This document shows, one piece after another, positions 1-64,000 of a stretch of 64,000 bases of DNA. The notes beneath the pieces are model-generated. The model saw only the letters and a program-made list of their open reading frames with translations, made no database searches and was not told the origin of the DNA. The stretch comes from Dimorphilus gyrociliatus (Eukaryota > Animalia > Annelida). A program made the position numbers and the translations under genes. Location of the stretch: assembly GCA_904063045.1 (NCBI GenBank), contig CAJFCJ010000003.1, forward strand, positions 1,302,001 through 1,366,000, in the 5' to 3' direction. The first letter of the stretch is position 1. The number at the start of each line of letters is the position of its first letter.

Positions 1-405
1 GGTTAATAGGCACAAATTTATGATCTTTTACTCTGTCAGGTATAACAACTTAGTTTTTTTTCTCTCTCTCTTTATTATTTTTGTTTTAGAAAAATCAATA
101 GGCCTAAAGATCCTCTTTTCTTCTTCTGTCTTTTTGTCTCTCATTCTTTCTGTCTTTCTTTCTTTTTTTCTACCCGGGCTAAATGTGATGGATGAAAATA
201 AACACGTTTGACAATACGATATTAGAGGGTAATCTCATAATACAGATAGTGTTATCAATAGCAGAAACGCTCTCTTTTCTTTCTATAGGTCTTTCTTTTT
301 CTGCATCACTTAATCGGATTATTCCTACAGTTTTTCAAATTGTATTTGTAATTTTCTCTATACAGAAAAATAAATTTAGAAAGCCTATTAATCTTTATTT
401 AAAAA

Positions 406-436
<31 letters not shown>

Positions 437-3400
437 AAAAATAATTAATGACGTAATTTTCAGGGTTGAAATAGGAGTAATTCAAGTCAATAAATAAAAT
501 TTTCTTGTTTTTTATATATTTAAAAGGATTATAAATAGACCCGAACTGATAAGTGCCTAAAAATTTTTTTTTATTGCTAACTAATCTCTTTGACAACTTA
601 TCCCTAAATATAAACGTTCTTTTATACGTTTACATAGTAAATAAGCTCAAAAACATACGTCTATAAATTTCACAAATTTACAAGTTGTTAAGCACTAATC
701 AGATCGAACAAAAGAGACGTTTTTATTAGGTTTTTTATATAATAAAAAAAAAGAGACAGATAAATAGATAGACAGACAGAGAGACAAAATGAGAGAGAAA
801 GAGTGATATGAGATAAATACTTTATAGAAAGGAAAAGATGAACAAATGAATAAAAAGGAGAAGGAAAAAAGAATGGAAAGAATAAACGACTGAATGAATA
901 GATACAGTAAATATAAAAAAATTCAATATTTTACTAGTTAAATTGAATGATCACTTCCCGTTCAAACTTCAATATTGTTATCTTGAAACTATAAAATTAT
1001 ACGTAATGTACCTTTCTATATTAATCCTACAACTTAATATAATAAGTGTAAATAAATGTTGTACTTACTATTTTAATCCCTTTCTAAATAAAGAAATAGT
1101 TTTAATCCTCGTTTCTTTTACAGATGCTTCTTCAAAATTTATATAAAAACAAAACTTTTGAAAAAAATGTAAATCAAAAATCCTCAAAAGTTATCAGTAT
1201 TATTAGTATTTTCTTGTAATTTTTTAATTTCCTTTTCCTTCTATCTTTCTCTGTTTTTATTTATCTTAATAAAAACAATTTTTCAACTTTTTTTTCTTTT
1301 TAAAAAAAAAAAGCACAAAAAATATTTTTTATTGATAATTAATGGAGATGACGTCTTCTTCTTTTCTCCCAATTGATTACTAAAGAGGCTATCTTTCTTT
1401 CTTTTTTTGTTATTCCTCTTAAACTTTTCTCGTTTCTTCCTCGTTTACCAAATAAGGAAGAGCTTTATTTGAGATGATAACAAGTATATATATATATATA
1501 TATATGTATACATATACACATATACATTTAAATGTATATATACATAAGAATTTAATTTATTTAGTTAGTTTGGTTAGTTTCTCTTCCTGTTAAATTGATG
1601 CAAAACGCTTTTGCTGACTTATTATTCTTTTAATGCCAAAATACTTAGTAGGTAGAGTTTTTTTTTAGAGAAAAATTGAGAAAATTCTGTCCATTTAACT
1701 TTCTATAATGAAAAGAAAAAAAGTTGTTTACTTCTTCAGGAGTTTATCTTCAGGCTAGTTTCCATTTCCAATTAAAGAGATAAAAGAATTATTCAAATAG
1801 TTTGACAATTAGAGAGAGCTGGAATCAACAGTCTCGTCGCCGAGAGTATAATATTAACGATTCAAAGCATTTTATCACTAACGCCCTCGCACAGGTATGA
1901 TGACTATTATCTTTGAAACTATTATACCGCCACCTATTTTATAAAATCATCTTCTACCGCTTCTACTACGTCGCCATCTAGCGCATAAAGAGATAAAATT
2001 GCTTTCCACTTCCGAATGCTCCGGCCCTATGACATGTTTGTCATTACTATTTCGCTTGTATAAGCAGTAAAGTTATAGCATAGGCTGTGTTTTTAATATA
2101 TCGCAAAAGAAACTGATACACTTAATATAAATATATTAAAATCATAGCAGAAGTAAAGTGAATAAAACAAATGAAGAAAAATAGCAAAATGCAGTCAATA
2201 AATTAAAATGAAAAAATCAATCTCCCATGCATTTCTAGTTGTCCGTCCGATATCAGAATTTTCTTCTTTTTCCAAATTTATCCTCTCTTTTTTTTATCCT
2301 CCCTACCCTTATCCTACTCCTCCATTTTTACTTCTTAAGCAAAAATTTTTACAACCGGAAAGCATTGCTTTGCCATGCGAAACGTTTGTCAGTTTTTATC
2401 TTTATAGCAGGGTAAAAGTTACGGATGAGAGAATAATTATTGCTCAATTATCGGTTTTGAGCCTAAGTATTTCTTTTTTATTCATTGGAATTTTTGCAAC
2501 AAACAGAATTTAATAATAATAATAGTTACATCATTCCATCTTTGTTTGTCACCAAAAGAAAAAGACAAACATATACAAAAATTATGCATTATCTTTTTAA
2601 AGAGTGTATTTTAAAAAACAAATGATTTTTACACTTTTTTATTATGAAATAAAGATATGGTTTCTACTGGGATGGAAAAAGAAATTAATCAAAAAATAGA
2701 GGTTAAAAGGAAGAGGAAATCGAATTCATCTTCTATAGTAAATATTTTAAAAAGTTTTTACTTATGCGGAATATATCTATATACAATATATATATATATA
2801 AAAACTTTCAATAAGAAGATTAGGAAGAAGAGCGGGGCGGAGGAGGTGGAGAAGGTATAATTGAATATAAAAACAAAAGAGGAAAAAGACCGGTAAAGCG
2901 TTCAAAAAAAAAAACTTCAATTGTTGTTAATCATTCATTTTCTTCTTCCGCTTGTTCATTCTTTTCTTGCTGTTGTGTTTTTAAAAGCTAAATTCTGTAG
3001 TCTTATTTTTTTTTCAATAAATATTTTATAACACGACTGCAATTATTTTTAAAAAAAAAAATATGTATATAAACAGTATATAGACTTAGTCTATTAATAA
3101 GTTCTTTCCTTTTTATAATATTATAGTATAGCGCATCTTATTAGACGAACAAAGAAAATTCAATTAATCGTTCGTGTTCATATTAAATTTTCTTTCTTTG
3201 CTTTGTATAATAATTTCAAATGATAGAAACAACAATGATAGGGAAAAAAGCAGATAGATAGATAAATAAATAGACGGATTGTCGGATGGAATAGAGAGAA
3301 AACAATGAGAAATGGAGTTAGAATACAGGCATATATATAGTATATACTGAAGATCCTGTTTTTATATTTTGCTTAAGCAGAGTTTAATAATGTTAAATTA

Positions 3401-3715
3401 TTATTATAAACAGTTTTTATCTCATACCGGCCTGGTCACCTAAATATAAAATAGCTACAGATTTCTATATATAAATATTGGACCATTTAATGGACAAGCT
3501 AAAGAAAAAAGGGCAATTAATGCAAAAATTTTATAGTTATTGAAGGCTTTAATCTAGTCTACCATTTGAAGAGGTCTTAAACCAATTAATAGAAGGTTCA
3601 ATACCTAAGAGACAAAGAGTGCGCTTTTAGCTTCTTTAAAGAATTTATATATTTATGTGTATACAAGCGAGAGGGAACAGAGCTATTATATACAGCATAT
3701 AAATTTATATACTGA

Positions 3716-3751
<36 letters not shown>

Positions 3752-6011
3752 AAATTAATCCATAAGTTGCTGTGTATGTGAGTAGGAAGGAGAGCTTAAT
3801 GAATTAGCTTTATAAGTAATAGTTGTATTGAAACTATAGTAAAGTGAAATTTAATTAATCTAATCCTTCTTCTATCTGAACTATAATATATTATATTGAT
3901 AATAATCTAATAAAGTTTATTCTCGGCTAAGGATTCATTAGAAACCAGGATTTATATTTGAAAGGACTATTCTGCCACCAACATCATGCTTATACTTATT
4001 GATTATCTTCTTCGCGATAATCTATATAATTCTTCATAATAATAATCTTTCGTATTTTATGAACTTTAATACATCCCCTTTATTCTTTCTCTTCTTCTTC
4101 TTCTTACTCTCTCTTTCTTTCTTCTTCCTTTCTTTCTACCCTTCTGCACCAGTATTATCTACCTTTAAACAGCATAAATCGTATAAGAGAAGCCTTTGAA
4201 AGTCCTACTGATTTAACGTTATTAACAGATATATACAGATTGGAGTTAAAAAGAGAAGATTATTTCAAAACCAATTCAAGGCTTTGTTTATGTTCTATTT
4301 TGAAAAGTAGCAAACGTAAAAAGTATCATATAGTTTGTAGTGAGGGAAATCAATTAGCTAGAAAGGATTAATTCCTTGTTTTCAATTCTGGTAGAACGAT
4401 TAACGATTTACCGTTCGTGGTATAATAAATTTTAATAGAAAAAATTCATTCAGCCTTAACGGCTTAGATTTTTACAAGAGATGAAAATCTATTCGCAAAT
4501 AAGAATCACGAAGTAAAAAAAAAAAGGGTGGGAAGAAAGGTCGAATAAAAGTATGGGGTTATAAACTATAGGGCTATAAACTATGAGGATAAAGGAACAG
4601 GATGGAGAGAAAGCCGACGGTATTGTACTACTAAAGAGTTTAAATGACTCTCGTGACGGTCATTTCATTCTTCTGGCGTCGAATTTTAGAGAAATTGATA
4701 TACTATGGTTAAATAGTATCTGTGGAACGGTTATCTCTTGTCTCATTCCTCTTTATTTTTCTTTGCACCATTCTAAATCTTCTTTTATGCCTTGGTGAAA
4801 AGACTTAAATGATTATTTATCAAACTTATTTATTTATACAATAACCCTTTTTCGCACCAATTCACATTTCTTGTAGTCTTAATGAGGAGACACTTTAGAT
4901 AGACGTATTAATATTAAAAAAGAACAGTCTCTTTAATTAAATTCCATATGATTAGCCATTAGTGAATACTTAATAAATTTTCTCTGATTAGCTGTGACTT
5001 TGCCTTGTTTTTTTGATTGTTTTTTAGTGAATTCTTAAAAGAAAAAACACCCCTTTTCTCCTTAACTCGTTTCATTGTGTAAATGATCATAGAAGGAGAA
5101 TGAAATTTGACAATTCATTACCTCTAATAAGCTATTCGATAATTAGGATACAATCTCCTTTTCTTTTTATCTGTTTTAGAAATTTTTCCCAGAAACAAAT
5201 AATCGACGTTGTAAAGCCTCAAGCGTTAGAAAGAAAAAAAAATGGAGGAACAACGCAAGTAGACCCTCGACGACCTTGAATTACGTTTTATTGCGGTTAG
5301 CTCAGCTATCTCGTGCGGTACTTCTTTAAAAAAAAATTACAGGCGTCTAGTAAAAGCGATTAGTTTTTTTTTTTAAATCTTTCCGTTAAATAACACTTCA
5401 GACGTGATGTCTGGAATAGAGGCGTCGCATCCTCATTAACAAGTTTAAAGCTTTTATTACATAGAGTTTATTCGACAAGTGAAAAATATTTTCAATTTTC
5501 ATTCTCCTCATTCTTTTTTTAATTAATAAAAAATCATATTCCTTTTAAATAAACAGAGAATTAAGCGACAAAATAACACGAATGGACTATAATAAGATTA
5601 AAATTGAATTTTGACAATTTAACAAGTTTTTAAAGAATTAATAAGAATATAGTTTATTATTAAATATTAAATATGAATCATTTATCTATCCTTTTAAGTA
5701 TTTATTATGTTTGTAGTTTGAAAAAATTAATGATCTCGGAGATTTATTTACTTTTTCAAGTACTCAAGCAGACTTAACAAACTTAAGATAGAAGAGTAAT
5801 GAATAGGAAAAATGACTCTTTTTTTCTGCTTGATTACTTTTTCAATATTCTTTACAAGAAACTATCTTCTATGACTTCATCTTTATCCTCCTATTCTCCT
5901 CTCCATTATATAATATTATTATATCGATACAGAGACAGTAGATAAGAGAAAAACATGCATATGAGAGAGATAAAAGTGAGAATATCTATTTATTAATAAA
6001 ATATGCCAAAG

Positions 6012-6317
6012 TTAAAGTTTGAAAGAGTTCCATCTTGAATTAAAAGCGCTTGAACATTGGAAAATCAGAATCCATCGCATCAGTAAAAAGGTAAACCAAA
6101 GATATGAAGATATTATCGGACATTTAAGCCATTTGGGACATCTTATTCGAAGAGTGTTTTTTCTGGAAAGTTTGCGGATCAATAGAATGTTCCATTTAGC
6201 CTTCAACATGTTAATCCCCACAAGAAACGCCGGTAAGATATTTTTAGGATCAAGAGCTCCTCTATCAACCTCTGAAATGTGAATATTTGCGTTATCTCCA
6301 ATGCTAACCTCTTGCAA
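6012..6317 (-). mobile_element. Degenerate transposase/integrase relic, Ginger/KRBA2-SCAND3-like C-terminal region
   Basis: EVSIGDNANIHISEVDRGALDPKNILPAFL resembles the GD.V.V.IP.VDRG..D.RNI motif of these integrases, followed by a decayed ...FNSR... Cys-rich tail. The sequence is frameshifted and no termini were found. Confidence 0.45.
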
Positions 6318-7433
6318 TGTTCTACATTTTTTTAATTATTGTCACGGCTTGTAGATTTGATATTAAATCTAAGTTTATTGTCTGTTTCTCTTAAAAGTAT
6401 AATGTGACAAAGTTTCTATTAAGGTTTGGTGGTCATTCAGGTTTATCATCATTATATGCTACACTTTCCAATTATCAAAGATCAAAGACGAATTTCCCAA
6501 TTGTATACCTTTAAAACTTTCGGATGAAGTACTTTCCACGTCAAAATTTATAACATTGACGTAATATATAAATATAGATACTAATATATACTTATATGTA
6601 TATATATATATCGTCTTATAGAATCCATTGACGTTTAATAGTCTATATTATTAAATTTAGCTTGATCTAGGCATGTAGTTTGGCACTTGTAGCAGCTTTA
6701 TACTAATAAAATTTTTTCTGTCCCAGTTTTCTCCTTTTCCATCTGTAAAAAAGAACGTAAAAGAAACAAAATTCAACTGAAGAGAAAAGAAAAGCTTGTT
6801 CTTGTCTGAGACTCGAAATATTTCAAGACGCAAACTTTGATCTTTCGACATTTAGAAAAAATTACCTTAATTAAAAAACAATTAATTCTAAATTTGTTAT
6901 ACACACATTCTATGTAAACAATAGACAATTTGCGTATTAGTGTTCTCTGTATTCTATAATCCTTTAGGTATGAAGTAGCACAGTTATATTCTATTTTTAA
7001 CACAATTACATATCATGTAGACATATATAATGTATATATATATATACTGTCTATATACTATATATATATTATATATAGTCTATACACTTTTCTAATACAT
7101 CAATAAAGTCTATTCTTAAAAACCATAGTTTTTCTTAAAATCTAATTCGTCGTATTAAATATTTATTTATTTTAGAAACCAGTCTAATTTCTTCGTAAAT
7201 TTATTTTGAATTATTAAAAATCATGTTACAAACTTTGATACGAAAAGGTAAGCATTAAAGTCATATATATATATATATATGTTCTTGCGTGTCAATATCA
7301 GTCATGCCTTGATTTTACAGACAGATTTAGTAAAAATCAGCAGAAAAAAAAGAAAAAAAAACGGAAAGATACTACGGAAGCTTATTGTTTAACATTTTCC
7401 TTAGTGAGGCTACACCCTGGAACTTTTTATACT

Positions 7434-7457
7434 CTCTCTCTCTCTCTCTCTCTCTGT
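7434..7457. repeat. (CT)n microsatellite downstream of the first GPCR stop codon
   Basis: CTCTCT run. Confidence 0.85.
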
Positions 7458-7692
7458 CTCTTTAATATTTAAGAACAAATGTTTGTTTTTAATTAAAACA
7501 TTTGAGGATGAACGATAAGGAGAGAGAGAAAGTGAGAGAGAATGATGAGGGAGGAAAGAGTGAGAGAAATGATGTAGAGATAAAAACGTTTTTTTTTCTT
7601 TTTTATTAAAAATTACCAAGTTTCATGTTATTGAAACACATTCAATACGTCTAAAAGCCTTAAACACCGGGAAAATTTAACGCATTTTTCTT

Positions 7693-10462
7693 CTATAGAT
7701 TACTAGTCATTACCTTTCGAAAATTTCTTCTCTTTGGAGTGGAACTACACACCGTTGTTGTCTCTGAAGCCTTAACGCTAGAATAAAGTGTTCTGTTAAT
7801 AGTATGTTCCTCCAGTCCTTGCTTCCTGAAGATTTTCCTCAACTCTCTCCGAAATTGACGCCTGAAGGCGCAATAGATGATAAAATTTACAGATGAGTTT
7901 ATTGTTACTAGGATATTAGCCAGATGTGAAAAAATGTGATAAGACGAACAATCTGTAAGTGAAGTTTCTCCTTGAAGGACGTAAAGAATCTGATTGATTG
8001 CTGCAGGTGTTTGGCAGAGTAAAAATACGGCAATAATAATGATCATAACCAATGTAATATTATTCTCCTCTTGGCTGGATTTAGATGTTGAGAGTGTGGC
8101 TCTGGATCGAATTGCTGTCTTAAGCTGCCGAACGAGCATAGCATTGAAGAAGAGGAGAATAAAAAATGGCAGAAAGAAGAGAACTATAATATAAGCAACA
8201 ACCTGAAAAGTGAACATAAAATAGAAGGAATAACAATAAATTTGAGCATTTCCCTTTAATTGTTAAATTTTCACTCCTAACAGAGAAAACTCAATATCTC
8301 ATTCAAGACAATGAGAGATATAGAGCATATTTTCCTCTTACTTTTCCCCTTCAGTTCGATAGTATTGAATGAAATGATCAATAGGTAATGTCGAAAGGCG
8401 ATGTTGAAGTGAAACATATATACCATATACTGTATGTTATATATAGTATAAAAAAAAGGGAAAAAAGAGGAAAGACTCTTGTGTCAATGTCCATCATAGA
8501 GGTTTTATAAGGGAAAGTTAAGTATATACTGTTTATTTAATTTATGCATAAATTTTTTTCACATATGATGAATGGAATATATGTTTATATTCATAAGTAA
8601 ACCCGTAGTAGTTGAATAGTAGATATTCTATATGAATGGAATTTTCTTTTGCTCTCGAACCGATTCTATTTTCGAATAGATTAGATGAGTACGTTTTTTT
8701 TTAGACATTGAAAATACTTAAATATGTTCTTAACATTGAGAGTTTTTATCTGCTAAGGAATTAATTCAAAGCATGTAGAAATAAAGGAAATAGTGGAATT
8801 ATATACAGGAAAAGATTAAACTTTTCTAATGCAAGAAATGGAGCAGATTATGAAATATAGGCCTAATGCGACATATTTTAGATTTTACATAAAGAAATAA
8901 GATTTAAAAATGAATGTTAAACTCTCTTACCTTATAGGCTAATCTATATCCAGTATAGGAATCCCAGCCAACGTTATCTTCTATTTCTCTAGTACAATTC
9001 GTGGTTATGTCTGTTGAATTCTTTAACAGATACTTATTCTCAAAAAATCTTGGTATATTATAAATGGAAACTGCTGCTAAAAGGAGGAAAAGCTGAAGTT
9101 GAACCCTTTTCTTGCTGCATAGCGAATGAGCATGTAAAGGATGGCAAACCGCTATATATCGGTTTGCGGCTACAATAACTGTCATCCAATTTGTAGCAGT
9201 TTGAACGCAATGGCTAATCGGGAAGAAGAATCTGCCATGATGGGGAAAAGAACAAATATTATATAGGGTTAGCAAAAAGCAGTAAATTAGGCCTAAATAA
9301 ATTGAATTCTTTGTTAAAATGTCAGCTAAAGTCGTAAAAATGCTTTCTTTATTTAATAATCCAGAGGAAAAAACTCCACAACAGAATAATGGGAAAGGAG
9401 AGGAAAAAACAACATTTAAGTACAGAAAATTGAAAGTCAAGTCCGGTTTTTAATCTAATAACGGAATATGCTAGTCGGCTGCATTAAACGGCACGAAAAG
9501 CCGTGATTCTTCATAATCCAAGGACATTTATGAATATTCAATAAGTTTTCTTTCTTTATTCGTTTCGAAAGAGAAATTATTCAAGAAAAAGAAAAAAACA
9601 CATATGGACTTTTCATAACTTTTTCTTTTAATTCAATTTATTTTTGGAAAAGGAAAATTAATAAGAAAATAATAAAAATCGTCTTTATATAGAAATAAGA
9701 TGGTTGAGAGTCTTGATTCAAAGTATATCTATTTATATATACTGTATATATTAGTATGTAGGCTTATATATATTTCGTGTATATATTTATATATCAACCG
9801 TCTTTTTACGCTACGTTTATTGCTAAAGTTGTTGAGTATTTGGGAAATTGAAAATTTTAGCAACTTCTGCAAATCGAAAACATTTTACCCTTCAAAGCTC
9901 GCGTCACATTGAAGGCGTATGCTACTTTATATATAGATTGTATATATGATTAGTTGTTTCTGCTTAATTTTCGTTTGATGTCTATAGTAGTAACACATTT
10001 ATATACATAGTGGATTTTTGATGGATCATTTAAAAAAAGTACCAGCTAAAGAAGCTTTATTCTAGGCCCGTTGCTAATCTCTCTCTATTCAGCGTTTATA
10101 AAAGTGGTATCGGGTTAAAAAAGGAACAAACAAACTCGACGAAATGTAAAAATAACGTAATTTTACCTTGATAAAAAGGAGAAAAGATTTCCAGCATTCT
10201 CGTCCATCCAATAAAAAGACATACCCATTGCTATATGGTTGATGATGACAGTTATAAGGAAGAGATTATCAACAACAGCTAAAGCCTTAAGCAAATAATT
10301 AGCTACTCCTCTCCTTTTATGAGTATTAAGCACAACCCACGAAAGACAGTTGCCAATTAGACCAAACAAACAAATAAGACTATACGCTGGTCCATAAACG
10401 ATAAAGAAGAAGAGTCCACAACCAACCGCCTCCGTACTATTACCCGTATCGTTGCAGTTCAT
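7693..10462 (-). CDS. Rhodopsin-class (class A) neuropeptide GPCR, FMRFamide/sex-peptide-receptor-like; 3 coding exons, about 368 aa
   Basis: Exons 10462-10167, 9231-8931 and 8202-7693 are joined by GT-AG introns with matching phases (2, 0) and total 1107 nt. The protein has seven hydrophobic segments, TM1 GLIGN, TM2 LAVVD, TM3 end ANRYIAVCHPL, TM4 YNIPRFFE, TM6 FLLCQTP and TM7 NSSVNFIIY, plus N-terminal N-glycosylation sequons (NDT, NST). Confidence 0.9.
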
Positions 10463-10624
10463 CTGTAAGGATTTTTCTCCTCAGTTTTCCTATGAATTTT
10501 GCTGGCGATGTCACGTGTGTTGACGCTTTTCTAAGGCTTGGCAATCCGTCAACGTCGTTCGGCCAGCGCCGGCGTCTAAAGTTAAGCGCCTGTGTATGTT
10601 TTACGTAAATAAATAAATATATTA

Positions 10625-10658
<34 letters not shown>

Positions 10659-13600
10659 GGTATATACAAACATTTGAATAGTATATACAGTGTATTGCAC
10701 CTATGAAGAATAGATATGGATAACTTATATACTGTATATATTATACAGTACACGAATAAAATGCCCACTATGTGTACATATATTTACTTATCAGGGGCGT
10801 CCCGTTCAGAGTGATGACCTACTCATGTTTAAAATGTTAAAAGCGTTTGTATTCCGTTTGCTTGGTTGTAGGCCTTCTAAATGACAGTATAGATAAATTA
10901 GTGTAAATAGTCAACTTCCTAGGCGTTTTTTATCGTTAACGGCGTCACTTTTGCAAAGTTGTTACTCTATTTAGTAGTATTTATGCAAATGTTTTGCATT
11001 GTATGATAATTTAATAATGTTTTTATACATGTGTAACGCATACCATATGCATATAAATATGAATTTTAAGCCAACTCAGCAGATTTGTATAAATATATAT
11101 ATACCTATACTGTATATAAACTTTTAAAATCATTTTATGTTGGCTTCTTTGAAAGAGAATACGTTTCTTCGTGGTTTTTAAATCTAGTTTGCACCAGAGG
11201 GCGGTCTTTAAGGAGAAAAAACCTCAACCCTTCCACCTTTGCCCACAGAAATCTACTGCAAAAAATTTCTTTTTAGCCTGAATGTTTATCTAGATTTTTT
11301 CCTTTTATTTCTCGTTTCAATTCATTTCCTGTTTTTATTAAATAAAAAAAAAAAGTAAGATTTTCATTTTTTTCTAAACAGCTCAAGATTAGTCGAGGAC
11401 AAGCTATATAAGTTCTTTTACAGGCCTAGTTAACCTCATCGAATCACCTTTTATTACTAATTAAACGATCAAAGGGTGGGAAATTTTATAGTATCGAATT
11501 CGTCACCCTTTACTCCCTTCATTTGTACATTTATCCCTTATTCCATTGTGAAGAATAGCCTTATGGTCACTACAAAGTAGTCTCTCTCCTATTCTCTTTT
11601 TTTTTTACTTTTCCCCTTATCAAAAGAAGAAACAATTGACAAAAAGTTATTGATGTTTCTTTTTTAATAGACGTTTATTACAGAATAAGATTAGAAAATG
11701 GCCGACGATATTTCTATTTTGAATGCTTTTATAGCAACAAAAAAGATGAACTAGTTCCTTATATGTTTTATTATAAACTATATATAAAATTTTTACAAGA
11801 TATGTCTTTTCGTAAGATGATAAATTAAATAAACATCGTTTGAAGTTGATGACTAGACCCTGGACTAAAATATTTTATCAGTTTTCATAGCGATTTAAGT
11901 ATATATTATAATGAACAGTGACATATTTTAAGTAGTAAATTAATTAAATCTAACATAATAGATGGAGATTGCAAACAATACCCTATACCTTTATGCTTTA
12001 GATTAGTAATATTATACGATTTAGGTATATTTTACAATCATTTCGTCATAATTAATAAGAAAAACATTTCTTTTATAACGAATCTACTTGAATTATGTTT
12101 TCTAATTCTCAAGTTTTTTTTCGTCTGTATACATAGAAAATTCGAATAACAAGATTGAAGCTTGAATGGCGTTAATGTACAATTTATCAATAAAACTGAC
12201 ATTGCTGATGGAAGGATCAATGAAAGAGTCGGTCGAGCATGTAGTTTGCCTGTTCCACCAACGTAGTATTTTCTAGCCCCAAGGAATGATCGTTTCCCTA
12301 TGTTAAGTTGATGTAAAGTTGTCAAAGTAATGGAAAAGTATAAAGCAGACTCGTTTTAAAGAATTGCCCGATTATTTAAGATTCCTATCAAATAATTAAA
12401 AGTTAATTGGAAGTTAGAGTAATTAAGTTTTATCAAATTATCAATAGTTTGTAGAACATTGATACACAATTTTTCCCCTTATCTGAACCAAACAGGATTC
12501 TTCCAGCTGAGATAGCGTTTTTTTTTCCTTTCTTTTTACCGAGCTCAAGTATTTTTATAACCAAACTAAATACAGCCGTCTAATTTACATCTAATGGTGT
12601 CGATCATATTATTAATAGTATTTGAAATATAATAAGGACATATAGAATTATGTATTTTTTACAATAGATAAAAATTCTCTTCTACAAACAAACTAAACAA
12701 ATAAGGGAATGAAATATTTTACAAACTAGGTTAGGTTTGTAATATTTTGTATGAACATGTTGAAATATCTATATCTATAAGGGAATTTAATATAATTATA
12801 TTATTATGTTCTAATAGCCAATCAAGATTGGTAAGAGGTAACACTTATTACATTAAATTTTACATGAATTAATGAGTGCTATTAGAGTGGGAAAATATCT
12901 TCTTTTTTGGAGATAAATAGCTGTCTGCTAGACTTTTAATGCTTGTACATCATGCGAAGAAAAAATTGTTAATATATCTTATAATTTATCAATAAGTAAG
13001 AAATCAAGATTTCTTATTAGTACATTTGTTATACTTTTCTTGTTTTTCCTTTCTCATTCTCTTCCTTTTGTATAGATTCACACATCTATATCGCATCTAT
13101 ATATATATATATGACTGTCAGTATCCGTTCCTGTCTGTTCTCCTATCAGTCACCTTTCTCTCCTCCTATTATTTCCCTCTGAATGCTATCCCTCAATCAA
13201 TTTATTTACATTTCAATATATTTTTTTATTTATCAGTCTCTTTTAATTTTTGTTTCACATTCTTTGAAACTCAAGGAAAAGGAAGAAGAGATAACTCAAT
13301 TAATTAACAATTAAGAGAGGGAAAATAAGATTTGTTCTTTTAAATCATTTCCACGAATAATTCCGTTAAAACTTCACTCCTAGTTTGTATTTCATTATAA
13401 ATTCATTATTATTTCAGTTAGACATGCTAAAATTTAATGACTAATTAATATTAATTTCATATCTCTTTCTCAAGATTGAAAAGTTTGACAAAGTTTTTTG
13501 AATAGAATGATTCGCTTACAATGGGAAGAATGAAAGAAATATCATGAACAGATGTTCCAATATAACCAAATTCTAATAATGCACGAGTCAGACCCCTTCC

Positions 13601-14199
13601 CATTATAGATAATTAAGCTAATAGAAGATTCTGCGGATGTGATGCCTTCAACAAGAAGATATAATCCCATTCCTCACGTGATTTCCAACCATATACATAT
13701 ATATATATCCAATTATAATATCTGCAGTAATTGATACTAAACGTCCCTATAAGGAGATATATCTCTAACCCAAGATATTACAATTCCTATTCCAATTTCT
13801 TTAGGCATTTTGTCCCTTGTATCTTTTTTGTTTCTACTAGTGTTTTTATTCAAGGTCCGAAGTATTTAACTTCCTTCATTTTAAGGACAATAGAAAAGCT
13901 TTTAGACTTGGTCGATAAAATTACTATACTGTTGTAAAAAAACTAAAAAAGAAAACTTTGATTCTTTCTTCCCTTTTGCTCAAGCAATGTAAAAAAATAA
14001 ATGATTTGCAGTATATACTGCATCTATAGAAGATATAAGTACTTTTATATTTCATATAGCTAAATCATTAAAGATTTGACAAAAAAAAAAGAGAAAACGT
14101 AATAGCATAAATGACCCTTCACACAATTTCTCTTTTTCTCTTTAAGGATCTATTAATAAAGCGGAAACAAGAATTTTAAAAAAGAATATTATCACTCAC

Positions 14200-14600
14200 C
14201 TTACAAGCAAACTCTTCCTTGGGTCTGGTATTTAGAAAAGAACAAGTGGAGAGATGAGAATTCCCTTTTCTTCCCTTCTTCAACTCAACTCCTCATGCGC
14301 TGATTTTTCCGATTGAAGCGTCACCTAGACGTAAATCGTTTTAACCGGTCGAATCTCATTGCGATGGGCTCTTGCGTCTCACCAATTGTCTTTTACAAGA
14401 TTTGCAGATCAAGGTTGGATTTGATTTATTATTCACTTCTGGACAGATAAAGATGTCGTGATAGTTGCCTTAGACAAGGATATTTAGACATATGAATAGA
14501 TACAAATGTAATAATAGATCTCTTTTCCATATCTGTCCTATCGTTTTTTCTCTCTCTTCATCTCTATCTTCCTCTTTACTCATTATAACTAAACTAGTGG
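14200..14600 (-). other. Putative 5' UTR exon of the first GPCR (upstream boundary approximate)
   Basis: Strong minus-strand donor AAG|GTGAGT at 14199 at the end of a relatively GC-richer block. A GGCGCCATCT motif lies at 14599-14608. Candidate acceptors occur at 10590 and directly before the ATG at 10462. Confidence 0.4.
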
Positions 14601-17600
14601 CGCCATCTCCAGATAACAAACTTTTATTCTAGTTTTATCATGGACAATCAATAAGGGATTTTACTCGACTCTCCATCCTATGCCGCCAACTAATTAATCA
14701 ATAACGATAACTTGCTATACGTGAACAATACTCTTTTGAAAAAATACTATAAAAAACAAAATTTAATCAATTCATATTCAATTCATTATAAATCATAAAA
14801 GAAAAAAACAATTGAACAGTTTGTAACCTTTTGCCACAACAGTTCAATCTTAAAATAGTAAAATATTCTCACAAACCAAAAGCATCTTTTTACAATAACT
14901 AGGTAACTTGAATGAACAAAATAAGTACGATTAAATGTATAATTGTAATAGTTTAGGCCTATTTGAAAATATTAATAAACATTTAACAAAAGTTAATAGG
15001 GGAATATTTTACAAATTGTAAAGATGGTAAGGGAATTTTTCATTTTGATAACCTTAAAGGAAAATACTGGAATTAATGATGGTGGAAACTATATAAAATT
15101 CATATTAAAAAGAGCTAAATATAGTCTGGATAATACTATAATATAGATTTAATTGAATATACTAAATTTGAACATTTGAATGGTTTTGCGACTAAATAGA
15201 TTAAAAAAGAAATAACGAAATGATAGGTAGGCTTCATTCGCTATAAATTTACGGCGATTAGCTAGATGGAAAAGTTTGTCAATAGTTTCTTGTCAAGAAA
15301 ACTATAGGAGCAAAGGTCAATAACCTCTTAGAGCGAAACGTCAACTACGTCCAATTGAATAGGTTCTTTTGAAAATGTTCGAATTGATAAAAAAAAGAAA
15401 CTCTCGTAGTTAGATTAAACAGTTTTTTCTCTCTAAACTCAATAAACCACGTATTATCTGTAATTTATAATCAGCCCACGATTCAGGTTTAGTGAAATAT
15501 CTAAAAATAGACAAACAGAGAAGCGTTACAAGATAGTAAAACTTAATAGAATTTGTGAGCTATAAAAGCCTTGACGCTGATTTATGTAATTATTTCGAAA
15601 GTACTCAATATTAATTGAAGATCTTATCTAATAAAGGCAAAATATTTAATTTAATCAATAACTGGAGCATACTTTTGAGAATAAAATCATAATTTAATTA
15701 ACCATTTCTTTATTAAAAGCTGGAATATAATGCACAAGGGAAGAGAAATAGCCGAAATTGCTTAAAACCTGGAAAGAGACGCTTTATAAAAGGATAAAGG
15801 CAAAACTTTACTACAGGACAATCATTAATATATACAAGTATACGAATCTAGAGAGAGAGAGAGGGAGAGAAAGAGAAAGGGGTGGGGTTATTGCATTGCT
15901 GTACATTTCGACCTTCAAAAATTATCTTCCTTCTATTTTCTCTCACAGTTATTTCTTTAATTGTGCAATTAAACTAAAGAGAGATAAGTTTCCTTTTTGC
16001 TACTTTACTAGACTTTACTGGTATTTTTTTTTAAAGCATATGCATTCATCATTTAAAGGTCAACAACTGTAACAAACCACTACTTATAAATCATTAACCT
16101 CTTTTACTACTTGACATAATATTACTTCCAATTTTAAAACTAAAGATTAATAGTTTGATAACAGTGACATCCCTCCATAGCTGATAGGTACAATCTGTCA
16201 ACACCCCAAGCGGATTGCAGAAGAAAGGATAATAGAAAATTTGATCAACTCCACTGGCGCCATCTTCTGAAGTCTAATTCAGTTGGCGAGAAATAACGGT
16301 TTGGAGTTTGTATTAAAAAAAGTGGGGCTCTTTATAAGTGGACACAAAAGGCAAGATCGCTTAAAGGGGGAAGAGAAGTGAAAAAGAGAGAAGCCAGGAA
16401 AATGAGAAAATGAAAAGAAACACCGGTATTATTTAGTTATTGTCCAACCCACCTGCTGATTTCTTTCGTTTTTAAAGCCCATTATGATATGTAGGCCTGT
16501 TATAACTCTTCTTCATATGCAGTATATTTATAACAATAAATTATTATATGGAACATTAACTGAACGCCTTCCTATCTATGTAATAATTTATATCGGTTTT
16601 AAACTGTGCTCTATAGTTTTTCAGACAGACACACGCACACGCACACATACACTCAGAAGTAAACATATGCACATATATATGCATGTATTAAGTATATATA
16701 TACTGTATTTGTGGATACTGTATATAATACTAGAGATGTAATAACTTAATCTTTACTCTTCGTTTATTGAATGTATATTTAGACAGATATATCTCTTTTT
16801 TATTCCTCTATCTTTGGCAGTAGTATACAATATTATATACTTTTATAGACAATGTACTCTCAAAGCTGTATAATCTACATAATTCGTTTAAGCTGTAACA
16901 TATACAGTCGGCTTAATGGGCGGGAACTGCTCCATCATATTATAAACTAGAAAGGTTTTGGTGTAAAGAGGAGAGGCTTACCCCAAATACAAATCTATCC
17001 AGAAGGGGAAGACAATCGGAAGAGGGGAATTTTTTTTTATATTGGTAATCCTTTTAAATTGAAAGACTCCCGGCGATTGAGCATCCTAAATAAATAACGG
17101 TTTAATAGAATATATACTGTAAAATATACTCTCTATATATAGTATGTTTATATAAATATATATGTACATATATATTTATATAAATATATGTGTGTGTATT
17201 TATGAATAGAAATCAAGCATAGTCTATGATTTAGAAGCCTGGATCGTGCTAAGACGAAAAAAAGGAGAAGGCACAAGGAAAAAATTGATATTGAGAATAT
17301 AGGAGAATTGAGAAAATGGTTTATGCATGACTAAAGAATCATATTCAATTAAAACATAAATTTATACCTTTCTTGTGTGAATGCAAGATTAAATTACAAC
17401 TGCAAAGAAGGCATATCAAGGCGAGTGCAATAAATTTCCTGTATTTATACATATTTTTTTCGCCAATACAGTATCTTATCGCGTCTAAAGACCGTAATTA
17501 ATTTAGCGGTATACTATTTACACTCTCGAGACGGTGGACTTTGCTTTTTATCGAAACGCATATTTAATTCTATTTTGTTCGATGTTCTTTTCTCTTTAAC

Positions 17601-17675
17601 TCCTTTTCATTTGTAGATCAATAATTTTCATTTTTCCTCTTCTTTTCCTTCTTCTCCTTCCTCTTCCTTCTTTTA

Positions 17676-20600
17676 TCAACATTGAGCATGTAATTTATCT
17701 CCTTCTTCATCTTCTTCGATTAGACCACCATTCTTCCGTTCTGTTCGCTCTATAGCCACTAAACTCAAGCCTTCTGTTGTCCCGGCGCTTTTATGAGTCA
17801 ACATTCCTCTTGGACGACAGCAGCATATCTTCGTCCAAAATATCTCCCGGAAGTGACGTCGGAATACGAAATATATTAAAAAGTTAACAGAATTGTTCAA
17901 AACCTGTATAAAAGTACAAAAAAAAAGCCGGATTAGAGAAAAGCAGGAAGAAAGGTAGAGAGAAAGAGAGACAGACAGAGACAGACAGACAGCTTAGCAA
18001 TCAAGCCATGTATATTACACGATAACGCTGATAGATGCAATTGAACAAAAAGAAAATTTTCCCTGAAGAAAATAAAATCTTTTTCCAATTGATGTGATTT
18101 AGAGAAAAGAACTTGCTGACCTAGACAAGTGAAGGGAAAAGGAATATAAAATATTTCTATATTAAAAGAACTAAATTAGATGATTTGCCTCACTTATTTT
18201 AAGCTTTTCATCGGGATAATATTGCCTCCAAACAGTTTATTAAATCATGCACTAAAGCAAGTATATTATTACTTGCAAACAGTTTCTAATCGTTAGTATG
18301 CAAACAAACAAATCTATCAAACGTTAAATAAATGACATATATAATTTCATTAGTGTTATTAGCTATCGCAAATGAAAGGACAGAGATAGAGAAGGAAAGG
18401 TAGAAAGAGAGAAAAAGCTGAAAAAGAGGACAAAGGAAAGGAGAGAAAGAGTAAATCAATTTTAAATTGACAGTGAAATGTAGAAGTTACTTATAAACTT
18501 TTCCTCTTAATAATGCAAGTGATCTACTAAAATTCTACCCTGTCTGTAATTCTAACTCTTTCCCAGAACATTTACTTTCCAAGAAATATATTAGTTATAG
18601 TATTAATATTTATTCTAATTTGCATAAATTATTAGCAACAAGGTTTCTGTTAAAAATTTCATTTTGCTTTTTTAACACAGAAAATGTAACAGTTGGACTT
18701 TATTGTTGCTTTCAATACCGCTACTGATGCGCTGTTAATATATGTAATACTAATATATATATACGTATATGTTTATACATATGTATGTATGTATGTTTCT
18801 GTGAGTATGTATTATATTTGGACTTGAATAAACAGCATATATGGAAAAGAAAATAGGTAATCTCTTATATTACAATGGAAAATTGTTACATTTGTTAAGC
18901 AATGTTTCCTTTATCATATTCTATATTAAACTATGGCAGAGTATATTACTATAAATGTAAAGAATCAATAAGACTAATAACTTTTCCTATTCCAAAATAT
19001 TTCTTATAGCAATAATTCATAAATTTTATTTTGTTAATAATCAACTAGAAAACAAATTACCAAATTTATACATAGAATAATACAATAATCAACAATCTTA
19101 TTCCTTCTCTCTAGTTTTGTTTCTTCTTATCTCTCTCTAATATTTAAGGGAATGTAATATTTCCAATATTGTCTCTTGTTAGACGACCAAGTTTAATTTA
19201 GTTTAGTCGCTCTCTATGAAAGGAAAGTTAAGGTCAGTGGAATTGCTAATTACAATACCATTGGGAACTGTCGTTATTAGTACTGTTACATAGCAAGCCC
19301 ATCCCTAAATAGGCAAAAATTTACCGAACAAAAGGACTTAACCTATTAATTGTTTCTTTTTTTTCATTCTACACTTTAAAAAGGCTAAATGAATAGAACA
19401 AATGTTATATCTTTCCCTTGGTTCTCAGTTTTCTCAATTTTTATTCGTTTTCACCATCTCTTTTCTCATCCATTCCTTTCTCTCTATGTGCCTTTTTTAC
19501 AATAGATCTTTTTTTATATTCAGTTTCTTCTAATCTATTTTTATCTATTCTTATTATCAAATCATCCAAAAATTTTATATGAATTGTTTATCTAGGTATA
19601 TAATTTCCGAATCCTCTCTCTCTCTCTCTCTCTGCATTGCCCTTCTATTTTACGTTCTCCTATAACGTAAAATATTTGTTCCTTTTCCATTTATACTTTA
19701 AGGTTAGCACCTTGTTATTTGTAAACTATATAAATAGGCTCATTTATTTTCCATATATTAGAATTGTTTTTATTCCGTTGCCGATTCAATCAGGGAAAAT
19801 ATATATATATATAAAATATAATGCACTGTGCCCTTTAATACATAGCCTGTATTCTTGTTAATATATTCTTTATCAGATTCGTATCAACTAGGAAATATGC
19901 TACGTGTTTTATCATTAAAATAAGAAAATTAGACATCATTAGACGTCACATGATCTTGTGCCTAAGATCAGCTATTACTTGCATAAGCTACGAAGTATAA
20001 ACAGTTATAATCAGCTAATTAGTCCAAGGAATAATAATCTTCTTTTATAAGATATATCCAAAGGAAATTTTCTATTTTAAAAAACAATTGGCAAGGAGAA
20101 AAGGGCATGTAATATTAATTGTATATTTTAATAAATATTAGTTGAAATAGGTGTTAAATAATATAAATATAAGAAAATAATTAACGCTTTAGATCTTAAA
20201 GGAAAAGTATGATAAAAGAAACTTCTATCTAAAGTAATAGGAAATGCCAGGTAACCAGCTACGAAAGAGGTACAGTATGATCATGGAAGAAAATATAAGT
20301 AGATTTATTTCCATCATTTATTCCATTTTCTCCTTCTTCACCTTAAATTTTTTCTAGCTACACTCCGCTTCCTACTGAGGGTTATGCATGGATAGGAGAA
20401 AGAGGTAGTGGAGTAGATATAACTTATGCCTTTATAAATTCTTGTCAAGTAACACATCAGCCAAGGAAATAAAGGGATAATAGACGATTGACAAGAACAT
20501 CCTCAGGAAAAGAGAGAAAAACAACTGCTGTTTATAGTAATAGAAAAAGAAGGGAGAGGAGAAAAGAAACATAATATATTCGACCAGAATATAACCTTTT

Positions 20601-23159
20601 AGCTTATTGCACACACTGTAAATAAAAGGGTAGATTCTGAAGAATTTCCTGGATTTGTCTTCGAGTTTCCGATAACGTGTAGCTACTTATTGCACACGCT
20701 ACTATAGTATTTACAAATTAATGAGAAAATTGTCCAACGAAAGTGCCGTGACAACTAAATACAATATGTGTTATAATTATGACTATTTTATCTACTACAT
20801 TCAAAATAGACTTGTAACTAATAAATACGGTAGAGTTGAAAAACAATGGGTGAAATTAGGCGAAGGCAAAATTCTATGACGGCTCTTTCAACTGCTGAAT
20901 AACTCTATTTAATTTTTGATAACCATTTATCTCATTATCTCATTATTTAGCAAAATAATCAATAAATAATATGTAATGCTCTCTTTAAAAGTTGCAAATT
21001 GACTTCCATAAGCCAATTCGTTTCTTGTTAACTTATTTATGAGAAGTAGAGAAATAATAAAACATATAGTCATGAATATTTAAAGAAAATGATATTCTTT
21101 TTTTTTAAAGGGCACTAATGAAATCATCGGATAGCCTAAATTAAGAGAAAAACACGTATAGCGTCACATATGCAGACTAGAAAAGAGAACTAGTTCATTC
21201 ATTCTTATTCTTTTTTCATTATATTTTGTTTGTGTGTTGTAAAAGGGAAAAAAATTAAAAATAAACATGAAATACATTTCTTTCTTTGTAACGTTTCGAC
21301 TAGATAAAACAGAAAGAAAATTGGAAATAGAAGTGGAAAGGGGAAAAGAAGGGAGAGTTTCGAATATTCATCATTTATTCTTCAATGGATTATCTATTTA
21401 TTATAATGGAAAAGCTGAGTTTTTTGTTTGTTTGTTTGTTTTCATTAAAGCTATCTTCTAAATGCAATGGGTAAAGTATTTAGAATATAGTATTAGGTCT
21501 TTATTTTTATCCGCTATATTTTGCAATATCATGCTTATCCAATTCATCAGCATCATCATCATCATCAGTCCTTTTCTTTCTACCCCTTCTCCCCCCTCTC
21601 TTTTCTTCGTCGCTCTCTTTCAAAAGCCCTCTTCCATGTCTTATTTATGCATGCAAGTCTTTTCCTATCTGTCTTTCTATTCTCTATTTTTTTTATACTA
21701 TAATGGCTCTATGGCGAGCTATATTTCTTTATCTACTTAGTGTCGTGTCCTAATACAATCTCACTTATAAACAAGACAATTTTTTTTCTGAACAACAATA
21801 GATGATAAACATAGCTAATTGAAAATTAATTATAACTTTACCATGAACATGAATAGGTAGAATAAATAAGGAGGCAACTATTGATAGGGGATTGATTATT
21901 TTTCCATTTTCTAAATATAAATACTGCAAACATTGGGCTCTCTATACATATATTTTAATTATCTATATACAATTTACAATATAGTAAGTAAATTATATAC
22001 TGTATACTCTTATACATATAGAGTTTAGGCTAAAGATACATATAGTGTAATTTTATAGAAATTCCTATATTACTGGTTTTATTTTTCTATATAAAAATGT
22101 AATCATAAACTTTATAATTTAATTAATTAGTTTCAGAAAGGCACTAATATAGATTTTAATATCTTAAATTGACTATTTTTTTACCTTGAGTATAGAAAAT
22201 ATTGGAGAAAAAAGAGAAAAAGAAAAGAATAAGGTGAATAAATAAATAAAGAAAAATTAAAGAAAGTAGCTTACCTCTAAAACGTTCACTACGTGAATTA
22301 CGTAGAAAGCTGTCTCGTGACAATGATCATATTTATATTGGGTCACCAATTGTACTATTCTAGCTGGAGCAAGGCATAACATAAAAACCAAAACGATGAT
22401 TATCATAACAAGAGTTATATTGTTCTCATTAGTCTCTTTTCTAGCCCTGCCTATCATCTTCTGTTTCCGTTTCTGTGCCGCTCGATAGGCCAATGTAACG
22501 TTTATATTAACATACGCCAATATTATTAAGGGCAATATAAAAGAGAATAGTTGATAAAATCCATCTGTATATATTACGCGATAGTAATAATTTGCCGTAT
22601 AGTTAGCTGGTGCCCAAGAAGCTGTTCCATTTCCAGTTTCAACTACTTTCAATTCGAAGTATCGAGGTAAATTATAGAGTATGCTGAAGGCAGTAACAAC
22701 AGCAACTTCTCTGTATACCGTAATGGGTGTATTACAATAGCGAGCCCCCAAGTATGGTTTGCAAACCGCCATGTAGCGATTCAAAGCTATAACAACAGTT
22801 AACCAAATTGTTTCTGTTTGCGCCATATAAAGTAGAGGAAATGTAAAAACTCTGGTATATAACCACGCTGGACTATTCCCAGCGCCGCCCAATGCGTATT
22901 CGATATAATAACGAATTGTATACTGCATTATCCATATACATAGGAAGGCGTTATCGGCTAAAGAGATTGTCTGCAGGAGGAATCTTGCTATCGGTGACGT
23001 ATGGTCCTTTGATAGGACGGATATCGATATAGCGTTACCGATAAAACCCAGTATGCAGAAGAATCCAAGTACAGTGTACAGACCCAATCTGAAAATTATG
23101 CAATCATGCGTATGCACTGGATCTACAGTACCATTAAATTGTCCAGTAGAATTGTTCAT
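17676..23159 (-). CDS. Second rhodopsin-class neuropeptide GPCR, FMRFamide-receptor-like; 2 coding exons, about 370 aa
   Basis: Exon 23159-22275 ends at donor GAG|GTAAGC and exon 17903-17676 starts after acceptor TATACAG; phase 0, 1113 nt total. Motifs: GFIGN, SLAD, AQTETIWLTVVIALNRYMAVCKP, YNLPRYFE, ENNITLVMIII, FMLCLAP, NNSVNFLIY. An in-frame acceptor at 23220 indicates an upstream exon. Confidence 0.9.
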
Positions 23160-26100
23160 TTTGAATAAAAATGGTTTTTCTATTCTTTTGAAATTTCCCC
23201 TATTAGCCAAATGTTTCACCTGGAATAAATTGGTTTTTTTCATGGTTAATTGATTAATTAGCCAGGTAAACTTTTGTATTATATTATAGGCAATTAATAG
23301 TTCTCTATGCCTGTATATGATAATATTCAGTATACATATGTATGTATGTATATATATATATATATATAAACACAGTACACTAGAACAGAAACTGTAACGC
23401 ACTGATAATTTATGTAATATTTAAAATTCAATATAGTTTTAATAAACTTTTCATCCGTACTCACTGACTCTTTCATCTATCCATTCATTCATTATAAAAC
23501 TCTTATACTTATTTCCAAACCTTTATTTTCTCACAGAAGAAAAGAAGTACTTAATTATCGTTCAATATCAGGAAGCTTCTTTCTCACTTTTTCCTCTTCT
23601 TTACCTTTTTAAGCTCCTGTATATCTCAACTACTTCTACTTAGGAATAATCCGGAAATTTTCTTCTATTATATTTTTTCGAATCAATAGGTTTATTATTG
23701 ATGAAAATAGCGATTAACGTACTTGAGAAATCTTTTATTCCTTAGTTCTACCGATAAGAGGCAAATTAGAGTAACGCTTTTTTTTTATAAACCAAACATC
23801 TAAAGGTAATCTTACTTCTAATTGTCAAACGGGGTATAAAGCAAAATTAAAATGCAATCTATATAAAGAGTTTCTAAAATCATATCTGCTTATAGAGTAG
23901 TGTAATTTCCTACCTTATCTTTTTGTTATGTTCATTCCAAAGTGATTTATAGCGGACACAAGACATATGCGCGTATTCGCATGCATTCCATATCTTTCCT
24001 AGATCAAATATACTTTATTTTATTTCTACTACTATACAAATATACATATATATATACAGAATATTCTTGATATATTCTTTATTTATAATGTGACCTCTAT
24101 TATGATCAGATCTAATATTTTTCAAATAAAATTCACATCTAGTCTAAATAATTAACTTTTATTTAAATTTTATAAGAAAATAAAACAAGCAAAATGAATA
24201 AGTGTCTCTGCCAATCTAAGTATTACTATAATTGAAACTAATAAAGTCGAACAATCTTTTGCAAATGAAAAGAAGAGAAAAAAAAAGGCGATGAGAAGGA
24301 CAAGAGAATAAAACAAATGTTATTTAGATTTTAGACTAAAAAATTCTAAATTAGCTGCATATTATTGATTAGATAAAAGAAAAAGTTATCCCCTTTTTTT
24401 TAACGGTGGATAATGCCATTTTCGGAACAGATAGTCAAGATAATTATAGAGAGACGCTTCCAATTGATTCTTGTCATATTCTAATAAAAATATAGTAATC
24501 ATAATAATAAGCTTTGTACTAGTAACTTGGTATTGCTATTAATATACGTAGGTTTCTATACATAAAATGCGTATTATTCACATCCTGAAAAATTAAATAT
24601 CCTTGTATTAGAGTTCATGATACAATATTTACTTAGTAGTTAACTTAATATATAAATTTGTAAATGTATGCCTTGATATATATTAATGTATATATATATA
24701 TATATATATATATATCTTCGCTTAGTCAATGACTGATTCTTATAGGGCAAAAAAAAAAAGAAAAGACATTTCTTGGAATCGTAAAATACTGTATATACAG
24801 TAATAGAGAATGAAGATTGTATTAATACATAACGAAGATGTTTTTCCTGTATCGCATTAATATCTTTTCTGTTTTTAGTAAAAAAATTTTTCCTCTGTAA
24901 AATAATTTTGTTCATAAACAAAAAGTTAATCTGTTAGAAAACATATTCCACTAATCTTTGTTATTACAATATTTTAAAATGTTAGCCTTTTTGTAATTGA
25001 TACGTAAATATATTGTTATATATTTTCTATTAATGAAAAATAGGTAGTATAACATTTAAAGTATACATAAAAAAAAAAGTAATTTCTAGTAAAGTAGTAG
25101 ACCTTCAATTGATATATTACTATTTGTTAACACTCTTGTCGAGACTTTGCAACATCGTCATTTCATTAAATGCTTTCGCTTTTAGGCCTAAATTGATACA
25201 GAAGGATTAAAAGTTTAATAAAGTTTTAGGATGCTTAAAGTTGAAGAATAAAGAGAAAATACCATTGTTTATCATCTTTATACTGTAACTTTGGCATTTC
25301 TAAAAGCATTGTCGTGGGAACCTTAAAAAATAATTTAAAGTATAGAGAGGAGAGGGAGTGGGGAGCGTCTACCGGCTGCGCATAACTAGCTAGACTTATT
25401 TCTCTTGAGCTTTAACTTCTGATGAAAAGTGTACAGATAAAAAGATAAAGATAGAAAACTCTAGGGAATTCGTTATCTTACAAAATAAAGCAAATTAAAA
25501 TAGTGTCGACATCTAAACCAAGTATCCTTTATTTGATAAAAGAAAGGGTGATGATTTAGGTCTATTTTTACGCTCTGATTGACTTCATACGATCTAATGA
25601 ATTTAGTTGAAATTAATTGTTATTTCTACAAGAAATTTCGAGGGCTGTGACACATAAAAAGGATATTATTACCTTCCTAAGTAGTATAAATAGTCTATAT
25701 ACTTGATATACATATATATATATATATATATACAGTATATCAATATGTATGCATACGTACACTGGATTATTTCATGTGCTGTATATGACATAAATGAACA
25801 TCTGTACATGCGTACTTTTTTCCATTCGAATATACGTTCTAATTTGTACATGTACATTGAATAAAAAACTGTAAAAGAATATTCTAAATATAGTACAGCC
25901 TTTTCTATAAGATAAAGAGTAAATGAATATTGCGGTGGTTGATTGCAATTTTAAGCTTCATTCGAATCATTTGCAAGATGATTGACGTCATTATTCAGAA
26001 GTTTAAAATAGCTCATTTAACGCAAGATCGACCCAGTCACTGATTCCCTCTCATAAGCAACAAGTTAGCACATCGAGGTAATGTATTGTGTACAGACACC

Positions 26101-27777
26101 TCATTAGAAGTTCTAAAGAGATTTTCTGTTGGAGAAATGACTGTGATGGGAATTCAACGTTATTACGTAATATCAATAGGTTTCTCACGTTCGGTAAATT
26201 TTATAGCTTACGAACGCTCTTTATTGAACGGTATTGTGAAATAGTATCGGTTTGGATTAAACGCCATTTCCTTTTTTTTTATATATGACTATGTATATTT
26301 TTTTTCAATATTCCTATTCTATTTCCCCCTTTTCTCTCTCTCTTTCCAAGTGTTCTTTTTTAAAACTTTTTGTTCTTTTTAACCTTCTTTCGTAATGCCT
26401 TTTGTTAAGTTAAAGTCATGCTCTCAAGCCTATAGCGGAAATGGAGAATTTGTTGATGGATGTCTGATTAAGTTTAATTACTGTTTCTATAGCAGCTTGA
26501 TAAATGATTCGTATATGTTATACGGATAGGGTTAGAGAAATTGATGGAGGGGCAAGCGAATTACATAAAACAATAGAGGCGTATCTATCGAACAATTTAA
26601 TGTTTTAGAAGGATAATCCATTAAAAAGAAAAAAAAATAGATATAAAGATATATTACAACAGGTACATGTGTTGTTAATTGCCTGTAAACAGAAAATTGA
26701 TATATAAACTAGATAATTTTACAATTAAAAATAAAATACAAAAAATAAATGCCATAAAAAAAAGGGAAAGAGGAAAGTAGTGTTTCCTTTTGTATCTATC
26801 AATTTTGACATTATAAGGTAAACATATATTGGAAATATTTCTGAGTTTACTTCTCTTTCTTATAAAATTATTGCTGTGGTGAATTTAATTTCATGTCACG
26901 GTACTTTGAAATTCAATTTCGCTTAAAGTAAATACTTTTCCAAGAACAAAATGTATACAATTAGTATCATTACGGGAAAAAAATTTGACCTCTTTCCAAT
27001 TGCTTTACCTTGAAGAGATTGTCCTATTCCTTTAATCACAAAAAAGCATACAGATATTAAAGAGATTTTCGCCAGCTTTTTTTATATGTTTATTACTATT
27101 ATTATAAACTTTATAGTAAATAATTTTTTTCTTTAATCAAAGTATTATCTACCTGGCTAAAAAAAATGTGTTTTTCTAGTTTCTAAGCTGGTAGTACTTA
27201 ATAATGTGGGTATCGTGTCTAGATTAGTTGGCTTTCTCTTTTTTTAGGTAATCTACATGTTGATGTGAAAATGGTAAAAAAATTTTCCGAATAACTTTTC
27301 ATGTTTCAAGATAAATAGAACAAATAAAAATAATGGACAACACCCCAGTTCTAACGTCCTTACCCCTTAAGAATATTAGCTTTAAGTGTATGTATAACAT
27401 AGCCTTTTTACTGTAATACTCGCTTTGTAAGCCTCTTAAACCTTCTAACCATAATTAAAATGCTGATAAAAATCACAAATATAAAAAGAATATAATACAC
27501 GGGCATATGTTTGATTTTTTCTCATTCCTGATGGAGGGAAACACTTAAAACTTGAAATTTACGACCGATAGATGGATAAGTAAACCTCTTTCCGGTTGAG
27601 AAACATTTTTTATGTCATTCCAGAGCGATAAAGAAGTAAACCAGAAAACTTTCTAGTAACATATACCGTAATAAAATATTTTCTATTTACTAGTTTCTTT
27701 GTCCATTTGAAGCATAAACTCAAATATGAAACAATGGTAAAAAAAGATGCTATCTTATCAGAAGCAAAAAGAAAGAG

Positions 27778-27841
27778 AGAGTGTGTGTGTGTGCGAGAGA
27801 GAGAGAGAGAGTGAGTGAGAGAGTGAGTGAGCGGGTGAGAG
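27778..27841. repeat. Compound (GT)n/(GA)n/(GAGT)n microsatellite
   Basis: GTGTGTGT..GAGAGAGA..GTGAGTGA run. Confidence 0.85.
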
Positions 27842-28538
27842 AAAAAGAAAGAAAGGAAGAAAATTCTAAAAATAAAAAAAGAATAATTATTTTTACAGCT
27901 TTGACCCAATCAACTGTAACTAGATAGCAGTGTAGCTAAAATGGGAAAAAATATACATGTACTCTAAATAAACAGTTTATCTTATTTACAGTAATTGAAT
28001 ATTTATTACGGCGTTTCCACATGTTATTCTCCGTTTTTCAAAGCTATGCAAATTAAAGTAACTAGTACATTTTTGTATTTAGATGATATGTAATTTAAAC
28101 AGTATTTCAAAAGTGGCCAAAAAAAGTTGAATTTCTTAAAAAACGCTGTAATTTTTTCACCCAATTCCTCCTTCTATTTGTTACAAATCAATTGGATTCC
28201 TTATAAACGTTATCAAAGAATCCGTTCAAGCGATATACAATGAATAAATCGACTTACTTGGCAATCAAAAAATTAAGGGAATAATTTTATCCTTGTTTTT
28301 TTTTTTAACTCTTTTTCATTCTTTCTATCTAACGATGCGTATACATTACGAGTTGTCATCGTCTCTCTTTCACAGTATTCAATCATTTTTTCACTCTCTC
28401 CTCTCTCTCTCTCTCTTTCTCTTTCACTCTCTGAATACGTTTATCATTCCCTTTCACCATTCAAATCATTCTGATATCTAGCGCTATCATTCTAATATTA
28501 AACTCACAAGAAAAAGAAAATATAAGAAATTTCTTACC

Positions 28539-28700
28539 TGGTAAAAGGAGGCTGGAATGAATAAAATTCCTTCCTCTAAAATTAGTGAGAACAATGAAGA
28601 TTCTAAAGGCTTCTTCTTCTGATAATTTTATTTATCTCTCCTTTATTGTTTCTTTTCTCCGTTTCAATAGTAAAATGAACAGTTTATAGAATAGGCACAA
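28539..28700 (-). other. Putative 5' UTR exon of the second GPCR (upstream boundary approximate)
   Basis: Strong minus-strand donor CAG|GTAAGA at 28538, compatible with the acceptor TTATTCCAG at 23220. A GCGCCACCTA motif lies about 0.7 kb upstream at 29232-29241. Confidence 0.35.
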
Positions 28701-28859
28701 ATAAGATCAACGCAGAAAGAAGTGAGACACGTTTATCTATGCACTTACGTATAAAGTAGCATATCCCTCTTTACATACGTATGCTCATATATTTTCTTAT
28801 AATTAGCTATCAATTAAAAAATTTATGCATATATCTCTATATGTATATAAATGCATAAA

Positions 28860-29075
28860 TAAAAATAAATATATATATACATGTATATGTATATATATAT
28901 ATATGTATATGTATATTAATATATATATATATATTTATACATATATATGAACATACATATATATATACATATATATGTAAATTATATATGTATATATATA
29001 TATATATGAATATTAGTGCATCTATATATTTATATATATATTATATATAAATTATATATATATATAAATATATTT
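28860..29075. repeat. Degenerate TA-rich low-complexity tract
   Basis: About 215 nt of TATA/TATGTA/TACA units. Confidence 0.85.
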
Positions 29076-30098
29076 ACATATTCCAAAAAGTACACGCAGA
29101 CATGAATATATATACTGAGTAAATTCAAACAGAAATAGTCTCCTTTCAAAATAGGTGCAATTGGTGGTTGGTTCGGCGACGAAAATCGACAAACTGCAAA
29201 GGATAGAAAAAATTTCGCTCGTGTGATGAGAGCGCCACCTATCTTCCAACATATCGCCCGAGCTTACGGTTTTTGCTTAATAGGAAGTAATGCAACCGTC
29301 TACACATGAAAGTTTTGTTTATAGTAGGGTAAAAAAAAATTAGTACGTAAAGGGAGGGAAAAGAGACGCCTAAAAAACACTGCAGTATTATTTCTTATGT
29401 TTTTTACGCTTACGTCAATATTTTCTCTGAAAACGCCGGCGGGATTGAGATGAATCTCTATATTTACCCAAATTCTTCTTTAATAAATACATGTTAGTTA
29501 CACCACTATTGTAAAAAGAAAACGGACAACTGTAAGGAATTTTTTTAAAACTGGATCTAGGCGCTTTAGGCATTCCCTTATCTAATTTATTATTTAGATG
29601 ATGGTGAGAAGTTTAATCATACCCGTAACTCGTAAACGTCTTTTATCATTTAAGTTTCTTGGAAATTAGGTTCGGCAAAGAGTTTCCGTTTTAGTAGTTT
29701 ACAATAGTTTACAAAAGAAAAAGGTAGGTAAAGGTTTACAACGCGTAAAGAAATAACAATTTGACGTCCAATGTTCCGGAAGGAGCTATTGATAAAGGCC
29801 TATAATCTTTTAGAGTTCATATACTTTGTCTTTCTTTTCCTGTTGCATGAGAAGGCAGCTTAAATCAAGTTATACTTCTATATAATCTCCTTGCTTAAGG
29901 CCAAATAATAGAATAAATCGGTTTTTTGCAATTATTCAGCGATTACCAAGATTTTGATATGAAAAAGTGATGAATATAGTTTAACATTTGTTTACATATG
30001 AAGGAAGGTATCATCTGCATTTTATAAATAGTTGTGTAAATTATATAAATATATTCGTACATGTGTAGATATCAATATTTGTGAGTTAAATATATATA

Positions 30099-30141
<43 letters not shown>

Positions 30142-33006
30142 TAATGTTTGCACATTATTAATATAAAGTTTCATATGTACAACTTTATATTCTTTTAAGC
30201 CTGAATGAGCTTATCTGCCACTTTGTTTGTAGCTTTTAACGCTCTCTTCTTTCTCTTTCAATTATTTCTTTCTTCTAATGAAAATTTCTCGTTTCCTTAA
30301 AATTGCAAATAGAAGTTTTAACTAATTGTAAAATCTTATAATTGAATTATGTTTATAATTGTTTAAAGAATTTCATTAGAAATCAGATAAAAGTAGACAT
30401 TCAGAAAAAGAACTATAAACATTGATTGATATATATTCGTTTATTACAGTTTTAAGTTGTTTCCTTACTTGATAATGCTTTATTTTAAGGTATAAATATT
30501 AATTTTGATTAGTTTCCCATTAAAATGGGCAGATGTTCTGAGAAATTATAGCGTCTGTATGGGTATAAATCCGCTTACAGCAGCCAGCTTACTATTAATA
30601 TGCAAACAGATCGAAATTGGATACTTAACATAGATTGCTTTTTATCCAACCAGAACAAACGAGTTCAAAATGTACGTTCCATAATGATCGATGATAATTT
30701 TGCTCATTTTGCCAGATAATAATTATTCTATATAAAACTATACAGTATATATTTAGAATTGAAGTAACTTTCTTATCTCATGAGGAGTGAATTAATTAAA
30801 GACCCCAAAGTTGATAATTTACTTGCTTTGAGAGTTTGCTTTGCGCAGTTTTTATAGCATTAACCTATTACTGCACAATTTTCATTTCCGCTTTAAGAGA
30901 TATACAACCTAGAAAAGAAATAAGCCAAAATACTAATTATTCTATCTACAATTTCCTTTTTTTTTGCTATTCATTAAAAGCAAAAAATGAAATAAGTTTA
31001 AAAGTTTTTAATATAACTAAACCTTTGGTTAAATTAATTAATTAACTAACCAATTAGTCAATTATTTAACAAATAGTGCATTCGACTCTTCTAGATTACA
31101 GAATAAAAGTAAAACCTTTTCCAGTTGAACATCAGTTGATTATTTTATCAACATATTCAATTGTATATATACATATATATGTAAAAGACCTAAAAATGTT
31201 TAAACTTTGCTAGACATGCGTTATATTTGTGGAAAATCAACTTCCCATTAACTAGCATAGTTTTGGTTAACAACTTCTCGCCTGTAACCTCATTTTTTAA
31301 ACAGTAAATAAAAAAACGGACCTTTAGTAGGCCTTCTTTGTATATATAACTGCATAATGCCCGTATCTAACACAAATAAACACTTGACTTGGTTATATTA
31401 CAACCGCCTATCTCTTTATGTCAGACAGTAAAGATTTCTTTTCCTTCCAACTGATTATCTTTTATCTTAAAAACTCTTAAATTATCAAAAGGTTAAATAT
31501 GTACTCTTCTTTTATTTATCACAAAAGAGAGACTTTCCCTTTTCCAAATTTTCCATAGTAATAACATGAAAATGTAAGAAAAATATTTGCTATCTTATCA
31601 TAATTCGGAAAATCTTAACCCCTTTTATTTATAGATAAAAAAAATAACCTTCAGAGACATAATGAATAAAAATAGTACTATCAAAACCAATCCTAATCCT
31701 TAAATTAATCTTGCCATCCCCCAAATCTTCACCTTTAACCCAAGGGGAAAAACTCAATCATAGAAATATGATTCGACCTATATTTCTTTTTTTATATACA
31801 TATATTAACCACATTTAATAAGTTTACATTTACAACATACATATCTTAAAGGTAAGCATGGTACGTCTAAATTAGTATGATTAGAGACTAGAAACGCCTA
31901 TAAATGATACTCTGATGGCAAAGGATTGATTTAGTATAATAACTAGTAAAGTATTATTAAAAAAATATAAATTAAAAAAAGAAGCTTATAATAATGAAAT
32001 ATTAATTATTAATATAAATCACAAAACGAAAGTTATCTTCTATTCTCTTTATTTTAATATGAAATGATATAGAACTACAAGAAAGTCTAATAATGTTACT
32101 ATCGATTATAGGCTTAGATCGATCTTTTCTTAATAGTCAAAAAAAGGAAAAAATAAGGAAGAGGAAAGCATTACGGCATACGTTGAAAGAATATTACAAG
32201 AAAAAAAATGTTATAATCGACTTTTTTCATTCTCTTTTATCTTGAAAAACATCGGCCATTTTTTTTTTCTTTTTTTCTTTTATACTTAAATAGGAGACTA
32301 ATCTGATTTTCATTTTTATAAATTCTTCTCTCCATTAAGGTTAAAAAAACCAGACTGGGAATTATTAATTTTCATTTTATCACATGACACTTAGACAATC
32401 ATTACTCTTATACCCAGGGGCGTGTCTGATATCTATCATACTAGTCAATTTTTACTTGCATATATAACAAGCTCATTGGGTTTTATCGATCAGAATTATT
32501 ACGTTGTACATTTTCAACTTATGAACCAGCTTGACATTTCATTCTTATGGAAATATAGGAAAATTATAATGCCATACATGAAGTCTTTTATTATGAAATA
32601 TTAATAATTAATTCAAAATGGAATAAAAAATCTTTATAGAATCTTATCCGAAGAACATTTTTCGATTTTTCAATACGCTCCTTTTAATTTCTTGAACAAA
32701 TTTTTTCGTTTTACAATACATACATATCCGGTAATTACACTTCATATATGAATATTACATTGTTGTATAAGAGTCAACCCAAAGACAAGAGTGACATCAT
32801 CAACTCTTGTTGTCATTCGTATTGCTACAAGTTCTTTTGATAAAAATGTTGCATATTAATATAAAGTAAATTAGCTTTAGACGAAATCTGAATGTATAAT
32901 ATATAAGGTGTAAACAATCACGGTAAACATATAGATTTCTCTCTTATAAATTACTGACTATAATCTACACTGGTAAAATGGAAAAGCAAGAATATGGCAT
33001 ATATAG

Positions 33007-33010
<4 letters not shown>

Positions 33011-33057
<47 letters not shown>
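33011..33057. repeat. (TA)n microsatellite
   Basis: Uninterrupted TA run of about 47 nt. Confidence 0.95.
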
Positions 33058-33061
<4 letters not shown>

Positions 33062-36000
33062 TTTCTATTATTACACATTCAACAGAAGAATGAGAAGATG
33101 GTGATAAAGTTGAAGAAGAAAAGTACTCTTGGACCGCTATTTACACCTATGATAAATGAAGTTTTTCAATTAACAAAGATTAGTGATAAAATAGTGGAAT
33201 TAAATTATTTTATTGATATTCCTTAACTGATTACAACACTTTTTCATACGTAATCAAGTTAGATAATATTTACAAATACTTAACGAGAGCATTTTCTATG
33301 AATTGTTACTTTTTTTGAAATATACTTCATTTGTAATTCAAAATACGATTTAAAAATATTGTTTGTAATAAATAGGTCAATTTAATATTGTCTATTTAAT
33401 CTTCTTTCATTTTATTAAGCTTGTTTCATAAAGTTTAAAATACTAATACTTTCCCAATTTACGAAAATATCTGAAATTTGCTAAGTTGAATAAATCTTCA
33501 TTTATTACTTTATTTGTATATAGAATAACTTTATATATATATATTTATTTATAGACGGATATAGCAAAATGAAGATCAACTCTTAAATTCAATGAATAAT
33601 CATTAAATATTAATTTTATTAGCTGGACTCAGTAAAAAAAAAACAAAAGAGAAAATAATTATCAATAAAAAGGAAAAAATCCCTATTGATATTGTTGAAT
33701 ATTCTTAATTTATATCAAAACAATTATATGCTATAAATTATTTGACGGAGACGCTGAATTGGAACAGTCCTAATCCCCCAAACGATTATTTATATGCTTA
33801 TATTCTCTATATAAAAGTCATAATTAGAAAGTTAACTAAATTTAGTAACTACCACTTATTGGTTATTGAAGAGGAATTGGAATAAATTTTGCAATATTTG
33901 ACTGTAGGAAAGATTATTATCTATCATTCTGTTTGTAGAATTTTCCTCTCCCATTTTATATCTTATGACCAAATCCAATTATTTCACATTTTGGGCTAAT
34001 TCTTTTTCTATTTTTAGAATCAAATACAACTTGCTTATTTAATATTATATTCGCATCGAAGGCTATGGATAAAAAGAGACTGATAAATAATTATACTCGC
34101 TCAAAATGGACGATTAATTACTTATAATTTATGGTTGATCATCATTTCATACGAATTAGATTATAAAAACCGTAGCATTGTTCATTTAAGGGAAAAAGAA
34201 TATCAATATACTTTATAAATACATATAAATCCCTTTTCCCATAGAGGAAAACATTACTTTTTCGAATGGAGAGACTCGGATTAGAACTTTTAAGAGATCG
34301 TTGAAGACCATCTTTCCCTAAATTAGATAAAAGAGGAACTTAATGTCTCTTTTTTTGTTGGAATTTCTGTGTCAGTTCACATCTCTTTTTGTACTTTTTC
34401 GAGGAAAACCGATAAATTCTTTCGATACAATCAACCATCTATCTTCTCTGTTGATGTAGAAATTAAAGCCACATAACATGTCAGTAATTGACGTGTATCC
34501 GGTAAAAGACAGTATTCTTAATTGCTTTCTTACTTATTTCATTCAAATTATGAAGCTATTTATTGCATAAACTACAAACATGGTCTATTTATATAAAAAA
34601 TATATATAATGTATATATATATGAAGACACAATTTAAAGCTCACTTAATAAATCTTGTATCTTATACATACAGCATATATAGGTATCGACAGCTTCAAGA
34701 ACTTTCATGATCTATAATCCAATCAAAAGTTTGACAGTAAAAACTGTTGCGTTTGTCGATTCCATACAAATGTAAACACTTAAATGCACGTTATCAATCA
34801 TACATTTATCAAGGAGTTACGCTGAATTTTTTTTTCACTCTTCCCCTTTTCTTCTATCAGTAAAGACTTGTTTTTATTAGCTTAAAAGACTTTATGATTG
34901 CAAAACTACACTTCTAGTGCGTATTTTTATTCCTCTTATAATATCTCTAGAGGCTTTTATTTTTTACATCAAAACCGGTTTTAGACATGGATTCTAACCG
35001 CTAACCAGCTCAACTCAAAGACTGTTAAGTAGTTAAATAAATCGAATTGCAGACTTGTAGTGTATTCTTTATAGTAAAACTATCCTCCTAAGAGTATACT
35101 TATAAAGAAAAGAAAACTCACTTAGAAACAGAATAATTAGCATCAGTGTCGAAAAGTATCCTTTTTAAATCAAAACAATAGTCTATAATTAACTTTTACT
35201 AATAAGCAATTTCTGCATTCCTTTAAACGAGAAAATTGTGAGAAAAAAGGCAATAAAGCTTTTATGCAGTTCGTTATAGATGATAGGTCTAACTGAATGT
35301 TCTTATTAACTATGGCTTTAGTTGCTATGAAAGTATTTATATAGGTTTCTTTTTTTCGTCAAGAATAGAAAACTTTTATACATAATCTTGTTTTCTTTTT
35401 CGGACTAAATACCCTAGAGATGATCGTACGCGATTCAGCTCTTTTCTTTTGCCGCTAATTAAACGATGATACCAATTACCTATGGTCAACGGTTCGTATA
35501 TCTTATCCTCGAGAGACTTTGCCACAATGTACCCTTCATTTAGAAGATTTATCCAACCGTATTAACTTACATGCTTAAAGTATTGAAAATATTTGTATTC
35601 CTAGGGCAATAAAACTGGTGAAAATTTAAAAGATTTTTTTCCCTTTTTTGTATTCTCACGTGTAACAGTTAGTGTTTTAATGAGATGTATTACAGCTTCG
35701 GGTCATGGAAATAAAATAAGATGAAAATTTAGGAGGCTACGCAATAGAAATTACATATGGTGCATGCTAAATATTCAATTGATACTTGGTATTTTCTTTT
35801 CCCTTCACATTCTTTTTTTTCAGAAAATCATTATTTTAAGTAATAAAATATTCTTTTATAATATTTACTTATATGATTAAGAATGAAAAGGTATTAAAAA
35901 CTTTTTACAACTCTTTTCCAGTTGGTAATACAAACAAAAATACAGTTTATCCAGTTTATTGACGATTTACTTTAAGTCTTCAAAAAGATTTTTCATTATA

Positions 36001-36469
36001 AAAGTGGCAGGAATAAGAAAAAAAAGGCAGCTTAGCCCCAATAAAAAGGCAAAATTATAAATAATTGTTTCAAAAAGTTTGTTGAAAGTGTGAGTTATAA
36101 AATGAAATCTTTGCATTAAGAATATTATATATTCCTGAATTTTTTTTTAGTTTTTCGATTCTTTCTTGACAGCCAACAAAAGCAAAAAAAAAAATAATCC
36201 CAATTTAACAACGCAGTAAGAGAAAACCTAAAAGGAAATAATTAATGGAAGATATTAAAACTAAAAGGACGCTAACGGCGCGTGTAAAGAATCAAGAAGG
36301 AGATAAAAAAATTAAAGGTTTCAAAATAATTTTTTATTTAAAATAGGTTAACCCTTTTCTATCCCAATTCCTCTAAAGTTGTAAAACAATTGTTGTTGCT
36401 ACCATCCTAAAGCGCTAAGCTCGGTCTCTTGTCCGCTTTTATTCCCATTCACTATATCTGCCTGTTTGT

Positions 36470-36516
36470 CTCTTTCTCTATCTCTCTCTATATATATATA
36501 TACTTTATATATATAA

Positions 36517-36568
<52 letters not shown>
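36470..36568. repeat. Compound (CT)n/(TA)n microsatellite
   Basis: CT run followed by interrupted and then pure AT runs. Confidence 0.9.
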
Positions 36569-36570
<2 letters not shown>

Positions 36571-37912
36571 CTTTTTAAACGCTTGTCAAATGAATTTTCT
36601 AGAAACACAATTATTTTTCATTCGAAACATGTAAACAAAGAATTAGTTTAGTTAATAAGTAAACGTTTATAAATATGTTGATATCGTAGGCTTATAGGAT
36701 AGAAGAAAAATAATATCTTATTATAATATTCCTTATTTACATATTTTGTAAAAAAGATATATTCGGCTTCCATTTCTATTCTCTTTAGCCTATAGCAACT
36801 AGCAAGTAACTATAGCATTTAGGTAATATCCTATTTAATGTGTGTATTCCACCTAATGGAATTAAGATAATGTAATCAGGCAGCCAATATGCATTACTAC
36901 CCACCTTCTCACTTATTTGTGTACAAGTAGTTTGATATGAAACCGCTACGTTAGTTGTAATCTATAATCCAATCTTATGACACAATACGAAAGAGAATGA
37001 AAAAGAAAAGTGATATAGCAAGAAATAAATTAATCATTCTTTTAAATCTTAGTAAAAAAGAAAAAATACCAAAAATAAATATTTTGCATTTACCCGTTTA
37101 TTTCGTAAACAAACATCGTACTGTTAAATTGCTGCAAGTCAAATACTATTTGTATTCCAATTGTTGTTTTGCAGAAAAATAATTTTGCAACGAAAATTAT
37201 ACTACATGTCTTTATTACGCAATTTCCTAATTTTTTTGACTTTTTCCTTTGGCTGGATGGTTACTGTACCACACAATAATAATCGATACAGAACACTTGT
37301 ATCAAAACTAGTTTATTTAACTGTTATATGTAAAATTAGCTTATGAATAGTTAATCAATGTAATTACAATATTTCCTGCTTCTTTTAATTTTTAATAACT
37401 TTACTTTTACCGAATCACGTGTCAAAGCATGCTGTTAACTGTTTTTAGCATCTAGTTAATAGAAATTGAATTACTTAAATTTTCATTTAATAAGTATTTC
37501 TAGAGTATTTTCTTCAGAAATGACAATTCCAATTTGAGGGAATGTTGAATTCGTTTAAAAAAACTATAAGAAACGTTGTCAAACGATTTTTTAACTTGTA
37601 AGATTAAAAAACGGTCCTTAAACATTTTCCCTAGCATTAAGACTTTGCTTCTCTAGCTATCATACAACGAGTTCATTTATAGCAGGTTGATAAGGATATC
37701 TACTTCTCACGCCTGTTATTACAGTTTAGTTGTGAAAAATTGCTATGGAATCTCATGATTATAAAACTATCTACTAAATAAGAATATATAGTTATATATA
37801 AATATTTATATGCTGAATATATAGGTATACCATATACCTCAATTACTTCGAAACACTGTACAGCGTTGGTTAACTGTACGTTAATATAGCCCAACTATCT
37901 AACAATGATAAT

Positions 37913-37943
<31 letters not shown>

Positions 37944-40900
37944 GCTTATATATGTATATAAAATCAAATAGATGTTATTGCATAACGTGACAATAACGTA
38001 TTTATTAAGTAAACCGAACTTGATAGTCATTTGAATTTAGTTAATTTAATTCAAGTTTTACAAAAGACAATATCAATATTTTTCTAGCAACTAGAAAATA
38101 ACAATTTTATAAGAATAAATTATTATTATTGTCTTATTTAAAGAACTTCTACGCAATTCTCAACACATATATATATATATATATATATATGTGTGTACTT
38201 GTATGTATATTCTATTTATGCAAATATGTAAATATATGCTTGTGTATATGTTAGCGTATGTACATACTATATGTGTCTATGTAGGTGTGTTCATTTTTCT
38301 TTTACATTTCTATTTCCCTTTGTACAATTCAATTCGATATACAGAGTCTGTTTGCGTCATAAAAATATTCATTTAATTGACAATATCGGTTTAACGATTT
38401 ACCATTTGGTTGCTTATTGACGAAGTTTACGCATTAAAAATGAAATTACTTAGCTTTTCTTATGTTGAAAGAAATACAATTAGTAATAAAGATATTTCAT
38501 TTTTTCTCAGGGTCAAGCAAAGGCTATTTTACTTTTTAAATTAACAAAGAGCTTGTAATTTAAACTAGATAATAGACTATTTACCTGAAATTCACCACAA
38601 GATGTTTTTTTAATTACATTTGTGGACATTTCTTTCACTGTTTTACTGCTTTCCCTTAGCGATAAACACGCTATTAGTGATTTTATATTTATATAAAAAT
38701 CTGCGGCTTTTTCACAAGTAGAGAAGCTTATAATGTCATAACTAAAGGTTAAATCTCATTTTATAATAAATTCTTAACAAATGACTTATAGTATAATAAA
38801 ATGATTTGAAACAACTATTTGTTTCAATCAATTCAATGTTTTATATGTTTAAATGTTTGACATGTGGCAAATAGAAGCGAATATTGCGTACAGATGCTTA
38901 AAATTTCTTGGTTAATTATGCGAAAAAGCAAATAAACAAATGAATGTACAAGAGAAAAGCGCTGTTTTTATGAATAAAATCGAAAACTCTGCAACAGAAT
39001 GTTATCCTTCGTCTAAGATTTCCAATTTAATCTTCAAGTGACTCCTACAAAAAATATATATGACGTCATCGCATTCTTTCTTTCTTTAAATTAGGATGCT
39101 ACATAGAAGGATTGATTGCAAAGGAATCGATTTAACTTTATTTAATGCTGTTTATAAAGGAGCTGAGCCTAAACTTTCTATCGAATAGATTTCATTGTGT
39201 CTTAGTGGGTTGTCTGTAAGGACACTTTGAAGTTATTAAGCTACCATAATCAGATCACTTTCAAATAGCGATATGAGATGCAAATCGCTGGCGAATCGAT
39301 CCAACTACTTGTTGGATTCTATGCCTTCGATAAAATATAACAGACCAACTTGGAGCAGTTATTTCTATCTTTTTTGTAAATCCATTAACAGCTTGGTTAG
39401 ATCCTTTTTGAAAAAACAAGATTAATCAAACTAGTTTGTAAAGCAGTATGCAAAACTTTCAATTCCATTGCGGACTTTATAAATCGATACGTCAACTACT
39501 ATTCGATTAATCGATCAACGATTGTCCTATCTGCTCGTAATTAGACTTTCATAGTTATATTGTCGATTCAAAGATTATTAGAGAGATTGTTAGACAAAAT
39601 CTGAAGAACTTTAGTAGAGGATTCTCTAGGTCATCGTCGCTGAAAGCTACCTATTCGCTCGCCTAATCATTTTTCGTTTGAACTAAAAACAGGAGAGGTG
39701 ACTAAACGTATTTCCTTTTGTTTTAGACTGACCCAACGGCTTTTATTTGTTTTCGTTGCTACTATTGGTTAATAAACATAGCAATAAAAAGTAAGGAGAT
39801 GCAATTTTGAGTTCTTCGGACACCCCTGGAATAAAATATTATTGACAATTGAAAATCATTAAAAAATTGGCCGTGGTTTATTAACTATCAATTATTAATG
39901 AAGTTTAGATAAACAGTGGAAAATCTGGTAGAAAATAAGCGCACGGGGGCGTTTTATATCAAGTATCGTTCTCACGCAAGAAAGGCAAAAATTATTGAAA
40001 GACGACAGAGATTGATAATAATTTTCTCATAATTAATCGTTAATTTACAATGTTTTCCTATGATATATTTATAAAAATAATCCCTAGTCCTAATTTTCAT
40101 GAGATGGATTAAAAATACTTTATATATACAACTTTTCTATCAATCATTCATACTTTTCACTAAAAATTATTTTTATCGCGAATAATTCATTACATTCATG
40201 AATTATTTATACCTTCAAATATGAATATCATATGAAATATTAAAACATTTCTTTCTGATTTCCGCAGTGATTCTTCTCCGTAAAATTTAGTTAAAAAGAA
40301 AAAGAAATATACTGGTGTCTTAATCCTTTTTGTTTTGGATATGTAAAAAAAAATGAAAGGAAAAATATACTATGTAATCTTTGCAGAATTTCTAAAATCC
40401 TCAGTTATCCCTTAGGAAATATTTTTGATTATTTTTACTCAATGTATCAGGAAATTATTATTCCGTAAACGAAGGCCATTTAACAGTTTGTCTATTTTAC
40501 ACACAGGAAATTAAGATCTTACATCTTTAGAACAGAATCAATTGTTTATGAATCTTTATTTATATTTTCTATTATCTCAAAAAAGAGCGAATGTTTTAGA
40601 AGCATCTTTATGGAATAAATAACTTGATTGAGTGTCTAAGGTTTTTAATTGTCGAAATATTCAGCTAGCCACAAGATTGAAAACAAGAAAATTGACAAAA
40701 ACAGAATTATTCTAAGGAGAGGATAAAGTTATTCTAGTCACAATTCTTATAAATTTACCATATATTGCTCTTTTTAACTGTCATGGACACGTTTTTAAGA
40801 GTCCAACTTATTTATATTTATTCTTTTCTTTGGAGAAAAAGTCATTATTCGTTTATAATAGCAAAGATAAAAGCACTGCAGCATTAACCTTAATATTATT

Positions 40901-43900
40901 TAAAGCAGACGGAATCAATTTCAATTATATTGAAATCTTTCAAATATATTTTAATGTAAAGTGTAGCATATACATATTCAAATACAACAGCAATTTTGTT
41001 CGAATCAAGCAGAGAATTAAGTTTTAAAAAGAATAGATAATCTTCTTACCAACCAAATAGTCGTCTTATAGAATAAACTGACTATATAACAAAACGTGTT
41101 AGCTTTCAAAGTATATGCCTCACTTACAGTTATATAAATGAACAATAAGTTCTGTCGAACAAACATCGTAAAAAATGTCCTTTAATGACAAAAAATTCTA
41201 ATCTAATGTTTAAATTATACGCTTCTGATTTTTAACAAATTTCCCATTTAATGGTCTCAGAGAAACCACAACAACCCATTCATTTTCCTTTTATTTATAG
41301 TATATGAAGAAACGAAATCAAATATCTCCTTCTTCATAAGACTACTATATCAAAATATCATGAAAACTAGAATTTTTATTACCCATTATATGTAAAAAAT
41401 ATCACATAAACCTTAATTATTATATAAACAAGTAGAGTAGATTCGTTTCTTCAAAATAAATTTAAGACTACAAAATTCTTTATGCAAGTTAGCCTTTACC
41501 CCATATATTATCTTTGTAAGATGCAATAAGCGACTAGAACCACGTTTTAAACAAACATTAAGAAGAAATTAAATGTAAATCTGATTTTCATCAGCTTTCA
41601 GACAAGGATAAAAAAAACTCCAATATAAGAAAAAAATCTGGAAAAATTCTCCTTTTTTGCGAGCTTAAAAAGAGACTATCTGCCTCTCCTGCAAAATCAC
41701 TTAAGATTGGCTCCCTTTCTTCCTGCATTTCCCACATTATTTCGCAATGCCATTATTGAAATGATACACAATTTTCAGTTTATACTTCGATAAGTAACTC
41801 TGTCTAATATCTTCAACACGCGAATCGTACCGACATCTTTCGCCTTTTTATCATATTATAATGGGTGACGTGGTCAAAATGAAAAAAAAATGTGCTTTGT
41901 TTTATAAAAATAATTAAAAGTCAATTCTAAATAAATTATTAAACAAGATATATAACAATAATTTCGTTTAGTAGTAATAATAAACAAGGCTATTAGATGA
42001 ACATTTGTATTTTATACTACAACTTTATTATTGTTACTAATCATTTGCATAAGTATGAGAAATAATATTCACTCATAGAATTTGAATCCTTTGAAAGAGA
42101 CACGTTATTGTACTTCTTAAACTTTGTAATATTCCATATCCTATCAATTCCTAGTAAGCCGGAACCAACTAAGATATAAAATTAATTGATTAATTAAACG
42201 GAAATCTGATAAGAATATTCTACTAGCATTTCTTAAGAGCATCTTCTATCATTTCCGTGTCAGTTGAATTACAGGCAGTAATTGGGATTAACATGAAGCT
42301 ACGATAACTGTTCCTTTCATTTTTAAAATATTATTATACCAAAAGAAAATCTATCCTGCGTGTTATATATATATTACATTAGAATATGAAAGCTGTAAGA
42401 TTTTCTTCAAAATCTAAATCGAGATTTTCTTAAAGAAATTAATTAATAGGTCAATACTGCATTCTTTCCTTTGTGAACAGCAAAATTGTATTTGACTACT
42501 CTCATTGTTCATCACCAGTTAAGGATTTAAACTGATATCTATATCCTTACAATTTATAACTTAATATATATATATATATATTTCTAAGAACAGAACCCCG
42601 ACACACAATGGAAAGGGAATTGTCAAATTAGTTATCAATAATGGATTTTAATTTTTGTAAGTGTGCGTGTAATAACCCAAATTTCTGAAAAGTTACGTAT
42701 TTAAGTTATTTTACTGTTATTGTATTTTGATACATTTCTAAGTAATTTTGATGCTAGTCTGATTAATGAAATAATTTAATTATTAATTAAAGAACGTAGC
42801 TTCTCATTAGTAAGAATTTCCACATTTTATTATACTGTATGATTTAGTTCAAGTACAGATATTTTTCTATCATTTCCCTTCTAATATCATTTTATTTCTA
42901 TTAATATCGGAATTAAAATGCATTAACGTATCAGAAGTATGCAGTTTACTTTAACCATTTATTTTCTTTCCTAAATCTTTCAAAACACGGTACAACTTAT
43001 CATATGTTCTCTAAAGTTAAGTTTAAATTCGCTATCTGTAAAGCTTAAAATTCAATTATGTAACGTAAAGATAATCGAAGGCTGATGTTAAATACTTTGA
43101 AAAGATTTTATATTTGTGTTTAATACCGGCGACACTAAAAATGATAACCTAGTAAAGAGATGAAGAAAATACGCTTTGTTGCTTGGTAACTCTCGAATTG
43201 AGATTACTACTTTATCGGTTCTTAAACAACAATACTTTTTTGTTTTTTTTGCATTTGAAAAAGGCACATTTAACTCTTTACTCAATAGATAAACTCAAGT
43301 ATTTAATATCCAGGGTCGGATATATGTAAGACATTACAGAATCTGAAAGAGTAATCTAAGCGTGTTTAATACAATCTATTCTGCTTAAAATAGAAATCTG
43401 AACGTTTCGAAACCTTAAGCAAATACGAAATGATACTTCAGTTACTGTATCATGTAATAGGTTCCATTTCCTCGACAGTAAATAAAAAGATTAGTCTTGT
43501 CCACAACTGTACAATTTTTGTCATTTTAAACTTTTATTTAAAGTACATAGACCGAGTGTCCTTTTAATTAATACATTTCCCTAGTTTATATTAGCTTACT
43601 GTTCAATAGATATAGCATTGCCATTCTGAGCAAACATCAACAATTTTAACCAAACTTGTTACAAATTTCGGTAGCTAAAACAGACTGCAGGTGAACATCT
43701 ACGTGGGCGTTTAGATGAGCTCTTTTGAGTTTATCAATAACATAGGTTGTATTATTAGTTGCATAAACATCATTCTAACTTATACAAACCATAGAAATAA
43801 TGCTTCTTTTGCATCTTTCTGATGTTATTGCTAAATGTAACACATGAATAATTTTACGGAATGTGTGCTGTCGAAATCAACAATTTCAATACGCTACAGG

Positions 43901-46900
43901 CAACTTACTGTGCCAATAATAAATATGACTTTCGTTTCTACATTATGGTGACTATGTGGCAGTGTATGCTCAATTGATCGTTTTCTTACACTTCACATAA
44001 ATAGTTTACGTAATGGAAAGCATCGATAACAACTTTACTATGGCCAAAAAGTGACAGTTATTCTATTGAGTCGAATAGTAAATAAGAAAATTATTACTTG
44101 GAGAATTTTTTATTTTAGTTGGTCAATATTTAACACTTTTAGTTTAAATTAATATTTATTAAACAACTATCCATCAGTATACAATAACCTTAACAGAAAA
44201 TTTTACAAATTGTACGAAATTATAATAACCCAATTTAATAACCTTATAGTAAAGCAGAACTGAAATAATTGTCGTCAGGTCTTGGTTTGAAGAAAACAAT
44301 TTAACGATTCCCAAATTCTTCTATGTGAAGAAAGTGAGTGGACCCAATTATTACTTCTCATTTCCATACAAGCTCTATATGTCAATCCCAAAACCATTAC
44401 GAAAACGCGAAATAACCTCTCAAAATTAACTCTTACTTTGACATTCAGTTTTAACATCAGTTTGGTAAAAACAGGACATATGTATTTAAAAAAAGATGAG
44501 AATTACGGAATTGTTTCCACATATATATAAGGAAGCAATATTATCGATATTTGATCTGCTTAGATATGTCTGATTAAGTCATCCATCAGTTGTTTTCCCC
44601 TAATTTGAGTAATGTAAACACAGAAAACCTTTTTTTTCAGAACCGGTTTTCTAATGTTATATACTTTACCCACCTTAGGTTGGTAGGTACCCAGAGAAAA
44701 TAACTGCTATAGCAACATTGTCTCTGGGATTTGATGGATGACAAAATGGCTATTTTTAATGAATAATTATCAATAAAGATATATTTATATATTCTTATGA
44801 AGAATTAAAAGTTCAAGGGTTGATTCGAGAGAATTTTAACAAAATATATACATAATTGGACATATGAAGCAATTTAAATATAATGTTTTTAACATAAAAA
44901 TTAAACAAATCTAATCTGTTAAGACAGGATAGTTTAAATTTGGGAAAAGCCGATTCAAGCTTTGGTACTCCAACGTGCGTTGGTAAGCAGTACAAATTTC
45001 TTGGTTTGTTAATATTTCAGAAAGGAATCAAGAGAATAGTACTATTAAATATTCAAACTGCTTGGTAATGGACAATAAAGTGCAAGAGGGTTACAAACAT
45101 AACGTCTCCTATATTTCATACGTTGTGAGCGCTGATAATCAAACACGGTGATTAAAAAATTGAACAAGCATTAAGGCCACCCTACAGAAAGCTGAAGAAA
45201 GATAATGGGATACAGATATTTTCAAAAAAAAAACTAATACTTTAGTACGCCATAACATAATAGATCACCATTTGACTACGAGCAGTTAGAAAGTGGAGAA
45301 TAACTAAATGAACATTCCAAGCAAAAGTTAAAATCTATTGTAAAACTACAAATACAGCTATTGCTATTGCTGAACGAGAAACTTGTAAAATAATAAAGAT
45401 AAAATTAGGAAAATAAATGTCAATGAAATTACAAATAACTTTACCCAAGAGTACAAAACAAAATTTAGAAGTACTAAAACATTACCCATTAAAATACTGT
45501 AAAATTATAATTAATCCCAAACTACTATCTAACTTGAAAAATACATTTCATATGTAATAAACGAAATTTAAAATTATCAAACTATTCAAGTCTCAAGATA
45601 TATAACACAATAATTTTTTGGGAAAAAGTTGAAAAAATAAGATTTAATTTAATGGTTCGAAATATGAATTTTGTCGTATGTAGGTTTATGACTAAAATTT
45701 ATGAGTAAATTAAGTGTATATACCTTAATGTATAACAGCTATACACATCGCTATACAATATAATTTAGATAATTTTAAATTCTACATGTAATTAGTTGGA
45801 TATTAATTATAATATTACGACATATCACATACGTTTTAGAATGTAAAAATAAACGCAAAATTTTGTGGGTTAACTATCACAATGACGAAATCGTTTTGTT
45901 ATTTAAATGCTCAAGTATTATTTTATGTTTTGGTAAACTATGCATATATATACTTTTTAATTTTAATTTGTTTAATAAAATTTGACATAATTTTTAGTTA
46001 GAATACTTTGTAAAATAAATTAGATATATAAAATACAATTAAGCAATCAAAAACTTTATATATATATATACATATATAAATAAGAAATCAGTGAAATGTC
46101 TATACAAAATATTTTGAAATGGCTAATGTTTAAAAAATTTGGAATTAATAGGTATTAGGGCATCATTAAATTTAAAGTGCTTTGAAATTATTATGAGAAA
46201 AATTATCTTAATTTAAAAGACTAAAATTTAATAACGCAAGGAAGAGTTTAATTTAATAAAATTCTATCGTAATTACTTAGAAATAAAATTGCTGATGTAA
46301 TGTAAAACTAATAAATTTTCAGTAAAATGTCTTAATATGAAAAATAATCATGAATGAGATAGTTTGAGGAAAAACACCAAATTGAGTAAAAATTAAATTA
46401 AGTTTCAAAATAAAAACATTTAATTGTAGTAAATGCTATCAGCGAATACATCTAAAAACTTAAATCAATGTGCCTTTAAAGTTTGAAAATTAATTTAATG
46501 AAATTGTTCAGAATGAGTTAATAATTTGAATATAAGCAATATTGTTTAAAAATTAAGTTAATTTTCATTAATTATACTATTGAAAAAGTATTGTGCATTA
46601 ATAAAAATTATAAATCAACTTTAAGACTATACGATTATAAGTGCTAAATATTTACACGATATTCGAAATTTCATTTTTTTGTGACCCAAAAAAATATTAA
46701 ACTTTCCATTTTAAAACACTTAATTAACTTAATAAAGAAATGTAGCATTCAACGACGTTAGAGAACTTTAGAATTTAGTAAGATTTAGGGTAAACATGGA
46801 CTTGTAAAAGTCTCAATCATGCAATTGTCAACACGAATTGTGCTATAGAATATTTAAGAATGAAAAAAAAAAATACATATATATATATGCAACTTTGTAA

Positions 46901-49124
46901 TATGGGCAATGAATAAATTAAGCATCAAATAAATTGCAAATAATGATACCAAATTATCTTGATAAACCCTCTGACTGTACCCTTTAGTACCTGATTTAAA
47001 ACAAAACTTTCTTTATCTGTATTTAAATGCAAACCTAATGGGGCTGATGTGTTTCAGAATCAGAAATCCATCTTTGCTATTACCTTTAATTACAAACATT
47101 AAAATGGAATATATTCAAGTACTCACTATTCAAAATCCCTTGTATTTCCCTCACTTAAAAAAGACGATTGTCTTCAAGTAACCGCAACGCTTACATTTTT
47201 AACGTAATTCTTATACCTTTAACAATAAAAAGTTAACCTAAATCTGACCCCACCTGACTTAAGTATTTTTTGCGTCCCAACTCTTTCGAATATACTTCGT
47301 AACCACATGTATAACTGGTGGACCTGGTCAAAACACCATTTAAACATATATACATATTTTGGAGTTTACCAATTTATGCATTAGAGCCATTTCCTTGTAT
47401 CTTTAATAACCAATAAAGATTAAACCCAACAAAAGGGAAATCTATAACCTAATTTTGGAGCCTTTTTATTAATAAAGAGAATATGCATTGAAAATAATTA
47501 GAATAACATACATATAAAAAATATTTCTTTATTAAAAAAATTCTATGGATTTTAAATGAATATATATATATATTAGGGAGTGATTTTAATTTAATGGCCA
47601 CTCTGTCAGGAAATAAGTAAAACCCTGCGAATGGTAAATTGTAGTATTAAAAAAAAACACTCTGTTAATTGTTGGGTCCAGATTTATAGCCGAAATAAGG
47701 AGAATTCAAATATTATTATAACGAAGTTCCTAATGATGATCCTTGATACGATGAAAAGACAAGCGACCATAAGAAAAAAATCACGTTCTAATTTCTTCGT
47801 TTCATGAGAATCACACGTTGAGATCGATTGGACATAGTTTAAGCGACGCTTAAAACTACACTTAAAAATATCTTCCTTAACTGAGCCCGCCACCTTACAA
47901 GGCTATGGAGAGGTATGGTTGAATATTTAAGCGTACATAATAAAGCGATTATATCAGTCATAATGAAATTCCCGCATGGGATAATGAGGATGGTATAATT
48001 TTCTTTAAATTTTGGAACTGGAGGTTTTCTTGCATCCTAGATTGTCTAGTAGATGATTTATATGCTTTAACGCTATAGCAAAATACCCAAAAGGAGCCGA
48101 CTTATTTCGCCTTTTACCATTCGCAAAGACAACGAGATAATTCACAAGTACAGCTTTTAGTAAAAAAAGCATTAATAATTCTGCATATTTCCTAAATCCT
48201 TCTCAATAACTTCAAGTTGATACTTCCTATGTTTTCTTAACTTTCGCTATAAAAATGCTACTTCAACCAATTCGTTAACTTTCTCAACATAATTTTTGCC
48301 GTAGATTAATCAGCGGAGAGAGGGGAGAAGGCTTGCTATTATTTTCTTGGATTTTTTGTTAGATCGCGAACAAAAACTCAAACATCCGGACAGTAAAATG
48401 GTGGCGATATGGGCCTATCTTGGAAGATTACGTCGATTTACTTCCCAAGACTTCAGCTACATCATTGTATAATTAACGCCATTCTTAATGTAAATTTTTC
48501 ATCCGCTGAACGTCAAAATTATACGCGGTCAATTTTACTCTTAAACTACCCATTTTGATTACTAATAACTTCTAATCGGTGACGAAACCTGATGAAATAT
48601 AATAAAAAATAACGATATTATGCATATATACGGTTGTAAATAAAAGCTCAACAACATACATAATTGTTATCAATATGTTTTATAAATTGGAATTTATAAG
48701 ATCAGTTGTAATAGTTTACTATTAAGCTCTTTTAGTATGGAGGAAACTAAAAGAACGACCTCAATATTCAAGAATAAACAACTGCGCATATAGATGGCAG
48801 CCATCTTGATTTTTTTTTAAATTTGTTTTTCTCAATTCAAGGTCTTAAAAATTTTGCTGATATCTCGATACATAAAAAAGAATTATCGAAGCAAGCTCTT
48901 GAGAATAATTTTAGCTTTATAGACACTTAAAACGTAGTTTTGTAATTGTCACGTGTCTGACGCCATCTTGGCTACTGTCAAACAAAAATGAAAGCAGCAA
49001 TATTTTTAAAGTTTCTTTTAGTTTTCCTCATTTTAATTATAATGAAGTATCATATTTGACTTTGAAAAACCCTCAGTTTTGAGACAAATTTACACAGGAT
49101 AAGAATATACAAAATTTCACTTAC

Positions 49125-49500
49125 CTAAAGGCACCATACAATTCTTCGCTGGAATTTTCCATTATTGCGTCGTTACGATTTTTTTAACGCCGACGCTTCT
49201 ATTTTGAAGAGCCCGATACGAATCGAGCAGTCTTGTGCAGAGCTAAGCTAACTGATGCTTTTGAATATGACTTATATAGTCTGACCAACGCCCTGTCGCT
49301 TAGTGAGAAATAAATGTTGCCTTCTATTATGAAATACGTGGCAACAACTATGAATCATCAAAAATTCCAAATACGTCATCAAAACGTTCGATTCGTCCAA
49401 TCAGCGTTCGTTCAATTAATCATGCTTTCAATAAAAAACAAACGGTTTCGGAAAAGGAAGTTACAAAAGCCCGTTTACAGCGCCATCTAGTTCCGAAAAT
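49125..49500 (-). promoter_or_regulatory. Putative promoter plus first exon of an unassigned minus-strand transcript
   Basis: Donor TAG|GTAAGT at 49124, short ORF MENSSEELYGAF from 49162, CCAATCAG at 49397-49404, TACGTCA at 49372-49378 and CAGCGCCATCTAG at 49478-49490. Confidence 0.4.
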
Positions 49501-50569
49501 ATTCTCCTAATAAGTTTATTTCCATAGATATCAAGTAAACTAATGAAAATAAACGTTAAAAAAATTAAATGTAAATTTTAGCGAAAATCAATGTGCTTTT
49601 AGAGGATATTGAAACATATGTAACAAATCTGCTCAAATAAAATAAAATCTAAAAATAGATATATAAAAACATAATAAAAAAATGAGCGATTGAATACTTG
49701 ATGTACAAGATATATATATTCAGATTGCTACAAGTACATTACTGATAATGACAAACACAATGTACAAGTGAATATATAAATTTGTATCGAATATGAAATG
49801 TTAAGGTTATGTTCATTTCGTGAATGGGATTTATGGCACCTATATATTTTAGAAACATGTGTCATCCCCTTTAATTAATTTTATTTTAATCAAAAGCCTG
49901 TATATTTCTTATCAAATACAGTTGATAAAAATTGATAATTCCATTGTTTGTCTTATTTTAGTGTATCCCTTATTTCCATGAAAAACAAAAAGATTTCAAC
50001 AATTTATTAGCACCATAGGTTATGGTAGAAAATGAAAATCATGAATATGTATTAAGCTTTTTAATATTTGCATATTCACTACCATTAGGGAAGAATTAAC
50101 TTGAATTATTTAATTAATCGAAATGGAGGGGAGAGGGGCCAAAGAGTGCGTCCATAAAGTATTTAGGCCTTCCCATCAGCTTATACACTGCATTGTGTCT
50201 AGATCTATATGTATATACTAATATATATATAGTATTCAAAGGGGCAAGTGATCTATCTATAAAGTTTAGTTGACAATTCAAGTAAGTAGAATATTTTTTC
50301 CCCTCGGTAATTATAATTTTAATTATAATGAAATGAAAAAATGCTATTGTTATTCCTTTTGTGGATGATGATGATGCTATCTATGTAGTAGTAATATCCT
50401 ATGTATCATCTGTAAAAATTTTTAAATGTCGTGCTAGTCAGCACGTAGATGTTAAATAAATTAATTCAATGGAAGTAAACAAAGGGTTAAATGAATATCA
50501 GCCTATAATTAAATATGTTTATTCTATAGATAAAAAGAAAGGGATTAGGGCAACTTGAAAAAGAGAAAA

Positions 50570-53500
50570 ATGAATGATAGAACCGAAAGTTTCAATGGAA
50601 AATCCAGTTGGAAAGAATTCATTGACCATACAACCTTTCATGGAATAAGATATTTATTTATTCAGGATTCTCCATTTAGTAAAATTAGACGGTTTCGTAG
50701 AATTATTATAGTATTTATTATCTAAGCTATCAAATCCTTCAACCAAATAGATTCATCTGGATATTATTTATTATCGGAGCTAGCTTCCTCTTTGGTATGC
50801 ATTGTTATCAAAGGATATCAGAATACTTCAAGAAAGGAGCAATGACTAATTACCATATATACAATTATAACAAAATCCACTATCCAGCAATAACTTTTTG
50901 TAACAAACAAATTAAAAAGTTGAATTTTACAAGTTTTATTTCATTTCCCAAGTATAAAGTTCTGTTTTTTTCGTACAGTTCCATAATTTCCCAAGACTAT
51001 CCATTGGAGAGAGTTATAAAAATAACAGAATGGAAAAATGGTTTGTAAGAAATATCATTCAATGGAAAATATATATATATATGCACTATTTTTAGATTCA
51101 AAACAGTTTCTTGAATCGATGCTTCTCCATAATTTTGTTATATCCGTTAAAGAGAATGTAGATATGTATGATTATAGCCTTGAAAAATTTATTGTCAGGT
51201 AAATATTGGAAAAGACTAGAAAAGAAGATGGATTGCTGACTAATATTTGTTTTTTTTTGATATTTTCAAAGATGTAAATTTGATGAAAGAGACTGTAATA
51301 TTCATAAAGATTTCACTAAAACGTATACTGAATATGGTATATGCTATACATTTAACAGGGAATCATTACAAACAACAAGCAATCCAGGTATTTAATTAAG
51401 GGAAATTCTATCTTATATTGAAACATTACTTTGATATGAATTGAATTGCTTACTTTCTTATTTCTAGGCAAGGATAAAGGATTATCAATTATATTCAATA
51501 CTGATAGTTATTTGAATAAAAGTCATATCAAAAAGTCAATGGAATCTGGTATTAAAGTTTGTTTTCTTTTTAAACAAGTGATACGGTAATTCAGCTGTTA
51601 TTTACTTCCTTCAGTTCCTAATCCATAGTTCAAACTCTTTTCCTAATATTATGGAATCCGGTGAAGAAATATCAGCTGGAACATCTTTGTCCATCAAACT
51701 TACGAACACGCAAGTAATGTTAAACAGATGATAGAGGAATAGTTTAAAAGAAATTAGAGTAACTTTTACCTTTCAGTTGAAGGTTTTGCCAGAACCATAT
51801 GGACATTGTAATGAGAATAATATTCCAATGTCGAATTGCTATTTAAACTGTAAGATTGATATGTATCTAAGACATTGCAATTGTCTAGAAGAATATATGA
51901 CGACGAATTTGAATCAGATGTGTTTACTCTTTCAACAATATTTGTGTTTGAAAAGTTTGTTATCTCCCTTAATATAATAATTAATATTAAAAGAAAGCGA
52001 TAATTTCTACAGAATTGGAAAATCTTAAAAATACTACTTGTTCGTGTAAACTTCCTTGTATATATGTGAAATACGATTCGTATGCAATTTCCTCCAACAT
52101 TTTTTATTCAATCTATTCTGATACAAAATTACAATCATTTCTAAAAGAGTTATCATGGTCGGAAAAGTATAAAGAGCTTAAACGACAACTCAAAGATCTA
52201 CGAAAGACATTTAACGAAATAATAAGGGCGGTACGGGCATGGGAGAGAAATAAGAGCTTTAGAAAAGATGTTATTTTAATCCTGTTTAGAAGTAGTGTTG
52301 ACGACGTTCAACGGTTATTAACCGTTAATGCAGATATCAGAAAAGAATTAAAAACTTCTCGAATCAGTGATAAACTCTTACTACTCCAAAATCAATTATT
52401 GTTTATGAGTAATCTGAAAGATATAAATGGAAGCTTTCGAATAGATAATAGAACGGAATTGATACAAGTTTGCTTTAATCATAATAACTCAACAGATAAG
52501 AATTGTTCGCCCTCCTGCAAGATTGTAGATCCTGAATGCTTTCATGAAGACCACATGGAATTAGGAATAATAGCCCAATCTCTTGCATTTTTTGATGGTG
52601 TTTCAAATAGCTTCTGTAGCCCAGACTTGACTTTCTTCAAACAGATACCTGGCATATTGAGAAATATAAGCGAATTTATGACAGCACTCCAAGACTTTAA
52701 TCCAACTTTACTGTCTAAATATAGCAAAATGCCTATACGAGACTATTTATTTCAGTTGATCGTTATATTAACGAATAACAACTGCAACATTTTCAAACCT
52801 AGAGGAACAGATCTCCAAGCTCATGAGAATTTAAAAGTCATTCTAACACACTTTAACCAGCTTGCATTCAATCTAGATGGATGCTTGCATAGAATTTCAA
52901 TGCTGTTTTCAGAAAATATACTGGTATTATCTAGAGTGTTTGACAATTTAGAAGAAGAATTTGAAAAATCCATGAAAGTAGACTTCAACTTTGCAAGCGT
53001 TTTTTTATCTACCTCGGATTTCCTGGACCTAAGTTGTGATAACGAATTCCACTTGATACAGTACGCAATAGACAAGCTTAAAAACACTTTAAATCATTAT
53101 CTTGAAGTACATCCTACTTTTCTCTGCGATAAAAGAGGTTTTAAACTTCCTTCAATACCAACAGCACGTTTCTCTTGTTACCTATTGTAAGTATATATTA
53201 GCCAAGTATTATTATCAGAGTACTATTTCTCTTTTTGGTAGCTCACTAGGATCTCCGACGAATAGCTACAATCTTCAAGCAGACTTTAATAGGATTTTCG
53301 AAGATGCACAAAGTGCTTATTCTCTAGATGGAAAGATGTTAAGGAAGCTTAAAGAAAAGCTGTATAAAGTAAAAGAAACTATAGTAGATATCGTTGAAAA
53401 TCATAAAAAGGATGAAGCCGATGTTGAAAGAATAATACATAATAATCTAATTAAATTGAATATCTTCTATAGCGATTTGAATGTTATTAAAATAGATCAG

Positions 53501-53647
53501 AAAGTTCAATTTGATGTTTATACTCTCATTTCAGAAATTGGAGGATGTTTGGGATTGTTTCTTGGAGCATCAATTCTATCATTATGTGAATTATGTGATT
53601 ATGTGTTGTTTAAATGCTTATTACGATTAAGAAACAGAAAGAATTGA
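50570..53647 (+). CDS. DEG/ENaC (amiloride-sensitive sodium channel / ASIC-like) subunit; 10 exons, about 838 aa, with a large extracellular insertion
   Basis: Exons 50570-50691, 50751-50918, 50979-51040, 51096-51198, 51272-51387, 51468-51556, 51615-51713, 51777-51954, 52013-53186 and 53242-53647 are all GT-AG and phase-consistent, totalling 2517 nt. Family motifs: TTFHGIRY (HG motif), TM1, YPAITFCN, GICYTFN, LPEPYGHC, a Cys-rich thumb ending CSCKLPC, and TM2 ISEIGGCLGLFLGASILSLCE (GAS filter). Confidence 0.9.
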
Positions 53648-53781
53648 ATATATTGTATAAACGTATATATATATATATGCTGTATATTGATTTTGCACAT
53701 ATATTGGTGTATTATGTTAGTCTTAAAAACTGTATTCTGTATTTGCTAAATAATAAATTTGATAATTATTTAAAATTTAAA

Positions 53782-55005
53782 TTATTCCACCCATAATATG
53801 GATTCATCAATATCTGAAACTTTACTGCATCCTACCAAAGCCATAGCATTTTTTAACTCTTTACTTAATATTTCGATTAGTTTTTCTACGCCTTCTTCAC
53901 CCTGAAAAAGAATAATTTTGTTGTTAATGAAAGAGCTTTTGTCTATAATTAACATCTAATTACATCGTATGCCAAAGCACTAAGTACAGGTCGACCAAAG
54001 AAAACGCAATTTGCACCAAGAGCAAGGCCCTTTAATATATCTGTCCCTTTCGAAAATCCTCCATCGACGTACAATTCAACCCCTTTACCTTTCAGGACAG
54101 GCGCAATTCTTCTAAGACTTTCAATAGTTGAAGGACCGTCACCTAATTGTCGTCCTCCGTGATTAGAAACCCAAACAGCATCTACTCCAGCTTCAACAGC
54201 TGCTAGAGCATCCTCTGGTTTACAGATTCCTTTAGCAAGGATCTTTAGTTTTGTCAGCTTCTTTAATCTACGAATATCATCCCAAGTTTGACAATATGAA
54301 TCAACTTCAGAAGCATCCTTGCTCGTATCCTTCATTAATTCAGACAAAATACCTTTAGGAAAATTTGGCATTGGCCAATGAACTGTGCTGTTGTCTTCCT
54401 CTATCGCTTTGTCAAAACTTCTATTACCGTGAACCGCATGATCCAGAGTAATAGCAATTGCATGAAAGCCAGATTTTTCCAATCTTTTAATGATTTCCTC
54501 GTTCATAGAATCTTTTGAATAGACGTTCATTTGCATAATTTTCAGACAATTTTTCTCACGAACTGATTTGCCGACTTGTTCGATGGAGGTTTCGGCGTAA
54601 GAACTTAAACCGAAAGGAATATTATTATCTGAAGCAGCTCTAGCAGCCTGAATCTCTCCGTAATCATTTATCCATGCTCTGCACATAGTTGGAGAGAAAC
54701 CGAATGGCATACCAATTTTATGGCCCAAAATCTCAGTTTCCAGACACCTCTCCTCTAAATTAGCGCATACTTTTGGCATCAAGAGAATTCTATACAAAAT
54801 AGAAAAAACGATTTTAGATAATAGTTTAAAAGAAGAAAGAAAAGAAGGTGTACTTCTCAATGTCCGTCTTGTTCCTTTCTACGCATTGATGCTGATCAGC
54901 TCCACCGTAGATGTATTTTATGAGTTTGTCTGATAAATTTGTTTTCCCAAGTCGTTCAATATCTTTGTATGAAAAGACAATATTTTCAGTTTCTACGGTA
55001 TTCAT
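53782..55005 (-). CDS. FMN-dependent alpha-hydroxyacid oxidase (HAO/glycolate oxidase family), divergent; 3 exons, about 365 aa
   Basis: Exons 55005-54854, 54789-53964 and 53901-53782 are phase-consistent, 1098 nt total. Motifs: YGGA, PFGFSPT, AITLD, TWDDI, KGI, VSNHGGRQL, VDGG, GTDILKGLALGA, GRP and C-terminal GEEGVEKLIEIL..EL..AMALVGC. Confidence 0.9.
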
Positions 55006-55569
55006 TTGGCTGCTATTAGGTTTATCACTCGCTGAGTACAAGCTCTAAACTGAAGGTTATTCTGCTTTTATGGAAGTCATCCCAGTGCATGTGTATTACC
55101 CTCATGTTGTAGCATATGTTAATGATAAGAATCTATGATGATCCTCTCTCCTCTTTCCCCTTCACTCCACGTATACTTTATAGTTTAGTGCAACATATTT
55201 CATATAACATTAATTATAATTCGAAGCTTCATATAAATAGAATGCACACATGTACCAAAAAGACAAAGTGGCTAATTATTATGGCACAAAATATCTGTAT
55301 TCATTCTATTAATAAAACAACAAGAAAGCGAATATCGTTTTGTTTATGCTGAGAGTATAAACTCTCATTAAGTGTTTAAACAGAAGGAATGCTTTTCTTT
55401 TGTTGAATGGTAATTACGTGTCATCTTTGTCTGCTGATGAAATAATTAGGTGCGTCTAATTATTAGGTTAACAAGGTAAGCACCAGAAGAGCCATCTATA
55501 CTTTTTATCTGTCAATAATAAGAAATAAAGAGGATATTTGCTTTTGGTAATATAATACTAAGAATATAA

Positions 55570-56382
55570 CTAACCAGTATACATGACATTCATTTCGGCC
55601 CTATCCCTTGCCTTCTCTGACAAGAATATATCTATATCCTCTTCAACTCGTTTCGCCAAATTACTCTTACCGACATCGTATAGAGCTTTTACCAAGATTT
55701 TATACTTTTCCACCACCTCTTTACAATCCAACCCTATTTTGTAAATGCTTGTTTCCCTTCTCCAACGTTCGCACGTGTTTGCATATGCATTCTTTCCAAA
55801 CCACCATCTTAAAAGGAAGCGCTGATTAATCTCCGATAGGTTATTCTTCATTTCAATATGATGTTCCACTCCAAGACTGTTACATAACGATTGAAATTGA
55901 TTGTTGGGTATTTGTTCATTAGCCAATAGTTGTAAATCAATTAATAAATCACCTTCTGCAAGTTATTTTCTCATCTTTTAAAATATTAGAGTTATTAATA
56001 GATGAGTTATTTATTACCTGTTCTGTTACTATCAGGATAGTTAGCTTTTGAAAAATACCGAGCTCCCTCAAAACCAACGCCACTTAATCCTTCTGACAAT
56101 ATTTCGTACTTGTCTTCAACACTTAGATGACCAACATTTCCATAATCCCATTGTCTTAAGGCGTACATCCTCCGACTGACATCAATTTGATAGACTTCCT
56201 CATCTTGAATCCCAAGTATTTTCGCCAATTTTACAGCCTCTTTTCTACTGAGTTGAGATGCAATATCTTTCAGATATGCCTCCTCTGTTGAAGTAAAAAA
56301 AAACACTATACTTTAGCAAAAATTCGAATAAAGTAAATGTTTATCTTTCATTACCGTAGAACATTTTTTTTAGATTATCCAT
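55570..56382 (-). CDS. Small protein with two tandem death-domain-like folds; about 226 aa (start exon tentative)
   Basis: Exons 56382-56355, 56284-56018 and 55955-55570 are phase 1/1 GT-AG, 681 nt total. Two similar helical units: LAKILGI...LRQW...VEDKYEILSEGLSGVG and LCNSLGV...LLRWW...VVEKYKILVKALYDVGKSNLAKRV. These match the death-domain pattern L..LG...W...L..AL..vG...LA..v. The fold assignment is by eye only. Confidence 0.6.
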
Positions 56383-57847
56383 TCTTTCCTATTGATGTTT
56401 CTTTGTTACTCTTGGGGGAGACGATTGAAAAAGTTCCGCTTTCTTCACTTAAAACAACATAAACCAAGTACTTATCCTTTTTTTATTGGTATGTTTTTAT
56501 TCGAGAATGTTATATCTCAGACTACTGAGGTATATTGCAAAAAGAGGCAAAGTATCTACACACCTGTACTAAATCACCTCCATAATGCAGCGACTACGTA
56601 CATGCGCATCTTAGAGAATTTTACATCTAGGCCAAAAACCGTTGATTATTTAAAGAGTTTGTACTTTAAAAGCATCTATTTGCGGTTCAACAGATACAAT
56701 AATTATTTTCGATCGTTCTAATCCTAGAAATAATATCTTAAATTAAAGTAAAAGATGGTAATAGACCATAGAATAAAATATAGAATTACTTCATTTATTC
56801 ATGTGCCAGTGAAAGATAATCCACCACACATATATAGAAAGATTGTTGACATCCGATTTTCTTTCTATTTTTTAACTTTTTATAGATTCTTTAAACATAC
56901 CAAACACGCAAATTCGTCATAATTGCACCAAAAATAACGACATATCTTTAAATATAATAAAATCAAAAGATTTTTAAGGAGAGACAACGTCCCCTATCGG
57001 CGATCTATTTAGAAGAGAGAGAGAGAGAGTGAGAGAAGGGGAAGAAAGGAAGAGAAAGACATATATATATATAAAAGTAATGACATTTTTCTTTTTCTTT
57101 TTTTTTAAAAAAAAACAATAGAATTTAGAAATCTTTGAAAAGTAAAGTTTCATAATTATATGGGGAAATAACAAACTATTATAGAGAAGTTTTCACCTAA
57201 AACGCCGAAAGGAAAACCAAAGTTATTATTTACAAAAAAAAAACTATTTACTTACTTTCATTATTATTTTAAATAATATGTTGCTATAGTAACATATAAA
57301 GCAGAAATTTTATTATATAAAAAAATGCAAAATAGCAAAAAAAAAAAAACAAAACATACTTCAAACCTTTTTGAAACTGAAAAAGGACACAACTTTTAGT
57401 GCTTATATTAATAAAGACATTATTCTCGAAAATAGAAATTCCCTATCGTTTATTCAAATTAGATGGTGAGTATATATATATCTTATATATTTTATTCTAA
57501 TTTACATATTTATAGATAGTTTAAAGGAATAGAAATTACAGACTTTGCTTCATAAATTGCTGTTAGGTTTGTTAGCTTTTTTAAAACGTGTTTTAGTTTA
57601 CAGTCTCTCTTACAAGAGGATGGTTTTAACTAACTACGGATACTTTTTTTATTACATTTATTTAACTGTCTTTACATATCATTAATAAACCGAATTTCGA
57701 GTTCGTTCATTGTCTTACCTAGCACTCAGTATTTGAAAACGTAAGCACTACGTACAAAGAGGTACAGTTAATAAGCGAAAATACGAAATACATTATTTTA
57801 CTTGGTGTTTATTATACAATTTAAACAAATGACAACAAAATTTCACT

Positions 57848-60422
57848 TCAATATTGATCATTCTCCATTGAAATCTCTCTGTCTTCTCGGTCGTCTTTAT
57901 CCTCCCGATCATCTCTATCATCTCTATCATCCCGATCGTCTCTATCGTCCCTATCGTTTCGTCCCATTCTGTCATCCCTATCATCCCTATCATCCCTTTC
58001 ATCTCTATCATCCCTTTCATCTCTATCATCTCTATCATCTCTATCATCGCAATCATCGTGAACATCCCTTTCATCTCTGTAATCCCTGGCGTCCCTTCCA
58101 TCTCTACTATCTCTACTGTCTCTACGACTCCTTGCGTCTCTTATATCTCGACCGTCTCTCCCATCGCGGCCATCTCTTCCATCCCTTTTCTCCCTTCGGT
58201 CTCTTCTATCTCTCCCATAGTCATCAAAGTCATCTCTGTATCTATCATTTCTAAAACATTCGAAAAATAAACAAGTTATCAGAGATTAGATTTTAATTAT
58301 TTCTATTTAGAAAGCTTACCCTCTACCATTTGGAGAACTTGAATCCAAAAGAGATTTGTTTTTCTTGTCGCCCGCTGGTGAGTATGATGTAGATCTAGAC
58401 TTTCGTCTCCTCGGTGAGTACGATCGCGATCGTTGTCTTTAATAAAAACATATAAAATCTAAAATATTTCTTAGTATAAGGTAAGAACGTCGAGCTGGTA
58501 AGATAAACAAATATATATGCCGTCATTCTACTACTCCAGCTCACTTATGCAGTAGAAATATAGGGGGAAAGAAAAAAAGCCCAGTTATTGACTGACTACT
58601 ACAATTAGCTATCTTGCCAAATTCATATAATAATTCTTACCGGTGGGCAAACCATTATTGTAAGACATTTTTAACACAATAATCAACCACGCCAAAAGGA
58701 CCACTTTACCAATTGTTCACATATGCCTAATCATCAACCAGAGCAATGTGTTGGTCGCCGATATATTTTTACACAGATTTTAAGAAACAATAATTTAACA
58801 CCCTCCCAAAAGCACCAGAGAAACGCAAAACATGACTGATTGCTTTTCTAGCCATGGAGAGCAAATGCCTAGAAATATTAGTAAATATTATCAGAATAAT
58901 TTCAGTATTAAAAAAGAAAACTCAGTTTTCGAGAACATAACGCGCAAACGAGCTTAATCCCTGTTAACTAAAATGGCACTTCGAAAAGAAATGCTCTACC
59001 TTCGTTTTGAATCAACTTCATTCATATTATCACACTCTCGCGAGATGTGTCCAGTTTTTCCACATCGGTAACATGACATTTGCCGATTGCCTCTGTCTCC
59101 ATTTCCGTAGGACTTGTTTTCTTGTCTAAAACAAAAAATAAAAAATATTTTAGTAATGAGCATTAATGTTGAATATTTTCTTGATTTTCCCTAAAAGAAT
59201 GCATATGGTATTGATGAAACAATTACAACTTTTTATTCCAAATCAATACATACACACACACACATACCACAACGAACAACAAAATGAAAAGTTAGTCTTT
59301 AGTTAATGAAAGTTATGCTTATCATCCATCAACTTTGAAATTAACATTTACGTTTACCATAACCAACAAAAATTTCCAATCTTTCAACTAAACTTAAAGA
59401 TTAACCAAACGACTTCTGAAAAATGCCAATTATATATAAAATTTGTGTGCATTTGTTTAAAAAAAAAATACATTTTTGACCAAGCCCATCCATAAAGTGA
59501 ACTTAAAAAAATTAATCAACAAATTTATAAATAAAAACACGCATAGCATGTAATAAACGTGTTAGTATCTAAAATAACAATGCGGGTGTTATTCACTCTT
59601 CTACAAATATGTAAAAAAAGAGAAATTGATCAGTCACCTTCTATCTTTCCAAGTATCACGGTCTCTATCTCTGCCTCTGCTGTATCCCCCCTCGTTACGG
59701 GATTGATAATCGTCGCGATCTTCACAATCTCTTGCTATGTGTCCCGACCTTCCACATTTGTAGCATGAAAATGATCCATGTACTTTTCTTTCGTCTCTTT
59801 GTCTCTTTCGTGGACGGGCGATAGAAACGGAAATTTTAGATCCATTTAGAAAACTGTAACATGTGTTGCGAACATGAGAAACTAAATTCATGCAATTCAT
59901 TTTAATGGGAATGAAAAAAAGTGAAAAACATGTGAAAATGTTTTTTAAAAGAATCTCACTTTCCGTCCAATTCTCTGATAGCATCTTCAGCATCAAGCTT
60001 GTCCTCATAACTGACAATTGCGAACTGTGGGAACGTATTAGCCACAAATATATCTTTTATATAACCATATTTGCGGAAAGCGTCTTCTATTTCATCTTGA
60101 GTGGTCCTCTTAACTATATCTCCAACATGAACTCTGAAACCATCCTCGGATGGATCATCCTCCCAACGATTTGGTCGTCCTCGCTTTTCTCTGTATTGCC
60201 TTCTGTTCGAATTGAAGCTTCTGTCGTCATAATATGGACGCCCTTTTAAATAGAACACATTAAAATGTTAACAAAGGGAAGGAAAATTTTAAAAAAAATT
60301 GAATAACCTCTCTTCAGCTGCGGGCTAGGTGTTCTAGACTCAGTTGATCGAGACCTGGAATATTTTCTATGACGCTTAATAGAAGCCGAACGGGATCTAC
60401 TTTTGAAACGTCTATCCGCCAT
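57848..60422 (-). CDS. SR-family splicing factor related to SRSF3/SRSF7 (9G8/RBP1): RS-RRM-2xCCHC zinc knuckle-RS-(DDR)n tail; 6 exons, about 419 aa
   Basis: Exons 60422-60308, 60242-59960, 59853-59638, 59125-59000, 58436-58320 and 58250-57848 are phase-consistent, 1260 nt total. The RRM reads RVHVGDI...EIEDAFRKYG...FAIVSYEDKLDAEDAIRELDG, with knuckles CYKCGRSGHIARDC and CYRCGKTGHISREC and RS tracts KSRSRSAS and RSRSYSPRRR. Confidence 0.85.
57880..58240 (-). repeat. Coding degenerate 9-bp tandem repeat (GATGATAGA-like) encoding an RD/DDR mixed-charge tract
   Basis: The plus strand shows repeated CATCTCTAT/CATCCCTAT units. The only frame consistent with splicing reads DDRDDRDERDDR. Confidence 0.85.
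58641..58868 (-). other. Candidate poison (premature-stop) cassette exon in the SR gene
   Basis: Branch point TACTAAT followed by acceptor ATTTCTAG at 58869, and donor CCG|GTAAGA at 58640. The exon is 228 nt and has an in-frame TAA at 58771-58769. Confidence 0.55.
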
Positions 60423-61609
60423 TGCTGTGAAAAATATCTTTACAGTGAATAATGGTCGAATAAAGTGATTTAGATCATGATTTTCTTATGAAATGAGAAG
60501 CTAAAATGGTTGTTAGTATAATTACCGTGTGGACGAGAGCGAATTTGTCAAATTAGTAATGTTACAATAGTTGATTTGTATATCGACGATAAGCCCTCGA
60601 TATCGATATCGCCGTATTTCCGGTTCGATATTTCCGCTTTTAACAAGATCACTTCTTATCGATTAAAATTTTTTGGTTATTCGATTCGATTAATATTATT
60701 CTTATATATCATACAATATATTATTATTTCTGCAATTTAGCGTATTTTATTTAGTTTTCGAAACATTTGGCAATAGCAATAATGAACATTTAAGAGATAA
60801 AATTGTGAAAACTTAAGCGATCTGTGCTTGATAAGTCATAGGCGTCAAAAGTGTTTAGGAAATTTAAACCTCAATCGTTTCCGAATGACTCGATATTGAT
60901 CGCCCTTCGCAAACTTTGGTACCGATCAATTTAGATCTTTGTAGATGGCGTTAGTGTTGTCCAAAATATCTCCGTTGATTAGACTTATAGCGAATTTCAG
61001 TAAGATACAATAAATTTACATCATTACTGAAACTTTTATAATTATCAACTGAGTGGAGGTTTCATTTTTATTATTGGAAAAAGAACTTTCATCACAGTTC
61101 CTCCATTATTTCTTCAACTTTCTTAAATTTTCGGTGAGCTCTATATGTTTCGTTTATTTGAGTAGAAAGTTTTTTAAATTCTTCGTTATTAAATATTAAG
61201 TTTTCAGCATAAAATTCATCACTTTCTAGATGCAAAATCAATGCATTAAAAAAAAGTATTGTAAAAGGTTAAAAGTTTTCACGAGAGTTTTGTTTACACT
61301 GTTTATTTGGTTTTCCATACTAGATTTTCACTGATAGTGATGCATATAAAATAAGAGTATTTTATCTACATATTATTTCAGTATGGATATAATAAACAGC
61401 TACTACACACATACTTAATGATATAAATTTACTTTGCAACGTCAATTATTCAAATAAATGAATGATTTACGACCATTAAAGAGTAAAGAACAATGGAGTA
61501 CTTTATAAGAACAAAAACTGAGTGATCAGACTTATTATTTATACAGTATTACTAATGGAACAATATTTATCCTTTGTAATAATTTATCTTTCTTTTGAAT
61601 TCCATACAG
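60423..61609. promoter_or_regulatory. Divergent (bidirectional) promoter region between the SR gene and CSGALNACT
   Basis: Head-to-head genes with start codons about 1.2 kb apart. CpG-richer block with TATCGATA at 60601-60608 and TAGATGGCG at 60942-60950. A plus-strand donor TCG|GTGAGC at 61134 and acceptor CATACAG at 61609 suggest a CSGALNACT 5' UTR intron. Confidence 0.55.
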
Positions 61610-61628
61610 ATTATTCAGTAGAAATCCA

Positions 61629-63240
61629 ATGCGTTTCATTCTCAGGTTGTTCTTATTATGCATTCTTATGTCTTTGATGTCACTATTTTATCTCTTAAAC
61701 TTCCAAACGTCCACATTGAATCAGAATTTCTTAAGACCTTACGATTACGAGCAAATAATAGCTGAAAAAGAGGCTCGTATAAGGGAGCTAGAATACGAAT
61801 TGAATGACTTAAAGGAAAATAAAACCTCAAGGTCTAAAAGTTCTGAAATTGAAGATCTAATAACCAAAGTCCACTCGAGGTGGCGGAATGGATCTCTTTC
61901 TGGAGGCGGTTTAAAATTCCATAACGAATTTGAGATGAGTGCCTTTGCCAGATTCACATTGAATAGAATATATTTAATAGAACCCGGTCTGGGGAAGAGG
62001 GTGGTGGAAAAACCTATTGCGTTCAAGAAAAAAGATATCTTAGAAGTCGTATCAGGAGCCTGTAAAATTCTCAATAAAAAAAGAATGTCATCGGTAAAAC
62101 TCATGGAATAGACTAGCCAACATTAATTTATACAAAATTTAACAAAATCGTAGACCCTTTGTCTATCCAAGAGTTTTATCAGGGAAAAGAAAAAAGTCTT
62201 TATACAGATAAAATATTTTTAGAAGGTATTGTCAAGAATGAACCTTCTATTGGTGCCGTTTATGAACTATATTTTAGAAATCTTGAGTTTCCTACTGACA
62301 GGAATAAGTTTGTGCGAGTAACTTTATCCAGACCTTTTGCACCAGTTTATGGCTTGGGATACGCTCCAATTAATATTAATAATAAACTGCTTTTGGTAAT
62401 TTTACCACTATCCTATGAACGATTGGATAAATTTAAATCTTTTTTGGATCGTTTCCAAATGCTTGCTCTTGAAGATACAAAATTAGCGTTCACACTAGTC
62501 TATTTCGGAGAGAAAGGTAGCTTGGAGGCAAAATCTATGCTAAATAAGCTAAGGCAAAATCAGATCACAGCTAAATTTATCCACTTGAAAGAAACATTTT
62601 CTAGAGGGAGAGGATTACAAGCTGGTGTAGACGATTGGCAAAATGAAGATGTTATATTATTCTTTTGTGATGTTGATGTAATTTTTAATGCTGAGTTCTT
62701 ACAACGCTGCAGACTTAATGTTGAAAAGGGAAAACGTGTTTATTATCCCATGGTATTCTCGCTCTATAATCCTAAAGTAGTATACACTATGCACGGTTAT
62801 CATATCCCTAAGGAAGATAAACAGTTGGTTATTTCTAAAGATACTGGTTTTTGGAGGGATTTTGGATATGGAATGACGTGTCAGTATAAATCAGATTTCG
62901 AGAGTATTAGGGGTTTGTATTTCAGCTATATAGTAAACTATTTAATAACCAGTATAAATTTACAGGATTTGACCAAAAAGTATCCGGTTGGGGAAAAGAA
63001 GACGTATTGTTATTTAAAAAGTACGTTAAGTCTTCCTATGTTGTTTTGAGATCTCCTGATCAGGGAATTTTTCACCTTTGGCATCCAAAAGAATGCGACG
63101 GAAATCTTCCAATTGACCAATATAGATCATGCCTAAGTTCACGAGCTTTGAACGAAGCTTCGCACAGGCAACTAGGCATGTTAGCCTTCAAGGACGAGAT
63201 CAAAGTTCGTGAAAAATTGAAAGAGAATTCGAAGAGCTAA
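61629..63240 (+). CDS. CSGALNACT: Chondroitin sulfate N-acetylgalactosaminyltransferase (type II membrane glycosyltransferase); 3 coding exons, about 489 aa
   Basis: Exons 61629-62093, 62183-62912 and 62966-63240, 1470 nt total. N-terminal signal anchor and coiled-coil stem, then FSRGRGL, FFCDVD (DxD), VYYPMVFSLYNP, TGFWRDFGYGMTCQYKSDF, GWGKED, FHLWHPKEC and NEASHRQLGML, all recognisable CSGALNACT1/2 motifs. The first intron boundary is less certain than the second. Confidence 0.9.
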
Positions 63241-63617
63241 TACGCAAATCTGCAGGGTTTAATTTTTTATGATTATCTATTTTTCACATCCAAGTATTTC
63301 AAACTGATCACAGACTTTTCTAGCCATTTTATAAAACTTTTTCAATAAAAATTTTTGGTATCAAAGAGGAAAATTGCTGCAAACTCTATTTCCGATATTT
63401 AGTTTTCATCAAAACTTCCTTTGCAATCTTTTCGGACAAATGCTTCTCATTAAATAATTAAATAATTTACTTTAATTACATCAATCAAGTATATTTCGAG
63501 AGTGGTATTAAATTATTTTACTGTCTAACTTGCGAAATATCTACCAACGAAACAAAAATGTTAAAATTCCACTTAAGGATTACTTTCATCCGGTCCATAA
63601 TAAATAATTAATATAAT

Positions 63618-64000
63618 TTAGGCTAAGAGCGTTGCGAGAGTATCTAAAAATTTAGACCGATCTTCGGAACGAATGAGCACCACTGAAATATAAACCGGTG
63701 TAATATGTAATTTAAATTTTAATTTAAAAAACACTTACTATTCCTGTCAAACAACTTATTCAGAGGTTCAAATCCAATTACTTTTGATGCTTGATCGAAA
63801 GCAGAATGGATAACACTAGATTTTTTTAGTGGAATTGGTTTCTATATTGATAAGGAATGAAATTTAAGACTTACTTTTTACAAGATGTGTCATCATATGG
63901 TGGAATTCCGCAATAGTAATCTCCACTATTTAAGCAAGGAACACGCAGTATAAGGGGTAATTGACGAAATCTCTTATTCCGTGACTGAAAACTGTCTTGT
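63618..64000 (-). CDS. CDC45: CDC45 replication initiation factor, last three exons (partial; gene runs off the window)
   Basis: Exons >64000-63875, 63815-63739 and 63682-63618, with 59- and 56-nt introns and GTAAGT donors. They translate to RNKRFRQLPLILRVP...GIPP...KNVIHSAFDQAS...LFDRNMVLIRSEDRSKFLDTLATLLA*, matching the CDC45 C-terminus (LPL...GIPP...KN.F..AF..A...EDRSKFLDAL..LL). Confidence 0.85.

Follow-up and report, generated by a model that had tools for sequence, protein, structure and literature searches.

A DEG/ENaC channel gene of Dimorphilus gyrociliatus with a large cysteine-rich insert at the extracellular knuckle

Analysis of the window, the whole stretch of 64,000 nucleotides under study (C3:1302001-1366000 in the 77.9 Mb genome of Dimorphilus gyrociliatus), showed a gene on the forward strand at 50570-53647 that by sequence encodes an intact and otherwise complete DEG/ENaC channel subunit. 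About 405 extra residues were found between strands beta10 and beta11, and this bore out the main claim of a preliminary description of the DNA, an insertion of about 400 amino acids at the extracellular knuckle of such a channel. The explanation towards which the analysis leans slightly is that of an intact channel gene with a helical, disulfide-braced extracellular crown, which would couple an outside partner to gating.

Gene model and channel core

The DNA of the window was AT-rich, with a G+C content of 26-35%. The DEG/ENaC gene, at C3:1352570-1355647 in genome coordinates, contained nine exons and was intact, with 2577 nt of coding sequence (858 codons and a stop codon). All eight introns were GT-AG introns of 55-80 nt with consistent phases, and their closeness to the D. 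gyrociliatus median intron of 66 nt (PMC7854359) was counted in support of the gene model. Homology searches, folds and trees for this gene took single exons as input in place of the spliced full-length product.

The exons were all on the forward strand. The coding part of exon 1 (50570-50691) contained the ATG, the cytoplasmic N-terminus and the His-Gly gating motif TTFHGI, as read from the sequence; the sister protein P0004 aligned to it in tblastn, and the donor GTTTCG was located at 50692. Exon 2 (50751-51040) encoded the first membrane helix and the start of the extracellular domain (YPAITFCN), with a match to positions 39-85 of the Pfam ASC profile (E 1.5e-4) and tblastn matches to sister genes. 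Exon 3 (51096-51198) covered the finger region; its frame and GT-AG sites agreed with the adjoining exons and it showed weak similarity to L048. The conserved block CKFDERDC ... GICYTFN was found in exon 4 (51272-51387), which produced tblastn matches to more than 20 sister loci at 40-70% identity. Strands of the beta-ball and palm (GLSIIF ...) in exon 5 (51468-51556) were matched by tblastn to sister loci, and further palm strands (FLIHSS ...) in exon 6 (51615-51713) to P0004, L048 and L049. Exon 7 (51777-51954) encoded the cysteine-rich thumb, which was supported by tblastn to sister loci, while its match to positions 295-335 of the ASC profile (E 0.04) was under the cut-off. These upstream exons measured 89-290 nt, in place of the 62-178 nt given earlier.

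Exon 8 (52013-53186) was 1174 nt long, with the acceptor cag at 52010-52012 and the donor gtaagt at 53187. Its first 27 codons (52013-52095) encoded the last thumb cysteines (CSCKLPC) followed by strand beta10 (YAISS), and this thumb-end motif was common to 14 sister genes. Intron 8 (53187-53241) had 55 nt (GTAAGT ... TAG) in phase 2, and an in-frame stop would follow if it were retained. Exon 9 (53242-53647) contained the second part of the insert and then a channel part at 53441-53647, which encoded beta11 (NNLIKLNIFY), beta12, the second membrane helix with the G-A-S filter, a short C-terminus and the stop TGA.

The strongest match to Pfam ASC (PF00858) was obtained with exon 9, which scored 65.4 bits against a cut-off of 23.6 over profile positions 396-455 (E 6.8e-18); the weaker matches in exons 2 and 7 were in the correct order. 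Residues 61-123 of exon 9 aligned with residues 396-458 of chicken ASIC1 (E 1e-10) and with human ASIC2 (range E 1e-10 to 1e-11), and LFLGASIL of exon 9 was aligned with the selectivity filter LFIGASIL of ASIC1. ASIC2 and ASIC1 were the best matches among solved structures, and these matches were limited to the segment from beta11 to the second membrane helix, so they do not decide the subfamily. A hydropathy peak of 1.83 in exon 9 corresponded to the second membrane helix, and a hydrophobic helix was also present in exon 2. All core motifs were found, namely His-Gly, the first membrane helix, YPAITFCN, GICYTFN and the thumb cysteines of exons 7 and 8. The gene thus had the features of DEG/ENaC membership, with an ASC profile match above the cut-off, two membrane helices flanking a cysteine-rich ectodomain, the His-Gly motif and the G-A-S filter. 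Core architecture, the G-A-S filter and the thumb-end cysteine motif were in common with chicken ASIC1 (PDB 6AVE, 2QTS) and human ASIC2 (6L6P).

The insert, its single relative and its predicted fold

The gene differed from chicken ASIC1 in the distance from the last thumb cysteine to beta11, which was about 442 residues against about 37. The interval from beta10 to beta11 contained about 430 residues; in chicken ASIC1 it contained about 25, in agreement with the earlier statement that the knuckle of ASIC/ENaC channels is a short interval of a few tens of residues. The first part of the insert (52096-53186, in exon 8) contained 363 residues with 10 cysteines and 7 N-glycosylation sequons in a single open frame, and the second part (53242-53440, in exon 9) contained 66 residues before beta11. 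The 1174-nt exon therefore carried most of the insert, and the count of ten cysteines was the same as that reported before. The second part probably includes the original knuckle helix right before beta11; the tblastn alignment of P0004 started at 53330 in exon 9 and continued downstream. A cysteine-rich loop at 52471-52617 (exon-8 residues 153-201) contained Cys 153, 164, 168, 175 and 201 together with clustered sequons.

The insert was assigned to the extracellular side because it lies between the two membrane helices; it contained no membrane-like stretch (maximum hydropathy 1.16). For an open frame of 391 codons, the chance probability at the local base composition was about 7e-15 per start.

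A search of the insert against Pfam, NCBIfam, PDB sequences and profiles, and the ESM Atlas produced no match. The claim that it is a novel domain was upheld to the extent that a profile search of the insert alone matched no described family in Pfam, NCBIfam or PDB. When 1.84 billion representative proteins were scanned in full with HMMER, a sole relative was returned, P0001 (E 5.8e-31). This ORF of 379 residues comes from public reads assembled in Logan and was collinear over residues 1-376. P0001 was identified as the same exon in another organism, since it had the same thumb-end motif at its start and the same end point. When P0001 was searched back against the D. gyrociliatus genome, this exon was the only match (reciprocal best). 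The two-sequence profile, used in a word search, brought up P0001 alone and no further relatives, and none came up when residues 1-70 of exon 9 were used in the same way.

The identity between exon 8 and P0001 was 27-29%; it rose to 52% in the thumb end and fell to 23-33% in the insert. All 13 of 13 cysteine columns coincided, including those of the ten insert cysteines, while 2 of 8 sequons were common to both sequences. No other observation speaks as strongly for translation of the insert, and for selection on a fold that probably has five disulfides, as this match to P0001, in which all ten insert cysteines are retained despite 23-33% identity; the conserved cysteines fit a disulfide-braced fold.

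Two candidate origins within the genome were rejected. A donor gene or paralog of the insert was not supported, as own-genome searches with the insert and with P0001 returned this exon alone. Internal duplication was suggested by a weak tblastn match of an inner motif to the pre-beta11 segment of P0004 (E 0.7), and the comparison by Smith-Waterman against shuffles was null.

AlphaFold2 gave a mean pLDDT of 36 from the single sequence and 38 from a two-sequence alignment, with 290 of 390 residues below 50 and mostly helices in both runs. Values of 52-72 were reached solely by residues 21-130 or thereabouts, which were modelled as an up-down four-helix bundle. In the run with alignment A1 the bundle segment was placed at 52072-52428 on the forward strand (exon-8 residues 20-138, approximately). 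The cysteine cluster at residues 153-201 was modelled with low confidence as coil and loop or as a hairpin. A fold search of the N-terminal bundle with VIA-align produced best matches with Z scores of 8-10.7, among them single-chain ROP, chemoreceptor sensor bundles and a talin rod domain, and scores up to 10.7 are within the stated noise range of the tool for helical bundles, so that the matches are generic. Among them, the bundle superposed on the four-helix sensor domains of the bacterial chemoreceptors McpZ (Z 10.0), McpS (9.6) and TorS (8.4).

The preliminary description had placed heptad-like helices at both ends of the insert and had proposed an antiparallel coiled-coil stalk carrying a globular domain. 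The best heptad windows were indeed located at both ends, although 9% and 4% of shuffles scored equally; by a crude heptad score the windows of exon 9 were at residues 29-40, in the best heptad-like helix, which lies in the second part of the insert. The stalk and globular domain were not borne out by the models, in which pLDDT was 36-38, the folded part was a four-helix bundle and the rest was predicted to be helical. On these models, we infer an insert that is mostly alpha-helical and disulfide-braced, with an N-terminal part like a four-helix bundle, a cysteine-rich glycosylated loop and more helices. The weak heptad signal, the generic fold matches and the low pLDDT count against the best explanation as a whole.

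Insert-bearing sister genes

The D. gyrociliatus genome contained at least 108 ASC matches. At 18 or more sister loci (at least 18), the ASC match broke at about position 391 and resumed at about 396-400, at a distance of 1.3-2.8 kb downstream. The sister inserts were 490-500 residues long and were located at the same profile position, after beta10, on the extracellular side; they produced no Pfam match. Twenty sister loci were retrieved. In 14 of the 20 a single open frame spanned 740-860 residues, and the same thumb-end motif was followed there by about 500 residues that matched nothing in Pfam. The knuckle insert is therefore assigned as a family trait that is not peculiar to this gene.

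The sister inserts were of two sequence types, a and b. Type a comprised about 15 genes on contigs C20, C116, C118, C41, C78 and others; tandem copies occurred on C20 and C116, and on C20 four insert-bearing genes stood in a row. Type b comprised two genes, one at C3:308-314 kb and one on C19 (DgyrCDS12248, which is P0004). DgyrCDS12248 is annotated as a protein of 953 residues with its own insert included, and it was identical to the C19 open frame apart from an intron read-through at the edge. With the type-b insert as query, a word search among candidates sharing words matched solely Dimorphilus-like proteins. Type a inserts had six conserved cysteines, type b inserts had few and the insert of this gene had ten. 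The intron before the last exon was located directly before beta11 in type a and 66 codons earlier in this gene. The roughly two dozen fast-diverging paralogs, some of them in tandem, resemble a conserved tether less than they do a chemoreceptor-style expansion, an observation that speaks against the best explanation.

Sequence kinship of the insert with the sister inserts was rejected by four comparisons. Against the sister frames, phmmer matched the thumb motif alone; hmmsearch with a profile built from 14 sister-gene inserts scored this insert at E 1; hhalign gave a probability of 0.2% against type a, against type b, and between types a and b; and the cysteine register agreed with the sister inserts in 2 of 6 columns, which was no better than shuffles. 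By these comparisons, this gene adds a third insert family, which is richer in cysteine than types a and b.

By summed exon-wise scores, the channel cores closest to this gene among the top loci were all insert-bearing. In a tree of 64 columns from the beta11-to-TM2 segment, the gene was sister to the type-a clade with moderate support (86/78), and type b took no resolved position. The three insert families may derive from one old insertion that diverged past recognition; alternatively, a permissive site may have taken up domains more than once.

Possible roles of the insert

Under the favoured explanation, three copies of the insert would crown the trimeric channel, and the glycosylated crown would bind an outside partner, which may be matrix, glycocalyx or a large ligand. 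From the crown, movement would be passed on by the helix that enters beta11 to the beta11-beta12 linker and the palm, which control opening. Structural work on ASIC has shown that the upper domain is coupled to the gate through beta11, beta12 and the linker between them. As the predicted last helix of the insert would lead directly into beta11, a partner on the crown would be well placed to bias gating. Of the mechanisms considered, the likeliest is that the crown serves as a built-in arm for docking or tethering, a narrower proposal that, taken alone, is put forward tentatively and with less than even confidence.

The tether reading was preferred because of two known systems. In alpha-ENaC, N-glycans of the palm and knuckle are needed for the response to shear force and have been proposed as a matrix tether (Knoepp et al. 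2020, PMC6955349), and for the MEC-4/MEC-10 degenerin complex a tether model with the matrix proteins MEC-1, MEC-5 and MEC-9 has been reviewed (PMC10148893). The likeness to alpha-ENaC lies in the knuckle as a glycosylated outer contact point, whereas in alpha-ENaC one glycan on a short knuckle would be the tether and in this gene it would be a 400-residue domain with seven sequons. The MEC-4/MEC-10 complex is likewise a DEG/ENaC channel, and attachment outside the cell is believed to gate it; its extracellular partners are separate proteins, while here the extra mass is within the subunit, and there is no sequence relation. The crown would thus do within one protein what MEC-4 achieves with separate matrix proteins and alpha-ENaC with a knuckle N-glycan.

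Alternatively, the insert may be absent from the working protein, either in a gene that is silent or decaying or through splicing that removes the insert and gives a channel of normal size. No annotated D. gyrociliatus protein in the searched collection holds exon 8, though the NCBI proteome of the species was included, and a donor-like GTATGC at 52080, seen by eye, is in phase with the real donor and could be spliced in frame to the acceptor at 53241. However, splicing from that donor would cut strand beta10, none of the nine exons has an interrupted frame, splice sites are canonical and core motifs intact, and the 391-codon frame is far beyond chance. The full-length collinearity of P0001 and its ten matching cysteines also point to selection on a translated insert, and the sister gene DgyrCDS12248 keeps its own insert in the annotated protein, so that loss of the insert is considered quite improbable.

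A working insert may instead be a ligand sensor, in which the helical bundle would bind a peptide, a protein or a small molecule and the sister inserts would form a chemoreceptor repertoire. The large and partly tandem expansion (at least 18 insert-bearing genes, with the row of four on C20), the divergence of three insert types past mutual recognition and the superposition of the N-terminal bundle on McpZ, McpS and TorS are consistent with this, and peptide gating is known for FaNaC and HyNaC. The known peptide pockets of FaNaC and HyNaC, however, are formed by finger, thumb and palm and not by an added domain, the fold matches lie inside the noise range of the tool for helical bundles, and there is no known ligand; a sensor is accordingly rated as unlikely, though deserving of weight. 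The insert may also serve as an assembly code, with helices of three subunits packing as a crown and selecting trimer partners among more than 100 DEG/ENaC paralogs. At least 108 ASC matches in the genome make the sorting of subunits a genuine problem, the best heptad-like helices are at both ends of the insert near the region of the three-fold axis, and the three insert types are mutually unrelated. Yet the heptad signal was not significant, DEG/ENaC trimers normally assemble via their cores, and the ten conserved cysteines and the density of glycosylation suggest a domain that is exposed and folded as a monomer, which makes an assembly code the least probable of these readings.

The literature search found no paper on a domain inserted at the DEG/ENaC knuckle, and the genome paper of D. 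gyrociliatus mentions the canonical ENaC repertoire only (PMC7854359). It is suggested, with less than even confidence, that an unstudied "crowned" class of DEG/ENaC channels exists in D. gyrociliatus and at least one other organism, with a helical knuckle domain that acts as a gating tether or a ligand sensor. This gene would be the third crown family, with five putative disulfides, either captured independently or diverged from one ancient insertion.

If the insert were unexpressed or without effect on gating, it would be merely a lineage-specific oddity. It has long been an unsettled question how DEG/ENaC channels are coupled to large ligands or to forces from outside, and the candidate coupling element described here is part of the subunit itself, at the knuckle and directly upstream of the gating strands. 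With about twenty paralogs and three mutually unrecognisable inserts at one site, the family bears on how domains enter ion channels, whether at a hot-spot or by one old, fast-diverging insertion.

Gene content around the channel gene

The window contained two rhodopsin-type GPCR genes, both on the minus strand and both with a Pfam 7tm_1 match, at 7693-9440 and at 22257-23402, the former also with an Srw-like chemoreceptor match. An FMN-dependent 2-hydroxyacid (glycolate) oxidase-like gene (53949-55041, minus strand; Pfam FMN_dh, E 7.7e-76) was convergent with the DEG/ENaC channel gene and began about 300 nt beyond the channel stop codon. At 61629-63049 the plus strand carried a gene resembling chondroitin N-acetylgalactosaminyltransferase, with a match to Pfam CHGN at E 3.3e-46; the ORF directly 5' in this region (61629-62111) had no Pfam match and may be the N-terminal exon of the gene.

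The 3' end and a donor-like motif of the channel gene

By eye, an AATAAA was seen at 53752-53757, about 105 nt 3' of the channel-gene stop codon, and is plausible as its polyadenylation signal. Inspection by eye also showed a donor-like GTATGC within exon 8, at 52080-52085, whose phase matches that of the actual exon 8 donor (53187). Splicing from this motif to the acceptor at 53241 could in principle join the flanking sequence in frame and skip the insert.

An oversized sister gene

The sister channel gene L032 (G000:C116:34000-41000, locus coordinates 1726-5967, minus strand) had a single 1414-residue open frame, in which some 1150 residues lay C-terminal to the thumb-end motif, a stretch about twice the usual insert length. 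Several further frames on both strands were open over this stretch as well, which suggests that the sequence is repetitive.

Type-b relatives in public read assemblies

No ortholog of the insert exon at about 85% identity was found in the public read (Logan) assemblies; only P0001, an ORF with 27-29% identity, was obtained. P0002 and P0003, both from Logan assemblies, are type-b channel proteins with 89% and 84% identity to L048 and P0004, the two type-b genes of D. gyrociliatus, and therefore a close relative or a divergent strain of this species has already been sequenced.
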